Part shown: piece by piece, positions 1 through 64,000 of the stretch | Position numbering within the stretch: the stretch's first letter is position 1 | How the letters are laid out: every line of letters begins with the position of its first letter | IMG/VR virus record: IMGVR_UViG_3300021958_000024 | Source of the DNA: a virus | Lineage: Duplodnaviria; Caudoviricetes | Length of the DNA stretch: 64,000 nt | Strand: one strand, 5' to 3' | The notes under the pieces: model-generated | What the model was told of the DNA's origin: nothing | What the model saw: the letters and a program-made list of their open reading frames with translations, nothing else | Databases searched by the model: none | Made by a program: the position numbers and the translations under genes

Positions 1-4
1 TGAG

Positions 5-208
5 TTGTCTGTTAGGACTGAACTTGTTGGTGGCGTCGGCAAATATGGTCGTCTTCTTGGTTGGTTATACATTGGGGACGACAGTGTGTCCCTTAACGAG
101 CAAATGATTGCCGAAGGACTAGCGTGGGCATACGATGGTGGTACTAAACAAAAAGATTTTGAAGAACTTCGTGAGATTCGTAGAGCACATGGAACTTTAG
201 TAGAATGA
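5..208 (+). CDS. Thermonuclease (SNase-like) family protein, C-terminal part, truncated by window start
   Basis: GKYGRLLGWLY...LNEQMIAEGLAWAY matches the SNase D/GKYGR-L-A and N..LV..GLA motifs. Confidence 0.75.
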   Translation: MSVRTELVGGVGKYGRLLGWLYIGDDSVSLNEQMIAEGLAWAYDGGTKQKDFEELREIRRAHGTLVE

Positions 209-294
209 TGAGTGGTTTATTTGTATTTGGATTTATAACGTTACTTTGTTATACACTACATATTACATGGCCTATAAAAAAGGGTAAAAATTAA
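205..294 (+). CDS. Small hydrophobic peptide (29 aa), not in ORF track
   Basis: MMSGLFVFGFITLLCYTLHITWPIKKGKN; ATGA overlap with the upstream stop and fills the gap to the next gene. Confidence 0.5.
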   Translation: MMSGLFVFGFITLLCYTLHITWPIKKGKN

Positions 295-295
295 A

Positions 296-550
296 ATGCA
301 AAAAGTAATCAACACAATCGCACTTCTTTCTGGACTTGTATCTTTGTCTGTTCTTGCCTCTGCTGGATATCTTTATGTAAATAAAGATGCTTTACTTGAA
401 GATGCACGTAGACGAGCAACAGAAGCAGTTACAAAAGCGATAGCAGATACTCTTCCTAAAATGATAGATTCTGCAATGCCAGAGATTCCAGAACCTCCTA
501 AGTTTCCAACAGAAACTGGTGGAGTTATACCACAATATAATGTTAAATAA
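296..550 (+). CDS. Hypothetical membrane-anchored protein
   Basis: N-terminal hydrophobic helix, Pro-rich C-terminus. Confidence 0.65.
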   Translation: MQKVINTIALLSGLVSLSVLASAGYLYVNKDALLEDARRRATEAVTKAIADTLPKMIDSAMPEIPEPPKFPTETGGVIPQYNVK

Positions 551-603
551 TAAATATTTAAAACCAAAAAATATAATGATATTAAAATCTGAGATCAATA
601 TTG

Positions 604-2301
604 ATGTCTAAAAAAATAAAGTCACCTAAAGAATTATTTGAACAAAAGAGGCAGGATCTTTTAGATAGATTGAACAGCCAAAAAATAATGGAAGAAGAAT
701 CTCTTAAAAATAAAGAGATATCTAGGAGAGTATTGAGTCCAAGAATATTATTTGGTGACCAGGATATAGTTGAAGAACCCATACGAAAGGATGTAGTTGT
801 AGAAGAGATACAGGAAGAAGATTTTGAGGAGAAGTTTAATCTTCTTCTCAGCGATGTAGATTACCTAAAAGAATGTATTGATTCTGATAAAAAATACGGT
901 AAGGAAATAAAGTTCTTAAAAAGATCTATTGATAACTTTAAGAAAGAAATTGACGAAGAAGAAAAGTTTGATGCAACTTACATTTATAGAAATATTTGTG
1001 ATTTAAAAGAGACTATTGAAAATATTAGAAATGAAATCCCAGAAGTTCCAGAACCTATTAGATATGATAATGATTTAAATGAACTTAGAAATGTTATTAT
1101 AGAAGTAAAAAAATCTATTCCAGAAGTTCCAGAAGTAAAATATTATGATGATCAGATTGATGAGTTATTAAACAGTATAAAAGATGTTAGGAGTCAAGTA
1201 GAAAATCTACCAGAAGTAAAGTATTATGATTATCAACTAACTAAGATTGAAGAAAAGATTGAAGAAGTTAATAAATGTATTCCTGTAGTACCTGAAATAA
1301 AATATTATGATGATGATATAACCTATCTTGAAGATAAAGTTGATTCTGTTAAAAAATCTATACCTGTAGTGCCTGAAGTAAGATACTATGATGGTGAGAT
1401 CGAACTCATTGAAAACCAGATAGAAAATCTAAAGAAAAGTATTGATACTTTACCTGAGGTAAAGTACTATGATTCTGATATAAAGTCGTTGTTAGAAAAG
1501 ATTGGTCATCTTAAATCTTCTCTTTTAGATTTACCCGAACCCAAATACTATGACGATGAAATAAAATCTTTAGATTTCAAACTAAAAGAAATCAAAGAGT
1601 CTATTCCAAAACCTCAGGTTATTCCTGAAGTAAAATACTATGATGATGAAATCCGTACATTACAATCTGATGTTAATGATTTATTTAAAAAAGTTTCTTT
1701 GATTAAAATAACTGATGGAAAACAGATTGAAAAACTTCAAGATGATTATCAAAAAAATAATGAAATATTAAATGAAAAGATTAAAAACTTAGAAGAAATC
1801 TTTGAGTACTTTAATAAGTCTCAAGAAGAGGCACTAAATGAAGAGCTTGCTGAACCTCCTGAGACAAAAAATAGTGATCCATTAACTCCATTAAACCAAG
1901 AGTTCGTAACATTCAAGCAACTGCAAGATCATTACAGAACTTTTATCAATAGGATTCAACAACAAATATCTACACTAGGAGGTGGCGGTGAAACGCAACT
2001 GAAATATTTGGATGATATTGTTGGCATTTCATCTAATCCAGAAGCATACGATGGTAAATATCTAAAATATAATCATGCTATTCGTAAGTTTGAGTTTAGT
2101 ACTATTGTTGGTGAATCGGGAGACTTTACTGGAACATTGACGGGTCTATTTGATGTTGATGAAACTGGATTGACTGATGGAGACATAATAGTTTACAATG
2201 CATCTTCAGAAAAGTTTGTATTTATTTCACCATCTACGCTTGGCATTAATGTGGATGCTAACCCAGATCCTAATATTGACGACTATGGAACTTATAACTA
2301 G
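604..2301 (+). CDS. Coiled-coil repeat protein with (I/L)PEVKYYD repeats, probably virion-associated
   Basis: About ten PE(V/I/P)(K/R)YYD-type repeats; C-terminal GGGGE..L..LDD and DGDIIVYN motifs typical of phage fibre proteins; ATAAATA late-promoter motif upstream; ATG at 604. Confidence 0.7.
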   Translation: MSKKIKSPKELFEQKRQDLLDRLNSQKIMEEESLKNKEISRRVLSPRILFGDQDIVEEPIRKDVVVEEIQEEDFEEKFNLLLSDVDYLKECIDSDKKYGKEIKFLKRSIDNFKKEIDEEEKFDATYIYRNICDLKETIENIRNEIPEVPEPIRYDNDLNELRNVIIEVKKSIPEVPEVKYYDDQIDELLNSIKDVRSQVENLPEVKYYDYQLTKIEEKIEEVNKCIPVVPEIKYYDDDITYLEDKVDSVKKSIPVVPEVRYYDGEIELIENQIENLKKSIDTLPEVKYYDSDIKSLLEKIGHLKSSLLDLPEPKYYDDEIKSLDFKLKEIKESIPKPQVIPEVKYYDDEIRTLQSDVNDLFKKVSLIKITDGKQIEKLQDDYQKNNEILNEKIKNLEEIFEYFNKSQEEALNEELAEPPETKNSDPLTPLNQEFVTFKQLQDHYRTFINRIQQQISTLGGGGETQLKYLDDIVGISSNPEAYDGKYLKYNHAIRKFEFSTIVGESGDFTGTLTGLFDVDETGLTDGDIIVYNASSEKFVFISPSTLGINVDANPDPNIDDYGTYN

Positions 2302-2343
2302 GTATAAATAAGATAGATATAATTCATAAGAGACTATTTTACC

Positions 2344-3870
2344 ATGGCAAATAGATTACAACTCAAAAGAGGTACAGGAGTCCCTGGAAGTATTTTTTAT
2401 GAGGGAGAACCAGTATTAGATTTATCTGATAAATCACTATATGTCGGTGATAGCGATGGCAATGGTACAGGTGCTGGAACATCTATTGCCAATGCTGAAA
2501 CATTCTTAGCAAGTCTTCAGATCCTTTCTAGAGCAACGACTGCTGGTCCAGGTGCTGTTAATTTTTATGAGGATGCAGATAACGGAACTAACAGAGTTAG
2601 TTTGATTGCTCCTGCCACACTGGCATCTGATCTGGATCTCACACTTCCAGCAACTGATGGATCTGCATCTCAGGTTCTGGCAACAGATGGATTAGGTAAT
2701 CTTTCATTCATTGATGCTGTCGCATCTTTGTCGGTCGGTGCAGATAGTGGAACTAATGACTCAGTTTCTCTTCTGTCAGATGTTCTCACATTTACTGGTG
2801 GTGAAGGTATTGACACCACAGTAACTGATAACACCATTACTATTGCTGGAGAAGATGCTACTGATGCAAATAAAGGTATTGCATCATTCTCCGATACTAC
2901 TGACTTCAGTGTATCTTCAGGTGATGTATCTCTTGCAGATACAGTTGTCAAGACCGTAACCACTGATAGTGGTGCTCTGACTCCTTCTTCACATGGATTC
3001 AGTGTTCTAGGTGGCGAGGGTATGAATGTTACCCATACTGGAACAACCATTACTGTAGCTGGTGAAGACGCTACTGATGCAAATAAAGGTATTGCATCAT
3101 TCGATTCTGGTGACTTTGTTGTTACATCTGGTGCGGTTGCTCTTGGTGCAACTTTTGTTCACTCAGTAACAACTGATTCTGGTGAACTAACTCCATCAAA
3201 CCATACATATTCCATTCTTGGTGGTGAAGGTATGGATGTTACTCATACTGGAACGACTATTACTGTTGCTGGTGAAGATGCTAGTGACAGCAACAAGGGT
3301 GTTGCTTCATTCGATTCTGGTGACTTCTCTGTTTCTTCTGGTAACGTAACTCTTGCAGACAGTGCTGATGGTGCTGTACTTGCAGTCAGTGGAACTACAA
3401 ACGAAGTAGAAGTATCCAGATCAAATGGAACTGTAACCATTGGTCTTCCTAATGATGTAACTATTGGAAATGATCTGACTGTTTCTGGTAATCTTCGAGT
3501 TATTGGTACTGCAGTAACATTCAGCGCAGAGACCACAAAAATTGAAGATAGATTAATCGAACTCGGTCTTGTTAATGGTGCAGCACCAAGTTCTGCTACT
3601 ACATGGGATACTGGTATTGCATTCAACTATCATGCAACTAGTGCTAAGAAGTCGGCACTTGTATGGTTGAATAATCAGTTTATGGTTGCTGCTTCTGAGA
3701 TTTCTGAATCTTCAGATGCTGGAACTGCCGATCCTCAAATTTCTATCACATCATTTGCTCCATTGGCATCTAATGGACTCTACATTGGTGGAATCACTGC
3801 TGGAGATGAAGTCATAAATAGTTCCAAAGAGGCAGTGAACCTTATTTTTGATGGAGGAACTTATAGCTAA
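2344..3870 (+). CDS. Tail fibre / virion structural protein
   Basis: MANRLQLKRG N-terminus, three ~70-aa GGEG...TVAGEDA..NKG.ASF repeats, C-terminal FDGGTY; TATAAATA late promoter upstream (~2303). Confidence 0.7.
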   Translation: MANRLQLKRGTGVPGSIFYEGEPVLDLSDKSLYVGDSDGNGTGAGTSIANAETFLASLQILSRATTAGPGAVNFYEDADNGTNRVSLIAPATLASDLDLTLPATDGSASQVLATDGLGNLSFIDAVASLSVGADSGTNDSVSLLSDVLTFTGGEGIDTTVTDNTITIAGEDATDANKGIASFSDTTDFSVSSGDVSLADTVVKTVTTDSGALTPSSHGFSVLGGEGMNVTHTGTTITVAGEDATDANKGIASFDSGDFVVTSGAVALGATFVHSVTTDSGELTPSNHTYSILGGEGMDVTHTGTTITVAGEDASDSNKGVASFDSGDFSVSSGNVTLADSADGAVLAVSGTTNEVEVSRSNGTVTIGLPNDVTIGNDLTVSGNLRVIGTAVTFSAETTKIEDRLIELGLVNGAAPSSATTWDTGIAFNYHATSAKKSALVWLNNQFMVAASEISESSDAGTADPQISITSFAPLASNGLYIGGITAGDEVINSSKEAVNLIFDGGTYS

Positions 3871-4106
3871 TGAACTTTGAAGTTGAGTACACTGATATCA
3901 TTAGAGCATATCAGGCGAGAACCACTGATTTTTTAAATCAACTGATTACTGCAGAGGCAAAACTTCATGCCTCTGCAGATTATATTAATAAACTAGAACA
4001 AAGAACTAAAGAGTTGGAAGCAGAAAACCAAAAACTTTCTACTGCAAAACCAACAAGAACTAAAAAGACGGAATCAAAAACTGATACTGTAATCGATTAT
4101 AACTGA
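3870..4106 (+). CDS. Hypothetical coiled-coil protein
   Basis: Translationally coupled to upstream fibre gene. Confidence 0.6.
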   Translation: MNFEVEYTDIIRAYQARTTDFLNQLITAEAKLHASADYINKLEQRTKELEAENQKLSTAKPTRTKKTESKTDTVIDYN

Positions 4107-4126
4107 AAAAATATTATCTTTTAATA

Positions 4127-4756
4127 ATGGCAAACATACTAAAACCAAAAAGATCTGGCGTAGCATCTTCTATACCAACAACCAGTAATCTTTCTGACGG
4201 AGAAATCGCTATAAACAGTGCAGATAAAAAAATATATCTCCGTGATGGACTTAATATTTTAACCATCGCAAACAAGTCGATTAGTACATACGGTATTCAA
4301 TATAATTTTGATACCGCTACTACATCTTCAGATCCTGGAACTGGTGGACTCAAGTTTAATTTTGCAGTCACTAGTGGTACTTCAGGAAATTCTTATGAAG
4401 CATATGTGAGTGAGAGCGATAGTAATAGTGTCGGTATCATTGGTATCCTAGATACTCTTACAGAATCTACTAATGATAAGAAGGCACTCATTGTTCTTTA
4501 TAAAGAGGATGATCAATCAGTAAACTTTAAGTTTTACGTAACTGGTCAAACTGATAATGGTAATTATAGGACCCTAAATATTGAATACATTGATCGTGAT
4601 GGGTGGAATCAGGTGTCCGATGGTGACCAAGTATTTTTCTGCATCTCTCTAATTGGTGACAAAGGAGATGCTGGTGTTGTTCTTACATCTCCAAATGGAA
4701 CCCAGTATCGCCTTGTCGTTGATAACTCTGGGAATTTGACGACAACATTGGCATAA
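4127..4756 (+). CDS. Tail fibre-related structural protein
   Basis: N-terminal KPKRS...PT...L..GEIAIN.AD.KIY fibre-attachment motif; C-terminal SPNGTQYRLVVDNSGNL. Confidence 0.65.
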   Translation: MANILKPKRSGVASSIPTTSNLSDGEIAINSADKKIYLRDGLNILTIANKSISTYGIQYNFDTATTSSDPGTGGLKFNFAVTSGTSGNSYEAYVSESDSNSVGIIGILDTLTESTNDKKALIVLYKEDDQSVNFKFYVTGQTDNGNYRTLNIEYIDRDGWNQVSDGDQVFFCISLIGDKGDAGVVLTSPNGTQYRLVVDNSGNLTTTLA

Positions 4757-4763
4757 GGCAGGC

Positions 4764-4799
4764 AGGGGGAGTTGACCCCCCTTTTTTATGCCCTATAAT
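4764..4799 (+). terminator. Intrinsic terminator overlapping a sigma70-type promoter
   Basis: AGGGGG-agttga-CCCCCT hairpin plus T-tract; TTGACC (4772)-16 nt-TATAAT (4794). Confidence 0.6.
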
Positions 4800-4843
4800 A
4801 AGCAGGTCTTCGGGACATCCCCAAATCAAATCTCCAAGAGGGG

Positions 4844-4877
4844 TTGACAAGGGCGAAAAACCGTAGTAACATAAATA
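4844..4877 (+). promoter_or_regulatory. psbA promoter: sigma70-type with overlapping late-type ATAAATA
   Basis: TTGACA 4844-4849, 17-nt spacer, TAACAT 4867-4872; ATAAATA 4871-4877. Confidence 0.7.
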
Positions 4878-4893
4878 CATCAACACGTTAAGG

Positions 4894-4921
4894 AATGTAA
4901 CGTTTCTTAAATCGTTGTAAA
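4894..4921 (-). promoter_or_regulatory. Candidate HLR1 (RpaB-binding) direct repeats
   Basis: Minus strand reads TTTACAAC-ga-TTTAAGAA-ac-GTTACATT: three octamers in 10-bp register resembling (G/T)TTACA(T/A)(T/A). Confidence 0.5.
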
Positions 4922-4937
4922 CACTTGCTGAAAACGG

Positions 4938-5045
4938 ACTAATCTCCTTACCGAGGCTAAGCAAGTAAAATATGCCTCTCATATCCTGGACTGAGGGTGT
5001 CTAGGAAATAAGTACCTCCACCATTTCCCTGATGGATCTACTTAA
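4938..5045 (+). ncRNA. PhotoRC-II-like structured RNA in psbA 5' leader
   Basis: Hairpins TCCTGGAC-tgagggt-GTCTAGGA (4984-5006) and CCAT-ttccctg-ATGG (5021-5035) with complementary loops (AGGG/CCCT); position upstream of cyanophage psbA is where this motif occurs; boundaries approximate. Confidence 0.6.
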
Positions 5046-5056
5046 CGTACATTTCA

Positions 5057-6133
5057 ATGACTACTCTTTCACAACAACGACAATCAAATACTTGGGAACA
5101 GTTTTGCAACTGGGTTACCTGCACCGATAACCGTCTTTATGTCGGTTGGTTTGGAGTCCTCATGATTCCTTGCCTACTTGCTGCCACTACCTGTTTCATT
5201 ATTGCCTTCATTGCTGCACCTCCTGTTGACATTGATGGCATTCGTGAACCAGTTGCTGGTTCACTTCTCTACGGTAACAACATTATCTCTGGTGCTGTCG
5301 TTCCCAGCTCCAATGCTATCGGTCTACACTTCTACCCCATCTGGGAAGCTGCTTCTCTAGATGAGTGGCTTTACAACGGTGGTCCTTTCCAACTGGTTGT
5401 GTTTCACTTTCTCATCGGTATCTATGCTTACATGGGTCGTGAGTGGGAACTCTCCTACCGCCTGGGTATGCGTCCTTGGATTTGTGTTGCATACTCTGCA
5501 CCTGTTGCTGCTGCATCCGCAGTCTTCCTCGTCTATCCTTTCGGTCAAGGTTCTTTCTCTGACGCCATGCCTTTGGGCATCTCTGGAACCTTCAACTACA
5601 TGCTTGTCTTCCAAGCAGAGCACAACATTCTGATGCACCCCTTCCACATGCTGGGCGTCGCTGGTGTTTTTGGTGGTTCTCTGTTCAGTGCAATGCACGG
5701 TTCTCTGGTTACTTCCTCGCTGGTTCGTGAGACAACTGAAACGGAATCTCAGAACTACGGTTACAAGTTCGGACAAGAAGAAGAGACATACAACATCGTA
5801 GCCGCTCATGGTTACTTCGGTCGTTTGATCTTCCAATACGCTTCATTCAACAACTCACGTTCACTGCACTTCTTCCTTGCCGCATGGCCGGTTGTAGGAA
5901 TCTGGTTCACTGCATTGGGCGTAAGCACCATGGCATTTAACCTCAATGGATTCAACTTCAACCAATCAATCCAGTCCTCCGATGGACACGTCGTTAACAC
6001 CTGGGCAGACATCCTCAACCGAGCAGGTCTCGGAATGGAAGTCATGCACGAACGTAACGCTCACAACTTCCCGCTCGATCTTGCGTCAACTAGCTCCACA
6101 CCTGTGGCCCTAGTTGCACCATCTGTCGGTTGA
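5057..6133 (+). CDS. psbA: Photosystem II D1 protein
   Basis: Unambiguous D1 sequence ([27 protein letters not shown]); GREWE (Glu130-type); no intron. Confidence 0.99.
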
Positions 6134-6159
6134 GTTAGTTAGAAAAACTGAATAACAAG

Positions 6160-6185
6160 AAAGAGACCTTTAGGTCTCTTTTTTA
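6160..6185 (+). terminator. Intrinsic terminator after psbA
   Basis: AAGAGACCT-tt-AGGTCTCTT followed by T-tract. Confidence 0.8.
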
Positions 6186-6194
6186 TTCAATATT

Positions 6195-6251
6195 AACCAA
6201 TCCCCAAACCGTCCACCTCTGCTTGACGGGGGTGGTTTTTTATTGTATAAT
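6195..6251 (+). promoter_or_regulatory. Early-promoter module copy 1
   Basis: AACCGTCCAC motif, hairpin containing TTGACG (6223), 17-nt spacer, TATAAT (6246). Confidence 0.75.
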
Positions 6252-6272
6252 GACCTCATACAACACAAAAGA

Positions 6273-6641
6273 ATGTTTAATTTTTTCAAAAAGAAACCTC
6301 TTATTGGATTAGAACTGGCTGCTAAAGTCAAAGAGCTTGGGCATTTAAGTAAAACTGAGATTGCTATTGCTTGTGGTTACTATCGAGTGGTGGGCGGTGA
6401 ACCCATAGCACTTTTTACTGATTTTTATACTGCAATTCTAGATTCTAGAGGTATAGATTTAGGACCCCACCGCAAGCTTTCTTACATAGCAACAGTTCAG
6501 GGCAACGGCAATCTGCTGATCGGTACGGCATATACGGCTATGATGGGGTTATATCCTGGTGATCATCTTGAAATCAAACTCGGCAAGAATGAGATCACAT
6601 TGACTCGTATGGGTCCACTAGAGGATCCATGGTTCCCCTAA
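6273..6641 (+). CDS. Cyanobacterial AbrB-like (cyAbrB) transcription regulator
   Basis: L..KVKELG..SK.E.A.ACGY, FY.A.L...G, RKLSY.ATVQGNGNLLIG.AYT.M.GL.PGD..EIKLG are cyAbrB motifs; ATG 6273 lies downstream of the promoter. Confidence 0.85.
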   Translation: MFNFFKKKPLIGLELAAKVKELGHLSKTEIAIACGYYRVVGGEPIALFTDFYTAILDSRGIDLGPHRKLSYIATVQGNGNLLIGTAYTAMMGLYPGDHLEIKLGKNEITLTRMGPLEDPWFP

Positions 6642-6647
6642 ATATAC

Positions 6648-6704
6648 AAACCAATTCTCAAACTGTCCACCACCTCCTTACGGGGTGGTTTTTTATTATA
6701 TAAT
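6648..6704 (+). promoter_or_regulatory. Early-promoter module copy 2
   Basis: AACTGTCCAC + ACCACCTC-ctta-cGGGGTGGT hairpin + T-tract + TATAAT 6699. Confidence 0.75.
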
Positions 6705-6728
6705 ACTCTCATACAAAACAAACACAAC

Positions 6729-7361
6729 ATGATCATCAACGGACTCAAAATTAAATCAGGTGCTAACCTTAAGGGTGCTGACCTTACTGGTGCTGACCTT
6801 GAGGATGCTAACCTTAGGGGCGCTAACCTTAGGGGCGCTAACCTTAAGGATGCTGTCCTTTATGGTGCTAACCTTGATGGTGCTAACCTTAAGGATGCTG
6901 ACCTTACTGGTGCTAACCTTAAGGATGCTGTCTTTTATGGTGCTAACCTTGAGGGTGCTAACCTTAGGGGCGCTAACCTTGATGGTGCTGACCTTGAGGT
7001 TGCTAACCTTAAGGATGCTGACCTTGAAGGTGCTAACCTTAGGGAGGCTGATCTTTTCGGTGCTAACCTCACTGGTGCTGACCTTAGGGACGCTGACCTT
7101 GAGGATGCTGACCTTGGGGATACTGATCTTAAGTGTACTGACCTTACGGGTGCTAATCTTAAGTGTGCTGACCTTGAAGGTGCTGATCTTTATGGTGCTA
7201 ATCTTAAGTGTGCTGACCTTACGGGTGCTAACCTTAAGGATGCTGACCTTAGGTACGCTGACCTTGAAGGTGCTGATCTTTATGGTGCTAACCTTGATGG
7301 TGCTAACCTTAGGGGAACTATTTTAGAAGATAAGGATCAACGAGAACTATTCCTAAACTGA
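6729..7361 (+). CDS. Pentapeptide repeat protein
   Basis: Long uninterrupted run of A(D/N)Lxx repeats. Confidence 0.9.
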   Translation: MIINGLKIKSGANLKGADLTGADLEDANLRGANLRGANLKDAVLYGANLDGANLKDADLTGANLKDAVFYGANLEGANLRGANLDGADLEVANLKDADLEGANLREADLFGANLTGADLRDADLEDADLGDTDLKCTDLTGANLKCADLEGADLYGANLKCADLTGANLKDADLRYADLEGADLYGANLDGANLRGTILEDKDQRELFLN

Positions 7362-7399
7362 CCACTGAACCCCCACAGGGCACTCAAATGCCTTATACT
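7345..7399 (+). promoter_or_regulatory. Early-promoter module copy 3 (degenerate)
   Basis: AACTGACCAC with TATACT at 7394, same offset as other copies. Confidence 0.55.
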
Positions 7400-7426
7400 A
7401 AGCACATAGCAAACCAGGATTACCAA

Positions 7427-8008
7427 ATGAAAATCAACGGACACGAAATTAAATCAGGTGATAACCTTTATGGTGCTAACCTTAAGGATGTTGACCTTGA
7501 GGGTGCTGATCTTAGGTGGGCTAACCTTACGGGTGCTAATCTTGAGGGCGCTGACCTTAGGGGTGCTGTTCTTAGGTGGGCTAACCTTAAGGATGCTAAC
7601 CTTAAGGACGCTGACCTTACTGGTGCTTACCTTAGTGGTGCCTTCCTTGAGGATGCTTGCCTTGAGGGTGCTAACCTTAAGGATGCTGACCTTAGGTACG
7701 CTGACCTTACTGGTGCTTACCTTAGTGGTGCCTTCCTTGAGGATGCTTGCCTTGAGGGTGCTAACCTTAAAGGTGCTGACTTAAGGGGTGCTGACTTTAG
7801 GAGGGCTAATCTTACGGATGCTAATCTTATGTGGGCTAATCTTAAGAATGCTGACCTCAGGAATGCTGACCTTAAAGGTGCCGATATAACAGGAACTATT
7901 CTTGAGAAGAAAGAAGATGATAAAGACCTTAAGATTAAAGAACTTGAAGAAGAACTGAAGAAATATAAAGATACACTTAAGTCACTAAAGGGTCTTATGG
8001 ACACCTGA
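7427..8008 (+). CDS. Pentapeptide repeat protein with C-terminal coiled coil
   Basis: [11 protein letters not shown] start parallels MIINGLKIKSG of the upstream paralog; A(D/N)Lxx repeats; internal duplication with 90-nt period (7609/7699). Confidence 0.9.
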
Positions 8009-8055
8009 ATAACCGTCCACCTCCTCTTCACAGAGGCGGTTTTTTATTGTATAAT
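7999..8055 (+). promoter_or_regulatory. Early-promoter module copy 4
   Basis: GGACA...AACCGTCCAC + hairpin + T-tract + TATAAT 8050. Confidence 0.75.
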
Positions 8056-8077
8056 AACCTTATCTACATCAGACATC

Positions 8078-8476
8078 ATGACTTACAACGCTGAACTGAC
8101 ATTCAAATTTGATGCTACCTACACTCATGATTACAATCGTGGGTTTGCATCTCACCTTGGTGCTGATGATTTTGTTCCTGAAGAGCATTTCCTGATCACA
8201 GCACCTGCACAAGATCTCAATGCCAAACAGTATTTCAAACTCTTTGAGAAGTTCATGCTGTGTGTAGGTATGGACCCCGCAGCTATTCGCTCTGGTGCTA
8301 TGTCACTGGTGTTTAATGAGTTTGTCCGTGAAGAAGAGCAACGTAAGGTCTGTAAAGAGTATGAACTGACTATGGATGAAGACCTCCGTAGTAAGTATGA
8401 AGAATTCAAAGAAGCAGATGAAGCATGGGCAAATCTCAAGAAAGGTCCTATGGGTACTGTTATTGAGGAAGACTGA
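8078..8476 (+). CDS. Hypothetical cyanophage protein
   Basis: First ORF after early promoter, phage-like codon usage. Confidence 0.7.
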   Translation: MTYNAELTFKFDATYTHDYNRGFASHLGADDFVPEEHFLITAPAQDLNAKQYFKLFEKFMLCVGMDPAAIRSGAMSLVFNEFVREEEQRKVCKEYELTMDEDLRSKYEEFKEADEAWANLKKGPMGTVIEED

Positions 8477-8895
8477 TGGGTATGATGGACTACTTCCGAT
8501 CTTCCTATGATATAGGAGAATCATTTACTAATGTTCCTTGTCAAACAAAAGACATTGAAGATGGTATTGGTGGCACGATGACTCAATACTGGTTGTCTCC
8601 TGATGGGCAACTGTATTGGATTGATTACTCACATACTGCCGACTTTGTAGAACTCAAAGAAGGTGATGAGGGATATCAAGAAGGTAAGTTAGCACTTCTA
8701 AACTTTCAGTGGATTCCTAATGGAACTCATGGTAGAGTAAGACCGATGTATCTTACCAAATATATTACTGTGTATCCTGAAAGTTGGGATGGTGAGTGGG
8801 AACACTGGCCTGAGTGTCGTATCCACTTTAAAGGAGGTGTGCTACAAGACTATGAATGTTCATCTAAAGGAGAATGGAAGCATGAAACTAATTAA
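8476..8895 (+). CDS. Hypothetical phage protein
   Basis: Coupled ORF; MGMMDY...QTKD motif. Confidence 0.7.
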   Translation: MGMMDYFRSSYDIGESFTNVPCQTKDIEDGIGGTMTQYWLSPDGQLYWIDYSHTADFVELKEGDEGYQEGKLALLNFQWIPNGTHGRVRPMYLTKYITVYPESWDGEWEHWPECRIHFKGGVLQDYECSSKGEWKHETN

Positions 8896-9154
8896 GTTTG
8901 GTACTCTTGAAGACTACGGCACAGGATACTATATGACTGTGCTCACAACTAAAAGTTATTCCCTACTTCAGGTGGCATTTGACATTGGTGAGTATAGTAG
9001 ATGGATTGAGTGGCCTTATCTCCAAATTACTATGGGATATGGTAAACTATTCTCATTCCTATTCTCCATTGGTAAGTTGGGATTTACTTTTGATATCTGT
9101 GGACGCAACTGGCGTGACACATCGTTCTATGATACTGGGAGTCAAGTAGCATGA
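8882..9154 (+). CDS. Hypothetical protein
   Basis: ATG at 8882, in frame with track ORF 8789..9154. Confidence 0.6.
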   Translation: MKLIKFGTLEDYGTGYYMTVLTTKSYSLLQVAFDIGEYSRWIEWPYLQITMGYGKLFSFLFSIGKLGFTFDICGRNWRDTSFYDTGSQVA

Positions 9155-9273
9155 TTACTACTATTATGGCAGGATTTGCCTTCGGATACTGTGTGATGGA
9201 CATCATCATGAATTATCGTACTCGTCGTGCTGTTGACGAGATGCTCAAATCTACTCTGGAGAATGACAAATGA
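9151..9273 (+). CDS. Small membrane peptide (40 aa), not in ORF track
   Basis: MITTIMAGFAFGYCVMDIIMNYRTRRAVDEMLKSTLENDK; ATGA overlaps at both ends. Confidence 0.55.
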   Translation: MITTIMAGFAFGYCVMDIIMNYRTRRAVDEMLKSTLENDK

Positions 9274-9671
9274 ACAAACAAAACGGATTTATTGAACCTG
9301 CTGCTGTTGTTGTAGGTGCTATTGTAATTATTGGTGTGGTCACTATCATTGTGGGTGGTCCTGTCTATAATGTATGGGCACGAGGACTTGCTGGTAAAGC
9401 ACAACTACAAGAGGCAGAATATACTCGTCAGGTAGCAGTGCTTGAGGCACAAGCAAAGAAAGATTCAGCACAACAACTTGCTGATGCTGAAGTGATTCGT
9501 GCTCAGGGTGTGGCAAAAGCAAACTCTATCATTGGTGAGAGTTTGAAGGATAATCCTGCTTATCTTCAGTATCTCTGGATCACTGAAGGTGAGAAAGATT
9601 CTAACCGCACAGTGTATATGGTCCCCAGCAATGGTGGTGCTCCCGTTCCTACATTTGACATTCAAAAATGA
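9270..9671 (+). CDS. Membrane protein with SPFH/band-7 C-terminal-like helical region
   Basis: TM helix then AEVIRAQGVAKANSIIGESL..NPAYLQYLWI. Confidence 0.65.
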   Translation: MNKQNGFIEPAAVVVGAIVIIGVVTIIVGGPVYNVWARGLAGKAQLQEAEYTRQVAVLEAQAKKDSAQQLADAEVIRAQGVAKANSIIGESLKDNPAYLQYLWITEGEKDSNRTVYMVPSNGGAPVPTFDIQK

Positions 9672-10030
9672 TCTTCAGTAGAGCAGTGCTTGGCACAGGT
9701 AATAAGAAAACTAAGTTAAGTTGGTGGGACTACTGGATTGGTCACTGCTGGATGACTGGTTGGCAGAGCATCAAACATTCATTCCAAAACTGGGCAGATC
9801 TGATGACTGGCAACTGGAAAGATTACGCTCTCATGTTCTATGATGATCCATATGAAGAGTGTCGTGATTGCTTCTGGTCTTATCTGGGAGAAGATGACAC
9901 TCTACCAAAAGAGTTTCTTGAGCATCTACAAGATATGGTAGACCGCATTGATCGTGGTGAAGAGAAACTCATACCAATGGACTTAGACCAACTGAACCGT
10001 ATTTCTGATTTACTTGAGGATGTAGAATGA
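9668..10030 (+). CDS. Hypothetical protein
   Basis: ATGA-coupled ORF. Confidence 0.65.
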   Translation: MIFSRAVLGTGNKKTKLSWWDYWIGHCWMTGWQSIKHSFQNWADLMTGNWKDYALMFYDDPYEECRDCFWSYLGEDDTLPKEFLEHLQDMVDRIDRGEEKLIPMDLDQLNRISDLLEDVE

Positions 10031-10212
10031 CTTACACTATCACCAAAGAAATGAAAATCATCAACGATGAAGATGGTTTCAGTTATCATTTCTCATCGGA
10101 TGAGTATGGAACTGTAAGTATGCAGGATGGTAATGGAGAAGAAGTTGAAACCATTCACATCCCCAAAGATTGTATTCAGTGTGTGATTGATGTATTGGAG
10201 CAATTCAAATGA
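10027..10212 (+). CDS. Hypothetical protein
   Basis: ATGA-coupled ORF. Confidence 0.6.
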   Translation: MTYTITKEMKIINDEDGFSYHFSSDEYGTVSMQDGNGEEVETIHIPKDCIQCVIDVLEQFK

Positions 10213-10409
10213 CTGACAAAACTAAACTACTCAAGATGATTGAGAATGCTCTACAAACAGCACCACCTAATGAGGAGGCAGAAGCACAAGCAGTAATTGA
10301 TGCCACTGCTGATTGGTTTGAAGAAGTTTTGGGTCAAATTGGTATCACACCATCTTGTATTCCCACACTTTTGAGGTGGCAGGCTCATCAACACGAATAT
10401 TATGACTGA
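10209..10409 (+). CDS. Hypothetical protein (ATADW motif)
   Basis: ATGA-coupled ORF. Confidence 0.6.
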   Translation: MTDKTKLLKMIENALQTAPPNEEAEAQAVIDATADWFEEVLGQIGITPSCIPTLLRWQAHQHEYYD

Positions 10410-10584
10410 ACGCAACTTCACTCAAGAACTTCAACACTGGACTTATAATGACCCAGAATATGGAGACGATATTGAGCATCTTGATTATCGTGCTTTGATT
10501 GGTGTTATTACTGAATTGTGTGATAGAATAGAGCAGTTGGAGAAGGACAACGAACTTTTGAAATCTTATGCTTGGGAACAATGA
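10402..10584 (+). CDS. Hypothetical protein
   Basis: Overlapping ORF in operon, short coiled coil. Confidence 0.6.
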   Translation: MTERNFTQELQHWTYNDPEYGDDIEHLDYRALIGVITELCDRIEQLEKDNELLKSYAWEQ

Positions 10585-10814
10585 CTGAACAACATCCACT
10601 GACTGACGAGATCTGCAAAAGTATTGCTGCTTCTTATCCTTACGAAGTAACAGAGGACATGCGTGCCGCTGCTGATTGGCAGTTGGACCAGGTGATTAAA
10701 TGGGCACAAAGAAATTGCTGGTGTTGGTTTGAAAAATCAAGTCAAAAAAAATCTTTTATTGTTGAACTTGAAAAAGCGATGCGCCCACAACAACAGGAGA
10801 ATAACAATGACTGA
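10581..10814 (+). CDS. Hypothetical protein, MTEQHPLT family copy 1
   Basis: Paralog of 11061..11330. Confidence 0.7.
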   Translation: MTEQHPLTDEICKSIAASYPYEVTEDMRAAADWQLDQVIKWAQRNCWCWFEKSSQKKSFIVELEKAMRPQQQENNND

Positions 10815-11064
10815 AACTTGGTATCTTTTGTACGGTGGCGATTCAGTAGACGGCTGCGGGCCGGGCGAATACGAAGGTCGAACCCGTGATGTCTCTGCTG
10901 CGGCCAAGCACCACATAAAAATCAGCAATAACCCTTATTCGACAGGCTATGTCCAGGTGATTACTGACAAAGAAGTCGTTCGGTATTCCAGCATTCTTGG
11001 CTATAGCCCTGCTACCTCAGAACTAAAAGAAGCGATTAAACAACAACAGGAGGACAACTCATGA
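10807..11064 (+). CDS. Hypothetical protein
   Basis: ATG 10807 after AGGAG SD; GC-richer than flanks. Confidence 0.65.
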   Translation: MTETWYLLYGGDSVDGCGPGEYEGRTRDVSAAAKHHIKISNNPYSTGYVQVITDKEVVRYSSILGYSPATSELKEAIKQQQEDNS

Positions 11065-11330
11065 CTGAACAACACCCACTGACCACAGCACAGATCAAGA
11101 AACTCGTCAGGAGATATATGCTCGACATGGAGAGCGGTGAGTATTCGTTTGGGGAGGATGCTGTACGTGCTGTTGCTGATTGGCAGTTGGACCAGGTGTT
11201 GATTTGGCTTAATGACAACCTTGCTTGTGGTAACTATCTACGTCCCAAGGGCTACTCTCACCATAAGATTGACGTTAATGAAGTTCTTTATGACTTAGAG
11301 GAAGCAATGCGCCCACAGGAGGACAACTAA
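11061..11330 (+). CDS. Hypothetical protein, MTEQHPLT family copy 2
   Basis: AGGAGG SD; shares ADWQLDQV and E.AMRPQ with copy 1. Confidence 0.7.
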   Translation: MTEQHPLTTAQIKKLVRRYMLDMESGEYSFGEDAVRAVADWQLDQVLIWLNDNLACGNYLRPKGYSHHKIDVNEVLYDLEEAMRPQEDN

Positions 11331-11587
11331 TGGAAACCTTGGCTGAGAATACAATGCAAGACAAAACCTGGACAGTAATGAATGACCTTGAAGATGCATT
11401 CAGTCAAATTACAACATTTAGTTTTCTTCTTAATCAACTGCAAGAAGCAGTAGACTCTGGTGATCAACAACGAATTGTTGATACTACAGCGGCACTCAAT
11501 GCATTTTATCTTCCCTATTGCACCAACTGGGACATCAAGTTTAATGCTGCATGGAAGCGTGTTGTAAACGACGGAAGCATTTTGTGA
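11330..11587 (+). CDS. Hypothetical protein
   Basis: AGGAGG SD, coupled start. Confidence 0.65.
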   Translation: METLAENTMQDKTWTVMNDLEDAFSQITTFSFLLNQLQEAVDSGDQQRIVDTTAALNAFYLPYCTNWDIKFNAAWKRVVNDGSIL

Positions 11588-11686
11588 AGAGAGAATGGTG
11601 GAAGTCAGGAAGTCAAAACAAGTCCTTGTTACAATCAGATAAAGTTGATAGTAAAAATACTACATACAGTAGTCACATTAAGACTT

Positions 11687-12010
11687 ATGAAGTTTTTCTT
11701 TGCTTTATTTGCCGCACTATTTTTAGCACTCCCTGCTTGGGCTGTTGACGTTCAAATGGGTGCAAACGGTAATCTTGTTTTTGAACCTGCTGAAGTTTCT
11801 ATTGCTGCTGGGGAGTCAGTTCATTTTGTTAATAACATGCTTCCTCCTCATAATGTTATTGTAGAAGATCATCCCGAACTATCGCACGAAGGTCTCTCTA
11901 TGTTACCAGGCGAAGACTTTACTATTGACTTTCCTGAGGCAGGAGATTATACTTACTGGTGTGCTCCACATAAAGGCGCTGGTATGATTGGAACTGTTCA
12001 CGTATCTTAG
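11687..12010 (+). CDS. petE: Plastocyanin
   Basis: Signal peptide (..PAWA), PHNV and YWCAPHKGAGM type-1 copper ligands; ATG at 11687. Confidence 0.95.
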   Translation: MKFFFALFAALFLALPAWAVDVQMGANGNLVFEPAEVSIAAGESVHFVNNMLPPHNVIVEDHPELSHEGLSMLPGEDFTIDFPEAGDYTYWCAPHKGAGMIGTVHVS

Positions 12011-12012
12011 TT

Positions 12013-12243
12013 ATGACAATCCCATATTATATTGATGACCCTATTACATTTAATAGGGTAGAAGTTCCACAAGAAATTGTTTTTTATTGTGACTCTTTTA
12101 CTGTCTATGCTAATCGAAATGACTTACGTTACTATGATTGTATTTCTATGCAGATGGGATATTATGGAAATTCAAAACATCATTTAAAAGAAATGAGAGA
12201 TAAGTTTTTTGATAGTATTCCAGTCCACAGTATTTTTGAATAA
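12013..12243 (+). CDS. Hypothetical protein
   Basis: ORF in operon between petE and talC. Confidence 0.6.
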   Translation: MTIPYYIDDPITFNRVEVPQEIVFYCDSFTVYANRNDLRYYDCISMQMGYYGNSKHHLKEMRDKFFDSIPVHSIFE

Positions 12244-12377
12244 TGAATCACGCTGATCACACTACGTTGGAGCATTTATTCCATATGTTTCTTTGTTGTA
12301 TTGCTGGTTTAGGAATCGGCACCTTAGCCATCTGGGGTTATAATCAAATCAAATCAAATAAAAATCATAATCCATGA
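12243..12377 (+). CDS. Small membrane peptide (44 aa), not in ORF track
   Basis: MNHADHTTLEHLFHMFLCCIAGLGIGTLAIWGYNQIKSNKNHNP; coupled at both ends. Confidence 0.55.
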   Translation: MNHADHTTLEHLFHMFLCCIAGLGIGTLAIWGYNQIKSNKNHNP

Positions 12378-13024
12378 AAATCTTTTTAGATACCGCTGAC
12401 ACTCAACTGATTGAAAAATATTTTGATACTGGATTAGTAGATGGTGTCACTACTAATCCCACACTAATCATGAAGAGTGGTAAAGATCCCAGAGATGTTT
12501 ACCAACATATTAAAGACATTGGTGTTCAAGACATTAGCATGGAAGTTGTTGGTGATTTTGAACAAATGTATTGCGAAGGATACAAACTAGCACAAGAGTT
12601 TGGATCTGTTGCAACTATCAAAGTTCCTTGTACTAGAGAAGGTTTACACATATGTAGAGCACTCTCTAGAGAAGGGATTAAGGTAAACGTTACATTAATC
12701 TTTAACATTGCTCAAGCAGTTCTTTCTGCTAAAGCAGGAGCTCATTATGTATCTCCTTTTGTTGGAAGACTTGATGATCAATCTATTGCTGGACTTGAAG
12801 TTATACGGGGTATTTCTGAAGTCTATCGAGTTCATGGAGTCAAGACACAAGTTCTATCTGCATCAATCCGCAGTGTACATAGAGCAGTACGGTCTTGGTA
12901 TAATGGTGCTCAGGTAGTTACGATGCCACCAAAAGTATTTAATGATATGTATGATCATATTCTTACTGACAAGGGACTTGAGATCTTTAACAAAGATTGG
13001 GAATCCGTAAATGCAAAAGTTTAA
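12374..13024 (+). CDS. talC: Transaldolase (TalC/MipB family)
   Basis: MKIFLDTAD, GVTTNPTL, catalytic IKVP, YVSPFVGRLDD. Confidence 0.97.
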   Translation: MKIFLDTADTQLIEKYFDTGLVDGVTTNPTLIMKSGKDPRDVYQHIKDIGVQDISMEVVGDFEQMYCEGYKLAQEFGSVATIKVPCTREGLHICRALSREGIKVNVTLIFNIAQAVLSAKAGAHYVSPFVGRLDDQSIAGLEVIRGISEVYRVHGVKTQVLSASIRSVHRAVRSWYNGAQVVTMPPKVFNDMYDHILTDKGLEIFNKDWESVNAKV

Positions 13025-13169
13025 CGAAGTAATACTAAACATTACTATCGCAATCATCGACTTCCTCTATAGAGGAAGAAACTATCAACGTTTTTGGGTG
13101 CTTGATGAGATTGCTCGGGCACCCTATTTTGCGTTTCTGAATACGGCAATGGGAGGACTAGAATCATGA
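13011..13169 (+). pseudogene. ptox: Truncated plastoquinol terminal oxidase (PTOX) remnant, 52 aa
   Basis: MQKFNEVILNITIAIIDFLYRGRNYQRFWVLDEIARAPYFAFL is the PTOX N-terminus; it then diverges (NTAMGGLES) and stops overlapping the zwf ATG. Confidence 0.8.
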
Positions 13170-14497
13170 AAGGGTTAGTTATCTTTGGTGCTACTGGAGA
13201 TTTATGTAAACGAAAACTTATTCCTGCACTTTATAATCTTCATAAGAAAAATCTTTTACCAAAGGATCTTGTGATTGTAGGTTCTGCAAGAAGAGATCCA
13301 GGAGTAAAGGCGTGGAAAGAATCTTTAGGTGAATATCCTGAAGATTTTATGTATCATTTAGATTATCAATCATCTGATCTTTCAACAATCAAGTCTTTGA
13401 AAAATCTAGGTGACTATGAAGATACAACTTATTTCCTCTCTGTTCCACCAGAAAGGTATGGCGATGCGGTTACCAATCTAAAAAAAGCAGGTAAGTTAAA
13501 TGACCCAGAAACATCCCGTGTGGTTATCGAAAAACCCTTTGGTTACGATCTTCAATCTGCTAATCGTCTATCATCTGTGGTGGCTGGACATTTACGCGAG
13601 AAACAAGTCTATCGCATTGACCATTATCTTGGTAAAGATACTGTTAATAATATCCTTGCCACCCGTTTTAGCAATATATTATTGGAACCTCTATGGAACA
13701 GGCAGTACATAGAAGAAGTTCAAATCTTTGCTACCGAAACCATTGGTTGTGAAGGTCGTTCACAGTACTATGAGGGTGCTGGAGTTGTCAGAGACATGTT
13801 ACAGAACCATTTGCTACAGGTTCTTGCATTGATTGCTATGGAACCTCCATGCAAAATTGATGCGAGAGAAATTCGCAGGGAAAAAACAAAAGTTCTTGCT
13901 GCAACTAGACTTGGACAAAGACTTGTTTGTGGGCAGTACATTGGATATAAAGATGAAGATGGTGTAGATCAAAGTTCTATCACTCCAACTTTTGTTGCTG
14001 GTGATCTTTATATTGATAACTGGAGATGGGAAGGAGTTCCATTTCATTTTATGACAGGTAAAAAACTGCCTGTTGATTGTGTTGAAGTTATTATTAAATT
14101 TAAATCACCACCACAAACATTATTTGAAGGTCATGATTGTAATGATCGTATTGTTATGAGATTGCAACCAGATCCTCATTTGGATATGCGGATTGATATT
14201 AAAGCTCCTGGTCTAAATGATTATGTTGAACCAGCAATATTACAATATCATTACCCACTTGAAAAATCTGTTGATGGTTATGAAAAACTTCTTTATGATG
14301 CAATTAATAAAGATCAATCTCACTTTGTACATTCTGAGGAAGTGTTGGAATCTTGGAGAATAGTTGATGATCTTTTATGTAAGGGTGATAGATGTCCTAT
14401 AAGAACAGTGCCTTATGTATACCATAGCGGTCTTTGGGGACCAGAATGTAAAACTAATCTCATTACTAAATGGGATTATCCATTAAAACTTAAGTAG
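13166..14497 (+). CDS. zwf: Glucose-6-phosphate 1-dehydrogenase
   Basis: GATGDL, IEKPFG, RIDHYLGK, RDMLQNH. Confidence 0.97.
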   Translation: MKGLVIFGATGDLCKRKLIPALYNLHKKNLLPKDLVIVGSARRDPGVKAWKESLGEYPEDFMYHLDYQSSDLSTIKSLKNLGDYEDTTYFLSVPPERYGDAVTNLKKAGKLNDPETSRVVIEKPFGYDLQSANRLSSVVAGHLREKQVYRIDHYLGKDTVNNILATRFSNILLEPLWNRQYIEEVQIFATETIGCEGRSQYYEGAGVVRDMLQNHLLQVLALIAMEPPCKIDAREIRREKTKVLAATRLGQRLVCGQYIGYKDEDGVDQSSITPTFVAGDLYIDNWRWEGVPFHFMTGKKLPVDCVEVIIKFKSPPQTLFEGHDCNDRIVMRLQPDPHLDMRIDIKAPGLNDYVEPAILQYHYPLEKSVDGYEKLLYDAINKDQSHFVHSEEVLESWRIVDDLLCKGDRCPIRTVPYVYHSGLWGPECKTNLITKWDYPLKLK

Positions 14498-14505
14498 GAG
14501 GATCT

Positions 14506-14544
14506 ATGAAAGTAGGAATGAGGGAATGGAAACCGAATGAGTAA
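14506..14544 (+). pseudogene. gnd: Probable 5' stub of 6-phosphogluconate dehydrogenase
   Basis: AGGAGG SD then MKVGM-REWKPNE-stop directly after zwf; cyanophage Gnd begins MKVG(M/L)IGLG and normally neighbours zwf. Confidence 0.5.
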
Positions 14545-14619
14545 ACGAAAAAGTATTTGATTATGCTCGTATTAGGGCAACGATGTAATAAATATTTTTA
14601 TCGTCCCTTTTTTAAAAAA

Positions 14620-14949
14620 ATGGCAAAACTTTCAGAAAAGATTACTGATGAACAGGTTGAAGAGTTTGATCTTAGAAAATCATTAGAACTTATTGAAAGA
14701 TGTAGGTTTAAACAAGAAGATAAGCCTGGCATTGTTACCTATCATGATATTGAGTTGAATAAAAAGTATAGGATCAATAACCCAGGTCATAAAGGAACTC
14801 ATAATCAAATCGTAGAAGTCACTAGTTTCTTATACAAGTGGAACGTTGATGAAATGGTAGAGCAACCCCTTGGTGTTGGAATAAAGTTCCAAAAAAATAA
14901 TAAGAGTGGAACTTACTACAAGATATCACATTTAAATGCAGTTGATTAA
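14620..14949 (+). CDS. Hypothetical protein
   Basis: ATG 14620 downstream of ATAAATA late-promoter motif (~14588). Confidence 0.6.
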   Translation: MAKLSEKITDEQVEEFDLRKSLELIERCRFKQEDKPGIVTYHDIELNKKYRINNPGHKGTHNQIVEVTSFLYKWNVDEMVEQPLGVGIKFQKNNKSGTYYKISHLNAVD

Positions 14950-14954
14950 CTATT

Positions 14955-15191
14955 ATGGACTTTGTTATTTACACTAAAAATGGATGTTATTATTGTGATC
15001 AGATAAAAAAGGTATTAACGCTTGCAAATATTGAGTATTTGACCTATGATTTAGATAAAGATTTTACTAGAGAGGATTTTTATTCTAAGTTTGGGACTGG
15101 TGCTACTTTCCCTCAAGTACTTCTAAATGGAAATCCACTTGGAGGATGTACGCAAACAATCAAATATATAAAAGAAAACAACCTTTTTTAA
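14955..15191 (+). CDS. nrdC: Glutaredoxin (NrdC-like)
   Basis: CYYC, TFPQV, GG motifs. Confidence 0.9.
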   Translation: MDFVIYTKNGCYYCDQIKKVLTLANIEYLTYDLDKDFTREDFYSKFGTGATFPQVLLNGNPLGGCTQTIKYIKENNLF

Positions 15192-15544
15192 ATGTGGAAC
15201 AGGAAGTGTATTACGACGTAGAAAAATCTATTGATTACGCTTTTGAGGGAAAGTTTGTCATGAAGTTTTATGATTATTTGAAGGTTCGTAAAACTTTAAA
15301 ACGAGAAGTAGAAGAGTTTATTTTAAGTGAAACTGCACAAAGTATTTCTTATATGATTAATGATCTTGAGGAATATATTAAAGGTGGTTCTGACGAACAA
15401 CATAAACAACTTCGTGAGGGATATGGACATATTCCTAAACCTCAGGCAAGAAAAATTAAAAACTATCTTAGTGAAATACTAGAAGATGCGGAGAAGTACA
15501 ACTATGAGAAGAGGAGAGGAAGACGAAAAAAAGCAACTAAATAA
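15146..15544 (+). CDS. Conserved cyanophage hypothetical protein (true start probably ~15194)
   Basis: KQLREGYGHIPKPQARKIK motif; position after glutaredoxin. Confidence 0.65.
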   Translation: MYANNQIYKRKQPFLNVEQEVYYDVEKSIDYAFEGKFVMKFYDYLKVRKTLKREVEEFILSETAQSISYMINDLEEYIKGGSDEQHKQLREGYGHIPKPQARKIKNYLSEILEDAEKYNYEKRRGRRKKATK

Positions 15545-15719
15545 TACAGATGATCCTTTAGAGATTAATAAAGGATTTGAGTTAATGCTAAAACGGAACA
15601 GGAGGGAATCACCTAAGCCTAAAACCTTTCAAGTTAGGTTTGGTAAGATGATATCTCTCTTCGGAAGAGAGATTCATTTTAACTTTAACCTAGAACTTGA
15701 TATTAAAAAATCAAAGTAA
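15486..15719 (+). CDS. Hypothetical protein (start uncertain)
   Basis: Basic small ORF in operon. Confidence 0.5.
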   Translation: MRRSTTMRRGEEDEKKQLNNTDDPLEINKGFELMLKRNRRESPKPKTFQVRFGKMISLFGREIHFNFNLELDIKKSK

Positions 15720-15736
15720 CTCTCGGGAGAAATAAA

Positions 15737-15961
15737 ATGGAACAAGCATTAATACTCACCATGTCTGTAATGATGACCTTGCTATTCTTTTTAGTTGGTG
15801 GTATAGTAGGTTGGATCGCAAATAGAACTTATTTGGAGCACCAACCGATCAACATGCATCCCGAGTTTTTTGATCAGGATGGCAACATTATTCCAGATGA
15901 AATCCTAGCAGTACGTTTTGAGAATGACAATGACACAGAAGACTACGACGACGAAGACTAA
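15737..15961 (+). CDS. Conserved cyanophage membrane protein
   Basis: TM helix then HPEFFDQDGNIIPDEILAVRFEN; GGAG SD. Confidence 0.75.
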   Translation: MEQALILTMSVMMTLLFFLVGGIVGWIANRTYLEHQPINMHPEFFDQDGNIIPDEILAVRFENDNDTEDYDDED

Positions 15962-16523
15962 CCGAAGAAAACCAGCGATACAACCTACCAGTCTAGATTC
16001 AAACTGTTTTCAGCATGAGATTCTAGAACTAGTAAGCAATCAAAGGAGTGCCAGCAAAAAAATCCAATATCTACAAGAGTATCGTAACAATGCTCTTGTA
16101 TCTCTTTTTATTTGGAACTTTGATGATTCTGTAATCAGTCTTCTTCCTCCTGGAGAAGTTCCTTATGCAGATATCAAAGAAATGAGTTCAGTTGGAGGCA
16201 CTCTTTCTGATTCTGTTAATAGACAACTTAGTGGACAAGGAAAAGGTGTTGGATATAATGGAGTTGATGGCGATATTCGTCAAGGAAAAACTTCATTGAG
16301 AAATGAGTACGATAAACTTTATAACTTTGTAAAAAATGGCAACAAAACATTGTCATCTATTCGTAGAGAGACTATGTTTATTAATATGCTTCAAGGATTG
16401 CATCCAAGTGAAGCAGAACTTCTGTGCTTAGTAAAGGATAAGAAGTTGACTGACAAGTATAAAATTACTTGGCAAAATGTAAAAGACGCTTATCCAGATA
16501 TTCGATGGGGAGGTCGTTCTTAA
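15924..16523 (+). CDS. Conserved T4-like hypothetical protein
   Basis: LIWNFD-like, LPPGEVPY, RRETMFINMLQGLHP.EAELL..VKDK motifs. Confidence 0.75.
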   Translation: MTMTQKTTTTKTNRRKPAIQPTSLDSNCFQHEILELVSNQRSASKKIQYLQEYRNNALVSLFIWNFDDSVISLLPPGEVPYADIKEMSSVGGTLSDSVNRQLSGQGKGVGYNGVDGDIRQGKTSLRNEYDKLYNFVKNGNKTLSSIRRETMFINMLQGLHPSEAELLCLVKDKKLTDKYKITWQNVKDAYPDIRWGGRS

Positions 16524-16546
16524 TATAAACCCGATTTATAGTATTC

Positions 16547-16846
16547 ATGGCAAATAAAATTAATCCAAGCGACCCATCATCATATGGGTGCCAGATTCTT
16601 CTCGAAAAAACGACCATTGAACAAGCAAAAGATAAATCTTTTCCAAATGATGCTCGATTGATTTGGTATGTTGTAGATGGAGAACAACATATGGATCTGA
16701 CAAGATGTAAAAAAGTCGCAGATCTTTTTGATCTTTATTATGACAGATATGGGAAAGGTGCTGTTCAAAAAATAGATTTTGGATATGGTACTATAAATCC
16801 TAAACTCTGGGGTAATACAAATAAATCTAAGAAGAGTAAAAAATGA
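16547..16846 (+). CDS. Conserved cyanophage hypothetical protein
   Basis: FDLYYDRYG...IDFGYGTINPKLWG. Confidence 0.7.
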   Translation: MANKINPSDPSSYGCQILLEKTTIEQAKDKSFPNDARLIWYVVDGEQHMDLTRCKKVADLFDLYYDRYGKGAVQKIDFGYGTINPKLWGNTNKSKKSKK

Positions 16847-17037
16847 GTGAAGGATTTAAGGATGAAAAAGTTGAGATTGAAGTTCAACTTAATAAAAATG
16901 AGATCAACAAAATCTTGAAAAAATACAAACAAGCAAAAAAATACATGAAGTCTTCTTTGTATGAAGTTAAAAAGTTGAATGGAACTGAAACATACATAAC
17001 TAATCTTATTAAGGAAGCGGAGGATACTCCTTTGTAA
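16843..17037 (+). CDS. Hypothetical protein
   Basis: ATGA-coupled ORF. Confidence 0.6.
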   Translation: MSEGFKDEKVEIEVQLNKNEINKILKKYKQAKKYMKSSLYEVKKLNGTETYITNLIKEAEDTPL

Positions 17038-17364
17038 ATGGGAAAGCATTATTTGTTGAATCTCTATGGATGCCCTTTTAAACTTTTAGATGACCTTGCT
17101 ATCTTGACAGATCTATTAGAAAATGCTGCTTATGCTAGTGGTGCTCAAGTCATTCAGAGCATCCATAAAAAGTTTAAACCTCAAGGCGTAACAGTATTAA
17201 CATTACTTTCAGAAAGTCATATTAGTATTCATACATGGCCTGAAGATGGAAATGCTGCGGTTGACATCTTTACTTGTGGTGATTGTAATCCAAAGATTGG
17301 ATGTGATATTATTATCCAACAACTATGTGCAACCGATTATACACTAAGTTATATTGAACGCTGA
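17038..17364 (+). CDS. speD: S-adenosylmethionine decarboxylase proenzyme
   Basis: GKH, FKPQGVT, LSESHISIHTWPE self-cleavage motif, DIFTCG. Confidence 0.93.
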   Translation: MGKHYLLNLYGCPFKLLDDLAILTDLLENAAYASGAQVIQSIHKKFKPQGVTVLTLLSESHISIHTWPEDGNAAVDIFTCGDCNPKIGCDIIIQQLCATDYTLSYIER

Positions 17365-17454
17365 CTAAAATCAACTTTTAAATCCAAAAAAGTCGGAAAA
17401 AAAATCCCAGCAAATTTTTGGTCTGTAGGGTCGAAGCAAAACTTTACCCTCCAC

Positions 17455-17483
17455 TTGACTAAATAAAATATGAGATCTATTAT
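17455..17483 (+). promoter_or_regulatory. Overlapping sigma70-type and late-type promoters upstream of riboswitch
   Basis: TTGACT 17455-17460, 17 nt, TATTAT 17478-17483; TAAATA 17460-17465. Confidence 0.55.
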
Positions 17484-17549
17484 GACTCATACGTTCATCC
17501 GATTCGCTGTTTGCGAATAGCGAATCGGACGCAAGTAAGTCGCGGAACG
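17484..17549 (+). ncRNA. Glutamine-II (Downstream-peptide type) riboswitch aptamer 1
   Basis: P1 CGTTC/GAACG, P2 TCCGATTCGCTGTT/AATAGCGAATCGGA, CGCAA junction, pseudoknot-capable GACT/AGTC; upstream of a YRG-motif peptide. Confidence 0.75.
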
Positions 17550-17554
17550 GAGTT

Positions 17555-17733
17555 CGTTCATCCCATGTTAGAACTATTATTCTATACAACTCTCACCTGC
17601 CAGCAAACTGATGCTATCATCCTGCGTATGCAGAAAAATGAGAACATTAGTAATGCCCTTAGGATTGAGTTAGTTGAGACAATGAAGGAGTCAAATCCTG
17701 AATGTTATTGGGACGCAAACGACTGAAGGAACG
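17555..17733 (+). ncRNA. Second glutamine-II-type aptamer whose P2 loop holds an ORF
   Basis: CGTTC-A-TCCCA (17555-17565) ... TGGGA-CGCAA-ACGACTGAAG-GAACG (17709-17733): same elements as aptamer 1 with a ~143-nt loop. Confidence 0.6.
17565..17726 (+). CDS. 53-aa hypothetical protein nested in aptamer 2
   Basis: MLELLFYTTLTCQQTDAIILRMQKNENISNALRIELVETMKESNPECYWDAND; hydrophobic N-terminus, two Cys. Confidence 0.65.
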   Translation: MLELLFYTTLTCQQTDAIILRMQKNENISNALRIELVETMKESNPECYWDAND

Positions 17734-17766
17734 GGGCAACAATCCCATTCTTTTAGGAGTAGACTA

Positions 17767-17937
17767 ATGCTTAACACACTTAATATGATTAGAACGCAGA
17801 TTCAAAAGCAATCTGCTCTCCATGACGCTCAGATTTCTCATACTGCTTATCGTGGTATTGAGTATAACATCTGTGGTCATGAACCCAAGGAAACCCGCGG
17901 TACATTCTGCTATCGCGGCCATACTTATAATAAGTGA
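17767..17937 (+). CDS. DUF4278-like YRG peptide (related to GS inactivating factor IF17 N-terminal domain), not in ORF track
   Basis: MLNTLNMIRTQIQKQSALHDAQISHTAYRGIEYNICGHEPKETRGTFCYRGHTYNK; two YRG..Y motifs; AGGAG SD. Confidence 0.75.
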   Translation: MLNTLNMIRTQIQKQSALHDAQISHTAYRGIEYNICGHEPKETRGTFCYRGHTYNK

Positions 17938-17955
17938 GTTACTTGTAAACGTATG

Positions 17956-17987
17956 GAAGAGGGTTCTTGACGAACCCTCTTTTTTTG
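17956..17987 (+). terminator. Intrinsic terminator with embedded -35 element
   Basis: AAGAGGGTTC-ttgac-GAACCCTCTT + T-tract; TTGACG in loop with TAAAAT downstream. Confidence 0.8.
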
Positions 17988-18016
17988 TGTAAAATATGGG
18001 AGGTTCTAAAAAGAAA

Positions 18017-18193
18017 ATGAACAAAGAAAAAGTATCACTCATTATCAAAAATATGGAATCTCTTGTTCGACTCCTTAAGATTGAGATTGAGCAGGAAGAA
18101 GAAAATGTACTTGGAGAATATGAACTGTTCCCCGGTTATCCAGTAAATCTTCCAGATTCGAAATATGAACCAGACTACTATGAGGAACCGTAA
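18017..18193 (+). CDS. Hypothetical protein
   Basis: MNKEKVSLIIKNMESLV; downstream of promoter. Confidence 0.6.
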   Translation: MNKEKVSLIIKNMESLVRLLKIEIEQEEENVLGEYELFPGYPVNLPDSKYEPDYYEEP

Positions 18194-18396
18194 TGGGAAT
18201 GTATGAATCTTTAAACTGCTTTGAAGAAGCACTTAAACATTTCGGTACTAGAGTAGAAATGATTACTGCCATGGAAATGGCAAGAAAGATATCTGCTGAG
18301 GATGCCTATCAAATGATTAAGGATGAACTCAAAGAAGTAAAAAAATGTCGTAAACAAATTAAAAAAGGAAATCAAAATGAATGTTCGTCTGATTAG
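18193..18396 (+). CDS. Conserved cyanophage hypothetical protein
   Basis: FEEALKHFGTRVEMITAMEM..KISAEDAYQMIK. Confidence 0.75.
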   Translation: MGMYESLNCFEEALKHFGTRVEMITAMEMARKISAEDAYQMIKDELKEVKKCRKQIKKGNQNECSSD

Positions 18397-19030
18397 TGTT
18401 ACACCTGATTCCGAAAAAACTATGGGGTATGTTGCCCGTGTTAGCAACCCCTCTAACCAAGAGAATCCAAAGGTTGCGGGTCTTCTTAAGTATTGTGTAA
18501 ATCATCAGCATTGGAGCGTCTTTGAGCAGGCATTCATGACGCTTGAGATTGAGACTACCCGTGGACTAGCAGCTCAAATCCTGAGGCACCGTAGTTTCAC
18601 ATATCAAGAGTTCTCACAACGGTATGCCGATAGTTCTTTGTTGAGTTCAAATATTCCTCTTCCTGAACTTCGTCGTCAAGATACAAAAAACCGTCAGAAT
18701 TCTATTGATGATATTGATGAATTTAAAGTTCAGAAGTATCAAATGTTGATGCAAGATTATTTTTCCAGAGGTATGGAACTATATCAAGAAATGCTCACTG
18801 ATGGAATTGCAAAGGAATGTGCTCGCTTTGTGCTTCCTCTGGCAACTCCTACCCGTCTTTATATGGCAGGTAGTTGCAGGTCTTGGATCACATATATTGC
18901 ACTCCGAGAAAAAAATGGAACGCAAAAAGAGCATATGGATATTGCTAAAGAATGTAAAAAAATCTTTGCCGAGCAATTTCCTATCTGTACAGAAGCACTT
19001 GGGGGGGTAGAAAATCAATGGGTTCTGTAA
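18377..19030 (+). CDS. thyX: Flavin-dependent thymidylate synthase
   Basis: HWSVFE, QILRHRSFTYQEFSQRY, KECARFVLP. Confidence 0.96.
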   Translation: MNVRLISVTPDSEKTMGYVARVSNPSNQENPKVAGLLKYCVNHQHWSVFEQAFMTLEIETTRGLAAQILRHRSFTYQEFSQRYADSSLLSSNIPLPELRRQDTKNRQNSIDDIDEFKVQKYQMLMQDYFSRGMELYQEMLTDGIAKECARFVLPLATPTRLYMAGSCRSWITYIALREKNGTQKEHMDIAKECKKIFAEQFPICTEALGGVENQWVL

Positions 19031-19062
19031 TGTATCCATAAATAAATTCATATCATTAAGAG

Positions 19063-19320
19063 GTGAAAATTTTGGCAACATATCCCGTCGTCAATAAACA
19101 AACAGGTGAACAAAAAGAGGTTATCATGAGTATTCATGACTGGGGTCAGTGGTGTAAAGATAACCCAGATTGGACACGCGACTGGTCTGATCCTTCTACC
19201 TGTCCTTCTGCTTGTGAAGTGGGAGATTGGCAGAATAAGTTAGTCGCTAAAAACCCTGGTTGGAATGAAGTTTTGGATAGAGCTTCTAAAATGCCAGGAT
19301 CAAAAGTAAGTAAAATCTGA
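19063..19320 (+). CDS. Conserved T4-like small protein upstream of phoH
   Basis: ATYPVVNKQTGEQKE...W..W..DNPDW; start uncertain. Confidence 0.7.
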   Translation: MKILATYPVVNKQTGEQKEVIMSIHDWGQWCKDNPDWTRDWSDPSTCPSACEVGDWQNKLVAKNPGWNEVLDRASKMPGSKVSKI

Positions 19321-19325
19321 ACCCT

Positions 19326-20102
19326 ATGCCCGCAAAGAAAAACAAAACAGGTATTGGCATCGCAACTCCAGTTCCATTTGGTATGAGCAATCGCGTTATG
19401 AAAAGAAAAAAACCCATTAATACCAGTTTTATCAAAAAAATTGAACCTCTAACGGACAATCAAGAAACTTTATTTGATAAGTATGCACAAGATCAAAATC
19501 TTGTTGCTTATGGTGCAGCTGGCACAGGTAAAACATTTATTACCCTTTACAACGCGCTTTTAGATGTTCTTAATGAAAAAACACCATACGAAAAGATTTA
19601 CATTGTAAGATCTCTCGTTGCTACTAGGGAGATTGGATTCCTTCCTGGAGACCATGAAGATAAATCATCATTGTACCAAATTCCATACAAAAACATGGTC
19701 AAATACATGTTTGAAGTGGATGAGGCATCAAATGAGATGCTATATGCAAATCTAAAGACTCAAGGGACTATTTCTTTCTGGTCTACTTCATTTATTCGTG
19801 GAACAACTTTAGATAAATCAATTATTATTGTGGATGAGTTCCAGAACCTTAACTTCCATGAACTAGATTCTATTATTACTCGCGTTGGGATAGACTCTAA
19901 GATTATGTTCTGTGGAGACGCTACTCAAACAGATTTACTTAAAGAAAGAGAGCGTAATGGTATTATTGATTTTATGAGAATCTTGCAATCTATGCCATCT
20001 TTTGATATTATTGAGTTTGGCGTAGAAGATATTGTCCGCTCAGGTCTTTGCAAAGAATATCTGGTTGCCAAAGAAACACTAAAAGCTGATTTGGATTTAT
20101 GA
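19326..20102 (+). CDS. phoH: PhoH-like ATPase
   Basis: GAAGTGKT, IGFLPG, FIRGTT, DEFQN, GD..Q.D, DIVRSG. Confidence 0.96.
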   Translation: MPAKKNKTGIGIATPVPFGMSNRVMKRKKPINTSFIKKIEPLTDNQETLFDKYAQDQNLVAYGAAGTGKTFITLYNALLDVLNEKTPYEKIYIVRSLVATREIGFLPGDHEDKSSLYQIPYKNMVKYMFEVDEASNEMLYANLKTQGTISFWSTSFIRGTTLDKSIIIVDEFQNLNFHELDSIITRVGIDSKIMFCGDATQTDLLKERERNGIIDFMRILQSMPSFDIIEFGVEDIVRSGLCKEYLVAKETLKADLDL

Positions 20103-20767
20103 TTTTTAATCATGTTGATTTGGAGCTCCCTCGTCTTGAGAGGGAGCATATCGATGGAGTTCGTTATTATAAAGTACATGATAATGATGAACTCCATCGC
20201 TTTGTTTCTATTACTTCTGTCATCAGTCATTATAAAAAAGACTTTTTTAATAAATGGAGGCAGCGAGTTGGTGTAGAAGAAGCTGATAGGATTACTAAAA
20301 AAGCAACTAGTCGAGGAACTGACGCTCACACTTTAATCGAGCATCATTTAAAAAATGAATCGTTACCTAAAGTTCGACCTATTTCCGAACTTTTGTTCAA
20401 GATTGCTAAACCAGCTTTAAATCGTATAAATAATATTCATACTCTTGAGGGATCACTTTATAGTACATATTTTGGTATTGCAGGTACTGTGGACTGTATT
20501 GCCGAGTTTGATGGAGAACTCGCCATTATTGACTTTAAAACCTCAGTAAAACCAAAACCTAGAGAGTGGATTGATGGTTATTTCGTACAATGCTGTGCTT
20601 ATGCATGTATGTTGTATGAACTTACTGGGATTACGGTAAAGAAGTTTGTTATTATCATGACTTGTGAAAATGGTGAAGTAGAAGTATACGAAGAATACGA
20701 CAAGAAAAAATATATTAAACTATTAACTCAATATATCAGGAAGTTTGTCGATGATAAGACTTCTTGA
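20099..20767 (+). CDS. Exonuclease (PD-(D/E)xK, Cas4-like exonuclease A)
   Basis: SITSV, RGT..H, AGTVDC, IIDFKTS, Q..AY. Confidence 0.88.
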   Translation: MIFNHVDLELPRLEREHIDGVRYYKVHDNDELHRFVSITSVISHYKKDFFNKWRQRVGVEEADRITKKATSRGTDAHTLIEHHLKNESLPKVRPISELLFKIAKPALNRINNIHTLEGSLYSTYFGIAGTVDCIAEFDGELAIIDFKTSVKPKPREWIDGYFVQCCAYACMLYELTGITVKKFVIIMTCENGEVEVYEEYDKKKYIKLLTQYIRKFVDDKTS

Positions 20768-20792
20768 CATTGATGTGTTATAATGATAACAT
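20764..20792 (+). promoter_or_regulatory. sigma70-type promoter
   Basis: TTGACA-17 nt-TAACAT. Confidence 0.6.
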
Positions 20793-20815
20793 TGTGCAAG
20801 TATTATGGAGATTAA

Positions 20816-21109
20816 ATGTCACTCAATCTATTGAATTTAATGCAAATAGACTACAAACAAGAGTTTTCAAAAGAGATAGAATCAAAGTTTATTCTCCCTG
20901 CAAAGTTTGCACAAGAGATAGAAACTATAGTAAAAAATGAAGACAATATGTCATATATTGATGCTATCATTTTTTACTGCGAAAAAAATAAAATAGAACT
21001 AGAATCTGTTCCTAAACTCATACCAAAACCTCTAAAAGAGAAGATTAAATATGAAGCTATGGAACTAAACTTTTTGAAAAAAACCTCTCGAGCTAGATTA
21101 AAGATTTGA
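20816..21109 (+). CDS. gp33: Late transcription coactivator gp33
   Basis: YIDAI..YCE.N.IE.ESVPKLI.KPLKEKIK.EA..LNFL; synteny before gp59. Confidence 0.85.
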   Translation: MSLNLLNLMQIDYKQEFSKEIESKFILPAKFAQEIETIVKNEDNMSYIDAIIFYCEKNKIELESVPKLIPKPLKEKIKYEAMELNFLKKTSRARLKI

Positions 21110-21702
21110 AATTGGACCCTCACGATTGCTTCAAAACCTATTTGTCAATCAAAAATCATTTTACTCAGGAAAAGTACGATTATCATAAGTACTGTGGAAA
21201 AACAAGATCGTCTTTGCAATCTTTTTACAAGAGAAAAGATAGATTCTTTTTTGAAAAAATGAGTCGTCAAAAAAGTGATGAAGAGATCTTGAGTTTTTTT
21301 GTTGCAAACTTTTCAAGTGCTGAAGATCCACAATCTTTATGGATTGGTGACATTATCAAGGAAGGTGAATCAGTTTATTTAAACTGGCAGAAAAAATCAC
21401 AATCATTGAAATATTGTTTTGAGCAAGAAATAAATGATCTCTTTTTGGATGATGATTTTGTCTCATTGTTTAAAATCAATGGTTCTTCCCATCCAAAGAT
21501 CTTAAAAAAGTTTTTAAGAAAAGAAGTTTCTTTAGAAACACTAGTGATTCTAGATAAAATCTTAAACTTCAGACAAAGATTTGACAAAAAACTTACTGAT
21601 CCAGTATGGCAGTTTGTTTCTCTCAAGATCAAAAAGTATTCATCATTTATACATATTGATATATTTAAGTTTAAACGTATTTTAAAGGAGTGTTTAGAAT
21701 GA
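21106..21702 (+). CDS. gp59: Helicase loader gp59
   Basis: YLSIKNHF...YDY.KY.GK, F.KRKD..FF.K, SLETLVIL. Confidence 0.88.
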   Translation: MKLDPHDCFKTYLSIKNHFTQEKYDYHKYCGKTRSSLQSFYKRKDRFFFEKMSRQKSDEEILSFFVANFSSAEDPQSLWIGDIIKEGESVYLNWQKKSQSLKYCFEQEINDLFLDDDFVSLFKINGSSHPKILKKFLRKEVSLETLVILDKILNFRQRFDKKLTDPVWQFVSLKIKKYSSFIHIDIFKFKRILKECLE

Positions 21703-22040
21703 CATTTTTCGATTCTGATCTTGTTAGGGCAGAACTAGCAGAGATCTCTGAACTTCAGGAAGATCTTTACAGAAATGTGTTTAACTTTTATAGGATGGAT
21801 AAACAACAGAAAGTTAATCATGTTGAACTCCTCCAAAAGTTGCTGGAGAAACAGAGAGTATTGTATACTCGTATGAGTCTTTCTGATGATCCAGAAGCAC
21901 AGGATATTAAAAATAAAATCATTGAGTCTGCTAAACTGATGGGTCTGGACGAAGGGGTTGACATTTCATTCATGTTTGGTAACATGGAAAAAGCACTAGT
22001 CCAGATGAAGAAGGACATTGACAAGCACACCGATCACTAA
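21699..22040 (+). CDS. Conserved cyanophage protein (DUF1825-like)
   Basis: FFDS..VR.E, LLEKQ...Y.R.SLSDDPEA. Confidence 0.75.
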   Translation: MTFFDSDLVRAELAEISELQEDLYRNVFNFYRMDKQQKVNHVELLQKLLEKQRVLYTRMSLSDDPEAQDIKNKIIESAKLMGLDEGVDISFMFGNMEKALVQMKKDIDKHTDH

Positions 22041-22046
22041 TACACT
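22018..22046 (+). promoter_or_regulatory. sigma70-type promoter of gp32
   Basis: TTGACA-17 nt-TACACT. Confidence 0.65.
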
Positions 22047-22121
22047 ATTCTTATGCGGCTAGGGAATCCGCACCAAAGCAAACCCAAACAGGCCAAATAC
22101 TTACAAAAATACGAGGTTCAC

Positions 22122-23093
22122 ATGTCATTTGAAACCCTAAAAAAACAGTCCCGTCTAGGAACTCTTACTGAAAAACTTGTTAAAGAAGTTGAAAAAAGTT
22201 CCGCCCGTGGTTCTGTTGATGACCGCTTTTGGAAACCAGAAATGGACAAAGGTGGTACTGGTTATGCCGTAATCCGTTTTCTACCTGCACCAGAAGGTGA
22301 AGACATGCCATGGGCAAAAGTCTTCAGTCATGCTTTCCAAGGTCCTGGTGGTTGGTTGATTGACAACTGTCTGACTACTAACGGAGGAAAGTGTCCAGTT
22401 TGTGCAGAAAATAACAAACTATGGAACAGTGGTCTAGAGTCTGATAAAAATATCGCACGTAATCGTAAGCGTAAACTGTCTTACTATTCTAATATTTACG
22501 TTGTTAAGGATCCACTTCACCCAGAAAACGAGGGCAAAGTGTTCCTCTATAAGTTCGGCAAGAAGATTCATGATAAGATTCTTGCTGCTATGCAACCAGA
22601 GTTTGAAGATGAAGAAGCAATCGATCCATTCGACTTCTGGCAAGGTGCCAACTTCAAACTGAAACTGGCAAAAGTTGATGGTTATTGGAACTATGATAAG
22701 TCTGAGTTCGCTGCAACATCTGCTCTTCTGGATGATGATGATGCCTTGGAAGCAATCTGGAATAAGGAGTATTCTCTCCAAGAACTGGTTGCTCTCGATA
22801 AGTTCAAGTCTTATGACGATCTCGAAAAGCGTCTAAATGTAGTTCTTGGAGTTGGTAAGGTTGCGCCTAAGTCTCAGTCTTTTGATGAAGAGGAAAAATA
22901 TGAAGCATTCTCCCCCAAAACCACTAAGACTGATAACGTAATGGAGCAACTAGAAGAAGCTGCCCGTTCTGCCCGAGCACCCGAACCACCTGAAACCATG
23001 AAGCGAGAACTTGCTAATCTATCTTCTATGGTTGATAAAGATGAAGATGATGCAATGGCAATGTTTAATGCTCTAGCAAATGATGATTTTTAA
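22122..23093 (+). CDS. gp32: Single-stranded DNA-binding protein gp32
   Basis: DDRFWKP, GYAVIRFLP, CPVC, KVFLYKFGKKI, acidic tail; GAGG SD before ATG 22122. Confidence 0.95.
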   Translation: MSFETLKKQSRLGTLTEKLVKEVEKSSARGSVDDRFWKPEMDKGGTGYAVIRFLPAPEGEDMPWAKVFSHAFQGPGGWLIDNCLTTNGGKCPVCAENNKLWNSGLESDKNIARNRKRKLSYYSNIYVVKDPLHPENEGKVFLYKFGKKIHDKILAAMQPEFEDEEAIDPFDFWQGANFKLKLAKVDGYWNYDKSEFAATSALLDDDDALEAIWNKEYSLQELVALDKFKSYDDLEKRLNVVLGVGKVAPKSQSFDEEEKYEAFSPKTTKTDNVMEQLEEAARSARAPEPPETMKRELANLSSMVDKDEDDAMAMFNALANDDF

Positions 23094-23761
23094 TCAAATA
23101 GTTTAGCATTAAATCCTTTCTTGAGGGTTCTGGACACATATTGTTCAGAACCTTTTTTATATTCCATTATTTCTTCAATGTCATCAAATAGAGTAGTAAG
23201 ATACTTTGGTTTTAGTGTAAATATGGTTCTTTTTTTCTCTTCTATTCTTGTCTCATATTCATAGTTTGTCACTGGTACTGTAATATTTTCTTTAAGAACC
23301 TGTCCATCTCTAGTCGAATAGTATTCCATAGAAAAAGTTCTATCTACATGAAGACCACCAGGAAACACTACTGTACCAGTCTCATCTTTTTGTTCTATTG
23401 ATTCATAGTGATGAACTTTATAAAGATTTTCATAACTACCATATTTTCTTAGCATCAGTTCATCAAAACTTTCTTGTGGTAGTGGCCATTCATTTTGTAG
23501 GTTTAAGATGTTGTTTGATAGTAAAACTACCCAATCCAAAGTCGATTCGCCATACAGATCATATGCCACGTTATCTGGTCTTTGGTTGCCAACTATAAAA
23601 TACTTAGTAAAATAGTTGACGTTTTTGAAAATCTCGCTTCTGATTTGTCCTCTTTTAAAGAGATTTTTTACTGTGATATAGTTTCTAACACTATCATTAC
23701 TTGGGTTTACGTTGACGTAATCAAAGTTAGGAACTTGTCTAAAGTAAGGTCTTAATGCCAT
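23090..23761 (-). CDS. gp53: Baseplate wedge subunit gp53
   Basis: RPD.VA..LYG....DWVVLL.N.I.....EWP, HHYE, TNYEYE. Confidence 0.88.
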   Translation of the reverse strand: MALRPYFRQVPNFDYVNVNPSNDSVRNYITVKNLFKRGQIRSEIFKNVNYFTKYFIVGNQRPDNVAYDLYGESTLDWVVLLSNNILNLQNEWPLPQESFDELMLRKYGSYENLYKVHHYESIEQKDETGTVVFPGGLHVDRTFSMEYYSTRDGQVLKENITVPVTNYEYETRIEEKKRTIFTLKPKYLTTLFDDIEEIMEYKKGSEQYVSRTLKKGFNAKLFD

Positions 23762-23763
23762 TT

Positions 23764-25014
23764 TTAGTACCCCATACCGCTAGCTTTTTCTTGGTCGTCT
23801 CTATAGATTGGTTCGAGTTCTGAGAATGTTAGACTGAGATTATATGATGTCATTGATCCATCTGGATATGTCATGTAAGATCCATCGGGAGTATAATCAG
23901 TAGTGATGTTTGTTAGGGCACAAGTTTTGATGTTGTTTAAGAATGGATGAGGTGCTCCAGTTTCCCCAAAGATGTACTGCAAATCAAACACATTTGGAGA
24001 TTTTAAAAATAGTCCAGTGTTTGCTTTTTGTACGGCAGATTCTTTTTTCAATACTCTTATAATATTTCGTATATTATTTGCTTCTGCTGGTTCTCTTGGA
24101 GTAAACTTGTAGTTATATGAGAATGTTCTAAGTGATGGACCTTGGAAAAGCATTTCAAGATTATTATTTAAAACTGCACCAGTTGTTCTTGTAATCACAT
24201 TTGCGCCAACTGCTTGACCAGCAAAATATGCTGTAATATATGCCCCAAGACCTTCCGTTGCTAAAAGATCATCGGCAAATGCTTTGCTATCTGTGATAAG
24301 ACCTTTAAAAGCATCTGCAAATTTCCCATCACCTATACTATTGATAGCATTTGTTGCTGCTCCTGCTGCCCTTGCTTGGAAAACATTCATTTGATCTTGA
24401 TTCCAAGAGACTGCGTTAGTGTCTCTAATCCCTGGTTGCATTGGTAAGAAAATGGTTGTCCCAAGTGATTTTTTTCTTCCAGGAGATTCTGTGGATGCAG
24501 TATTAAAATCATCTCTAGGTAAACCAGGAGGAATATATTCAATAACAGTTATTTTTAAATAATCAAGTTCAGAGTCTCTTTTAAGTGGATATGATAGAGA
24601 TGTTATTGGTGCGGTTCTTCTTTCGACTGTTGGCGTAGATTGATTTAATTCACCAGTTGAACCTAGATTAAAAGAAGCATCATTTTCAGAAACTGCAAAG
24701 TTAGTATTTGACCAATAATCCGATGCATTTTTGATTGTATTAGTATAAACTGGATTATTTACTAGTTCTTCCATAAAGAAATCTGGAGCGCCCAACTGAA
24801 AAGCATCTCCAGTGTTTAAGTTATAATCTGCCCAACTTATAGATCCATCAGAGTTAAAATAGTTTGCACCAGCAGATACCTCATTATTACTTAAAGGTAT
24901 TTCTGGTGTTCGATTTATTTTTACCTGAGACCCAGAGTCATTTTTTGCTTCAACGTTAAATGATAAACCATCAATAAGGGTTGTGGGACTTACACTACCT
25001 TGACTTAATGCCAT
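23764..25014 (-). CDS. gp48: Baseplate tail tube cap gp48
   Basis: LN.NLE.LF.GP.LR.F...YKF.PR, Y.PDG.Y, L.F.ELEP. Confidence 0.85.
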   Translation of the reverse strand: MALSQGSVSPTTLIDGLSFNVEAKNDSGSQVKINRTPEIPLSNNEVSAGANYFNSDGSISWADYNLNTGDAFQLGAPDFFMEELVNNPVYTNTIKNASDYWSNTNFAVSENDASFNLGSTGELNQSTPTVERRTAPITSLSYPLKRDSELDYLKITVIEYIPPGLPRDDFNTASTESPGRKKSLGTTIFLPMQPGIRDTNAVSWNQDQMNVFQARAAGAATNAINSIGDGKFADAFKGLITDSKAFADDLLATEGLGAYITAYFAGQAVGANVITRTTGAVLNNNLEMLFQGPSLRTFSYNYKFTPREPAEANNIRNIIRVLKKESAVQKANTGLFLKSPNVFDLQYIFGETGAPHPFLNNIKTCALTNITTDYTPDGSYMTYPDGSMTSYNLSLTFSELEPIYRDDQEKASGMGY

Positions 25015-25029
25015 TTACACTATTTTTAG

Positions 25030-25485
25030 TTATTTATAGGGGTTTAGTTCGTCTTCTGTTATAATCTTAAACTCTACCATATGGTCTTCGCACCATTCCC
25101 TAGCAGCTTTCCATTTTGCAATATTTTTAGTATACATCATAACTTCATTAATGAAAGTTTTCTTTTGCTTTCCTTTTGTCTGCTTTGGTTCTATGGTTTG
25201 TTTTTTCGGTTTAACTTCTACAACGTATTTTTTAATATTGCCACTATTTTCTTTAATCTTTACAATAAAGTCAGGAAAATATCTACGGACTTTTTTTGTC
25301 GTAGGATCAAAGTAAGGAATAAAAAATTCTTCACTACCCCATTCCATTATCTTCTCGTTTAGATCACAGTACCTCATGAACTTAAGTTCCCAAGAAGATC
25401 TGTAAACTATGTTACTTGGGTTTCCTTTATATTTTTCTGGATGCTTAGGATGAAACTTTCCCTGATGATATTTACTTTCTCGCAT
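25030..25485 (-). CDS. gp4: Head completion nuclease gp4
   Basis: KYKG.P..I.YRSSWE, RRYFPDF, EVKP, KW.AA. Confidence 0.92.
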   Translation of the reverse strand: MRESKYHQGKFHPKHPEKYKGNPSNIVYRSSWELKFMRYCDLNEKIMEWGSEEFFIPYFDPTTKKVRRYFPDFIVKIKENSGNIKKYVVEVKPKKQTIEPKQTKGKQKKTFINEVMMYTKNIAKWKAAREWCEDHMVEFKIITEDELNPYK

Positions 25486-25517
25486 ACATAATATATAAGA
25501 TCAAAAAGTATTTATAA

Positions 25518-26378
25518 ATGTCTGCTGTACCCCCAAAGAGTTATAGTATAAGTGACTTTAAATCTAGGGCATTAAATCTTGCACAGACCTCGTTATACCA
25601 ACTTACCATAGTTCCTCCACCAAGAATATTTCAACAAACTGAGAATATTAGTTTGCTGTGCCATGAAGCAACTTTGCCTGGTTCATCATTAGCGACTCAT
25701 CAAGTAACTAATGACCATCATGGTGTTACTGAGAAGATGGCATATAGAAGAATGTATGATGAATCATTTAACCTAACATTTTATGTTGATCATCAATATA
25801 ATGTAGTTGATTTTTTTGAAAAGTGGATTGAGTTTGTTGTTGGACAAGGATACACTCAATCACGAAATGCTTATAGAGAAGATACTGCATTTTATAGGAT
25901 GACATATCCTGTAGACTATAAGCAAACAATCTATATAAGTAAGTTTGAAAAGGATTACTTTAGACCAACCAAAGCACCATTAGATCCAAAAAAACGTGGT
26001 GGATCTAACTTAGAATATGAACTTATTGGAGCTTTTCCTTATAATATAGTTTCTATGCCAGTATCATATAATCAAAGTGATATTTTAAAGTGTTCTGTTG
26101 GTTTTTATTTCACACGTTATGTTGTTGAGAAGAAAGGAACAGTTACTTACGGATCACCTGGATTTGCAAACTCAGGAAATCCCACTGCTCAAAGAACTCC
26201 TCCAACTACTTCTCAACAACCAATAAATGCTTTTGATTATAGTAAAATGACTGGATTTAAATTCGATAACTATTATAATAACTTTGGTGTTGATGCTCAA
26301 GATAATACTAACTTTGGAAACTTCTTTAATGGTAGAAGAGTTGATCAAGGAGTATTTGGAGCAGAAGCACAAGCATAA
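25518..26378 (+). CDS. Tail tube / tail tube initiator (gp19/gp54-like)
   Basis: C..A.LPG.SL.T, LTFYVD, FFE.W, AFP..I...PVSY. Confidence 0.75.
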   Translation: MSAVPPKSYSISDFKSRALNLAQTSLYQLTIVPPPRIFQQTENISLLCHEATLPGSSLATHQVTNDHHGVTEKMAYRRMYDESFNLTFYVDHQYNVVDFFEKWIEFVVGQGYTQSRNAYREDTAFYRMTYPVDYKQTIYISKFEKDYFRPTKAPLDPKKRGGSNLEYELIGAFPYNIVSMPVSYNQSDILKCSVGFYFTRYVVEKKGTVTYGSPGFANSGNPTAQRTPPTTSQQPINAFDYSKMTGFKFDNYYNNFGVDAQDNTNFGNFFNGRRVDQGVFGAEAQA

Positions 26379-26411
26379 CCCTACTAAATACATGTACTGA
26401 TACATCAAATT

Positions 26412-27128
26412 ATGCCGTTACCAAAAATTGCAACGCCAACTTATGAACTTGAGTTGCTATCTACAGGAAAAACTGTTAAGTATAGACCTTTCTTGGTAAA
26501 AGAAGAAAAAGTCCTTCTTATTGCTATGGAAAGTGAAGATGTTAAACAGATTACTAATGCACTAAAGCAAGTATTGAAGTCTTGCATCTTAACGAGAGGT
26601 ATTAAAGTTGAAGAACTTCCTACTTTTGATATTGAATATTTGTTTTTAAACATTAGAGGGAAGTCTGTTGGTGAAGAGATTGAAGTAAATCTGATCGCTC
26701 CAGACGACGGAGAAACCTCAGTGTCTGTAACTATAAATGTAGAAGACATTGGTATTGAAAGATCAGAAAATCATGAAAAAACTATCAAACTGGATTCAAA
26801 TCTACGAATGGAGATGAAATATCCATCTCTAGATGAGTTTATTAAAAACAACTTTGATTTTCAAGAGCAAACCTTAGAGCAGTCATTTGATCTTATTGCT
26901 GGTTGTGTAGATAAGATTTATAATGAAGAAGAAGTTTGGTCTTCTGCTGACTGCACTAAAAAAGACATTATTGAGTTCTTGGGTCAAATGAATAGTATTC
27001 AGTTTAAGGCAGTTGATGAGTTTTTCAATACTATGCCAAAACTTTCTCATAAGGTAACTTTTACAAATCCAAATACTGGGGTTGAGAATGTTGTCAAGTT
27101 GGAGGGACTAGCAAGTTTTTTCGGTTAG
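26412..27128 (+). CDS. gp26: Baseplate hub assembly protein gp26
   Basis: MPLPKI.TP.YEL, YRPFLVKEEK.LL.A, FDIEYLFL.IR.KSVGE, LEGL.SFF. Confidence 0.92.
   Translation: MPLPKIATPTYELELLSTGKTVKYRPFLVKEEKVLLIAMESEDVKQITNALKQVLKSCILTRGIKVEELPTFDIEYLFLNIRGKSVGEEIEVNLIAPDDGETSVSVTINVEDIGIERSENHEKTIKLDSNLRMEMKYPSLDEFIKNNFDFQEQTLEQSFDLIAGCVDKIYNEEEVWSSADCTKKDIIEFLGQMNSIQFKAVDEFFNTMPKLSHKVTFTNPNTGVENVVKLEGLASFFG
27101..27122 (+). promoter_or_regulatory. Candidate -1 ribosomal frameshift signal
   Basis: GGAGGG 27101-27106, then T TTT TTC 27116-27122 in the gp26 frame; -1 frame is open into gp51. Confidence 0.6.
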
Positions 27129-27130
27129 GA

Positions 27131-27304
27131 ATGGTTTACATGGATTTAGAAAACTACTTTCAAGTTAGCTTTTCTATGATTCAGTACCATAAATATTCAT
27201 TAACGGAATATGAAAACTTAATGCCTTGGGAAAGAGATATTTACGTTGGAATGTTGATTAATCATTTAGAGGAAGAAAAACTAAAACAACAACAGTCCAC
27301 ATGA
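27131..27304 (+). CDS. gp51: Baseplate hub assembly catalyst gp51-like (57 aa), not in ORF track
   Basis: MVYMDLENYFQVSFSMIQYHKYSLTEYENLMPWERDIYVGMLINHLEEEK: HKYSLTE.EN.MPWER.IY motif. Confidence 0.85.
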   Translation: MVYMDLENYFQVSFSMIQYHKYSLTEYENLMPWERDIYVGMLINHLEEEKLKQQQST

Positions 27305-29205
27305 AGAAAGAAGAAGAACAAAAACTAGATTCTCTTTTAGATAGCATAAGATCCGAAAATAGTGGGTCGAAGAATGTTGTTGTAAAAAAGATTGATCCAA
27401 AAAAACTTTTACCAGATGCTTCCAAAAAAACTACTGGCGATCAAAACTCTGATGATAAGGCGCTTAAGTCCATACAAAAAGAGTTAGTTGAGATAAAAAA
27501 AAGTGTTAATGCTATAGTAGAAGCTTTTAAAAAGCAAAATCAACTTGCTAGATCTTCAATGGAGAGACAAAGGCAAGCAAAAAATACTAAAAGAAAAAAG
27601 GATAGAGAATCGTCTTTAGAATCTAAATCTAATGCAAAACGTGAAGGTGGTAAAATAGAAAAAGCAATATCACCCTTTGCAGAGTTTTTTGAAAAAATAA
27701 TGAACTTTTTCAAGTTCATTCTTCTTGGGGGATTTCTTAAAGGACTTCTTAATATTATAAAAAATCCTAAAATATTATTAAAACCATTACAAAATATTAT
27801 TAATAGTATTGTTGGATTTTTTAATGGTATTATTAAATGGATTGATGATAATGTTATTGGTCCAATAAGAACTCTTATTGATTATATAAATGGCGGAATA
27901 AAAAATGTAGTTAATACTATTAATGATATTATTAAAGCATTACCAAGTTGGTTGCCAAAACCAGACCCAATAGATAATCCGCCAACAATACCACAGATAC
28001 CAAATCTTCCCCAGATACCTGAAGCGACTTTTGCTAATGATCCAGTAAAGACTATACCAGTAGTTGCTCAGTTTGAAGAAGGTGGTGAAGTACAAAATAT
28101 CAATAATTATAACAACGCCAATAACGTCACTAATAGTACAAACAATGTCACTAATAGTACAAACAATGTCACTAATAACACTATTAAGGCTGGATCGACT
28201 GTTCTTCCGAGAAATAGATCTGTCAATGTTAATGACTTGTCATTTGCAAAAGGTGGTCAAATCGAAAATGATACTGGACTTACGATTAGTGGTCTGGGTA
28301 AAGACACTCAGTTGATTGCTGCTCAACCTGGAGAGGTTGTTATTAATGCTAAAGCAGCTGAAAACTTTGGCGTTGATAAGTTATTGACAATCAACGCCAA
28401 ATATGGTGGACCAGTAGCAAACAAACCTAGAGATGTTGCTTCCAATAAGATCAAAGCAATGGCAAGTGGTGGTTATGCTGGTGGAAAGATTAAATACTTT
28501 AGTGTTAATGGTGGAGGAAATAAACTTTTAAACCCTGGTCAAACTTATACTTATTCTGATTTGAGAATGCATCATAGTGGTCCAACTACTAGAAGAACAG
28601 ATGGATATCCAAAAGACTATACACTATTACATGGAACTGATTTATCATCAGCACCTAATGCAGATATTCCAGTACCACTAGATTCTGAAGTTATATTTAA
28701 AGATAAATCTGGGGGATATGGAAGCACTGTAGTTGTCAAGAATGCCACAGGAAATATGCTTTTTGCCCACCTTAGTAGAATGGGCAACTTTGGGGTGGGG
28801 GATAAAATAAAAGCAGGAACTATCATCGGTACTCAAGGAAGTACTGGTGGAAACTATGCTGACCATTTACATATGGATGCAGAACCTGCAGGACATGAAG
28901 CATTTGTTAACTACATTACTTCAGGAAAACCAACGTTCGGATCAACATCTGCAGCAGGCAAATCTTCATCGGGAGAGATTGAGACTGAAATGAGTAGATC
29001 TGGAAGTCTTCAGATTCCATCTGCAGAAAATGTTGATAGTGGAATGAATTTTCTTAGATCTCTTGGACCTATGTCTGGTCAGATGAAATCTGGTGGAAGT
29101 GTAGCAAATACACCGAACCAGAAACCTGTTCCATCATTTAGTTCTATTGATCCTGCTAATCCATCTTTGTTGGTCGTAAAATCTATCTATAATCTTGTAG
29201 GATAA
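27301..29205 (+). CDS. Baseplate hub / tape-measure-like protein with M23 peptidase domain
   Basis: Coiled-coil and amphipathic N-half, PGEVVIN module, GGYG...AHLS...G.TG....HLH M23 motifs. Confidence 0.7.
   Translation: MKKEEEQKLDSLLDSIRSENSGSKNVVVKKIDPKKLLPDASKKTTGDQNSDDKALKSIQKELVEIKKSVNAIVEAFKKQNQLARSSMERQRQAKNTKRKKDRESSLESKSNAKREGGKIEKAISPFAEFFEKIMNFFKFILLGGFLKGLLNIIKNPKILLKPLQNIINSIVGFFNGIIKWIDDNVIGPIRTLIDYINGGIKNVVNTINDIIKALPSWLPKPDPIDNPPTIPQIPNLPQIPEATFANDPVKTIPVVAQFEEGGEVQNINNYNNANNVTNSTNNVTNSTNNVTNNTIKAGSTVLPRNRSVNVNDLSFAKGGQIENDTGLTISGLGKDTQLIAAQPGEVVINAKAAENFGVDKLLTINAKYGGPVANKPRDVASNKIKAMASGGYAGGKIKYFSVNGGGNKLLNPGQTYTYSDLRMHHSGPTTRRTDGYPKDYTLLHGTDLSSAPNADIPVPLDSEVIFKDKSGGYGSTVVVKNATGNMLFAHLSRMGNFGVGDKIKAGTIIGTQGSTGGNYADHLHMDAEPAGHEAFVNYITSGKPTFGSTSAAGKSSSGEIETEMSRSGSLQIPSAENVDSGMNFLRSLGPMSGQMKSGGSVANTPNQKPVPSFSSIDPANPSLLVVKSIYNLVG
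28120..28179 (+). repeat. 21-nt tandem repeat (NNVTNST x ~3)
   Basis: aacaatgtcactaatagtaca units. Confidence 0.85.
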
Positions 29206-32072
29206 TGGCATTACCACAAATACTAGGAGTAGCAGCAAGATTATTAGCAAAAGAGGGGGCGAAAGGTCTTACAAAATCTGCTGCCAAAAAAGTAGTTCAA
29301 GGAAAAGCTAAGAACTTGGCAAGAGAGAATGTAAGACAATATGCCAAGAAAAAGTTGAAAGAGAGGATGGTTTCTGGCGGATCAGGACAATCTGTAGGAC
29401 CAAATATCCAAGAGAAAAAAGTATCAACAGCAAAACTGTTAAACATACCCAAACCTAAAGCACCAAAACTAGGGAAAGGATCTACTGGTAAATCAAAATA
29501 TTCTCCAATATTAAAAGAGTTATCTTCAATAAATCAAGCACTAAAATCACTGCAATCTACTTTAAAAAACTCTCAGAATATTGCAAAAAAAGAAGAAACT
29601 AATAGAAGAATACAACAATCCAGACAAAGATATTCGGATAGGGAATCTTCATTAGAAGATAAAGATTCTGGTAGCGAAAAATCTGAAAAGGAAGAAGAAC
29701 AACAATCTCTTGGATTTTTTGATATAATCAAAAGATTTTTTGGAAATATTTTAGCTGGTGGATTATTAAAGCTACTTCTTAATAACAAGGACAAGATATT
29801 TAAAGGTATCAACCTCGGCATTAAAAACTGGAGGCATATAACCAGATTTTTGCTGGGACCAGAACTTAGAAAACCTTTATCTAAACTATTAAAGTTTACT
29901 GCAAAGTCTTTATTAAATCCTTTTTACCTTCCAGGCAAAATACTTAAAGGTAGTATAAAACTATTAGGTAAAGGTATAAAACTAACCTTTAAGGGAATAG
30001 CGGGTGCAATAAATCTTGCTATAAAATCTGCATTAAAGGTTGCTAAAGGCATTATAGCGTCGATTAAAGCTGGTGCTAAACTTGGAGGAAAATCACTTAG
30101 GTTGGGTGTTAAAGGTGCTCAAGCAGCAGCTAGATTTGGTAGATCTGCTCTAAGATTTGGTAATAGAGCAGCTAAAGCATTTACTGGTGCTTTGAAGGGT
30201 GGACAAGGATTGAAAGGAGCAACTCAGGCAGTTGGAACTGCCTCTCAAAGATCTGCTCGTCAATCTGCTGCAATAAGGGCACAAGCACAAAAGGCAAAGG
30301 AAGCAAAACAAGCAGCGGAAAAAGCAAAGAAAGCGAAAGAAGCAGCAGATAAAGCAAAGAAAGCAAAAGAAGCAGCGGAAAAAGCAAAGAAAGCGAAAGA
30401 AGCGGCAGCTGCAGCACAAAAGGCAAAAGCAGCATCTAGTGCAGCAACAACTGCTGGAACTGTTGCTAAAGCAGCTAGAAGATCTATAAGAATACCTATT
30501 ATTGGTCCACTTCTAGTTGCACTTGACTCTTGGTTAAGTGGAGATCCACCAAGTCAAACATTGTTCAAAGCTGGTGGCGCTGCTATTGGTGGATTACTTG
30601 GAAACTTTATTCCCATTCCTATTTTAGGAATGATGCTTGGTGAATATATTGGTGAGTATGTTGGTAATCTATTTTATTATGGTATCAAAACTCCAGGTGG
30701 TTGGAAAAAGGCGGGTGAGATTTTATTTGATGATTTAAAGAAGGCATTTAATACTGGTAAACAAGTTCTAGATTGGTTGGGTAAAGGTGTTACCCGTTAT
30801 GTAACTAACTGGCCAAAACTAAGAATCCCAAATCCAGCTATTCCTGGTCCATTAAGAGCGGCATTAGAAGCAGCTACATTATGGAGATCTGGTAAGTTTG
30901 AAGGGATGCATGATTTCTTAGGTAAGTTTCCTTTAAGTCCGTTTAAGTTTATTTCTGATAATCAGTGGTTTGGAAACAAGAAAGGTAAGTTCTCACATAT
31001 TCCAGATCCTTCATTTATGGTTAGAGATCCTGTGGCATTTCTTAAGCATGTTAAAAACTCATTTATGGGAACTTCTAACGAAAAACCAAACTATACACCA
31101 CCACCATTAGGTGATATGAAACTTCCTGGTGATGGAAGTGCAACTCAACCATCGGGAAGTGATGGCAATACACCAAATCCAGCTGCAGGTTTAGATACAA
31201 GACTTAGTGTTGGTACTGGGGAGTTTGGTGAAGGACCACTTATTAAAGCAGCAACTGCTACTGGAATCAAAGGAAAAGAACTTGCTGCTTTCTTAGCACA
31301 AATGTCTCATGAAACTGGAGGTTTTCAGTTCCCTAGAGAGTTGAGTGGAGGAGCATCGCATTATGGTGGTGGTGGTCCTTGGACAGCGCCTAATGGAAAA
31401 ACTTATAAAGCAAAGTTCCATGGTAGAGGTTATGTTCAACTAACACATGACTACAACTATGAAAAATATGGAAAAATGTTTGGTGTTGACTTGCTAAGCA
31501 ATCCAGATCTTGCAATGGATGGTGAACTTGCTGCTAAGATCGCAGTTGCTTATTGGAAGTCAACTGTCAGACCTGTAGTAAATGGTAACTGGGATAATGT
31601 ATTTTTACATTCAAAAGCGATCAACTATCCTGCTGCGACTAGAGAAGATCAAGTTAATGGGATGGAAGATAGAAAAGCAAAATATAGAAAATACGTCGAA
31701 AAGTTAAATGCTGGTAAGATAACAACACCTGAAGCAACTCCTAAATCACCTACAGTTCCTTCGCCAGAGCAACAAGATAATGAAACTGAAAACCCTCGCA
31801 GAGCAACTGATAAACTAAATCAATCTACTTCATCTGCGTTAAGTATGTCTTCTCCTTCGCAAAAAATGGATACTAGCGTATTGAGTCAAAAAGCATCTTA
31901 TGAACAAAAACGTGGTGGAATGACTGTACTACCTCTTCCTATGGGAAATGGCGGTGGAGATTCTTTTGGTGGAGGATCTTCAGTTTTACCATTACCTCCA
32001 GGATCTACATCTAAGATGTTAAATAGTTATTATAAAAGTCAACTCTTAGGCAACTTGTATAAAAACGGATAA
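29205..32072 (+). CDS. Tape-measure/hub-like protein with GH19 (chitinase/lysozyme-like) domain
   Basis: Basic Ala/Lys-rich helices; AAFLAQMSHETGGF...HGRGYVQLT..YNY...G. Confidence 0.75.
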   Translation: MALPQILGVAARLLAKEGAKGLTKSAAKKVVQGKAKNLARENVRQYAKKKLKERMVSGGSGQSVGPNIQEKKVSTAKLLNIPKPKAPKLGKGSTGKSKYSPILKELSSINQALKSLQSTLKNSQNIAKKEETNRRIQQSRQRYSDRESSLEDKDSGSEKSEKEEEQQSLGFFDIIKRFFGNILAGGLLKLLLNNKDKIFKGINLGIKNWRHITRFLLGPELRKPLSKLLKFTAKSLLNPFYLPGKILKGSIKLLGKGIKLTFKGIAGAINLAIKSALKVAKGIIASIKAGAKLGGKSLRLGVKGAQAAARFGRSALRFGNRAAKAFTGALKGGQGLKGATQAVGTASQRSARQSAAIRAQAQKAKEAKQAAEKAKKAKEAADKAKKAKEAAEKAKKAKEAAAAAQKAKAASSAATTAGTVAKAARRSIRIPIIGPLLVALDSWLSGDPPSQTLFKAGGAAIGGLLGNFIPIPILGMMLGEYIGEYVGNLFYYGIKTPGGWKKAGEILFDDLKKAFNTGKQVLDWLGKGVTRYVTNWPKLRIPNPAIPGPLRAALEAATLWRSGKFEGMHDFLGKFPLSPFKFISDNQWFGNKKGKFSHIPDPSFMVRDPVAFLKHVKNSFMGTSNEKPNYTPPPLGDMKLPGDGSATQPSGSDGNTPNPAAGLDTRLSVGTGEFGEGPLIKAATATGIKGKELAAFLAQMSHETGGFQFPRELSGGASHYGGGGPWTAPNGKTYKAKFHGRGYVQLTHDYNYEKYGKMFGVDLLSNPDLAMDGELAAKIAVAYWKSTVRPVVNGNWDNVFLHSKAINYPAATREDQVNGMEDRKAKYRKYVEKLNAGKITTPEATPKSPTVPSPEQQDNETENPRRATDKLNQSTSSALSMSSPSQKMDTSVLSQKASYEQKRGGMTVLPLPMGNGGGDSFGGGSSVLPLPPGSTSKMLNSYYKSQLLGNLYKNG
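30294..30413 (+). repeat. 30-nt tandem repeat (AKKAKEAAEK x 4)
   Basis: gcaaagaaagcgaaagaagcagcggaaaaa-like units. Confidence 0.85.
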
Positions 32073-33373
32073 TGGAAAATAAAGACGTACTATCTGGTAA
32101 TATTGAAAAGTTTCTTATAACAAGTTTTAAGACCAATGCGTCTATTGATATTAGTGCTGGCATAACCGACTTAAGATACTATGAAAATATTTTATCCAAT
32201 ACTATAAGTTTGTCTGTTGTATTTACAGACACTGGATATAAGCAAAATTCTAATGTTAAAGAATCTATATCAGTTTTAGATGGATTGCCATTAAGAGGTG
32301 GAGAAGAAGTTGATATAGTCATAGAAGATGCGAAGGATAATCCAACAAGGTTAAAACTAAAACTTTATGTTAATAGAGTTAAAAGTGTAAACTCTAACAC
32401 CAATACTGAAACTTATATAATCGATTTTTGCAGCGCAGAGACATTTGCCAACGAACAAAGTAGAGTAGTTGAAAGATATAGTGGTAAGATTTCTGAGAAT
32501 GTTAAAACTATTTTAACCGATAAACTAAAGACTAATAAAAATATTATTCTTGATGATACTCTTGTTGATTATGAGTTTATTGGTAATGATAGAAAACCGC
32601 TTCATGTTTGTACTTGGTTAGCATCAAGATCAGTTCCTTCTGGATATGGCAAAAAGAATGCCTCTGCTGGTTACTTTTTATATGAAACATCAGACGCATT
32701 TAACTTTAGATCTATTGATGGACTAATGAGTCAAAAACCAAAGAATCAATATGTTTACAGTGATACTGCTGAAAAGAAAGATGGTTTTGAGAAAGTTTTA
32801 TCATATGGTATTGATAGAAATATTGACTTGCAGGAGCAACTAATACTTGGATCTTACGCTAATAGATCAATATTCTTTGACTTTTATGCTATGGATTATG
32901 AGGTTAGAAACTATAGTGTCGATTCAGATCAAAATGGAAAAGCAGTAAACCTTGGAAAGGATGAAAATAATCATGTTGCAGATCAGTTTAGACAACCGAT
33001 ATCGAGATTAATGTCACATATTCTTGATGTTGGAACTCTTCCTCCAGGTAAAACTCCAGTATCTCAGTTAGAAAACTGGAAAACTAGTCCATTAAATCCA
33101 ACTTATGATGTCAAAACCACAATGGTTCAATCAGTCATGAGATATAATCAAATGTTCTCTATTAAGATAAATATAGTAGTAGCTGGAGATTTTGGTTTAA
33201 AGTCAGGAGATGTAGTTTATTTTGAGTTCCCTCAAGTAAAAGCGGGAGATCCTGATGTTGATGTGTTGTCTTCTGGCAAATATGTTATTTCCAGTTTATG
33301 TCACAGAATAACTTCTGCCGACACATTTACTAGTATGACGCTAGTAAGGGATACATTTAGAAAACAAAAGTAA
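32072..33373 (+). CDS. Baseplate hub protein (gp27-like tail protein)
   Basis: YYE.I....I, LP.RGGE, GY..YET...F.FRSID.L, SGKY.I..L.H; position before gp5. Confidence 0.7.
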   Translation: MENKDVLSGNIEKFLITSFKTNASIDISAGITDLRYYENILSNTISLSVVFTDTGYKQNSNVKESISVLDGLPLRGGEEVDIVIEDAKDNPTRLKLKLYVNRVKSVNSNTNTETYIIDFCSAETFANEQSRVVERYSGKISENVKTILTDKLKTNKNIILDDTLVDYEFIGNDRKPLHVCTWLASRSVPSGYGKKNASAGYFLYETSDAFNFRSIDGLMSQKPKNQYVYSDTAEKKDGFEKVLSYGIDRNIDLQEQLILGSYANRSIFFDFYAMDYEVRNYSVDSDQNGKAVNLGKDENNHVADQFRQPISRLMSHILDVGTLPPGKTPVSQLENWKTSPLNPTYDVKTTMVQSVMRYNQMFSIKINIVVAGDFGLKSGDVVYFEFPQVKAGDPDVDVLSSGKYVISSLCHRITSADTFTSMTLVRDTFRKQK

Positions 33374-33383
33374 GGAGGAACAA

Positions 33384-33599
33384 ATGGAAAAGTCAATCGA
33401 AGATCATATTGAAAAGGATAAAAAAATCCTTGAAAATCCAATGATCTCTCCACAAATGAGAAGACACACCCAAGATGAGCTGGAACATCTGGAGTTGTAT
33501 CATAAAAATCATCCCGAAGACCATCATGATCCAACAGCATTAGAAATGTATTGTGACGAAAATCCAGATGCTAACGAATGTAGAATTTACGAAGACTGA
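33384..33599 (+). CDS. cp12: Calvin cycle inhibitor CP12
   Basis: C-terminal YCDENPDANECRIYED motif. Confidence 0.92.
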   Translation: MEKSIEDHIEKDKKILENPMISPQMRRHTQDELEHLELYHKNHPEDHHDPTALEMYCDENPDANECRIYED

Positions 33600-35983
33600 T
33601 GATTCAAGAAGGGTTTTTAAAAAGTCAGCAAGTAGGACGTGACGGATTTGTATGGTGGATTGGTCAAGTTGTTCTTGAAGATCAGTGGGTAGTTAATATT
33701 CCTGGTCGTAGAACTGCTACCACTTCAGATCACTTGGGATTTGATTATAGATACAAAGTTCGTATTATGGGATACCATACTGCGGATGTTCAAGCACTTC
33801 CCGATGAAGATCTTCCTTGGGCAGGTGTAATGCTTCCTGTAACTGCAGGAACTGGTAATGGTGGAGCTTCTCAAACACCAAGCATTAGGCAAGGTGACTT
33901 TTGCTATGGTTTTTTCTTAGATGGTGAAAATGCTCAACATCCAATCATTATGGGTTTGATTGGATACAATCAATATGTTTCTATTAGCAAACTTCCTGCT
34001 GCTGCCTTTCAACCTTTCAGTGGATATACCAGTAGAGATCTTATCGCAAGGTATAACTTAAATGTTGTACAAGAACCCGCAAAAGCACAACAAAACCCAG
34101 AAGGAGTAACACAACAGCAAGGGCAAGAAATAAATCCACAAGTTAATAACTCCAATATTCCAAAAAAGGATGGCGCTTCTGCTGAGCAAGCAATTGATGG
34201 ATATGAAGCTGAGTATTTAGATTCTGAATGTGAACCAATCGCTATAAGCAAAATGCAAAGGGATATTAAAAATGCAATCCAAAAAATTGAAAAATATAAA
34301 AAAACACTATCAAAATGGGAGAATGCTGTATCTACAAAAGTAAATGACATTAGAAATGATCTAAGCACCACAAATGTAACTAACTTTCTTGACAATCTTA
34401 TTCAGTTTGAGATTGATGGATCAACAAAATCTCTTAGCGAAGTAATAAAATGGGTTTTTGTAGAATCACAAAAGTTTGTTACTAAAAAAATAAATGACGC
34501 TGCTAAAGTATCTTATTTCAATCTATTTCCAAATCAAAGACCACAATTAAAAGAAGGTATTGAGAAAGCTAGTGAAGCGGTAGTTTGTCTTTTTAGAAAC
34601 TTAATATCCAATCTGTTAAAAATGATTGGTAACTTCTTAAAAGATTCTTTGAATAAGTTTGTAAATGTTCCTCTTTGTGCCGTTGAAAATCTATTGGGAG
34701 GAATTTTTGGTGCTATCACTGGTCTTATTAATGGTGCATTAAATAATATTTTAGAACCTATTGCATCTTTACTTGGAAACGCTTTTGATATTGCTGGAGA
34801 TGTTCTAGACTTTATTACTGAACTTTTATCATTTATTCTTTGTGACGAAAAACCAGATTGCGCTAAAACAACCGAATGGAGTATATGGGATGGTCCAGAA
34901 CCATCTGCAAATCTAGACGTTGCTTCTATTGTTGATAAAGTTAAAGGTATTGCATCTGCTGTTTCTAACTTTGATATTGATCTAGATTTTATTGGAGACG
35001 TAAATCTTGCTGGAATAATTGATAATGTTGCAGGTTGCTTTACTGGTCCTATCTTGTGTGGTCCTCCCACTGTGACTATCTTCGGTGGTGGTGGTTCTGG
35101 GGCGACTGCAAATGCAATCGTTAGCGGTGCAGGAAAACTGATTGGTGCTGATATTACTGTACCTGGATCTGGATATACTTCTGCACCATTTGTTAAGTTC
35201 CAAGATAACTGTGGAAAAGGTAAAGGTGGATTTGGAAGAAGTAAAATAGATGATCAAGGACGTGTTGCAAGTATTCAAATAGTTACCTCTGGAACTGGAT
35301 ATTTACCTACATTTGACGGAAGTTATGGTGGTGATGGAAGAACTTGGGCAGATAAAGATGATACGATTGTTCAGAGAGCAGATGGAACTTGGGATTCTCC
35401 TTATGGACCAGGAGAAGAAGTTATATTAAATCCAGGAGATCAGGTTCTTTTCCCTGGAAATGATACATATGAAGAGATTACTGATGGATCAGTAGTAGTT
35501 ACACCTCAACAACAGGATCAAGAACAACAGGATCAAGAACTAGTTGAACCTATTTCAAGTGATGGATCAGTAGTAGTTACACCTCAACAACAGGATCAAG
35601 AACAACAGGATCAAGAACTAGTTGAACCTATTTCAAGTGATGGTCAATATCCAGTTGTTTTAGAGTTGATTGATGTTATTATAGATAGTCCAGGATATTC
35701 TTATAGTATTTCAGATGAAATAACTGTAACACCAGATAATGGTGTCAGAATATTCCCAATAATCAGTCCTATCGGATCTATTATTGGTGTAACAGTGGCA
35801 AGTGGTGGATTTGGATTCACAGACATTCCTGAGATAACAATTAGTTCTCAAACAGGATTTAATGCAAGACTTACTCCAGTACTAGGAACTAAGTTTGTTG
35901 GTGAGCAAGAGATTTCTGAGATTGATGATCCAGAAATCATAACAAAAGTGGTAACTGTAGTTGATTGTGTAGGTAGATTCTAA
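33599..35983 (+). CDS. gp5: Baseplate hub/puncturing protein gp5 (N-terminal OB-fold; no lysozyme domain recognised)
   Basis: F.WWIGQV, RYKVRIMGYH, DLPWA.V..P.T, GFFLDG..AQ.P.IMG. Confidence 0.85.
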   Translation: MIQEGFLKSQQVGRDGFVWWIGQVVLEDQWVVNIPGRRTATTSDHLGFDYRYKVRIMGYHTADVQALPDEDLPWAGVMLPVTAGTGNGGASQTPSIRQGDFCYGFFLDGENAQHPIIMGLIGYNQYVSISKLPAAAFQPFSGYTSRDLIARYNLNVVQEPAKAQQNPEGVTQQQGQEINPQVNNSNIPKKDGASAEQAIDGYEAEYLDSECEPIAISKMQRDIKNAIQKIEKYKKTLSKWENAVSTKVNDIRNDLSTTNVTNFLDNLIQFEIDGSTKSLSEVIKWVFVESQKFVTKKINDAAKVSYFNLFPNQRPQLKEGIEKASEAVVCLFRNLISNLLKMIGNFLKDSLNKFVNVPLCAVENLLGGIFGAITGLINGALNNILEPIASLLGNAFDIAGDVLDFITELLSFILCDEKPDCAKTTEWSIWDGPEPSANLDVASIVDKVKGIASAVSNFDIDLDFIGDVNLAGIIDNVAGCFTGPILCGPPTVTIFGGGGSGATANAIVSGAGKLIGADITVPGSGYTSAPFVKFQDNCGKGKGGFGRSKIDDQGRVASIQIVTSGTGYLPTFDGSYGGDGRTWADKDDTIVQRADGTWDSPYGPGEEVILNPGDQVLFPGNDTYEEITDGSVVVTPQQQDQEQQDQELVEPISSDGSVVVTPQQQDQEQQDQELVEPISSDGQYPVVLELIDVIIDSPGYSYSISDEITVTPDNGVRIFPIISPIGSIIGVTVASGGFGFTDIPEITISSQTGFNARLTPVLGTKFVGEQEISEIDDPEIITKVVTVVDCVGRF
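35482..35643 (+). repeat. Exact 78-nt tandem duplication in gp5
   Basis: gatggatcagtagtagttacacct...cctatttcaagt at 35483 and 35561 (DGSVVVTPQQQDQEQQDQELVEPISS x2). Confidence 0.95.
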
Positions 35984-36603
35984 TGGCAGAACCAGTACGT
36001 TGCTACCATACTATTAGATATGGTAATGATCATGGAGAAATAATTTTTGGACACGTTCATGACGATGAGATTATTTCTGGTTGTCAGATTAGAACTGCAA
36101 ATGATGGTGGGCGTCATTATATAACTATGGATAGTTCTGGTCTTTCTGAGACTGGTAGAAAAGGTGGAACTATAATGTCATCACCAGGATCCACTCAGAT
36201 TGTTTGTGGTATGGATGTCGCAAAAGAAATACCAGCATTTATTACAATAGCGAAAAATGGTGATATTGTTTTTAAAGCAAAACGGGGAAGGATCAGATTT
36301 ATAGCAGAAAATATTGATTTGATTGCTAGTGGATCTGATGGAAAAAATGGTAGAATCTTACTAAAAGGTAATGAAAAGGTTAGTATTAAAACTCAAATGT
36401 TTGATGTTGATGCTAATGCTTCGTGTAAAATAGTTTCAGAAAATACTGTAGATATTATAGGAAAATCTATATTAAATGTTTATGGTGGTTTAATAGATTT
36501 TGCTGATGGAGCAACATCTATTAAAGGAGGAAAAGCATTGGGTGGATCATTCCCATTCAGTAATGAAATTAAAAACTCACCTATTATTGGAGACTTTTTA
36601 TAA
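35983..36603 (+). CDS. gp5 C-terminal beta-helix-like spike protein
   Basis: Beta-rich NGDI...A..G.I...A.NI.L repeats; follows gp5. Confidence 0.6.
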   Translation: MAEPVRCYHTIRYGNDHGEIIFGHVHDDEIISGCQIRTANDGGRHYITMDSSGLSETGRKGGTIMSSPGSTQIVCGMDVAKEIPAFITIAKNGDIVFKAKRGRIRFIAENIDLIASGSDGKNGRILLKGNEKVSIKTQMFDVDANASCKIVSENTVDIIGKSILNVYGGLIDFADGATSIKGGKALGGSFPFSNEIKNSPIIGDFL

Positions 36604-37569
36604 ATGGCGAAACTACCTGATTGTCATATAACTAAGAGACTCTTTGTTGGCGAAGGTTTAGCCGCATGTCTAGGAGTATCTGCAGCTGAGATTCGTGGTT
36701 CTGCATATATTGAAGGTCCTGCCGTTGTAGGTGTCCCATTAAAGTTTCTTCCATATGAAGCTGGGGTGATGATCAGTAATGTTCAAAATACTGATATGCT
36801 TGCAGTACCAGCTCCAAGTATTGTAAAAATACGATCTACATCAGTACCAACACCGATTGATGTAGTTATTGGAGATATTGCTGGACCTGTAGGAGTTAAT
36901 ATCTTCTGTGGTCCTATGCCATTTGTTGTTTCATCAACATCTATTTCTTTAAATACTTTATTGCGATTTGATGTTTCTAACTTTGACTCAAAGGTTGCAT
37001 CTCTAAAATCTGATATTGGAGCAAAGTTTTTTGCAGGAACAAAACTTGAAACTGGATTTGATTCTAATCTGGGATTAGCATTTAATGCGGCACCTTTATT
37101 TGGTGAAGCTCCAGCAGCATATCCAGACTTTGCTAGTGATGCTACAACTTTAAACACAACTTACGGTATTGCTCTTTCTAAAAAACCATTTGATATTTTA
37201 CACCCAACTAAGGATGGACATAGACTTAGATATGTTTCTTTAGAAGGACCAGCAGCAGAAGTATATTGTAGGGGTAAATCTACTTCTGATGTTATTGATC
37301 TGCCAGATTATTGGTTGGGATTGGTTGAGGAAGATTCTATAACCGTTAACTTAACTTCAGTTGGTAGTGATCAAAATCTATACGTCAAAGAAATTGTAGA
37401 CAACAAGATTTATGTTGGTGGTGGAGTATTGATGAATGGAGAAAGATTATTTAAGTACCACTATACAGTATTTGCAGAAAGAAAAGATACTGAAAAGAAT
37501 ATTCCAGAATATAAAGGGTTGACACCAGATGACTATCCAGGCGATAATAGTGAATATAGATTGAGTTAG
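36604..37569 (+). CDS. Tail spike-like protein with C-terminal chaperone-like domain
   Basis: KPFDI.HP.K.G.RLR...LEGP...VY.RG...I.LPDYW..LV..DSITV.LT motif common at the end of phage tail proteins. Confidence 0.65.
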   Translation: MAKLPDCHITKRLFVGEGLAACLGVSAAEIRGSAYIEGPAVVGVPLKFLPYEAGVMISNVQNTDMLAVPAPSIVKIRSTSVPTPIDVVIGDIAGPVGVNIFCGPMPFVVSSTSISLNTLLRFDVSNFDSKVASLKSDIGAKFFAGTKLETGFDSNLGLAFNAAPLFGEAPAAYPDFASDATTLNTTYGIALSKKPFDILHPTKDGHRLRYVSLEGPAAEVYCRGKSTSDVIDLPDYWLGLVEEDSITVNLTSVGSDQNLYVKEIVDNKIYVGGGVLMNGERLFKYHYTVFAERKDTEKNIPEYKGLTPDDYPGDNSEYRLS

Positions 37570-37570
37570 A

Positions 37571-38248
37571 ATGAAAAAAGTTCATGAGTTATTTCCTCTG
37601 GTAATCTACCAGGGAAGTTTGGATTGCCATGAAGAGTTTAAAAGAGATAATATAGAAAGTTTAAAGAAGTATTGGTTTAATGGTTATGAGCATGAATCTC
37701 CAGAAGCGTCGTCAAATATTTTTGCCCATTTAAATACTGACTATTCTGTGTTCTTCAAATCACTTAGAAAGGTATTTGATGATTATTTTGATACGTTGAA
37801 TATAAAATATGATAGATTAAGTTATCATATATGCAAATCATGGGTTGTTTATCATAGAGATGATACTACTCCGCCAATGGCACCACATAATCACAATGAG
37901 GCAAATATAAGTTTTGTGTATTATTTAAATACTGACGAAACTTCTGATAGATTTGTTGCTATGCAAATGAATAACAGTAATGAAGTATGTCAAGGATTCT
38001 TTGATACTGCTGACGTACATAACCTCATGACAAACTTCAATAGATATAACTGCAATAACTATACAATAACTCCTATAGAAGGTTCTGTTATTGTAATGCC
38101 TACTCAAACGTTCCATAAGACTATTAAAAAGAAAGCTAGAACAAATGAAAGAATTGCTATTGCTGGAGATGTTCGGGTTACTTTAAAACCAGAACATTTT
38201 AAACATCATCAAGGTTGTACACATCCCTCACAATGGTTGGAAATATGA
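37571..38248 (+). CDS. 2OG-Fe(II) oxygenase-like protein (TIGR02466 type)
   Basis: LFP..IY, SW, PHNH, ISFVYY, P.EG.....P....H, RIAIA. Confidence 0.75.
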   Translation: MKKVHELFPLVIYQGSLDCHEEFKRDNIESLKKYWFNGYEHESPEASSNIFAHLNTDYSVFFKSLRKVFDDYFDTLNIKYDRLSYHICKSWVVYHRDDTTPPMAPHNHNEANISFVYYLNTDETSDRFVAMQMNNSNEVCQGFFDTADVHNLMTNFNRYNCNNYTITPIEGSVIVMPTQTFHKTIKKKARTNERIAIAGDVRVTLKPEHFKHHQGCTHPSQWLEI

Positions 38249-38571
38249 CGTATAAGATTGTAAATGATTCTAGAAAACCTATTTTAATAAAACATTCTGA
38301 AATATGTTCCCCTCCACCAAATGATCTTCTCATAGATGATGTTGATACATCTTATCCAGGGATTGTTATTAAATACGAAAATGGTTATTTGATTGAAGAT
38401 GGTGTTCATAGAATGGCAAAACTTCAAAAACAAGGAATATTTGAGTCTCTATTTTATGTTGTAAGTATTGAAGAATATAGGAATGGAATGGTTTCCATGA
38501 AGTATCGAGAAACTTTTATAACTCTAGGTGCATGGAATCATAACTTTTTATCGCCAAGACCTCACAAATAA
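38245..38571 (+). CDS. ParB/Sulfiredoxin-like domain protein
   Basis: D.SYPGIV...Y.IEDG.HR..K motif; ATG 38245. Confidence 0.55.
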   Translation: MTYKIVNDSRKPILIKHSEICSPPPNDLLIDDVDTSYPGIVIKYENGYLIEDGVHRMAKLQKQGIFESLFYVVSIEEYRNGMVSMKYRETFITLGAWNHNFLSPRPHK

Positions 38572-38600
38572 ATAAACCATAGCAATGTTATGCGGAAGAA

Positions 38601-40229
38601 ATGGCTAAAAAAAGGAATGTTGAATCTATCGATAAGATTACATCCCAACTTATTACTGATAAGGTAGATATTGATAGATTTGCTAGAGAGCAAATAGTTA
38701 CTTTAGAAACTGCTAAAGTACCCTATCAAGAGGCATCTAAAAATTTAGATCTTTATTTGCTTGAAAGTTGTCAAGAAGTAAATACTGCTTATGAAAATGT
38801 AGAAAAATCTTATCAAAAGAGAATAGATGCTGGCGGTGCCAGTGATTTATTTTGGAGGATTGTGGGAGTATCTAGTCTTACTTCTACTACTCCAAATCCG
38901 AATACTGGACCACAAACAAAAGTTGTCGGTGTTTCATATGAGTTAAGATGTGAACGTTTGTCGAGAACGTATGATGCACAAGAAAATGTTGGATCAGGTT
39001 CTTCCACTTTTGATTTTAACCCTTCTAGCGTTCAAATATATCTTGGGAGAGAAGCGGGTATTGGTGATCAGCAACCATTAACGTCAGCTGGTAGTGATAT
39101 GGATAGTGTTTTTAAACCTGTCAATCTTCATGGGATAAAGATAGATATAGAACCATATAGTAGAGATGTTCTCGAAACTTATGTAAATGTTTCGATTGGA
39201 ACCGCTGATCTTGGAGGAACAAGACTATTTTTAGGTGAAATATATGATGATATTGAAATTGGACAGTTAGTTTCTTCAGAACCACAAATCTTATTTCCAG
39301 ACTCTGGTGTTAATATTGTAACTGGCGTTGGTACTGCAATCGCAAATCTTACAGGAATACCAAATACTTCTGGTGTAAATGGTGAGATAGTGACCTATGT
39401 TGATTTACGAGACCCCGTAACTCAACTTGTAACTGCTCCATTATTTGATGGGCAATATCCGACATTCACATTTTCAATATCTCCAGATCAAGTCTCTGAT
39501 AGTATTTCTGTTGGTGAACGTGATAGTCCTTATGAGCTTCAACAAGTGAAAAAAATGGTTGCATCTGATGCTGGAACAGGTGTAGAAGTAGAATACGATA
39601 ACTCTGGGGTGGAAGTGTATAATGCAGAATGGCCACATTTTATGGACGGATATCCAGACCCTAAGAATGTTAGTCGTATTATTAGAGAACCTAAAGTTGG
39701 AAGTGGAAAAGTATATTATCCAATTGGATTTGATAGAAAACCTTTGAAAGCTAGTGGTGGTAATGCTGCTGAGGGAGATACCAGAACAATATCGGAGTAT
39801 ATTTCTACATTTGGTGGATTTTTTGATCCTAACTCACCACAACATCCAGATTTTGTCCCCGCATATAGTAGTCAACTTAACAATACTCCAGAAATAGATG
39901 CTGAAATAAAATCTAATGAAACTGAAGCTTTACAAAAAGAGAGTTCATTGAAATATAATGATGAGTTTTATAATAGTATTTCTCTTGCCAACAAAATAAA
40001 AAAGGAATATAATGATTTTAATATTAGAATATGGGCATATAGAGTTCAAATCGGAAAAGCTAAACAGGAAAAACTAGAAAAAGAAGAGTTTAAAACTCTT
40101 ATCAATAATGATACATATAAACCTGTTGCCAATACTGGAGGGCCTCCAGTAGTAGATAGAAACTATCCAATGTCTTCTAATACCACTTTAATGACTTCGG
40201 CAGTTTTGACATTTGATATCACTGTATAA
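38601..40229 (+). CDS. Virion structural protein
   Basis: ATAAATA late promoter upstream, coiled-coil ends, VTGVGT motifs shared with other fibre proteins. Confidence 0.6.
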   Translation: MAKKRNVESIDKITSQLITDKVDIDRFAREQIVTLETAKVPYQEASKNLDLYLLESCQEVNTAYENVEKSYQKRIDAGGASDLFWRIVGVSSLTSTTPNPNTGPQTKVVGVSYELRCERLSRTYDAQENVGSGSSTFDFNPSSVQIYLGREAGIGDQQPLTSAGSDMDSVFKPVNLHGIKIDIEPYSRDVLETYVNVSIGTADLGGTRLFLGEIYDDIEIGQLVSSEPQILFPDSGVNIVTGVGTAIANLTGIPNTSGVNGEIVTYVDLRDPVTQLVTAPLFDGQYPTFTFSISPDQVSDSISVGERDSPYELQQVKKMVASDAGTGVEVEYDNSGVEVYNAEWPHFMDGYPDPKNVSRIIREPKVGSGKVYYPIGFDRKPLKASGGNAAEGDTRTISEYISTFGGFFDPNSPQHPDFVPAYSSQLNNTPEIDAEIKSNETEALQKESSLKYNDEFYNSISLANKIKKEYNDFNIRIWAYRVQIGKAKQEKLEKEEFKTLINNDTYKPVANTGGPPVVDRNYPMSSNTTLMTSAVLTFDITV

Positions 40230-40264
40230 ATAATAAAAAATCGCCTCAAGATAGTAAAAATATT

Positions 40265-40885
40265 ATGTCTAAGTCTATTATCAATGTCGGTGCATTTGCT
40301 AATGACGCTAATGGAGATAGTTTAAGAGCAGCAGGTCAAAAAATCAATGACAACTTTACTGAGATCTATGATTATCTTGGGAATGGATCTGCAATTTCTG
40401 GCACTGTTCAATCTGCACAAACTGCATATTATTCTGAGATATCGGGAATCTCCACTTATTCCAAAGGATTAGCAGATAGTCCTCAGATTGCTGTAGATGG
40501 TGTTTCATGTGCAGGTATTGTTACTATGGCAAATAGTAACATTGTTGGAACTGCAGCAACATTTATTGCTGCAGGTATAACTACGGTAAGTTCTTCTTTA
40601 CAAGCATTTCATAAAGTTGATTATAGTAATAACGACGTACAAGTACATATTTCAGATTTTAAATCAGGATCTGTTTTTGAAGTTATTCTTAGAAACACAT
40701 CTGGTGGTTCTAGAAATATTCAAATTTTCACAAGTGAAACTGATACTGGTCATGTCGCCGTTCCTTTATTAGGATCACCCTATGATACTTTAGTTACTAC
40801 TGGAATTATTAGTCTTGGTGCTACCAGAATGATGAGTGTACGAATATGGAATGAGAACGGTTCCGTCTACGGCACGTATGGTTGA
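40265..40885 (+). CDS. Baseplate wedge/tail fibre connector-like protein (gp9/gp10 N-terminal motif)
   Basis: INVG..AND..GD.LR.AG.KIN.NF.EIY. Confidence 0.7.
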   Translation: MSKSIINVGAFANDANGDSLRAAGQKINDNFTEIYDYLGNGSAISGTVQSAQTAYYSEISGISTYSKGLADSPQIAVDGVSCAGIVTMANSNIVGTAATFIAAGITTVSSSLQAFHKVDYSNNDVQVHISDFKSGSVFEVILRNTSGGSRNIQIFTSETDTGHVAVPLLGSPYDTLVTTGIISLGATRMMSVRIWNENGSVYGTYG

Positions 40886-40910
40886 CAACTGCCCTCCACC
40901 CTGCTAAGAT
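40882..40910 (+). promoter_or_regulatory. sigma70-type promoter
   Basis: TTGACA-17 nt-TAAGAT. Confidence 0.6.
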
Positions 40911-40939
40911 ATATGGGTAATCGAGAACAGGACAACGAA

Positions 40940-41116
40940 ATGCAAAATGAGTACCTGACAAGGTGCGTTGTAGATCCATCTCGTAAAACAGTTTATATCT
41001 ATGGGAGTGAAGGAAACGAAAATGAAATCGTTTGCGAGACCATTGATCAGTTTATGAACATGCTTAAGTTTATTCGTGCTACAGTTGATGAAGACATTTT
41101 AGGTTACGCTGAATGA
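40940..41116 (+). CDS. Conserved cyanophage hypothetical protein
   Basis: EYLTRCVVD...YIY.SEG....C.T.DQFMN. Confidence 0.65.
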   Translation: MQNEYLTRCVVDPSRKTVYIYGSEGNENEIVCETIDQFMNMLKFIRATVDEDILGYAE

Positions 41117-41301
41117 GACCAGAAACACGAGAAGCAATGGAAATGTTGTTCTCTGCTAAATGGAACTTGCCAAAAGCAGCACAACATGCTAATCTTACTA
41201 ATAAGGAGATGAAGATTACTTTTAACGAGTATTGCAACTTTCATCCTCCATTATTATATGAACTTGATTTAGAAAATCCCGAACTATTACCTACTGACTA
41301 A
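41113..41301 (+). CDS. Conserved cyanophage hypothetical protein
   Basis: MRPETREAMEMLF.AKWNLPKAA. Confidence 0.7.
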   Translation: MRPETREAMEMLFSAKWNLPKAAQHANLTNKEMKITFNEYCNFHPPLLYELDLENPELLPTD

Positions 41302-41471
41302 TGAAAATCAATCTTTGGTATTCCGAACAAAAAAAACAATGGAGATGGGTGTTGTGTGATGATACTGATAGAATGAGACAAGAGTCTGGTCAACAACCAT
41401 TTCTAAGAGATGCAATGGAAGACGTTACAAATACTGTAGAATATATGCTTAAAACAATGCAATCTGAGTAA
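41301..41471 (+). CDS. Hypothetical protein (56 aa), not in ORF track
   Basis: MKINLWYSEQKKQWRW...QESG..P.LRDAM.DV..TVEYM; coupled start. Confidence 0.65.
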   Translation: MKINLWYSEQKKQWRWVLCDDTDRMRQESGQQPFLRDAMEDVTNTVEYMLKTMQSE

Positions 41472-41511
41472 AAAGAAGAGGCTGTGTTTATTCACAGTCT
41501 CTTCTTTTTTT
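41472..41511 (+). terminator. Intrinsic terminator
   Basis: AAAGAAGAGGCTGTG...CACAGTCTCTTCTTT + T-tract. Confidence 0.8.
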
Positions 41512-41553
41512 GATTGATAAATAACTTATAACGGAAACTATAATGTAAATAAA

Positions 41554-44500
41554 ATGGGTCTCTCCAGATTAGATAATTTTCTAAAGTCAACTCGCGGAAC
41601 TATTCTTTACGTTGACCCAAATAGTCTTGACTCAACTGATAGCATTGAAAATCAAGGTAACTCTTTGACCAGACCCTTTAAAACTATTCAAAGGGCATTG
41701 GTTGAAGCATCTAGATTCTCATATCAAAGGGGAAAAGGTAACGATAGATTCGGTAAAACAACTATTCTACTTTATCCAGGCGACCACATTGTAGATAATA
41801 GACCTGGATGGATTCCTACTAGTAACTCATTCACCCTAAGAACTAGTGAGGTTAGAGACGACTTTGGTGAATGGACATTAGACACTAACTTTGACCTAAA
41901 CTCAGAAAGAAACGCTTTATACAAACTAAACAGTATTCATGGTGGTGTCATTGTACCTAGAGGTACTTCTATTGTTGGTTTAGATTTAAGAAAAACTAGG
42001 ATTATTCCTAGGTATGTTCCAAGTCCAACAAATGATCAGATTGAAGCATCTGCTATTTTTAGAGTAACTGGTGCATGTTATTTATGGCAGTTTACTATTC
42101 TAGATGCTGATCCAAATACCACATGTTATGCTGATTACACTACTAACCAGTTTATTCCAAACTTCTCTCACCACAAACTGAGAGTATTTGAATATGCTGA
42201 TGGTGTTAATAATGTAGTCATTAATGATGCGTTTATTAATGGTACTGCAGGTGAGTTCGATAGAACTGATCTTGACATGTACTATGAGAAAGTTGGTATT
42301 GTTTACGGTCAGAATGCTGGTAGAGAGATTCCAAATGACTATCCACCATCTGATCTAGTTGATATTGAACCAGTTATTGATGAATATAGAATCGTTGGTC
42401 CAAAGGGTGATGAAGTAGGTATTGCTAGTATCCGTTCTGGCAATGGAACACTTTCTTCAACTCTTGTTACTGTTACAACATCTGAACCACTTGATGGTAT
42501 CAGTGTGAATACTGCTATCGAGATTCAGGGCGTATCAACTCCTGGATATGATGGTAAATATGTAGTTTCTGGTGTTAATAGTCCAACAGAATTTGAATAT
42601 AAGGTACAAAATCCTCCTCCAGAAGCATTAGGAAACGTAACATCTTCAACTGTCAATCTGATTGTTGATACGGTATCATCTGCATCACCATATGTCTTTA
42701 ACTGTACGCTACGAAGCGTATATGGTATGTGTGGTCTATTAGCAGATGGATCTAAAGCAACTGGTTTCGTATCGATGGTGGTTGCTCAATATACTGGTGT
42801 TGGTCTGCAAAAGGATGAGAATGCATTTGTTAAGTATGATACTACTTCAGGTACATACAAGGATGCTACATCAAATCTTATCAATCTTTCATCAAATACT
42901 TTATCGCAATATAAACCAGATTATGAGAACTTCCATATTAAAGCGACAAATAACTCTTACTTACAGTTAGTTTCTGTATTCGCTATTGGATTCTCTCATC
43001 AGTTTGTATCTGAGAATGGTGCAGATATTTCTCTCAATAACTCCAACTCAAACTTTGGTAATAAAGCACTTGTTTCAAAAGGATTTAAACAGGATGCATT
43101 CAGAAAAGATGATGTTGGATATATCAGTCATTTAATTGCACCAAAAGAACTAGAGTCCGAAGACTATACAGTAGAGTTTTATTCTATTGACGTAAATACT
43201 ACAGTTGGTGTTGGAAGTACATCAAGAATGTACTTATATAATCAAACTAACGAAAACATTGTTCCAAATACTGTATTTGACGGATTTAGGGTTGGTGCTA
43301 AAGAAAATGATAAAATCTTCTTAGATGTATTTGATACGGCAGGTATTAAGAGTACCTATTCGGCAACTATTGTTATGCCGAATGCAGATTTTACTGATGG
43401 CATTTATGGCGCATATAGAAGAGACGATTTAGAGTTTTCATCAAAGAAACAGTTCTCAGTAAGAAGAACAAATAATGATACTGAGAATGACATTTTCAAT
43501 AATGTCATTTCTTTCAATGAACCTCACCAATTCTTAACTGGTGAATCTGTAAGAATATTATCTGATAATGGTAACTTACCTGATGGTATTGAAGAGGATA
43601 GAGTTTATTTTGTTATTACAGATTCTCTAGATCCAGTTGGATTAGGAACTACACAGATCAAACTGGCAACATCACTATCAGACTCCTTCCAAGAAAATGT
43701 GGTATCTATTAATGAAAAAGGCGGAAACTTAAAGATTATCAGTAAAGTATCTGATAAAGTTGCTGGAGATTATGGACATCCTCTCCAATGGGATGATCAA
43801 TACAATCAATGGTATTTAAATGTATCAAAGATTTCTGTCAGTAATCTAGGAGAAAATGATCTTTATAATGGTATTGTTGGACTTGGAACGACATCTCTTG
43901 GCAATGCTACATCCAGAACTTACTTTAAGAGAAAGATTGATAATAGATCATATTCTGACAACCTCTATAGTTTGAGATTTGTTATTCCAAAAGATTCTAA
44001 CATTGAATCTAGAGATCCACTTGATTCATTTATTTTACAAGAATCTAGTGCAGGCATTACAACATCTACAGAAGTTGTAAAGTATTTTGATCCAACAGGA
44101 TCACTATCACTATCAAACTCAACAGAACTTAGAAATCCAAGATTTATTTCCACATGTAGTTGGAGTGCTGGTCAAATCACTGTTGGCACAGAACTACCAC
44201 ACGATCTTGTTCCTGGTTCTGAAGTAACTATTATTAATGCTATCAGTGCTAATAATACTGATGGAACATTTAATAAAGGTTATAACGGATCATTTACTGT
44301 TACTGGTGTCAATAACTCTAGAGAGTTTACCTATAACTATGAATATGATCCAGGTGCATTCCAAAGTGATGTAAATACGAGAGACGAAAATCTTCCACGT
44401 TTCTATAAGAGTAAGTTAAGAAATACTTTCCAAGCATATAAGATTGAGAATGTTAAGCAATACATTCCAAGTTATCAGGATGGTGTTTATCATATTATTC

Positions 44501-47500
44501 CAATAAGAGCTTCAGAGTCTCCTATTGTTGCACCATTTACTGATAAGAAATATACACAGTCTTTAAGGAATCTATATCCTAGACTTGATAGAGACAATCT
44601 AGTATCAGATCCAAAAGAAGCAAGATCATTTGCTACCTCAGAGAAGATTGGTATTGTTGTTGTAGATGATCCACACAATAGTTTGACTAAAGAATCATCA
44701 AGATCATTCTTAAAAGATCTTGGTGTGGGTGTTGGAGTAACAAACATTGTATCTGATAGTGTGGGAGTATCCCATACAATCTTTACTGATATTGATCATA
44801 GTCTTTTTGGTATTACAAACCTAAGTATCCAAAGTATTGGATCTCAATATATTCCAGGCATTTACTATAATGTCCCATTAACATCTGGAGTATCATCAAC
44901 TACAGGATTTAATGCAACTGCTAGAGTGAGCGTTAGTGCTGCTGGTACTATTACAGATGTTACTATCATGAATCCTGGTAGTGCATATGGTATTGGTAAT
45001 ACATTATCACTTGCAACAAATATAAGCAGACAGGTTGGATCGTATGATGCGACAGTAAGAGTTGAAGGTATTAATGATGCAACTGGCGAAACTCTAGAAG
45101 TTTCTGGTATTGGAACTGGTAACTATACAAATCTGTATAGAATCTCTGGATATGAAGTTGGAGATGCTAAGAAGGTATTTGCTTATTCATCTGAAGATAT
45201 TATAGAACCAAATACTGGTGTAAATAGAATCATCGTTAGATCTACTGATAATGCTTCGATGATTAATGTTGGTAGATCAATCAAATCTTCCAGTGTCATT
45301 TATGATAATAGAGTTGGAGTTGCTACCTTTACATTCCCAAGAGCTCATGGTTTCTCTTTAGATGATAAAGTTAGAGTTGGTGGAGCAACAACTGAAGTAT
45401 TCAATGGAGACTTTATTGTTAAGTCTGTAGAATCTACAAGTTCTTTTGTTGCACCAACAAAGTTAAGTATCAATGTTAAAGGGTGGGATACTATAACTCC
45501 TATCGGAACTCCTATCTTCCATCCACATGGTTTAACATCAAGAGGAGGAACAGTTTCAAACGAATCTGAACTATATTCTTCAAGACTATTCACTACTTAT
45601 GCTGGTGTTTCTACACAAATCGGAAATACTATTAATGTATCCGACTCTAACAATGATCCAATCACTATTAACAGCGCAGTAGAAAGAGGGTTTAAACTTG
45701 GGGATTATGTTCAGATTGGAAATGAGATTCTAAGAATCAGATCTGGAGTTTCCAGCGATACTGTATATGTTTTTAGATCTCTACTAGGAACTGCAAAAGA
45801 AACTCATAGAGATACTAGCGTAATCAATAAGATTAAGGTACAACCTATTGAGTTTAGAAGAAACTCTATTATTAAAGCTTCTGCACATACGTTTGAATAT
45901 GTTGGTTTTGGTCCTGGTAACTATTCAACATCACTACCAGATAAGCAAGATAGAGTTCTAGGTTCACAGGAAGAAGTTCGCGCTATTTCTGAAAAGAATG
46001 AAGGTGGCGTGGTATTCTTCAGTGGAATGAATAGTAATGGAGATTTCTATACTGGTAACAAGAAAATCAACTCTTCTACTGGTGAAGAAAATCTGTTTGA
46101 TCTACCTGTACCAACAGTAACTGGTGAAGAACCAGATAAATCTAAATCAATCTTTGGTTTTGAGGTACTATCTCCAATGGAGATTAGTATTGGTAGAGCT
46201 ATTAGAGTTGAAGGTGGAAAGGACAAGAACGTTGTATCAAGATTTGATGGTCCAGTAATCTTTAATAACAAACTCACATCATATTCTACTAAAGGTATTG
46301 AAGCAAACTCCTTATATCTCCAGGGTTCTGAAAACGTATCTAGAAAGTATACTTTATCTGGAACAAAACCAGATTATACTGGAAACTATGGTGATATCGT
46401 ATTTTATTCAGATCCTAAGGATAAGGGATATACTGGATGGGTTTATACTCAAGAAAATAGATGGATGAATTGGGGATTTATTGGTGGACCAGCAATCCAA
46501 CTATCAACAAATAATAATAATGTAGGATTTATTTCTGCAATCAATATTGTTGGTCTAGGTCTGACATTAACCACTCAATACACTTCAGGTGCTAATGGTG
46601 GTATTTCTACTATTATTATTGATGATAATCCACTGATTGCCATTTCAACTGGTCCTTATAACCAACTTGTTGGTAATGCCAATCAAATGAACTTTGTTGG
46701 TGGTGGTATTACACTATCACAGATTGGACCTGCTGGAATAGTTACCGTCTACATGGAGAAGATCAATGTAGAAGCACTAGCACCATCTGGTCCATATCAG
46801 TCCATTCAGTTCCATGAAAGCGATGATACATTTGGCGGTGTTCCTTATTTTGCGTATAACAATGTAACTGGAACACTTGATATTGGTCCTACATCTTGGA
46901 CAAGTGATGGATTTGTAAGCTTTGGAACTACAAATCCAACATCTAAAGTTGAGATTTATACTGCTGCTGAAAGAGCACTTTATATTAACTCTACTTCTGG
47001 TACTGGTGAGATTGTAAGGATTGAAAACGTTGGTAGTGACCTGAGTCCATTCATCATTGATATTGATGGTAACGTTGGTATCAATACTGGAAATGTTCTA
47101 GCAGGTATTTCTCTACAAGTTAATGGTAATATTGGTGTTGTTGGAGATATTAGATTCTTCAATCCAAATCAATCATTCTATGCTGGATTTAAGGCACAGG
47201 ATGACCTTAGTACTAATCTTGTTTGGGAACTTCCAAAGATTGTTGGTTCTGCTAAGAGTATTATGATTAGTGAAACTTCTGGAACTATTGGATGGTCTAC
47301 AATCTCAGATCTATTAGCAATAACATCAACCGATGCTCTACCTGAAGGAGATGCAAATCTTTATCATACTGTTCAAAGAGTTGTTAATGCTTACATGAAC
47401 TCTTTAGGAAAACAGGTTGGTATTGCAATCACGTATAATCCAACTACACAAAAGATTGATTATGAGACATGTTTAGAAGAAGGTAAATATTTCTTCTCTA

Positions 47501-47520
47501 GTTTTGGAGTTATGCTTTGA
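41554..47520 (+). CDS. Large virion structural / tail fibre protein (1988 aa)
   Basis: M.LSRL.NFL...G..LYV.P...D.TD.I.N.G.S...PFKTIQRA; repeated beta modules; late promoter upstream. Confidence 0.8.
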   Translation: MGLSRLDNFLKSTRGTILYVDPNSLDSTDSIENQGNSLTRPFKTIQRALVEASRFSYQRGKGNDRFGKTTILLYPGDHIVDNRPGWIPTSNSFTLRTSEVRDDFGEWTLDTNFDLNSERNALYKLNSIHGGVIVPRGTSIVGLDLRKTRIIPRYVPSPTNDQIEASAIFRVTGACYLWQFTILDADPNTTCYADYTTNQFIPNFSHHKLRVFEYADGVNNVVINDAFINGTAGEFDRTDLDMYYEKVGIVYGQNAGREIPNDYPPSDLVDIEPVIDEYRIVGPKGDEVGIASIRSGNGTLSSTLVTVTTSEPLDGISVNTAIEIQGVSTPGYDGKYVVSGVNSPTEFEYKVQNPPPEALGNVTSSTVNLIVDTVSSASPYVFNCTLRSVYGMCGLLADGSKATGFVSMVVAQYTGVGLQKDENAFVKYDTTSGTYKDATSNLINLSSNTLSQYKPDYENFHIKATNNSYLQLVSVFAIGFSHQFVSENGADISLNNSNSNFGNKALVSKGFKQDAFRKDDVGYISHLIAPKELESEDYTVEFYSIDVNTTVGVGSTSRMYLYNQTNENIVPNTVFDGFRVGAKENDKIFLDVFDTAGIKSTYSATIVMPNADFTDGIYGAYRRDDLEFSSKKQFSVRRTNNDTENDIFNNVISFNEPHQFLTGESVRILSDNGNLPDGIEEDRVYFVITDSLDPVGLGTTQIKLATSLSDSFQENVVSINEKGGNLKIISKVSDKVAGDYGHPLQWDDQYNQWYLNVSKISVSNLGENDLYNGIVGLGTTSLGNATSRTYFKRKIDNRSYSDNLYSLRFVIPKDSNIESRDPLDSFILQESSAGITTSTEVVKYFDPTGSLSLSNSTELRNPRFISTCSWSAGQITVGTELPHDLVPGSEVTIINAISANNTDGTFNKGYNGSFTVTGVNNSREFTYNYEYDPGAFQSDVNTRDENLPRFYKSKLRNTFQAYKIENVKQYIPSYQDGVYHIIPIRASESPIVAPFTDKKYTQSLRNLYPRLDRDNLVSDPKEARSFATSEKIGIVVVDDPHNSLTKESSRSFLKDLGVGVGVTNIVSDSVGVSHTIFTDIDHSLFGITNLSIQSIGSQYIPGIYYNVPLTSGVSSTTGFNATARVSVSAAGTITDVTIMNPGSAYGIGNTLSLATNISRQVGSYDATVRVEGINDATGETLEVSGIGTGNYTNLYRISGYEVGDAKKVFAYSSEDIIEPNTGVNRIIVRSTDNASMINVGRSIKSSSVIYDNRVGVATFTFPRAHGFSLDDKVRVGGATTEVFNGDFIVKSVESTSSFVAPTKLSINVKGWDTITPIGTPIFHPHGLTSRGGTVSNESELYSSRLFTTYAGVSTQIGNTINVSDSNNDPITINSAVERGFKLGDYVQIGNEILRIRSGVSSDTVYVFRSLLGTAKETHRDTSVINKIKVQPIEFRRNSIIKASAHTFEYVGFGPGNYSTSLPDKQDRVLGSQEEVRAISEKNEGGVVFFSGMNSNGDFYTGNKKINSSTGEENLFDLPVPTVTGEEPDKSKSIFGFEVLSPMEISIGRAIRVEGGKDKNVVSRFDGPVIFNNKLTSYSTKGIEANSLYLQGSENVSRKYTLSGTKPDYTGNYGDIVFYSDPKDKGYTGWVYTQENRWMNWGFIGGPAIQLSTNNNNVGFISAINIVGLGLTLTTQYTSGANGGISTIIIDDNPLIAISTGPYNQLVGNANQMNFVGGGITLSQIGPAGIVTVYMEKINVEALAPSGPYQSIQFHESDDTFGGVPYFAYNNVTGTLDIGPTSWTSDGFVSFGTTNPTSKVEIYTAAERALYINSTSGTGEIVRIENVGSDLSPFIIDIDGNVGINTGNVLAGISLQVNGNIGVVGDIRFFNPNQSFYAGFKAQDDLSTNLVWELPKIVGSAKSIMISETSGTIGWSTISDLLAITSTDALPEGDANLYHTVQRVVNAYMNSLGKQVGIAITYNPTTQKIDYETCLEEGKYFFSSFGVML

Positions 47521-47521
47521 T

Positions 47522-47556
47522 AAAAAAAAGGGAGGGTTTGATCCCTCCCTTTTTTA
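47522..47556. terminator. Bidirectional intrinsic terminator
   Basis: AAAAAAGGGAGGG-tttgat-CCCTCCCTTTTTT between convergent genes. Confidence 0.85.
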
Positions 47557-48189
47557 TTAACACTCAGGCATTACTAAGACGTTATATGTGATTTGTTGTT
47601 TTGTTGGAGAGAGTGATGCTCTTGTTCTCCAATCCAGAGCATTCTTTCTTCTAACTGCAAACTCGATAGATTGTCCTGGTTTTAGGAAATACTCAGTTGG
47701 GAATGGAACTTCTTGCAGTCTTCCCCACTTTCTCCACCAGTTCCAACCATATCCATAGAAATAATATTGTCTGGTGTTTAAGATTTCTTCTTTTGAAAAT
47801 AAGAACATATATCCATTTGGATTATCTCCTCCACCATCTCTATTTCTTTGGAATCCCCACCAATATCTCCAATACCATCCATAGTTTAGACTCAATGAAG
47901 AAAGGTTCCTTCCAATAATACCTTCAATCCAGTCAGTGTCAATATCTGGAAGGTTTGGTAACTGAATGTAGTTTGCAACAGTTCTAGTGACTGTTCTTCC
48001 AAAAGAATCTACTTCTGGTCCAGGAAAAGTTTCTCCAGGAGTTAGGATTCTAATCTCATTAGTTCCTGTACCTTCAATAGAAAGATAGTTAAAAATAACC
48101 CTTACATTTCCACCAGTATTATTGGTATACAGTGTAAAATCGTTCTGCTCACAAAAGTAACCAGTCAATACTTCAGTAATCGATGCCAT
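47557..48189 (-). CDS. Hypothetical Trp/Tyr-rich protein, probably virion-associated
   Basis: 210-aa ORF with own minus-strand ATAAATA (~48214-48220). Confidence 0.65.
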   Translation of the reverse strand: MASITEVLTGYFCEQNDFTLYTNNTGGNVRVIFNYLSIEGTGTNEIRILTPGETFPGPEVDSFGRTVTRTVANYIQLPNLPDIDTDWIEGIIGRNLSSLSLNYGWYWRYWWGFQRNRDGGGDNPNGYMFLFSKEEILNTRQYYFYGYGWNWWRKWGRLQEVPFPTEYFLKPGQSIEFAVRRKNALDWRTRASLSPTKQQITYNVLVMPEC

Positions 48190-48272
48190 TTTATCTTTAG
48201 AATACTTCTTCTATATTTATTTAGAGATATAAATAGTTAAAAATTTCAACTAAGAGGGGAGAGTGAACCTCA

Positions 48273-50021
48273 ATGGCAATTCAGAAGAACTTTGTCGTTA
48301 AAAATGGTCTTGAGGTAAGTGAAGCTCTAATCTATGCAGACAAAGTTGCCGATCAAGTAGGTATTGGTACGACAAGTATTGACGGTAACTGCAAAGTAGA
48401 AGTTAGGGGCAATATTAAGGTTAGGAACTTATACCTTGCAGAAACGCTTGGTATTGGATCAATACCAAATCTGCAAGGAACAACGGTAGACTATGGATAT
48501 GGTCGAATACTATCAGGTATTGTAACGTCTATTGTGGGCACGTCTTTGACGTACTCGTCGGGTGTAATAAACAAGTTTTATTCAGTATCGGGATTTGTAA
48601 CATCTCTTGCTGGATCTGGAGTAACGTATACAAATGCGTATCTCACAAATATTGAAAACACTCATTTAAAAGTATCTGGTATTTCAACCTTTGATGCTGA
48701 TGTAAGATTTGAAGATACCAGAAAACTAAAGTTTGGTAATAGTGATGATTTTGAGATTTATCATGATGGTTCAAATTCTTATATTCGTGATGTAGGTGCT
48801 GGTAACGTCTATATTGATTCTGTTGATGGTTCTATCAATCTTAGAGTCAATGGTACTGAAAATGCTATTGTTTGTAATGAAAATACTTCTGTAGGTTTAT
48901 ATTATAATAATGTCCAGAAACTGTCAACCACAGCTGAGGGTATACAGGTTGATCCTGGCGTTTCTGTTGGGAATACTGCTGGACAAGCATATTCTTCACA
49001 AGATATTGCTGTATTCCGGACCACTAATCCAAATCTATCCAAGTTAAGAATCGTTGAGAGTAGAGATGTAACTGGAAATACTTGGAAATCTGCAAATACA
49101 AGGATCCAAAAGACTATTGGATCCACTGACATGGGTTATATCCAGTTTAATGGTGAGGGAAACTCCAAAGGTATGGAGTTTGGAACAGAAAATGATGAAA
49201 AGTTTGCTCAGTTTATCAGAGAGGGATCTGTAGAACTTTATTATGATAATGTTAAAAAGTTTGAAACTATTTCGGATGGTATTAAAATCTATGATGACAC
49301 AGTAAATGCTGGCATTTTAGATTTCTCACCAAATGGAATCGTAACATCAAGATCTGGAATAGTAACTTATTACGGTGATGGTAATAACCTAGATCTATAT
49401 TACAATGATGCTACTGGTATTGGTATCGGAACAACAGGTGGACTTGTAGGTTATGCAGTAACATTTTTAGACCTTAAAGGTGATGGTATTTCTACTGCAT
49501 ATTATGGTGGTCCGCAAGGCATTACAACCATTTTCTTTGAAGATAAGAAAGCAGGTACAGTTGCAATCGGTACATTACCACCACCAAATCCCAAAAATGG
49601 TCAAACTTGGTATAGTACAGAATATGCTAGGACATTTGTTTATATTAAAGAAGATGCTCTGGGATATGGTGGAGCAGCAAATGTCTGGGTAGATGCAGCA
49701 CCATTTAACGTTGGTATTATTTCTGCTCTATCCAGAGTTTCATTTGATCCAGGAACACCATCACAACCAGCAATATATTTCAGTGGAGACACATCAACTG
49801 GAGTGTACTCTCCAAGTTCAGGAAACTTTAATATAGTTTCTTTAGCAAGCACTATTATAAATGTTACTCCAAAAGGAGCAAATGTTTATGGTGGAGATGG
49901 ACGTGACGGATATCTAACCGTAAATGAATCGGGTATAAACGTAGTTGGAGTTGCAAGTGTCAATAATAAAAAGATAATAGATCAAGTAACAGCATATGCT
50001 TATAGTGTAGCATTATCATAA
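48273..50021 (+). CDS. Tail fibre protein
   Basis: KNFVVKNGLEV, VGIGTT, FG..DD..IYHDG.NSYI, VELYYDN.KKFET repeats. Confidence 0.8.
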   Translation: MAIQKNFVVKNGLEVSEALIYADKVADQVGIGTTSIDGNCKVEVRGNIKVRNLYLAETLGIGSIPNLQGTTVDYGYGRILSGIVTSIVGTSLTYSSGVINKFYSVSGFVTSLAGSGVTYTNAYLTNIENTHLKVSGISTFDADVRFEDTRKLKFGNSDDFEIYHDGSNSYIRDVGAGNVYIDSVDGSINLRVNGTENAIVCNENTSVGLYYNNVQKLSTTAEGIQVDPGVSVGNTAGQAYSSQDIAVFRTTNPNLSKLRIVESRDVTGNTWKSANTRIQKTIGSTDMGYIQFNGEGNSKGMEFGTENDEKFAQFIREGSVELYYDNVKKFETISDGIKIYDDTVNAGILDFSPNGIVTSRSGIVTYYGDGNNLDLYYNDATGIGIGTTGGLVGYAVTFLDLKGDGISTAYYGGPQGITTIFFEDKKAGTVAIGTLPPPNPKNGQTWYSTEYARTFVYIKEDALGYGGAANVWVDAAPFNVGIISALSRVSFDPGTPSQPAIYFSGDTSTGVYSPSSGNFNIVSLASTIINVTPKGANVYGGDGRDGYLTVNESGINVVGVASVNNKKIIDQVTAYAYSVALS

Positions 50022-50064
50022 TATCATTTCATCCCATAAATAACATTCAAGGAGTCTTAACACA

Positions 50065-53000
50065 ATGGCAAAGAAACTAGTATACAACTACACATTTAAC
50101 CCAGGTGCTGCTGGTGTTGGTAATATAGTCATACATGGTTACTATCCACTAAAAACATTATTATTGGTTACTAATGTAACTGATAGTCAGATTATCTTTA
50201 GTTTTGCTGATCCCACTTATGCAGGATCTGTAGATTATAGTGATGCTACTGATGAAACCACTATTATCTTCAACTACGATACATCCAGCATGGATGCATC
50301 TGATCAAATTCAAATCTTTGTAGATGAGCAAGAAGCAAAGATTGATTTTTCAGAAACATTTGTTGATCCTGTAAATAAACTAAGAGTTTCCAATCCACAA
50401 AACCTCATTGATACTGACTTTGAATATGGTCTACAACCAACTAAATGGGAAACCATAGAACTTGTTAATAATATACCATCATTTTATTCAAAAGACTCCC
50501 AATATTCGATTGAAGATGTTGCTATTGTAGAAGCAATCAATAGATCTTCAACTGTTACAGTTACTACATCAACACCCCATGGATTATCTGTTGGTGTTCC
50601 TATTGACGTTCAAGGACTAACAAGTCCAACAGCTGAAGGAAAGTTTTTGATTACATCTGTACCTTCACCAAGTAGTTTCACTTACGTTGCAAAAGAGAAT
50701 CAGATTTTAGAACAAGGTGCTGTCAATATTAATACCTCGTATACAACTATTAGAACTGGCGAGTTTTTTATTGGATCCGATGTTAAGTTTAGAGAAGATG
50801 ATGGATTAAGTTCAGATAATAGATCCAATAGTACAATCAATGTAACAACTACTGATTATGTTCATGGATTCACTCCAGGATCAAACTTTTATGTTACAAA
50901 CACTGTAGGTTCAAAGCAATATAGACTGGGATATGTAACTAACGATCTTGCTTCTGACGATAGACCTAATGTTGATTTTGAAGATACCATTGAAACTAGC
51001 GGTACTATTACTCCAGCATTAACAGAAACAAAGAAAATGACGGGCACATACGCCCTAAAGTTTGATGTAAACTCTGTTAGTACTGTTGATAATAGCATTA
51101 CTTGGCCAAATCATAGATTAAGAGCAGGTGACGTTTTATTATATGTTCCTCCTTCGAATGATACTGAAATCGGAGGACTTCAAAGATTTCAACTCTATTA
51201 TGTAAAGCAGGCATTGACTGCGGATAAAATCACTCTTTGCGAGACATCAACTTCAACTACTGTTGCGGTTAATCCAGAAATCAATCTCACTTCTACTGGC
51301 ACTTCTAACTTTGGAAGGCACCAGTTGATTTTAGCATATGAGTATTATTATCTTAGAACTTGGTATAGTTCCTGGATAGGTCTTATTCCAAGACATGTAG
51401 GATATGGATCTGGATCTGGATGGGATAGAATACCCACTTCTCCATTCCAACCACATGGATTAAGTGGTAGATTAGCACAAAGATGTAAGTTTATTTTTAA
51501 AAATTATGGTCTAAACAACAATTGGACTGGAAATAGATCAGTTTATGCAACAAATCGAAACGCAAACTATACTTTAGGAAAATCAGGAACAACTCCTGAT
51601 GGATATGATTTTATTGAAGATTTCTCTAGATTTGATCTCCCACATCCATTTAACACTGCTACTAACACATCAGAACCAAACTATAATTGGGATGCAACGT
51701 TTAGATATTTTAGAAGATATAGTGATTATAGTTATCGGAACACGCAACCTGGATTTGGATATATTTTCACAGTTGATTTGGATTTTGATACTGAAGGAGA
51801 CTCAATTTATGTTGAAAACCATGGCGTGAGTGTTGGTTCGGCAGCAACTGCATATTTCGAAAAGACTGGCGGCGGAAATGCGGTAACAAGATCTGATGTT
51901 GTTACTACTGAGGGCGTGGCACCAACAACGACAGTATTTTCTGGCGATTTAAATGTCAATGTAACTGCTATATCACCAGATAGATTGAGAATAGGTGATC
52001 TGAATAGATTGCAACAATGGAATGGATCTTATAATCTAACATTATATAGAAATAATGGAACAAAAGATACCTTCTATGTTCCTGGTATTTCTGTGATATC
52101 TAATAATGAAACTATATTTGTTGAAACAACAGGTACAGCAACTTTGCCTACGGGATTAACTGGACCAGTTAAACCAGAAAAAGGCAATGTTCAAGCGGTA
52201 TATAATGCTTCTACAAGAGCATTAGATACTATTAGAGAAACACTTACTTCAAACTCACTATCTACACTTTTAGCATATAACAATAGTCAAGAGTATTATC
52301 CTTTTGTTAATAGTAATATAACTGTTGATGGTGGCATACAAAGATTGGGTTGGAGAAGAACTGCACTTACGGTTGCTGGTTATTATCCAGAAGGATCTGG
52401 AAATGATGCAAATATTTGGTCAACAACTAGCAAGGACTTTACATCACTAACTGGATGGGCAAATGGTCAAGCATTTGATCCTTTCGATACTACAAATCGT
52501 GCTGGTGAAGGTTGGTACATGTGCATCACACCGTTTACGGGTCAAAATACAACCATTCCTTACTGGGTTAGTGTAAAGCAAATACCAGAATACATTGAAG
52601 ATAATCCAGCAGTAGGTGCAAATGCATTCTTCTGGTCCAATAGACCAAATGAAGACTTTCCACCAACAAACTTATCAAGTGAAACAAACAATGCCAACTC
52701 TGAAGCAAACTGGACTGATGTTACTGGTTCTCAAGCAGGGCTAGGTTGGAGATATACTCATGAAGGAAGATGGTATCAACCAAATGCGAACAGGCATGGT
52801 TATATCTTCTTACAGGTAACAATAGCAAATAACACCTGGCCACAATATAAACCACAAAATACTGCTTTTGATATTTCTCCTATTCTACCATTTGAATCAT
52901 TAGGCAACGTATCTGGACAAAGATATATTATTTGCTGTGTTATTCCAGTCAAAAACAATACTGCTGCTGCAAACTTTGGTCTTACTGGAAATATCTACAC

Positions 53001-56000
53001 CTTCCAAGAACTTGCAGATATTGTTGCAAATGAAGTAGCAGAGACTCTATCCAACCCAGTATTAACTGTTGGTATAAACACAGTAAAATCTAGAGTCGTA
53101 TCAAATACTAGATTAGCACTGCAAAATGATGATGGAGTTCTTTACAACCTTAGTGGTTTTGGAACTGCTTCTCCTGGTGGAAATATCGTCATCAGCACAG
53201 AAGAAAAAACAGGTGGTGTTGATGGTTACTACCAAGCATATTCTGTAGATAGTAACTCATTTAAACTGGGCACAAATACAGGTATCGCTGAAAAAGTAGT
53301 CGAGTGGGATTATCAGAATGTAAATTCATTATATATTACTTCGGTTAATCACAAAATACCAAACACCCAAAAAGTAGTATATGATGAAATATCTGGTGGT
53401 ATTCCTGGATTAACAACTAATACAGAATATTATCTCGATGTCACTGGTCCAGATACATTTGGATTTAAAAATAGTATCAGTGGTGATAGGATTACGATGG
53501 GCAGTACTTTGAGTGGTTCATTCAAACTAACTGTCAATAGTATTGCAGGTATCTCATCGATTCCAGGAACGGTTTCTATCTCAACTATATCTAAAGTTAT
53601 TACTGGAACTGATACTGATTTCCCAAGGTATTTTAAAGTTGGAGATGATTTTATAGTTGAAAATACCACTGTATCACCCTCAGAATACGTTAGACTTACC
53701 GTTGATTCTATCGTTGATAACACTGCTTTAACAGTAAGAGAATCTCCAGGAATATCTAATGAGACTGCAAGACTGTTTGTTCCAACAAAAATCAATGTTA
53801 GACCTGATGGGACAAATGTTCATAGACCTTTCGATGGTGGCGTTGAAATAACAGCAGGTAGTTCACCTAATAGCAATATTGTACGTCAAACTCGTAAATA
53901 CTTTAGATATCAGTCAGGTAAAGGTATTCAATGTTCTCTTGCTATCAACTTCAATCCTCCAAGACAAATCGTATCTATGTTCGGTCAAACTAACGGAACA
54001 TTAGTTGACAATCAAGACTATGAAGTTAATATAAGAAATAGAGCATCTTCTGCATATATTTCATTTGGGGAAGATAGAAATGGTAATGTCTTATCTGATA
54101 ACTCTAAGATTACTGTTTATGATATTGACACCTTAACTCTTAATGTTGGTGCTCCAGGACATCCTCTTTGGATTAAATCAGCACCAACAACGGGTATAGG
54201 TGATTCTATTTCACAGACATATGTAACTAATAATGGAACTGATGAAGGAAGCATTGTATTTGATACCACTACAGTTGGTGTAGGAACGTATTATTATCAG
54301 TGTGAAAATCATTCTCCTATGGGTGGTGAGATTGAAGTTCTTCCAACTCCTTCTGCTGGTCCAGGTGAAACTTTTGTTAAGTTCTCTACATTAACTCCTC
54401 ATGGATTATTGAAAGGAAATGATGTCAAAATAAGAGGTGCTGGTGATTCTGCATACGATGGTTCTTATGAGATTGTGGCAGTAAACAATGAAGATGCATA
54501 TTATATTTCTTCAACAACATCTGCAACTTCTATTGTTTCTTCCCCATCATTAGAATACAATATCCAAGAGTGGAATAATAGTGCAGTTAGATGTGGATTG
54601 TTTGATTTCCAAAATGGATTCTTCTTTGAATATGACGGATCTACATTGTATGCGGTTAGAAGATCATCAACTTTCCAACTTCCATTAAGAGCAGATGTGA
54701 CTTTCCATAGTCATATTGTCAACTGGACAGCAGGCGCTAAGTTTACTAATAAAGTAGACGTTAATGATTATATTGTTATTAGAGGAACTTCATATAAAGT
54801 GACTTCAGTTACTGATGAACAACTTAATATTCAACCTGCATATAGAGGTACAAGTGATGTTGGTATTACTATTACCAAGACAGTTGATACTAAAGTAGCA
54901 CAGCAAGATTGGAATATTGATAGAGCAGATGGAACTGGTCCATCAGGATTTAAACTTGATAAGACCAAAATTCAAATGGCATATTTAGATTATTCTTGGT
55001 ATGGTGCTGGTAAGATTCGCTTTGGATTTAAAGATACTTATGGTCATGTTAAGTATTTCCACGAGTTCATTCATAATAACCTCCTAGATGAAGCATATAT
55101 GAGATCTGGTAACATCCCAGGTAGATATGAAATCACTAACTTTGGTGGGGTTGTTCCGTCATACATTCCATCACTATTCCACTGGGGTACTTCAGTCATG
55201 ATGGATGGTGGATTTGATGATGATAAAGCATATCAGTTTACAGCAACTTCCAACTCACTTGTGTTCACAAACGGTGATGGTGATTCTGCGGATACTGTAG
55301 CAAACTCCGTTGTTTATTATACTTCGAGAAATGGTAGAAGAAACTGGTATTTGAGACTATTTGTTGCTCCTGTTAACTTGAGTAAGTTTACTAGTGGTTC
55401 TGCACTTTATACAGTGGATGGGCAACTAAATGGAGAGACTGTTAACAGAACAGGATTCTTTGGATCTGCTGGTTTTGTTGACATCTTCATTGGTCAGACA
55501 AATGGAGGTCAAAACTTAGATATTACACCAAGTATTGTTTCTAGCACAACTATCTACATTGGTGCTCCTCCATCAGGAGGTACTGCGGTTGAACTAGGTC
55601 CAGATACTGAGATCCCAGTTATTAGTATTAGACTTGCTCCATCTGTTGATAACAACCTAACTGGTCCTGTAGGTTCAAGAGATATTATTAACCGAATGCA
55701 GTTACAGTTGAAGTCATTAGGTATTACATTAACACATGATTGTAATGTTGACCTGATCTTAAATGGATCTATTGATAATAAAGATTTCGCAGCAGTTGAT
55801 ACACCTTCACTATCCGAACTTATTGTTCATGATGGCGGAGATCAACTAAAGAATGGAACTAAGGTGTTCTCATTCAGAGCATCTGGCGGTGCTGAAGATG
55901 CAACAGGTGCAAGACTTGGATCAACATCTGACTTTGATTTGAGCAACATTACTGACTTGGGTAATAGTATCTTAGGTGGGGATGATATTTTCCCCAACGG

Positions 56001-56109
56001 TCCTGACCTATTGACTATTGCAGTTTCACCTATTGATACCTCTGGTGTTAATGCAACTTCTCCTCTGAAAGTTTCTGCTAGAATCACCTGGACAGAATCT
56101 CAAGCATAA
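50065..56109 (+). CDS. Large virion structural protein (2014 aa) with internal cupredoxin-like domain
   Basis: LIDTDFEYGLQPTKWE, RQTRKYFRYQSGKG, DYSWYGAG; GHP...YYYQCENHSPMGG. Confidence 0.8.
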   Translation: MAKKLVYNYTFNPGAAGVGNIVIHGYYPLKTLLLVTNVTDSQIIFSFADPTYAGSVDYSDATDETTIIFNYDTSSMDASDQIQIFVDEQEAKIDFSETFVDPVNKLRVSNPQNLIDTDFEYGLQPTKWETIELVNNIPSFYSKDSQYSIEDVAIVEAINRSSTVTVTTSTPHGLSVGVPIDVQGLTSPTAEGKFLITSVPSPSSFTYVAKENQILEQGAVNINTSYTTIRTGEFFIGSDVKFREDDGLSSDNRSNSTINVTTTDYVHGFTPGSNFYVTNTVGSKQYRLGYVTNDLASDDRPNVDFEDTIETSGTITPALTETKKMTGTYALKFDVNSVSTVDNSITWPNHRLRAGDVLLYVPPSNDTEIGGLQRFQLYYVKQALTADKITLCETSTSTTVAVNPEINLTSTGTSNFGRHQLILAYEYYYLRTWYSSWIGLIPRHVGYGSGSGWDRIPTSPFQPHGLSGRLAQRCKFIFKNYGLNNNWTGNRSVYATNRNANYTLGKSGTTPDGYDFIEDFSRFDLPHPFNTATNTSEPNYNWDATFRYFRRYSDYSYRNTQPGFGYIFTVDLDFDTEGDSIYVENHGVSVGSAATAYFEKTGGGNAVTRSDVVTTEGVAPTTTVFSGDLNVNVTAISPDRLRIGDLNRLQQWNGSYNLTLYRNNGTKDTFYVPGISVISNNETIFVETTGTATLPTGLTGPVKPEKGNVQAVYNASTRALDTIRETLTSNSLSTLLAYNNSQEYYPFVNSNITVDGGIQRLGWRRTALTVAGYYPEGSGNDANIWSTTSKDFTSLTGWANGQAFDPFDTTNRAGEGWYMCITPFTGQNTTIPYWVSVKQIPEYIEDNPAVGANAFFWSNRPNEDFPPTNLSSETNNANSEANWTDVTGSQAGLGWRYTHEGRWYQPNANRHGYIFLQVTIANNTWPQYKPQNTAFDISPILPFESLGNVSGQRYIICCVIPVKNNTAAANFGLTGNIYTFQELADIVANEVAETLSNPVLTVGINTVKSRVVSNTRLALQNDDGVLYNLSGFGTASPGGNIVISTEEKTGGVDGYYQAYSVDSNSFKLGTNTGIAEKVVEWDYQNVNSLYITSVNHKIPNTQKVVYDEISGGIPGLTTNTEYYLDVTGPDTFGFKNSISGDRITMGSTLSGSFKLTVNSIAGISSIPGTVSISTISKVITGTDTDFPRYFKVGDDFIVENTTVSPSEYVRLTVDSIVDNTALTVRESPGISNETARLFVPTKINVRPDGTNVHRPFDGGVEITAGSSPNSNIVRQTRKYFRYQSGKGIQCSLAINFNPPRQIVSMFGQTNGTLVDNQDYEVNIRNRASSAYISFGEDRNGNVLSDNSKITVYDIDTLTLNVGAPGHPLWIKSAPTTGIGDSISQTYVTNNGTDEGSIVFDTTTVGVGTYYYQCENHSPMGGEIEVLPTPSAGPGETFVKFSTLTPHGLLKGNDVKIRGAGDSAYDGSYEIVAVNNEDAYYISSTTSATSIVSSPSLEYNIQEWNNSAVRCGLFDFQNGFFFEYDGSTLYAVRRSSTFQLPLRADVTFHSHIVNWTAGAKFTNKVDVNDYIVIRGTSYKVTSVTDEQLNIQPAYRGTSDVGITITKTVDTKVAQQDWNIDRADGTGPSGFKLDKTKIQMAYLDYSWYGAGKIRFGFKDTYGHVKYFHEFIHNNLLDEAYMRSGNIPGRYEITNFGGVVPSYIPSLFHWGTSVMMDGGFDDDKAYQFTATSNSLVFTNGDGDSADTVANSVVYYTSRNGRRNWYLRLFVAPVNLSKFTSGSALYTVDGQLNGETVNRTGFFGSAGFVDIFIGQTNGGQNLDITPSIVSSTTIYIGAPPSGGTAVELGPDTEIPVISIRLAPSVDNNLTGPVGSRDIINRMQLQLKSLGITLTHDCNVDLILNGSIDNKDFAAVDTPSLSELIVHDGGDQLKNGTKVFSFRASGGAEDATGARLGSTSDFDLSNITDLGNSILGGDDIFPNGPDLLTIAVSPIDTSGVNATSPLKVSARITWTESQA

Positions 56110-56175
56110 TAATCCTCAGAGGGTATAAAACTGTTTTATACCCCCTCTTCATAAATATTTCAAAAGCAGATAAAA

Positions 56176-58191
56176 ATGTCACCTATCAACTTTCCAGATA
56201 GTCCTACTCCAGGAGATGTCTTTAGAGACTTTGATACTGGGTACAAATATGAATATGATGGCGTAGTTTGGAAAAGTTACGTCGATGGATCATCATCAAG
56301 TATCAAAGTTATTGATGATGTTTCATCACTATTTGATAGTTTTCAAAGAACTTTTGAGTTGAGAGTTGGTGGGACGTTATTTTATCCAATCAGTGCTCAA
56401 CATATTAGAGTAGCACTTAATGGAGAACTGCAAACACCATATACAGATTATACCGTATCTGGAGCACAGATTACATTCGATGTTCCACCAACACCAGGAA
56501 CTGAGTTTTCTGTTGTCAATCTTCTGGTCACAGCAGGGTCTCCATACACTGAAAGTTATCTAACCAATCTAGACGTAGAGAATAAAGTTACAGCATTATC
56601 TGGTGTTGTAACTACTATTCTTGGAACTAATATCGAATATGTTGGGGTTGGTTCTTTTGGTACTGTTGCGATTGGAGAAACTGTTGTTATTAACTCTGAT
56701 CAAGGATTAGAGAATATCCTTTCTATTGACCCCACTACATCACAGACAATCTATGATGCTCTATTAGTAAGTCCAACTCAGAACTTTCCTAATATTAACG
56801 TAGCAGGTGTTTCTACATTAGGTTTTACATCAACTAGTGGATTGTTTGCAGCATCAAATACTACCACGCCAGCTGCAATAATATATGGAAATGTTGGCAT
56901 TAACACTGATAATCCTGGTAATACTCTAGATCTTACTGGTGATGTAGACCTTTATGGAAAGGTTATTATTGGTCCCAAGGATTATGCTGATACACTAGAT
57001 CCTAATGTTGCATTAGGAGGTACTTTTGGTCTTAGACCACTTAATATCGTTGGTTCTGATGCATCAATAAAAATTGCAAGATATGAACCAATACCAGGTA
57101 CTGTTGGTCCTATTATAGAACTGCAACAATTGAATTCTAGTACTTCTGATGTTGTAGGCAAATCTTACATATCAAGTTCGAAAGGTAGTATTAGACTGGG
57201 TAATGTTATTGGATATGGAAACACTCTTATTTCATTTGAAACATTTGATGAAATAACTGGGGTTACAGAATATCTTGTTCAAATAAATGAAAAAGGTAAT
57301 ACAGGTATTGGTACAACTAATGCATCCGAAAAACTGGTTGTTGTGGGTAATGCCATTGTCAGTGACAGAGTAAGTATTGGTAGTACACTCAAAGTTCTTA
57401 AAGATGCTTGGGTAAGAAATACCTTAAGTGTTGGAAGTTCAGATGTTTCAGGTAGCGTTCCTACAGATGAAGGTGTAATCTCTGCTGTTGGTAATGGTAA
57501 GAATGTTATTATCATCCAAGCAGATGAAAATACTGGTGATAGAGGATTAGCATTTAGAAATGAGTTTGATCGTTATGCTGCATACATCAATCTAGCACCA
57601 AATGATACTCCAGATCAAGGAGATCTTGTATTTGGACATGCAGTAACCAACGTTGCTAATGTTGATGACGTTGATGAAGTAATGAGATTAAGTAATGGTG
57701 GTGTTGGTATTGGAACCACCATTGCAAGAGAGTCTCTGCATGTTTTTGGTGGAACAAGACTTGAAGGTGATGTATATCTCAGGGGAGGTATGTTGGTTGA
57801 GAAATCAATAACCTCAAATGGTAGTGTTGGAAATCAAACATTAACTCCTATAGGTCTTTCTACGGGAACAAGTTTTTTCTATGATGCTGTCGAACTTGGA
57901 GAAATGATACCTCACTTCAGATATGATGCATCAACAACATTGTATGATTCGTTAGATATTGGCGAATCTGTTACAGTTTCTATATCTGCAAATACAAATA
58001 ACATAGGATTCTGTACAACTATCTACATTGATGGTGCATTACAATATCTGTACTGGCCAAATGGTGTAGTACCAACAACTACCGCTGCCCAATCACGCGA
58101 CAAATATGTATTTAATATCATGAAGACAGGTGTTCCACCAAATGAATGGACAGTTATGGCAACAGTTTCCAACAACATTCTAGTCTCATGA
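56176..58191 (+). CDS. Tail fibre protein
   Basis: INFP.SP..GD, GNVGINT, GIGTT repeats. Confidence 0.75.
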   Translation: MSPINFPDSPTPGDVFRDFDTGYKYEYDGVVWKSYVDGSSSSIKVIDDVSSLFDSFQRTFELRVGGTLFYPISAQHIRVALNGELQTPYTDYTVSGAQITFDVPPTPGTEFSVVNLLVTAGSPYTESYLTNLDVENKVTALSGVVTTILGTNIEYVGVGSFGTVAIGETVVINSDQGLENILSIDPTTSQTIYDALLVSPTQNFPNINVAGVSTLGFTSTSGLFAASNTTTPAAIIYGNVGINTDNPGNTLDLTGDVDLYGKVIIGPKDYADTLDPNVALGGTFGLRPLNIVGSDASIKIARYEPIPGTVGPIIELQQLNSSTSDVVGKSYISSSKGSIRLGNVIGYGNTLISFETFDEITGVTEYLVQINEKGNTGIGTTNASEKLVVVGNAIVSDRVSIGSTLKVLKDAWVRNTLSVGSSDVSGSVPTDEGVISAVGNGKNVIIIQADENTGDRGLAFRNEFDRYAAYINLAPNDTPDQGDLVFGHAVTNVANVDDVDEVMRLSNGGVGIGTTIARESLHVFGGTRLEGDVYLRGGMLVEKSITSNGSVGNQTLTPIGLSTGTSFFYDAVELGEMIPHFRYDASTTLYDSLDIGESVTVSISANTNNIGFCTTIYIDGALQYLYWPNGVVPTTTAAQSRDKYVFNIMKTGVPPNEWTVMATVSNNILVS

Positions 58192-58988
58192 ATCTAGATT
58201 TTAATACTAAGCAGAAACCTTTCGATACTTTTGGATCATTTTCTTCTGGAAGTATAACTCCAACCTCACAAAGTGGTAGAAGTCCATATGATCCTGGGAT
58301 TAGTGCTTATGATATCAAAAGAAGGTATCCAGATTCTCCTAATGGTTTTTATTAGATTAAAGGTGCTAATGGGAATGCAATACCTGTTTGGTGTCAGATG
58401 ATCGATAATGGTAATGGTTTTGGGTGGATGTTAATCGCTACTGCTCAAGGTAATGGTAATACTGCTGCTGGAAATGCAGCATCATCAGCTATACATACTA
58501 CCGCCGCTGTAGGTGAAATTGATCTTTCTACTGGCACTATTCCATCAGCATATAAGATTTCAGATGTAGATATAAACTATTGGACATCTAGAGCACGTCC
58601 ACAACTAGATCACCCAAAACTTGTAAGTACACCAGTTTTTGGACTTGCGTGTCCTGCTACAGTTCCTGCTAATAAAAATCTATGGTATGGAGAAGTCATT
58701 GAATGGTTCATTCCAGATACTAATTGGACTAATAATAACATAGATTTTAGGGGGAAAAACACTGGGACATTTAGTAATAGAGGTTATGATACCTATAGTC
58801 AATATTTTTTAGGAACACCACTTAATAATAACTCATACCTTTCTGGAACATTTACTGGATTGGGTCCAACTCTATTTGAAAGTTGGAATTCATGGGGAAA
58901 TCAAATAGTATTTGGTGCAAATATTGGTGGTGGTTTTTATCAAGTGGAATGGAGAACTAATGGATTTTGTTTCTATCGTGCAGGATAA
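58188..58988 (+). pseudogene. Fibrinogen-C-like domain protein interrupted by in-frame TAG (58353-58355)
   Basis: Track ORFs 58146..58355 and 58398..58988 share a frame; read-through gives SAYDIK..YPDSPNGFY*IKG...VWCQM...GWMLIA. Confidence 0.7.
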
Positions 58989-59046
58989 AACCAGTTTATA
59001 AACTGTCCACTTAACCCCGCAGCAACGCTGTGGGGTTTTATACTAT
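58988..59046 (+). promoter_or_regulatory. Early-promoter module copy 5 with terminator-like hairpin
   Basis: CAGTTTATAAACTG palindrome + TCCAC, AACCCCGCAGC-aac-GCTGTGGGGTT hairpin, TACTAT 59041. Confidence 0.7.
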
Positions 59047-59067
59047 ATGGGTATCCATGAGGTGAAC

Positions 59068-59166
59068 ATGTCAACCACAGATAAAATCATTTTTGTGGGA
59101 TCCTTTTTCATTTTAATGAACTGGGGTGTTCGCGTTACTAATGCAACCTTTGAGTTTTTGTTCTGA
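59068..59166 (+). CDS. Small membrane peptide (32 aa), not in ORF track
   Basis: MSTTDKIIFVGSFFILMNWGVRVTNATFEFLF; GAGGTG SD. Confidence 0.55.
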   Translation: MSTTDKIIFVGSFFILMNWGVRVTNATFEFLF

Positions 59167-59597
59167 TGTTGTACTTAGAACAGTCAGGAAAAGGGTCTAG
59201 AAGACTCTCTAAGGACGTTGTAACGTGGTTTATGTGGAAATACCTTCCTAGACACAATATAGAGGTTTCTTTGCTTCATAGAGGTCTTTTAAGAGAAGGT
59301 GTTTATGGGTGGTGTAGCGTACAAGATTGTGATCATCGACCAAGATCCTTTTTGGTTGAGGTTCATAATAAACTAGACCAAGACACTTTCATTAAAGTTT
59401 TACTACATGAACTTTGGCATGTCAAACAGTTTGTTACTGGTGATATGAGAGACAAAAAAGGTAAAAAACACTGGAAAGGAGTTGACATCTCTGATGTTGA
59501 CTATGATGACGATCCTAGTGAGATTGAAGCAACTGAAATGGAAAACCCATTGCATTACGAGTACAGTCTTGACAGACTCATCGGATCCATTGTATAA
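59166..59597 (+). CDS. Zincin-like metallopeptidase
   Basis: LLHELWHVKQ (HExxH) and P.EIEA third-ligand motif. Confidence 0.75.
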   Translation: MLYLEQSGKGSRRLSKDVVTWFMWKYLPRHNIEVSLLHRGLLREGVYGWCSVQDCDHRPRSFLVEVHNKLDQDTFIKVLLHELWHVKQFVTGDMRDKKGKKHWKGVDISDVDYDDDPSEIEATEMENPLHYEYSLDRLIGSIV

Positions 59598-59598
59598 T
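59569..59598 (+). promoter_or_regulatory. sigma70-type promoter
   Basis: TTGACA-18 nt-TATAAT. Confidence 0.65.
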
Positions 59599-59635
59599 CG
59601 CTTTGTCAGTATTGGAGTTCATTAAAGACTAATCT

Positions 59636-59830
59636 ATGAAAAAGAAGTTTGTTTCTCTTGTTCCTTTGAGTTCAGCAGCAAAGTTTCGATTTGCCACTGA
59701 AATGGATCATTTTCACGCATGTATGGTTTTAGGAGAGACTGATGACATGTTTGATTTGGTTTCTTTGAATGGTCAGTATTTGACTAAAGTTCCTAAGAAA
59801 GGGAACTCTCACTGGCAAGTTGTTAAATAG
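59636..59830 (+). CDS. Hypothetical protein
   Basis: ORF after promoter. Confidence 0.65.
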   Translation: MKKKFVSLVPLSSAAKFRFATEMDHFHACMVLGETDDMFDLVSLNGQYLTKVPKKGNSHWQVVK

Positions 59831-59853
59831 TTTTACATTAGAGTATTCTAACT

Positions 59854-60051
59854 ATGAAAGATCAGTACACCATTGACGACGGCGAATCCAAACAAGACAA
59901 ATGGAATCGTGGTCTTGATATTTTTATTGAATCAGTGCATAAACCAGATCCTGCACTAAGGCAATGTGCCCATAATCAAAAGTGTTACCATGAGTTAATG
60001 GAAGTGAGAGATAATGTATTGAAATACTTAAATACACTTAGATGGCATTGA
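59854..60051 (+). CDS. Conserved cyanophage hypothetical protein
   Basis: WNRGLDIFIESV.KPD..LRQCAHNQ.CY.ELM. Confidence 0.7.
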   Translation: MKDQYTIDDGESKQDKWNRGLDIFIESVHKPDPALRQCAHNQKCYHELMEVRDNVLKYLNTLRWH

Positions 60052-60052
60052 A

Positions 60053-60247
60053 ATGAACTATAAACCATATAGTCCTGAGTGGCACAGATATAGGTATTTG
60101 AAGGAAGCGATTGATAAGTACCTGGATGATTATGTTGATAATCAGGATATCATGAATGATATTTTAGATATTATCTGTGATCGTTCAGAAATAGCATACA
60201 AAGAGTTTAGTAAACTCAATGAACTAGAAGCAAAATTGCGTAACTAA
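60053..60247 (+). CDS. Hypothetical protein
   Basis: YKPYS.EWHR motif; operon position. Confidence 0.65.
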   Translation: MNYKPYSPEWHRYRYLKEAIDKYLDDYVDNQDIMNDILDIICDRSEIAYKEFSKLNELEAKLRN

Positions 60248-60248
60248 A

Positions 60249-60566
60249 ATGCTTTCAACTCAATACAGACTAAAACTAGAGTTTATTTGCAAATGTATTG
60301 TAAATGGGGAAGAAGTAAAACTTGAAGATATTATTTGGGCAGAGAAACTTGCTAAAGCAAATACTACTGCAAGGGATTGGTTAAACAAAGCACGCAGAAA
60401 GGCAGCAAATCCTGATATGCAGGAGGGAAGTATGGATGATTTTATGAATAAAATGGGTTTAGGAGATCCTGACCCATCAAATCACCGCACTGGTTTCGGT
60501 AGTGCTGATGAAATAGTAGACTGGTTTAGGCAAGACAAACCAGATGATTGGCGCACTCGTGATTGA
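60249..60566 (+). CDS. Conserved cyanophage hypothetical protein
   Basis: MLSTQYRL.LE.IC..I...GDPDPSNH..GF...DWR.RD. Confidence 0.75.
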   Translation: MLSTQYRLKLEFICKCIVNGEEVKLEDIIWAEKLAKANTTARDWLNKARRKAANPDMQEGSMDDFMNKMGLGDPDPSNHRTGFGSADEIVDWFRQDKPDDWRTRD

Positions 60567-60567
60567 T

Positions 60568-60659
60568 GGTGGGCAGCAACAGTAAGTCTTGGCGGAATTA
60601 TGTTGCGTAAGACCCACCCATATGTTATGATAAATAATAATAGTCACGCCAAGACTTAC
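60568..60659 (+). promoter_or_regulatory. Structured leader of HNH gene with internal late promoter
   Basis: GTAAGTCTTGGCG (60582-60594) is the perfect reverse complement of CGCCAAGACTTAC (60647-60659); ATAAATA at 60630-60636 lies between them. Confidence 0.7.
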
Positions 60660-60660
60660 A

Positions 60661-61122
60661 ATGAAAGTATCACAACATCCACTGTATCATACTTGGAATG
60701 GTATGGTTCGTCGCTGTAAAGACCCCAAAAATATAAATTATCCAGATTATGGTGCTCGTGGAATAGAAATTTATGAAGAGTGGTCTGAAAGAGGGTTTCA
60801 CGGCACCACACAAACTCCGCCAGGTTTTATAAAGTTTCTAAAATATATTGATGAAAATTTGGGTGAAAGACCAGAAGGATGCTCTATTGATAGAATAGAC
60901 AACAACTCTGGATACATTCCTGGTAATATAAGATGGGCGGATAACTATACACAAAATATAAATCGTAGATGTCCGAATGGTTCTTTGAGAAATATAAGAA
61001 AAGTTCCGTCTGGTAAATATCAAGTTAATATGTGGTATAAAAAAACTAACTATTATGTTGGAACTTATAACACAGTAGATGAGGCAGTTATTGCCAGAGA
61101 TAAGTATAGAAAAGAATTATAG
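60661..61122 (+). CDS. Free-standing HNH endonuclease with C-terminal AP2-like domain (homing endonuclease)
   Basis: W..M..RC...Y..YG.RGI, SIDRIDN..GY.PGN.RWA....Q..NRR, Y.G.Y.T..EA..AR. Confidence 0.88.
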   Translation: MKVSQHPLYHTWNGMVRRCKDPKNINYPDYGARGIEIYEEWSERGFHGTTQTPPGFIKFLKYIDENLGERPEGCSIDRIDNNSGYIPGNIRWADNYTQNINRRCPNGSLRNIRKVPSGKYQVNMWYKKTNYYVGTYNTVDEAVIARDKYRKEL

Positions 61123-61130
61123 GAGGCAAC

Positions 61131-61370
61131 GTGACTAAAACTGTAGTTATCTATTCTAATGGTAGTCAAGAATGTGAACGTATAAAAATGCTTTTACAAA
61201 GTCTTGATGGAGAATTTCATGAATATCTTGTAGATTGTGATTTCAGTGAAAGACAGTTTCGGATGGAGTTTGGAGATGAAGCAACATATCCACAAGTTGC
61301 GATAGGTAACAAACACATCGGAAATATGAATGAAACTCTTAAATATATGAAACAAAACGGAATGATTTAA
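61131..61370 (+). CDS. Glutaredoxin-like protein
   Basis: VIYS...QEC, F..EFG..ATYPQV.I...HIG. Confidence 0.75.
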   Translation: MTKTVVIYSNGSQECERIKMLLQSLDGEFHEYLVDCDFSERQFRMEFGDEATYPQVAIGNKHIGNMNETLKYMKQNGMI

Positions 61371-61615
61371 TGAATACTTACAACTCAACACTTCTAATAA
61401 TCTTTGGTGTTATTGGATACATAATGATAGTTGACAAAAATGTTGCAGACTATTTTATTCTTTTAACTAAGATTATTGGGTTAAATGCTGAGAGATTGTA
61501 TTGGATGATACGGTTGCATCCTAAAAACTTTGTAACAACCTGGATCAGCAACCGAAAGTATGATAAGATTGCAAGGCAGATGCACAAGGAGTTCCAAGAC
61601 CGCAGTGATCAGTGA
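61370..61615 (+). CDS. Hypothetical membrane protein
   Basis: Hydrophobic N-terminus, W...LHP.N. Confidence 0.65.
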   Translation: MNTYNSTLLIIFGVIGYIMIVDKNVADYFILLTKIIGLNAERLYWMIRLHPKNFVTTWISNRKYDKIARQMHKEFQDRSDQ

Positions 61616-62009
61616 CAGCATTTACAAACTTGCTATTGAAGTTGCAAAATCATCACGCTCAAAAAAGAAAGTTGGTGCAGTTTTACTAAACAAAAGCAAA
61701 GTAGTTGTTTCTGGCACTAATCTAGAAAGAAAATCACATCCTCTACAGGCAAGATTTGCTGAACGTGCAGGACTCAAAGAAAAGATTTATCTTCATGCCG
61801 AGATTTCCGCACTTGTCAAATGTAGAGAAGAATGTGATACTATAGTAGTTGCACGAGTTAATCCTCAAAACAAACTTCGAATGGCACGTCCATGCCCAAT
61901 CTGTGAACTGGCACTAAAAGAAGCAGGGATTACAAAAATCCATTACACTACAAACCAAGGTTTTCTTTACGAGTATCAATGTTTGACAAAACTGACCATG
62001 ATGAGATGA
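61560..62009 (+). CDS. Cytidine/dCMP deaminase-like zinc protein (start probably ~61605)
   Basis: VGAVL, HAEISAL, PCPIC, GI..I.Y. Confidence 0.85.
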   Translation: MIRLQGRCTRSSKTAVISDSIYKLAIEVAKSSRSKKKVGAVLLNKSKVVVSGTNLERKSHPLQARFAERAGLKEKIYLHAEISALVKCREECDTIVVARVNPQNKLRMARPCPICELALKEAGITKIHYTTNQGFLYEYQCLTKLTMMR

Positions 62010-62281
62010 AAGAGCGTCTTAGTGATGTTGTTTTTGAATATCTTTCCGATAAAGAATCACTGCCACTATTTCTATCAGACTTAAATGAAATAGTTAAAAG
62101 TAACTATGACTACTTCAAAACTTATGCAGATGGGTGTAAAGAAGTTTTAGATAAACTTCCTGTTTATCACAACGATCTTGTTGAGTACTCCAAGTATTAT
62201 TATGATCGAGATCGTAATCGAAGCACCTCAATCAATAATGCTTCTAAAAAGGATTGGGATGACTTTTGGGAAGGTTTGTAA
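61979..62281 (+). CDS. Hypothetical protein
   Basis: ORF in operon. Confidence 0.55.
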   Translation: MFDKTDHDEMKERLSDVVFEYLSDKESLPLFLSDLNEIVKSNYDYFKTYADGCKEVLDKLPVYHNDLVEYSKYYYDRDRNRSTSINNASKKDWDDFWEGL

Positions 62282-62451
62282 TGGCAAATAACAAATGGAA
62301 CATTGATGATGATGAGAGTCTATACGAGATCATCATGAACTTAGAAAAAAGAGTAAATGAGTTAGAAAAAGAAAATGTGGGAACCACAAACACACTTTAC
62401 GAAATCTTGAACACTTTAGAAACAATCCAATGGCACTATCAAAATCAGTAG
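62281..62451 (+). CDS. Hypothetical coiled-coil protein
   Basis: ATG 62281 coupled to upstream stop. Confidence 0.55.
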   Translation: MANNKWNIDDDESLYEIIMNLEKRVNELEKENVGTTNTLYEILNTLETIQWHYQNQ

Positions 62452-62627
62452 AAGAAAGTTTGAATGAAGCGGAGAGTAATCTTCGCAATGCTCTAGCATT
62501 TGCTGCTAGACAAGAAAGACCTCTTGTTTGTAATAACATCTCCAAACTTATTTTGGATATTGAACATATCAAGTCTTTTGATGAACTACTAGATACTATT
62601 GATCAATCTATTCAGATTGACAAATAA
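62430..62627 (+). CDS. Conserved cyanophage hypothetical protein
   Basis: MALS.SVE.SL.EA...LRNALAFAAR.E.P. Confidence 0.7.
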   Translation: MALSKSVEESLNEAESNLRNALAFAARQERPLVCNNISKLILDIEHIKSFDELLDTIDQSIQIDK

Positions 62628-62645
62628 ACTACAAACAAGTAAACT
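62617..62645 (+). promoter_or_regulatory. sigma70-type promoter
   Basis: TTGACA-17 nt-TAAACT. Confidence 0.6.
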
Positions 62646-62667
62646 TACGGAGTAACCTAAAGAAGAA

Positions 62668-62901
62668 ATGAAGTACCTCTACGTTGTCGATCATTTTGTT
62701 CCATTCCCATCCTCTGAATATGGTGGTATTTGGAATGTAGTCGCTTCAAATAATGAAGAATGTTTTGATTTGATTACAGATTTTGATGCAGATGATAATG
62801 TTGGGCATTATTCTGATCTACGACAAAACATTATGAAAGCAAGGGTATTTCCTCTTGCACAAGATATTGAATCATCAGTAATCGCTGAGTTTACAACATG
62901 A
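62668..62901 (+). CDS. Conserved cyanophage hypothetical protein
   Basis: YVVDHFVPFPSSEYGG.WNV.A. Confidence 0.7.
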   Translation: MKYLYVVDHFVPFPSSEYGGIWNVVASNNEECFDLITDFDADDNVGHYSDLRQNIMKARVFPLAQDIESSVIAEFTT

Positions 62902-63077
62902 AGTTTTCATTAAAATCTGAAGTCTGTTACAAAGATTTGTATGGATTTGTAGATTTTATTGACAGTGAGTGTATAGTTATTCAACTACCAACACCACCAG
63001 GTAGAAATCCTCCAAGAGTTGTTGTTTATCACTGTGACTTTGATAAAGTCAAAGTTTTGAAAGATAGTGATAAATAA
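62898..63077 (+). CDS. Hypothetical protein (59 aa), not in ORF track
   Basis: ATGA-coupled; MKFSLKSEVCYKDLYGFVDFID... Confidence 0.55.
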   Translation: MKFSLKSEVCYKDLYGFVDFIDSECIVIQLPTPPGRNPPRVVVYHCDFDKVKVLKDSDK

Positions 63078-63098
63078 TAAAAAAATACTATTACTAAA

Positions 63099-63275
63099 AT
63101 GGCAAGATTAATGGCAAAACTAGGACTAGGTGTTTCCGTTGCGGATTTCAACAACGATGAACACGTTGAAGATAGGACACCAACAGTCACTGCTGTTGCA
63201 GATGATATCTCTGTGTCAGAACCTGAAAGTAAACTTAATCTAGGTATTTCTGTAGATACTGATCTTGATGAATGA
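63099..63275 (+). CDS. Acidic hypothetical protein (58 aa), not in ORF track
   Basis: After ATAAATA motif; KLGLGVSV / KLNLGISV internal repeat; ATGA overlap with next gene. Confidence 0.5.
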   Translation: MARLMAKLGLGVSVADFNNDEHVEDRTPTVTAVADDISVSEPESKLNLGISVDTDLDE

Positions 63276-63484
63276 TTAAAAAACGAGTTCAACCAGAAAC
63301 TCCAACAAAACCTTTCCATGAAACCTTTCCTTTTGGTCTAAGTTGGACCACAAAAGAAGGAAAGAAAGAACTTGAACACTTTGCTTATTTCCCATACGAT
63401 GACTACAGATCAAGATACATGCAGCGATTCAAAAGTGAAGGAGGTAGAAAGTTCAAGCGATTCAAAACCAAACCAAGAGTATGA
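63272..63484 (+). CDS. Hypothetical basic protein
   Basis: ATGA-coupled ORF. Confidence 0.55.
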   Translation: MIKKRVQPETPTKPFHETFPFGLSWTTKEGKKELEHFAYFPYDDYRSRYMQRFKSEGGRKFKRFKTKPRV

Positions 63485-63689
63485 GTGGATTGATGATGCT
63501 TTCCGCGTAGAAGAAACACGTTTTATGTGGAAAAGTGTCCGTAAAGATAATGGTAAAGACTTTTTATTTGGTGTTACTAAAGAAGCGGTGATTCATATGT
63601 CACGCTGGCATCTTAAATGTGAACAAGAAGGAACTCTTGAACAACATACAAGAGTAGTTGGAGATGGTTTTGTTGGTGGAAAACTATAA
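63372..63689 (+). CDS. Conserved cyanophage hypothetical protein (start uncertain)
   Basis: WIDDAFRVE...WKS....G...VGGKL. Confidence 0.65.
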   Translation: MNTLLISHTMTTDQDTCSDSKVKEVESSSDSKPNQEYEWIDDAFRVEETRFMWKSVRKDNGKDFLFGVTKEAVIHMSRWHLKCEQEGTLEQHTRVVGDGFVGGKL

Positions 63690-63716
63690 ATAACACTAAA
63701 CTGTGTTTATATAAAA

Positions 63717-64000
63717 ATGAAGTCTTACAAAGAGTTTGTTTCTGAAGCATTCAAAAGAACTGGCAAGAAAATATCCTTTGTAAGACTTCATCATGGGTCT
63801 GATGAAGACTCAGTAAAATCAATCAAAAAGAGTGGTCCTAGACCTTCACCTAAAGGTAGTGAGGGTCCAGGACATTATGTCACTCCAGATAAAAAGAAAG
63901 CATCAAAATATGCTGAGTTTACTTCTAAATCAAGAAAGAAGAAACCAGCAGTAGTATCATATAGAGTTTCAAAGAAAAGGATTACTAATACAGATAGTAT
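63717..64000 (+). CDS. Putative internal head protein with ADP-ribosyltransferase-like domain (truncated by window end), not in ORF track
   Basis: TATAAATA late promoter 63685-63692; MKSYKEFVSE resembles T4 capsid-targeting sequence; LHHGS..SIKKSG...GPGHYVT...A.KYA. Confidence 0.6.
   Translation, partial: MKSYKEFVSEAFKRTGKKISFVRLHHGSDEDSVKSIKKSGPRPSPKGSEGPGHYVTPDKKKASKYAEFTSKSRKKKPAVVSYRVSKKRITNTDS

Follow-up and report, generated by a model that had tools for sequence, protein, structure and literature searches.

A probable glutamine-responsive switch of two intertwined aptamer cores, with a small-protein gene in an aptamer loop, in a T4-like cyanophage

Riboswitch aptamers are normally compact and non-coding. 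Coding sequence within a functional RNA fold is known from group I introns, whose peripheral loops carry homing-endonuclease ORFs, and from the Salmonella mgtA leader, in which translation of the embedded mgtL ORF changes the leader fold. The locus described here is alike in placing coding sequence within such a fold. However, its host RNA is a putative small-metabolite aptamer of only ~90 nt without the cargo, and the cargo encodes a small protein, conserved and under selection, whose start and stop codons lie in aptamer helices.

The closest described systems are the two types of glutamine riboswitch. With type 1 (glnA RNA, RF01739) our element shares the P1 helix CGUUC/GAACG, a hairpin directly after the following A, a three-way junction, the AAGUA...GAAG sequences around the P3 helix and a position upstream of DUF4278 genes. 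It differs in that P3 would end not in a small loop but in a second three-way junction resembling a core, a protein gene of 52-68 codons occupies one of the hairpin loops in elements of this type, and the linker reads CGC...G as in type 2, not CGG...C; its score also lies below the Rfam cut-off. With type 2 (Glutamine-II, the Downstream-peptide motif, RF01704) it shares the core CGUUCA-hairpin-CGC...GGAACGG, and Glutamine-II occurs, as here, in a marine picocyanobacterial setting with short YRG/DUF4278 peptides downstream (PMC2864571, PMC6698751). Unlike in RF01704, no conserved hairpin encloses GGAACGG here, and the proposed closing helix is nested, not a pseudoknot. The 5' leader of a DUF4278/YRG-peptide gene, where our element lies, is the published location of glutamine riboswitches (PMC6212724, PMC2864571).

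Tandem glutamine riboswitches have been reported as 157 doublets (PMC9481103). As in tandem glutamine and glycine riboswitches, two sensing domains for the same presumed ligand precede one gene here, and a sharper response would be expected. In contrast to those tandems, covariation at our locus indicates strand exchange, a shared helix and a single expression platform. Strand exchange or a shared helix in tandem glutamine or glycine riboswitches was not described in the literature covered, and a full-text search found no description of an ORF enclosed in a glutamine aptamer (Ames and Breaker 2011 lay outside the scope of both).

The window is the whole stretch of phage DNA that was analysed, 64,000 nt. 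Its sequence holds, at 17455-17990, a self-contained unit of a T4-like cyanophage, consisting in order of a sigma-70-type promoter, two glutamine-aptamer cores, the second with the nested ORF in its hairpin, a helix sequestering the Shine-Dalgarno (SD) sequence, a DUF4278/double-YRG gene and a terminator. Re-reading the sequence showed that the original prediction had placed both cores, the nested ORF, the SD, the double-YRG ORF and the terminator correctly. The features are as follows.

17455-17483, + strand: sigma-70-type promoter (TTGACT, 17-nt spacer, TATTAT; 10/12 matches)
17492-17496, + strand: 5' strand of the first core, CGUUC, proposed outer P1; invariant in relatives, partner strand presumed
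17498-17529, + strand: P2a hairpin of the first core, 14 bp; variable in length and sequence, with compensatory pairs in relatives
17530-17537, + strand: CGC linker strand of the outer core and AAGUA (5' half of the E-loop); agrees with the Rfam Glutamine consensus
17538-17542, + strand: AGUCG, 5' strand of the proposed shared P3; complementary to 17720-24
17544-17550, + strand: GGAACGG, of which 17545-49 would pair with 17555-59 in the inner hairpin P1'
17555-17559, + strand: 5' strand of the inner core, CGUUC (P1'); covaries with 17545-49
17561-17565, + strand: 5' strand of P2b, UCCCA, pairing with 17709-13; ends with the A of the nested AUG
17565-17726, + strand: nested ORF of 53 codons plus UGA (phrog_504, T4-GC_430)
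17709-17713, + strand: 3' strand of P2b, UGGGA, inside codons W49-D50
17714-17724, + strand: inner-core CGC linker, AAA and CGACU (3' strand of the proposed shared P3); overlaps codons A-N-D and the first stop base
17725-17734, + strand: GAAG (3' half of the E-loop), GAACG (17729-33, proposed outer P1 3' strand) and G17734; Rfam Glutamine consensus
17723-17759, + strand: SD-sequestering helix, in which 17723-31 pairs with 17748-56; it flanks a small hairpin (17733-46) and enters the SD
17767-17937, + strand: downstream 56-aa ORF with two YRG motifs (phrog_545, T4-GC_937), DUF4278-like
17955-17990, + strand: intrinsic terminator, a 12-bp stem at 17955-83 followed by a T run

Transcription is predicted to start at ~17490, that is 1-2 nt before the first aptamer base, and 181 of 299 unique related upstream sequences contain TTGAC. 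In the first core, CGTTC is followed by A, the 14-bp hairpin at 17498-17529, CGCAAGTAAGTCGC and GGAACGG at 17544-50. The second core comprises CGTTC (17555-59), A and TCCCA (17561-65) on the 5' side, and TGGGA (17709-13), CGC, AAACGACT, GAAG, GAACG (17729-33) and G17734 on the 3' side; G17734 is predicted to pair with C17532 at long range. The pattern CGCA-N4-16-GGAACGG has two matches in the 64 kb, where 0.02 would be expected by chance, and these are also the only matches in the whole 90.7-kb record (47% complete by CheckV estimate).

Assignment of both cores to the glutamine-riboswitch type agrees with their core motifs, which match Rfam Glutamine and Glutamine-II. The pocket nucleotides of the solved structures (CGUUC, A, CGC, GGAACGG) are kept in both cores across hundreds of sequences. 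Those named in the Glutamine-II crystal paper, from which the role of the CGC linker is also taken, are C1-C5, G18, C19 and G35-G41 (PMC6698751), and both cores have them. The stretch 17725-17734 shows zero variation across 301 unique relatives. At the Rfam gathering threshold the element goes unreported, the only hit being PhotoRC-II elsewhere in the window. The first core (17490-17553) reaches 19.8 bits against the Glutamine model (gathering cut-off 35 bits) and 17.2 bits against Glutamine-II (33 bits), and for the second hairpin of Glutamine-II the window has only a 3-bp CGC/GCG match that is inconsistent. In relatives, the first core reaches 27-30 bits on Glutamine-II, still under 33, and the compact second core 33.9-34.3 bits on Glutamine, while the compact tandem of one relative (L100), read as one composite aptamer, scores 42.9 bits on Glutamine (cut-off 35). 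Covariance-model searches thus miss the element, as had been foreseen: the window cores fall under the Rfam cut-offs, and our own model, built from 63 compact tandems, fails to span the ORF and returns the window element as two pieces of 21-22 bits.

These low scores, and the fact that the junction variant is a near-perfect DNA palindrome with loops TTC and AAC that are mutual inversions, would suit a different explanation, in which the conserved strands serve a role other than glutamine sensing (a protein-binding or processing site, or a DNA palindrome at the junction) and the aptamer likeness is vestigial. We consider this very improbable, as each pocket nucleotide is retained in both cores across hundreds of sequences, variation is confined to helices and is compensatory, and association with a DUF4278/YRG gene is a hallmark of known glutamine riboswitches. 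From their sequence we infer that both are glutamine-aptamer cores, L-glutamine being the presumed ligand.

How the strands of the two cores pair was judged from covariation. The original prediction had drawn a TCCCA/TGGGA helix across the ORF, which held, and two independent sequential aptamers, which probably do not: covariation favours an intertwined fold. Contrary to the CGTTC/GAACG pairs as drawn, 17545-49 covaries with 17555-59, while the outer strands are invariant. Among 263 contexts, these inner-hairpin strands read GGAACG with CGTTC in 248 and GCAACG with CGTTG in 15; mixed combinations were never seen. In the proposed fold, outer P1 would form between 17492-96 and 17729-33 and the inner hairpin P1' between 17545-49 and 17555-59. 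P2b (17561-65 with 17709-13) would close over the 53-codon ORF, AAGUA would join GAAG in an E-loop, and the P2a hairpin (17498-17529) would be retained in the folded state.

Two independent aptamers in succession (17492-96/17545-49, then 17555-59/17729-33 over the ORF) would instead make a pseudo-cooperative tandem switch, the term used for tandem glutamine riboswitches as doublets (PMC9481103). All four window strands are interchangeable, with CGUUC and GAACG each occurring twice, neither unit lacks any core nucleotide, and the fold constrained in this way is only 3 kcal/mol worse than the intertwined one. However, the G-to-C and C-to-G changes in the 15 unique contexts would break a pair in each of the self-closing helices, whereas the inner hairpin stays perfect. 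The covarying P3 would become a pseudoknot across both aptamers but nests cleanly in the intertwined fold, the E-loop halves AAGUA and GAAG fall in different units, and RNAalifold and the Rfam model each choose the composite. We therefore give the sequential arrangement little credence.

The intertwined fold draws on two further long-range helices. Shared P3 occurs in 39 distinct strand combinations; of 195 anchored cells 170 are paired, where shuffling gives a mean of 147, and none of 5000 shuffles reached the observed value. Its variants include AAUCG/CGAUU, AGACU/AGUCU and GAGAUAUG/CAUAUCUU; one group (AGCCGAC/GCCGACU) forms 5/7 pairs with conserved A-C and C-A mismatches, and neighbouring variants compensate. 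The E-loop halves lie on the flanks of P3 (AAGUA at 17533-37, GAAG at 17725-28), ~180 nt apart in the window. P2b was examined in 246 unique ORF-enclosing units chosen without use of complementarity; 95% of cells are paired across the ORF and changes are compensatory, with C-G 211, U-A 27 and U-G 8 at pair 3, and C-G 130, U-A 101 and U-G 8 at pair 4. In the 63 compact tandems, 96.6% of cells are paired and the covariation score is 0.246, compared with 0.078 after shuffling (0/500 shuffles as high). De novo prediction by RNAalifold recovered outer P1 together with the inner hairpin, and the latter is also part of the window minimum-free-energy fold. Since the outer P1 strands are invariant, the case for their pairing is made by excluding the alternative, by nesting and by the Rfam consensus. 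The two cores are thus probably not sequential, independent aptamers but intertwined around a shared P3. A role of the second CGUUC as a mere sequestor of the first aptamer was considered and rejected, as relatives hold a complete compact second core between the same flanks.

By nearest-neighbour energies, both folded models lie ~10-13 kcal/mol above the SD-sequestered fold, so that tertiary contacts, ligand or co-transcriptional folding must compensate.

The nested ORF lies, as originally claimed, wholly in a hairpin of the aptamer, and aptamer strands contain both its start and its stop. The ATG occupies 17565-67, its A ending TCCCA, and the terminal codons TGG GAC GCA AAC GAC TGA (W-D-A-N-D-stop) are the 3' aptamer strand. 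An aptamer helix here closes over translated sequence, which is 150-550 nt long among such elements, and start and stop codons are built into the putative sensor. Purifying selection on the ORF was confirmed by a dN/dS of ~0.19 and a codon-position entropy of 0.70/0.33/1.04; judged by these substitution patterns it is a real gene, and selection acts on both the nested and the downstream ORF. Third-position (synonymous) variation is zero in the last five nested codons, which indicates an additional constraint at the RNA level and makes them a clear example of dual coding, as RNA and as protein. The ORF product has two conserved Cys and is predicted to be small and helical (AlphaFold2 mean pLDDT 85.7). 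A search for its function drew no Pfam match; the ESM Atlas offered no neighbour with a name, and no structure in the PDB matched it significantly.

The split, ORF-enclosing arrangement recurs across hundreds of related (ocean) phage loci; Syn1 and S-RIM44 are among the isolates that have it. Two relatives (L100 and L113) have the same flanks and a short hairpin where the ORF sits, and the split second core is homologous to the compact one. In all, 66 unique compact tandems were found, and these natural relatives were used as a stand-in for deletion of the ORF: compact tandems without any ORF still keep the same downstream gene. Related ORF families occupy the hairpin of either core. In a few loci the same loop position is taken by an HNH endonuclease gene, which parallels the intron-borne endonucleases and shows that the loop tolerates cargo without regulatory logic.

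The unchanged downstream gene of the ORF-free tandems, the use of either loop and the presence of a selfish HNH gene would all follow if the riboswitch were real and the nested ORF a passenger in insertion-tolerant loops, using a borrowed promoter and having no designed interplay with ligand sensing. We think this unlikely. In 226 of 246 units the AUG is at offset 10, where it overlaps the final base of the 5' P2 strand, and it does so in three ORF families and at both loop positions; the stop codon is always inside an aptamer element; and any ribosome on the nested ORF must unwind P2b, P3 and outer P1. Profile comparison also relates the three nested-ORF families (97.8% and 88.9% probability, and a third value of 98.9% that is inflated by the mixed membership of one alignment), which points to a long association with the aptamer.

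Downstream of the cores, the SD of the DUF4278-like gene, AGGAG, lies at 17755-59. The SD-sequestering helix is part of the window minimum-free-energy fold (z-score -5.35), and 97.6% of its cells are paired across 167 unique contexts. The middle base of the nested stop codon lies in this anti-SD helix, where it forms G-C in 67 of these contexts, G-U in 62 and A-U in 38, and A-C never. The gene itself has the two YRG motifs and the DUF4278 likeness that had been claimed for it. The window protein scores 21.1 bits (E 4e-4) against DUF4278 (PF14105), for which the Pfam gathering score is 25.3 bits; all 10 of 10 diverse same-position homologues match DUF4278, five of them above the cut-off (maximum 51 bits), and two [YF]RG motifs are present in 272 of 279 unique homologues.

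The reading that we favour, with reasonable though not strong confidence, is a glutamine-responsive translational switch with two intertwined aptamer cores, one shared helix and a small-protein gene in the inner-core loop. In the absence of glutamine, the strand CUGAAGGAA (17723-31) would pair just 5' of and into the SD of the DUF4278 gene. When the outer core folds, this strand would be withdrawn and the gene translated (an ON switch). A precedent is the DUF4278 gene gifB of Synechocystis, which a glutamine riboswitch turns on by releasing the SD (PMC6212724). The nested AUG would lie in P2b, adjoining P1', and the last codons and stop in P2b, P3 and the E-loop, so we propose that ORF translation and the liganded fold are mutually exclusive. 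The nested protein would then be expected at low glutamine or just after transcription, and ribosomes terminating at the nested stop would briefly open the downstream SD. ON-switching, its direction, the stoichiometry and the interplay with ORF translation are what we infer from this layout. As the ligand-free predicted fold also contains the inner hairpin and P2b, the glutamine dependence of nested-ORF translation is uncertain.

A two-way toggle is a more tentative extension of this switch, which we regard as possible but doubtful. Here the glutamine-bound two-site aptamer would hide the nested start codon and make the ribosome-binding site accessible in front of the IF17-like gene, the sensor would be unfolded by ribosomes on the inner gene, and most ocean cyanomyoviruses would read host nitrogen with this device. 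The layout may in this way tie two small genes in opposite ways to host nitrogen status. A glutamine-tuned IF17-like protein and a small two-cysteine protein are candidates for manipulating host nitrogen metabolism in infection, and the locus offers a natural system to study the competition of translation with ligand-dependent RNA folding.

A 2017 survey counted just two glutamine aptamers among cyanophage genomes, and its conclusion was that riboswitch use by phages is rare (PMC5473149). A portion of our locus was matched in 416 phage genome records, the element is missed by standard covariance-model searches, and this changes the picture of phage riboswitch use. In cellular genomes, almost all of the matches listed for a loose pattern were due to chance. 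On a tree of ORF1 and ORF2 the junction variant is scattered, requiring 10 parsimony changes, and it may have spread by recombination rather than by repeated origin.

The window comes from a T4-like cyanomyovirus. In it the riboswitch unit follows speD and precedes the next small genes, with a thymidylate-synthase gene downstream. All elements listed in the original prediction were found where it had placed them. The layout is as follows:

17038–17364, speD
17455–17483, promoter TTGACT-17-TATTAT
17492–17496, CGUUC, followed by A
17498–17529, 14-bp hairpin
17530–17543, CGC-AAGUA-AGUCG-C
17544–17550, GGAACGG, followed by an AGUU linker
17555–17559, CGUUC, followed by A
17561–17565, UCCCA, its final A being the first base of AUG
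17709–17726, UGG GAC GCA AAC GAC UGA, the end of the 53-codon nested ORF
to 17734, GAAG-GAACG-G, followed by a short spacer
17755–17759, SD AGGAG
17767–17937, downstream 56-aa ORF
17955–17983, terminator

An inverted repeat with covarying arms often encloses the −10 box of the riboswitch promoter (window 17470–17491, arms TATGAG and CTCATA; related loci L003–L164, upstream of the first CGTTC), for example GGTC-TATAAT-GACC, GTGC-TATAAT-GCAC, AGAGT-TATAAT-ACTCT and TAGACGT-TATAAT-GCGTCTA. By a strict count, in the direct-flank register only, 54 of 299 unique upstream sequences have arms of at least 4 bp on either side of the −10 hexamer. The repeat may serve as an operator or form a hairpin in speD read-through RNA. 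A second promoter-like site, TTGACG-17-TAAAAT (17967–17995, +), overlaps the unit's terminator and is followed by a small ORF (17996–18193) with a weak phrog_878 match.

The unit is widespread. A 621-nt query of the region matched 416 phage genome records, nearly all from Synechococcus/Prochlorococcus myoviruses. Both small ORFs are annotated in Syn1 and S-BM3 as conserved clusters (T4-GC_430, T4-GC_937), and they were assigned to phrog_504 and phrog_545. In nearly all of 80 IMG/VR loci retrieved with the nested protein as query, CGTTC lies 10 nt before the ATG, GGAACG follows right after the stop, and upstream there are a first core whose hairpin varies and a promoter of the TTGAC/TATAAT type.

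The window has two copies of the motif CGCA-N(4-16)-GGAACGG, where 0.02 would be expected by chance, and no further copies were found in the 90.7-kb record (47% complete by CheckV estimate). At the gathering threshold no Rfam family matched the unit; the sole family above threshold in the window was PhotoRC-II RNA at 4932–5019 (+; 43.9 bits, cut-off 39). Permissive settings gave 17490–17553 a Glutamine score of 19.8 bits (cut-off 35) and a Glutamine-II score of 17.2 bits (cut-off 33), and the split second core was still undetected by the Rfam models. In L100 and L113, two related phage loci, the second core is uninterrupted, consisting of CGUUCA, a short hairpin and CGCAAACGACUGAAGGAACGG, and the same SD and YRG gene come next; 66 unique compact tandems were collected. 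Compact second cores of relatives, which provide by nature the ORF deletion proposed earlier as a check, reach 33.9–34.3 bits on Glutamine, indicating that the split unit is homologous to an ordinary glutamine aptamer, with a gene replacing the hairpin loop. A covariance model of 63 compact tandems matched the window in two separate pieces only (17490–17588, 21.2 bits; 17612–17775, 22.3 bits). Covariance-model searches are thus unable to bridge the ORF, and the expectation that standard searches would miss such an aptamer was borne out.

The two cores that had been proposed are present, but their sequential, self-closed pairing probably does not hold, because covariation joins strands across the units. 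Covariation links the first unit's 3′ strand with the 5′ strand of the second: in unique contexts, GGAACG accompanies CGTTC 248 times and GCAACG accompanies CGTTG 15 times, with no mixed cases. The GCAACG/CGTTG variant would put a mismatch in both self-closing helices, yet forms a perfect inter-unit hairpin (P1′, 17545–17549/17555–17559). Because the variant is scattered across the ORF tree, recombination may have spread it. In the first linker, the stretch that follows AAGUA is likewise complementary to the one preceding GAA in the second, with strand pairs AGUCG/CGACU, AAUCG/CGAUU, GGUCA/UGACU, AGACU/AGUCU, GAGAUAUG/CAUAUCUU and GAGCAUA/UAUGCUC; longer forms carry a conserved A-C mismatch. 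Over 39 combinations, pairing was seen in 170 of 195 anchored cells; shuffling gave a mean of 147, and none of 5000 shuffles was as high. This linker–linker helix corresponds to P3 of the type 1 consensus and lies between its E-loop halves. Furthermore, Rfam Glutamine aligns the compact tandem of L100 as a single aptamer (42.9 bits), drawing on the 5′ strand and hairpin of the first unit, AAGUA, P3 (with 48 nt inserted) and the second unit's GAAGGAACG. RNAalifold on the 63 compact tandems arrived de novo at the inner hairpin and the helix that closes the outer core, in a fold that was 96.6% paired with a covariation score of 0.246, compared with 0.078 for shuffled alignments (0 of 500 as high). 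For the window itself, the nearest-neighbour energy of the intertwined fold was −80.9 kcal/mol and that of the sequential fold −77.9, a 3 kcal/mol advantage for the former. Covariation, the Rfam alignment and RNAalifold together make two self-contained sequential aptamers improbable. The resulting picture is of two three-way junctions joined via the shared P3, the outer core being closed by the ends of the element and the inner core being circularly permuted and closed by a 2–5-nt linker. Covariation also supports P2a, the first core's hairpin. The outer P1 strands are invariant in relatives, and because they never vary we infer that helix.

To examine P2b, the helix spanning the nested ORF, units were chosen without regard to complementarity: a 3′ core without a nearby 5′ strand, then the nearest upstream CGTT-N-A, then an ATG whose ORF ends within the 3′ core (n = 246 unique). 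In this check on the covariation of TCCCA/TGGGA, which had been proposed earlier, 95% of the five P2 cells were standard pairs, and compensatory changes were present. Pair 1 was U-A in 242 and C-G in 3; pair 3 was C-G in 211, U-A in 27 and U-G in 8, with zero mismatches; pair 4 was C-G in 130, U-A in 101 and U-G in 8, with 7 mismatches; and pair 5 was A-U in 184, C-G in 6, U-A in 3 and A-A in 42. Examples are UCUUA/UAAGA, UCCUC/GAGGA, UCUCC/GGAGA and CCCCA/UGGGG. As judged by covariation, the helix across the ORF is real.

The nested ORF is dual-coded and, by its pattern of substitution, is evidently a gene. Across 51 unique sequences of 53 codons, entropy was 0.70/0.33/1.04 for codon positions 1/2/3 and median dN/dS was 0.19, the purifying selection that had been anticipated; selection acts on the downstream ORF as well. 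The last five codons (W-D-A-N-D) have zero third-position variation, while all other codons past the initiating ATG vary there (0.6–1.9 bits). In 226 of the 246 units the P2 5′ strand ends on the A of the AUG, and the stop always falls within an aptamer element: CGACU-G/A-A, CGCAAGUAA, or the start (first three bases) of the P2 3′ strand. Protein tails track the RNA (x-D-A-N/H-D in the second position, L/I-G-R-K in the first), the C-terminus being set by the RNA. AlphaFold2, using the 51-sequence alignment, gave a confident helical hairpin (mean pLDDT 85.7) with a low-confidence tail (mean ~50, residues 51–53), which is what a tail shaped by the RNA would be expected to show. One Cys never varies and another is almost invariant; no function could be assigned from Pfam, ESM Atlas or PDB structural comparison. 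At L314 501–698 and L142 13318–13479(−), phrog_6471-like or phrog_504-like bodies carry the tail fitting the aptamer position occupied (...RDAKAD, ...WDAKAD).

Aptamer hairpins in other loci hold different cargo. Some have a 64–68-aa ORF (phrog_6471) in the first core's hairpin and a compact second core, others a 64-aa ORF (phrog_13397) in the second core, and L107, L211 and L217 have ORFs in both hairpins. Profile comparison relates the small-ORF families (97.8% and 88.9% probability; the 98.9% of a third comparison is too high because one alignment had mixed membership). In a few loci a 182-aa HNH endonuclease ORF lies in an aptamer hairpin loop (L005 903–1471; also L087, L117, L133), its C-terminal W-D-A over the 3′ strand. 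A 192-aa ORF, GIY-YIG-like by eye, separates the first core from the second 5′ strand (L005 111–689; also L006–L009, L029, L071). Homing-endonuclease-like genes have invaded the riboswitch locus in some relatives. The HNH insertions favour a loop that simply tolerates cargo, with the nested ORF a passenger, but start and stop overlap aptamer elements in a fixed manner across homologous ORF families, which argues for integration and makes a passenger rather unlikely.

In the expression platform, a strand that runs from the end of P3 through the stop of the nested ORF into the E-loop (CUGAAG or CUAAAG) pairs with a partner, CUUCAG or CUUUAG, that lies immediately ahead of the SD and extends into it. 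In 167 unique contexts 97.6% of cells of this anti-SD helix were paired, and the middle base of the stop codon was G-C in 67, G-U in 62, A-U in 38 and never A-C. The minimum-free-energy fold of the window (−90.9 kcal/mol, z-score −5.35) contains the helix (17723–17731/17748–17756) along with the inner hairpin and P2b. The helix is incompatible with outer P1 and the E-loop, the same logic as proposed for the gifB glutamine ON-switch (PMC6212724). The window's 56-aa protein scored 21.1 bits on DUF4278, below the cut-off of 25.3; 10 of 10 diverse positional homologues matched DUF4278, 5 of them above the cut-off, and two [YF]RG motifs are present in 272 of 279 unique homologues. By these similarities the downstream gene is a probable member of DUF4278. 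IF17-like proteins of Prochlorococcus are without the C-terminal part of IF17 needed for glutamine synthetase interaction (PMC6212724).

In the proposed mechanism, glutamine would bind one or both cores, and folding would take away the anti-SD strand, allowing translation of the DUF4278 gene. The folded state would occlude the initiation region of the nested ORF (P1′, A, P2b). A ribosome translating or terminating on that ORF would have to open P2b, P3 and outer P1, so that nested-gene translation and sensing would oppose each other. When the ribosome terminates, 41 nt upstream, the downstream SD may be briefly exposed.

Published work already covers glutamine riboswitches, tandem examples, the DUF4278/YRG peptide link and a few cyanophage copies (PMC2864571, PMC6212724, PMC9481103, PMC9964418), and a 2017 survey listed only two glutamine aptamers in cyanophages (PMC5473149). 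A full-text literature search found no published description of protein genes inside aptamer hairpins. None was found of the strand-exchanged fold with shared P3; the original aptamer paper lay outside the search, and the fold may have been drawn earlier. Two observations concern related loci. In L035, L037–L039, L066, L118 and L203, another conserved stretch, GGGAAAACACGGATCC...GAAA...GAGAAGGTTAATTTTCA, lies just after GGAACGG and replaces the usual SD and DUF4278 gene. In L104 a manA RNA (1–133, −; 105.5 bits), truncated by the end of the locus, lies ~3.3 kb from the riboswitch locus.

Follow-up and report, generated by a model that had tools for sequence, protein, structure and literature searches.

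A Putative −1 Ribosomal Frameshift Joining gp26 and gp51 in a T4-like Cyanophage and Its Relatives

Introduction

A −1 frameshift is reportedly conserved in the tail assembly chaperone genes of phages, a relationship said to have been described by Xu, Hendrix and Duda in 2004. Slippery sites and their accessory elements differ among the systems known. In phage lambda, the heptamer is G GGA AAG. In the E. coli dnaX gene it is A AAA AAG, and it is accompanied by an SD-like element ~10 nt upstream and by a strong downstream hairpin. The lambda proteins gpG and gpGT, together with the conserved −1 frameshift of tail chaperones, have been treated in the literature (PMC3091744, PMC8785237). In phage P2, the E and E+E′ products result from a −1 shift at TTTTTTG, located close to the 3′ end of the first ORF, with no hairpin detected downstream (PMC3091744).

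In T4, the proteins relevant to the present locus are gp26 (208 aa) and gp51 (249 aa), both of which are referred to as “hub assembly chaperones” by Leiman et al. (2010) in their Table 2 (PMC3004832). T4 gp51 is needed for assembly yet is absent from particles (PMC3004832). In a comparison by Sullivan et al. (2010), cyanophage gp51 was only ~20% of the T4 length and was “missing” in Aeh1; no frameshift explanation was offered (PMC3037559).

The analysis described here concerns the junction of gp26 and gp51 in the DNA of a T4-like cyanophage. We infer, at a probability of roughly 0.8, that a gp26-gp51 fusion is made there by −1 ribosomal frameshifting. The inference is drawn from sequence comparison; there are no protein, Ribo-seq, or reporter data, and the abundance of the fusion is likewise inferred.

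The gp26 Locus

The stretch of DNA analyzed, hereafter the window, is 64,000 nucleotides long and forms part of a 90.7-kb IMG/VR virus record (IMGVR_UViG_3300021958_000024) that is estimated to be 47% complete. Its closest named relatives are T4-like cyanophages, at ~70% nucleotide identity. All of the features described below lie on the plus strand. The gp26 ORF (26,412–27,128) specifies a zero-frame product of 238 aa that matches PF12322 T4_baseplate (E 4.2e-70) and phrog_150 (E 2e-75). Positions 2–218 of the 219 in the PF12322 profile are covered, i.e., the match extends over the whole length of the family.

Directly 5′ of gp26 is a tail-tube-like ORF resembling gp54, the baseplate tail tube initiator (25,518–26,378; phrog_45 tail tube, E 3e-41; PF23849 Phage_TTP_2, E 5e-13), and the syntenic upstream gene is labeled gp54 or tail tube initiator in nt-1, HTVC008M, AS-szw, and OLIVR5. 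On the other side, positions 27,301–29,205 encode a tape-measure-like protein of 634 aa that carries an M23 peptidase domain (PF01551, E 3e-14) and has several weak matches to tape-measure PHROGs. This protein is presumed to be the client of the chaperone pair. In Cr30 and HTVC008M, the label tail tape measure is carried by the gene syntenic to 27,301–29,205. A 955-aa protein with a GH19 domain comes after the 634-aa protein in the window. An initial reading made from the letters of the window alone, without database searches (the sequence-only reading), had placed the gp26/gp51 pair between tail-tube-like and tape-measure-like genes, and the profile matches agree with that placement.

The 3′ end of gp26 reads GCA AGT TTT TTC GGT TAG. 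Within it, T TTT TTC (27,116–27,122) constitutes a slippery heptamer of the form X XXY YYZ, in register with the gp26 frame, and is the proposed point of the −1 shift. The zero-frame stop codon, TAG (27,126–27,128), is one sense codon past the heptamer. From the heptamer, the −1 frame (TTT TTT CGG TTA GGA ATG) is free of stops into the gp51 ORF and closes at 27,302–27,304. The −1 part of the predicted fusion (27,122–27,304, stop included) consists of an Arg-Leu-Gly linker and the gp51 C-terminal domain. As usually annotated, “gp51” is a short ORF of 57 aa (27,131–27,304) that matches phrog_634, baseplate hub assembly catalyst (E 1.4e-24). Its own ATG (27,131) is located 2 nt past the gp26 stop, and free gp51 could therefore arise by reinitiation.

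If 26,412–27,122 is joined to 27,122–27,304, a fusion of 297 aa is predicted, with LEGLASFF/RLGMVYMDL at the junction. This agrees with the ~297 aa originally estimated. The end of gp26, the register of T TTT TTC, the open −1 frame, and the gp51 ORF had also been described at that stage, and all were found to have been read correctly.

Conservation of the Heptamer

The window is AT-rich, and the heptamer is common in it. TTTTTTC occurs 33 times versus an expectation of 32.7; since the frequency of the motif alone is no more than chance, the significance of the heptamer can come from comparative data only.

Two sets of relatives were compared with the window. The first is a codon alignment of 81 gp26 genes, at 64–72% protein identity. 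Met and Trp columns aside, the only codons with an invariant third base in this alignment are the three of the heptamer. The codon before TTT is variously AGT (41 genes), TCT (37), GGT (2), or GCT (1), every one of which ends in T, and the next two are TTT in 81/81 and TTC in 81/81 genes. By comparison, the 11 other conserved Phe columns are mixtures of TTT and TTC. The second set comprises 80 marine loci in which gp26 is ~45–50% identical to that of the window. Here, gp26 often ends in Ser-Phe-Leu, encoded with TTT TTA or TTT TTG, such that the T run is kept while the residue is changed.

Overall, T TTT TTN is found in register at 163/163 non-redundant junctions, with variation at neighboring synonymous sites. 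The heptamers are TTTTTTC (106 junctions), TTTTTTA (46), TTTTTTT (7), and TTTTTTG (4), and the codon preceding TTT is NNT in all 163. A zero-frame stop occurs one codon after the heptamer in 155 of the junctions and directly after it (0 codons) in 8, and the −1 frame is open into the gp51 domain in all junctions compared. Named phages with the same slip arrangement, Synechococcus phages among them, include S-PM2, S-N03, S-CRM01, and Pelagibacter phage HTVC008M, as well as phages of Caulobacter (Cr30), Stenotrophomonas (DLP6), Aeromonas (AS-szw and phiWae14), Vibrio (nt-1), Xanthomonas (X1), Paraglaciecola (GD1), Acidovorax (ACP17), and Agrobacterium (OLIVR5). The motif is retained down to ~25% gp26 identity and across several virus families. 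The sequence-only reading had suggested looking for T-TTT-TTN and the −1 relationship across relatives, and both are kept in the 163 non-redundant junctions and the phages named above. Few relatives were recovered in single-protein locus searches with the gp26 of HTVC008M, Cr30, or nt-1.

Exceptions are known. Vibrio K369 and Kuja (Ackermannviridae) lack a canonical heptamer and have CTT TTY, on which perfect re-pairing would be possible for the A-site tRNA only.

Dependence of the gp51 Domain on the Upstream Frame

The position of the first ATG in the −1 ORF divides the junctions into two nearly equal groups. In the window and in 81 of the 163 junctions, an ATG is present ≤8 codons from the slip site. 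In the other 82, the first ATG does not occur until codon 14 or later, by which point it is inside the conserved domain. With regard to GenBank records, gp51 is unannotated in AS-szw and ACP17, and it is truncated at an internal ATG in HTVC008M, phiWae14, X1, OLIVR5, and Kuja. Three start-less −1 ORFs (AS-szw, HTVC008M, and phiWae14) were scanned, and the phrog_634 match in each begins with the second residue of the ORF, exactly where the slip would occur.

Spacing between the junction Phe-Phe (FF) and a conserved P[WYF]E motif is also nearly constant, at 36 residues in 158 of 164 cases. The next gene junction, used as a control, ranges instead from −23 to +183 nt and occurs in all three frames. 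Taken together, the fixed linker and the start-less lineages indicate that translation of the gp51 domain is tied to the frame preceding it.

Relationship to T4 gp26 and gp51

T4 gp51 has a PF12322 match over residues 2–200 (E 5e-54) and a phrog_634 match at its C-terminus, while T4 gp26 has PF12322 only. The two T4 proteins are paralogous (BLASTP E 1e-5, 20% identity), and their genes are divergently transcribed. The short gp51 of the window shares homology with roughly the last 50 residues of T4 gp51; the relationship is seen with profiles, and a BLASTP comparison of the two proteins was not significant. An HMM for the fusion product was built from 164 predicted fusions. Residues 16–246 of T4 gp51 align to it in one collinear domain that continues across the junction (E 4e-12), whereas the alignment of T4 gp26 ends at the junction. 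We infer that the predicted fusion corresponds to T4 gp51 in its full length and gp26 of the window to T4 gp26, with the caveat that the fused polypeptide has not been shown.

The number of PF12322 genes per genome also varies. One such gene is present in the complete genomes of S-PM2, HTVC008M, AS-szw, Cr30, nt-1, DLP6, and S-CRM01, and in the window's own record (~47% complete), and likewise in K369, in which the slip site is the CTT TTC variant. Two are present in T4 and in KPV15, where one of the two is split. In T4, KPV15, and CC31, Phe-Phe is encoded by TTC TTT or TTC TTC, neither of which is slippery; the T run is thus not needed for the protein sequence. Homologs with TTC TTC codons had been named by the sequence-only reading as grounds for abandoning the proposal. 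Such codons were confined to T-even phages, which possess a separate, full-length gene 51, and since the T run is lost only under those circumstances, the observation supports a frameshift rather than refuting it.

Predicted Fold and Function

An AF2 model of gp26 has a mean pLDDT of 94. Two domains are predicted, an N-terminal domain resembling tail assembly chaperones (~residues 1–88) and a second domain. In an exhaustive VIA structural search of 48,161 chains with this model, ranks 1–4 were occupied by tail assembly chaperones (TACs) or chaperone-like proteins, all aligned on residues 1 to ~90. These are the HK97 TAC 2OB9 (Z 7.7, with 83 residues aligned), 3FGX (Z 7.7), YqbN 3KLU (Z 7.4), and the PLE1 TAC 5IR0 (Z 5.2). 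The next match, which is unrelated, has a Z of 4.1, and the best Z of 7.7 does not reach 8, the value under which the tool advises caution. We take 3FGX and 3KLU to be chaperones. The identification of 5IR0 as the TAC of PLE1 is from the literature (PMC12987554). A Foldseek search of the PDB with the gp26 model returned nothing at E ≤ 0.001, and a profile search of PDB sequences with gp26 returned only noise.

Metagenome ORFs in which gp26 and gp51 are fused in frame exist as singletons in ENA assemblies (P0007, P0008, P0011, P0012, and P0025), and these may be homopolymer errors. An AF2 model of one of them, P0012 (301 aa; pLDDT 92.8), has a helix spanning the junction, with a C-terminal domain of three helices after it.

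The sequence-only reading had likened the locus to the lambda G/GT chaperone pair. That likeness is backed by synteny and by the predicted match of the N-terminal fold, with chaperone activity itself being inferred. Gene order and predicted fold support a G/GT-like function without proving it, and we consider it an even bet that the gp26 pair works as tape-measure chaperones.

Potential Stimulatory Elements

Five codons 5′ of the TTT, a Glu codon is present in 153 cases and is GAG in 126 of them (82%), versus 28% GAG elsewhere in gp26. As a result, GAGG precedes the heptamer by 10 nt in 127 of the 163 junctions. Enrichment of GAGG at a synonymous site points to the ribosome. In the window, the candidate upstream stimulator is an SD-like GGAGGG (27,101–27,106) separated from the heptamer by 9 nt, as had been noted at the outset.

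Evidence for a downstream stimulator is weaker. A local RNA stem-loop (27,131–27,190) that starts 8 nt past the heptamer is a possible weak stimulator, with no conserved, defined structure, and folding of positions 27,123–27,200 gave an MFE of −15.8 kcal/mol (z −2.2). Downstream segments fold better than controls from the same loci (−15.2 versus −11.6 kcal/mol), in sequences that are related and not independent. The only structure that recurs downstream is a 5-bp hairpin (27,133–27,146 in the window), which is confined to the cyanophage clade and is weak in the window. RNAalifold analysis of 77 junctions produced just a 4-bp hairpin, with no strong conserved downstream stimulator, and an Rfam search found no family match at the junction. 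In E. coli, U UUU UUC is not known as one of the most efficient −1 sites. It is likely, by inference, that GGAGGG, and perhaps a weak downstream RNA structure, would tune the ratio of the two products. A transcription terminator at the T run was also considered and was rejected when no terminator-like site was found there.

Alternative Explanations

The locus can also be read without any recoding. In that case, gp51 would be made only as the free 57-aa protein by termination and reinitiation at the ATG at 27,131, and the T run would serve to encode Phe-Phe and to provide a U-rich aid to initiation. An ATG ≤8 codons from the slip site, as seen in the window and 81/163 junctions, is compatible with this explanation, as are the persistence of Phe-Phe at the protein level even in T4 and the case of Vibrio K369, which has no canonical heptamer and whose ATG overlaps the stop. 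About half of the lineages, however, lack a start codon ahead of the conserved domain, and the TTC TTT or TTC TTC codons of T-even phages demonstrate that Phe-Phe does not require a T run. Furthermore, the preceding codon invariably ends in T regardless of the residue encoded, Phe can give way to Leu while T6 stays, and in T4 gp51 both parts belong to a single chain that is collinear with the fusion predicted here. Because reinitiation can explain neither the start-less lineages nor the conservation at the nucleotide level, we regard it as an improbable sole source of gp51. A role for the T run purely as an enhancer of initiation was rejected on the evidence of the start-less lineages and the synonymous-site conservation.

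Another possibility is that RNA polymerase, rather than the ribosome, slips on T6, with one extra U being added to some mRNAs and the same protein resulting. An added U would yield an identical junction, and the singleton metagenome ORFs with in-frame fusions, which are possibly cDNA-like or derived from error-prone reads, could be taken as a sign of it. Known bacterial sites of transcriptional slippage need ~8–9 or more identical bases. In contrast, the run is kept at 6 T in 156 of the 163 junctions and is rarely longer, it is always in the X XXY YYZ register, which is relevant to tRNA re-pairing and not to polymerase, and the enrichment of the SD-like GAGG points to the ribosome. When IMG/VR was scanned for junctions with a T7 run, in the GAGGG + AGT context only and excluding the TCT type, 9 stretches were returned, with no gp26 locus (0) among them. 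We consider polymerase slippage unlikely, and give it marginally less credence than reinitiation. Least credible of all is that the heptamer has no function and is a coincidental outcome of codon usage and common descent. The chance-level frequency of TTTTTTC in the window leaves room for such a coincidence, and the counts are not independent, since the compared sequences are related. Against it, every neighboring synonymous site varies freely, the motif is kept to ~25% gp26 identity in several virus families, and its loss coincides exactly with the presence of gene 51 as a full-length gene of its own. A chance origin was rejected as contradicted by the codon alignment, the 163 junctions, the fusion HMM, and the PF12322 gene counts.

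Proposed Mechanism

The preferred explanation remains a −1 ribosomal frameshift. With UUU (27,117–27,119) in the P site and UUC (27,120–27,122) in the A site, some ribosomes would slip back one base, and both tRNA-Phe molecules would re-pair on UUU UUU (27,116–27,121). Translation would then proceed in the −1 frame via CGG UUA GGA, cover the entire gp51 ORF, and terminate at 27,302–27,304, resulting in a 297-aa gp26-gp51 protein. Ribosomes that do not slip would add Gly and terminate at UAG, and their product would be the 238-aa gp26. A free gp51 of 57 aa is possibly also made from the ATG at 27,131. The T4-like cyanophage very probably makes 238- and 297-residue forms of one tail-baseplate assembly protein.

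By analogy, and as suggested by the predicted fold, the two forms may act like lambda G/GT or P2 E/E+E′. The chaperone-like part common to both would hold the tape-measure-like protein specified by the adjacent downstream gene, and the C-terminal extension would recruit that protein to the hub or tube initiator in baseplate-hub assembly.

Significance

None of the 20 GenBank/RefSeq records inspected has a joined gp26-gp51 CDS. In all 20 records, gp51 is missing, truncated, or split from gp26, and the same is probably true of many related records with the junction. A full-text search within one literature library did not find a prior proposal of a gp26-gp51 frameshift. The −1 frameshift of tail chaperones is well known as a kind; what appears to be new is its occurrence in the T4 superfamily, along with the view of T4 genes 26 and 51 as a duplicated replacement for it.

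A frameshift would account for the short length of cyanophage gp51, and would explain why “gp51” amounts to just one-fifth or so of the T4 length in both cyanophages and marine vibriophages. It may also explain why gp51 was reported missing in Aeh1 (PMC3037559), a phage outside the compared set.

From an evolutionary perspective, gp26/gp51 may be a true homologue of the lambda G/GT-type chaperones, descended from a T4-superfamily ancestor that frameshifted, with a later duplication into 26 and 51 in the T-evens. The odds of this history being correct are, in our estimation, about equal to those of its being wrong. If it is true, T4 gp26 and gp51, the roles of which have been unclear since the 1970s, would be chaperones of the tape measure gp29, and the one long-tailed phage group thought to be without the conserved chaperone frameshift would have it. 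A testable role follows for the T4 proteins as the short and long members of a chaperone pair for the tape measure. The conserved tail-chaperone frameshift would be extended to the T4 superfamily, which is among the most abundant virus groups of the ocean, and the T-evens would provide a natural example of gene duplication replacing a frameshift.

Comparison with Known Systems

Similarities to P2 include a myovirus tail gene pair located between tube and tape-measure genes and a T6N heptamer; indeed, TTTTTTG, the P2 site, occurs in 4 gp26/gp51 junctions. The proteins differ considerably in size, with E at 91 aa and E+E′ at 142 aa compared to 238 aa for gp26, which has an extra domain, and no sequence similarity was detected between P2 E and gp26. 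The shift in P2 is established in the cited literature (PMC3091744), whereas that of gp26-gp51 is only inferred.

With lambda G/GT, the locus shares both the gene order (tube-like, chaperone, −1 extension, and tape measure) and the expectation of two products with a common N-terminus. The heptamer is a different one, the extension amounts to only ~60 residues, and the stop is located 0–1 codons past the slip site. For HK97, the likeness is in the predicted fold of the gp26 N-terminal domain, which resembles that of the chaperone 2OB9 (Z 7.7). The dnaX gene is similar with respect to the upstream element, since GAGG at the present junctions likewise precedes the heptamer by 10 nt and shows enrichment at a synonymous site, but its strong hairpin has no conserved equivalent seen at gp26/gp51.

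The closest comparison is with T4 itself. Both T4 proteins and gp26 of the window match PF12322, and the predicted fusion is collinear with T4 gp51. Where T4 obtains its short and long forms from two divergent, paralogous genes with no slippery run, the window has one gene and a predicted −1 extension.

Annotation and Proposed Fusion of gp26 and gp51

The reading frame of gp51 is incompletely represented in public records. In six of the compared phage loci (AS-szw, L086; ACP17, L192; and L088, L090, L190 and L193), the gp51 CDS is either absent or cut to an internal ATG, and the unannotated DNA directly 3′ of gp26 encodes the conserved N-terminal part of the gp51 domain. Five metagenome proteins from ENA (P0007, P0008, P0011, P0012 and P0025), each a singleton ORF of 295–357 aa, carry PF12322 and PF28602 in a single frame, and their junctions (...SFFR...) are identical to that of the predicted frameshift product. 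Such ORFs may be the result of homopolymer sequencing errors, or they may be rare constitutive fusions.

A 5-bp hairpin with a CAUAUG loop occupies positions 27133–27146 of the window and has the second in-frame gp51 AUG at its centre. The hairpin is found repeatedly in the cyanophage clade and shows some covariation there (at position 18/29: GC 25, AT 21 and GT 18), while no recurrence was found in the second marine clade. The window's own copy is composed for the most part of G-U pairs. The structure might serve to mask the second in-frame gp51 AUG rather than to stimulate slippage.

Neighboring Genes

Downstream of the gene pair, a tape-measure-like protein (27301–29205, + strand) contains an M23 peptidase domain at residues 444–528, and the next gene (29205–32072, + strand) encodes a 955-aa protein with a GH19 chitinase or lysozyme-like domain at residues 684–788. 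The tail-hub module therefore possesses two different cell-wall hydrolase domains. On the opposite strand, at 25030–25485, lies a gp4-like head completion protein (phrog_218) that matches the TnsA-like endonuclease N-terminal domain of Pfam (PF08722; E 3e-22).

Variants in Other Phages

A gp51-like domain is likewise found in the -1 frame at the 3′ end of gp26 in the Vibrio phages K369 (L085) and Kuja (L194, Ackermannviridae), and in Kuja it has no start codon nearby. The gp26 3′ ends of both phages lack T TTT TTN and instead read CTT TTC or CTT TTT (Leu-Phe), which may represent a degenerate slip site that allows re-pairing in the A site only.

In the T-even-type Klebsiella phage KPV15 (KY000080.1, L091), gene 51 (668–1425, - strand) is annotated as two CDSs of 107 and 120 aa, and the PF12322 match is interrupted at profile positions 126/134. 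A frameshift introduced by sequencing, a gene that is genuinely divided, or a further case of recoding could each account for this split.
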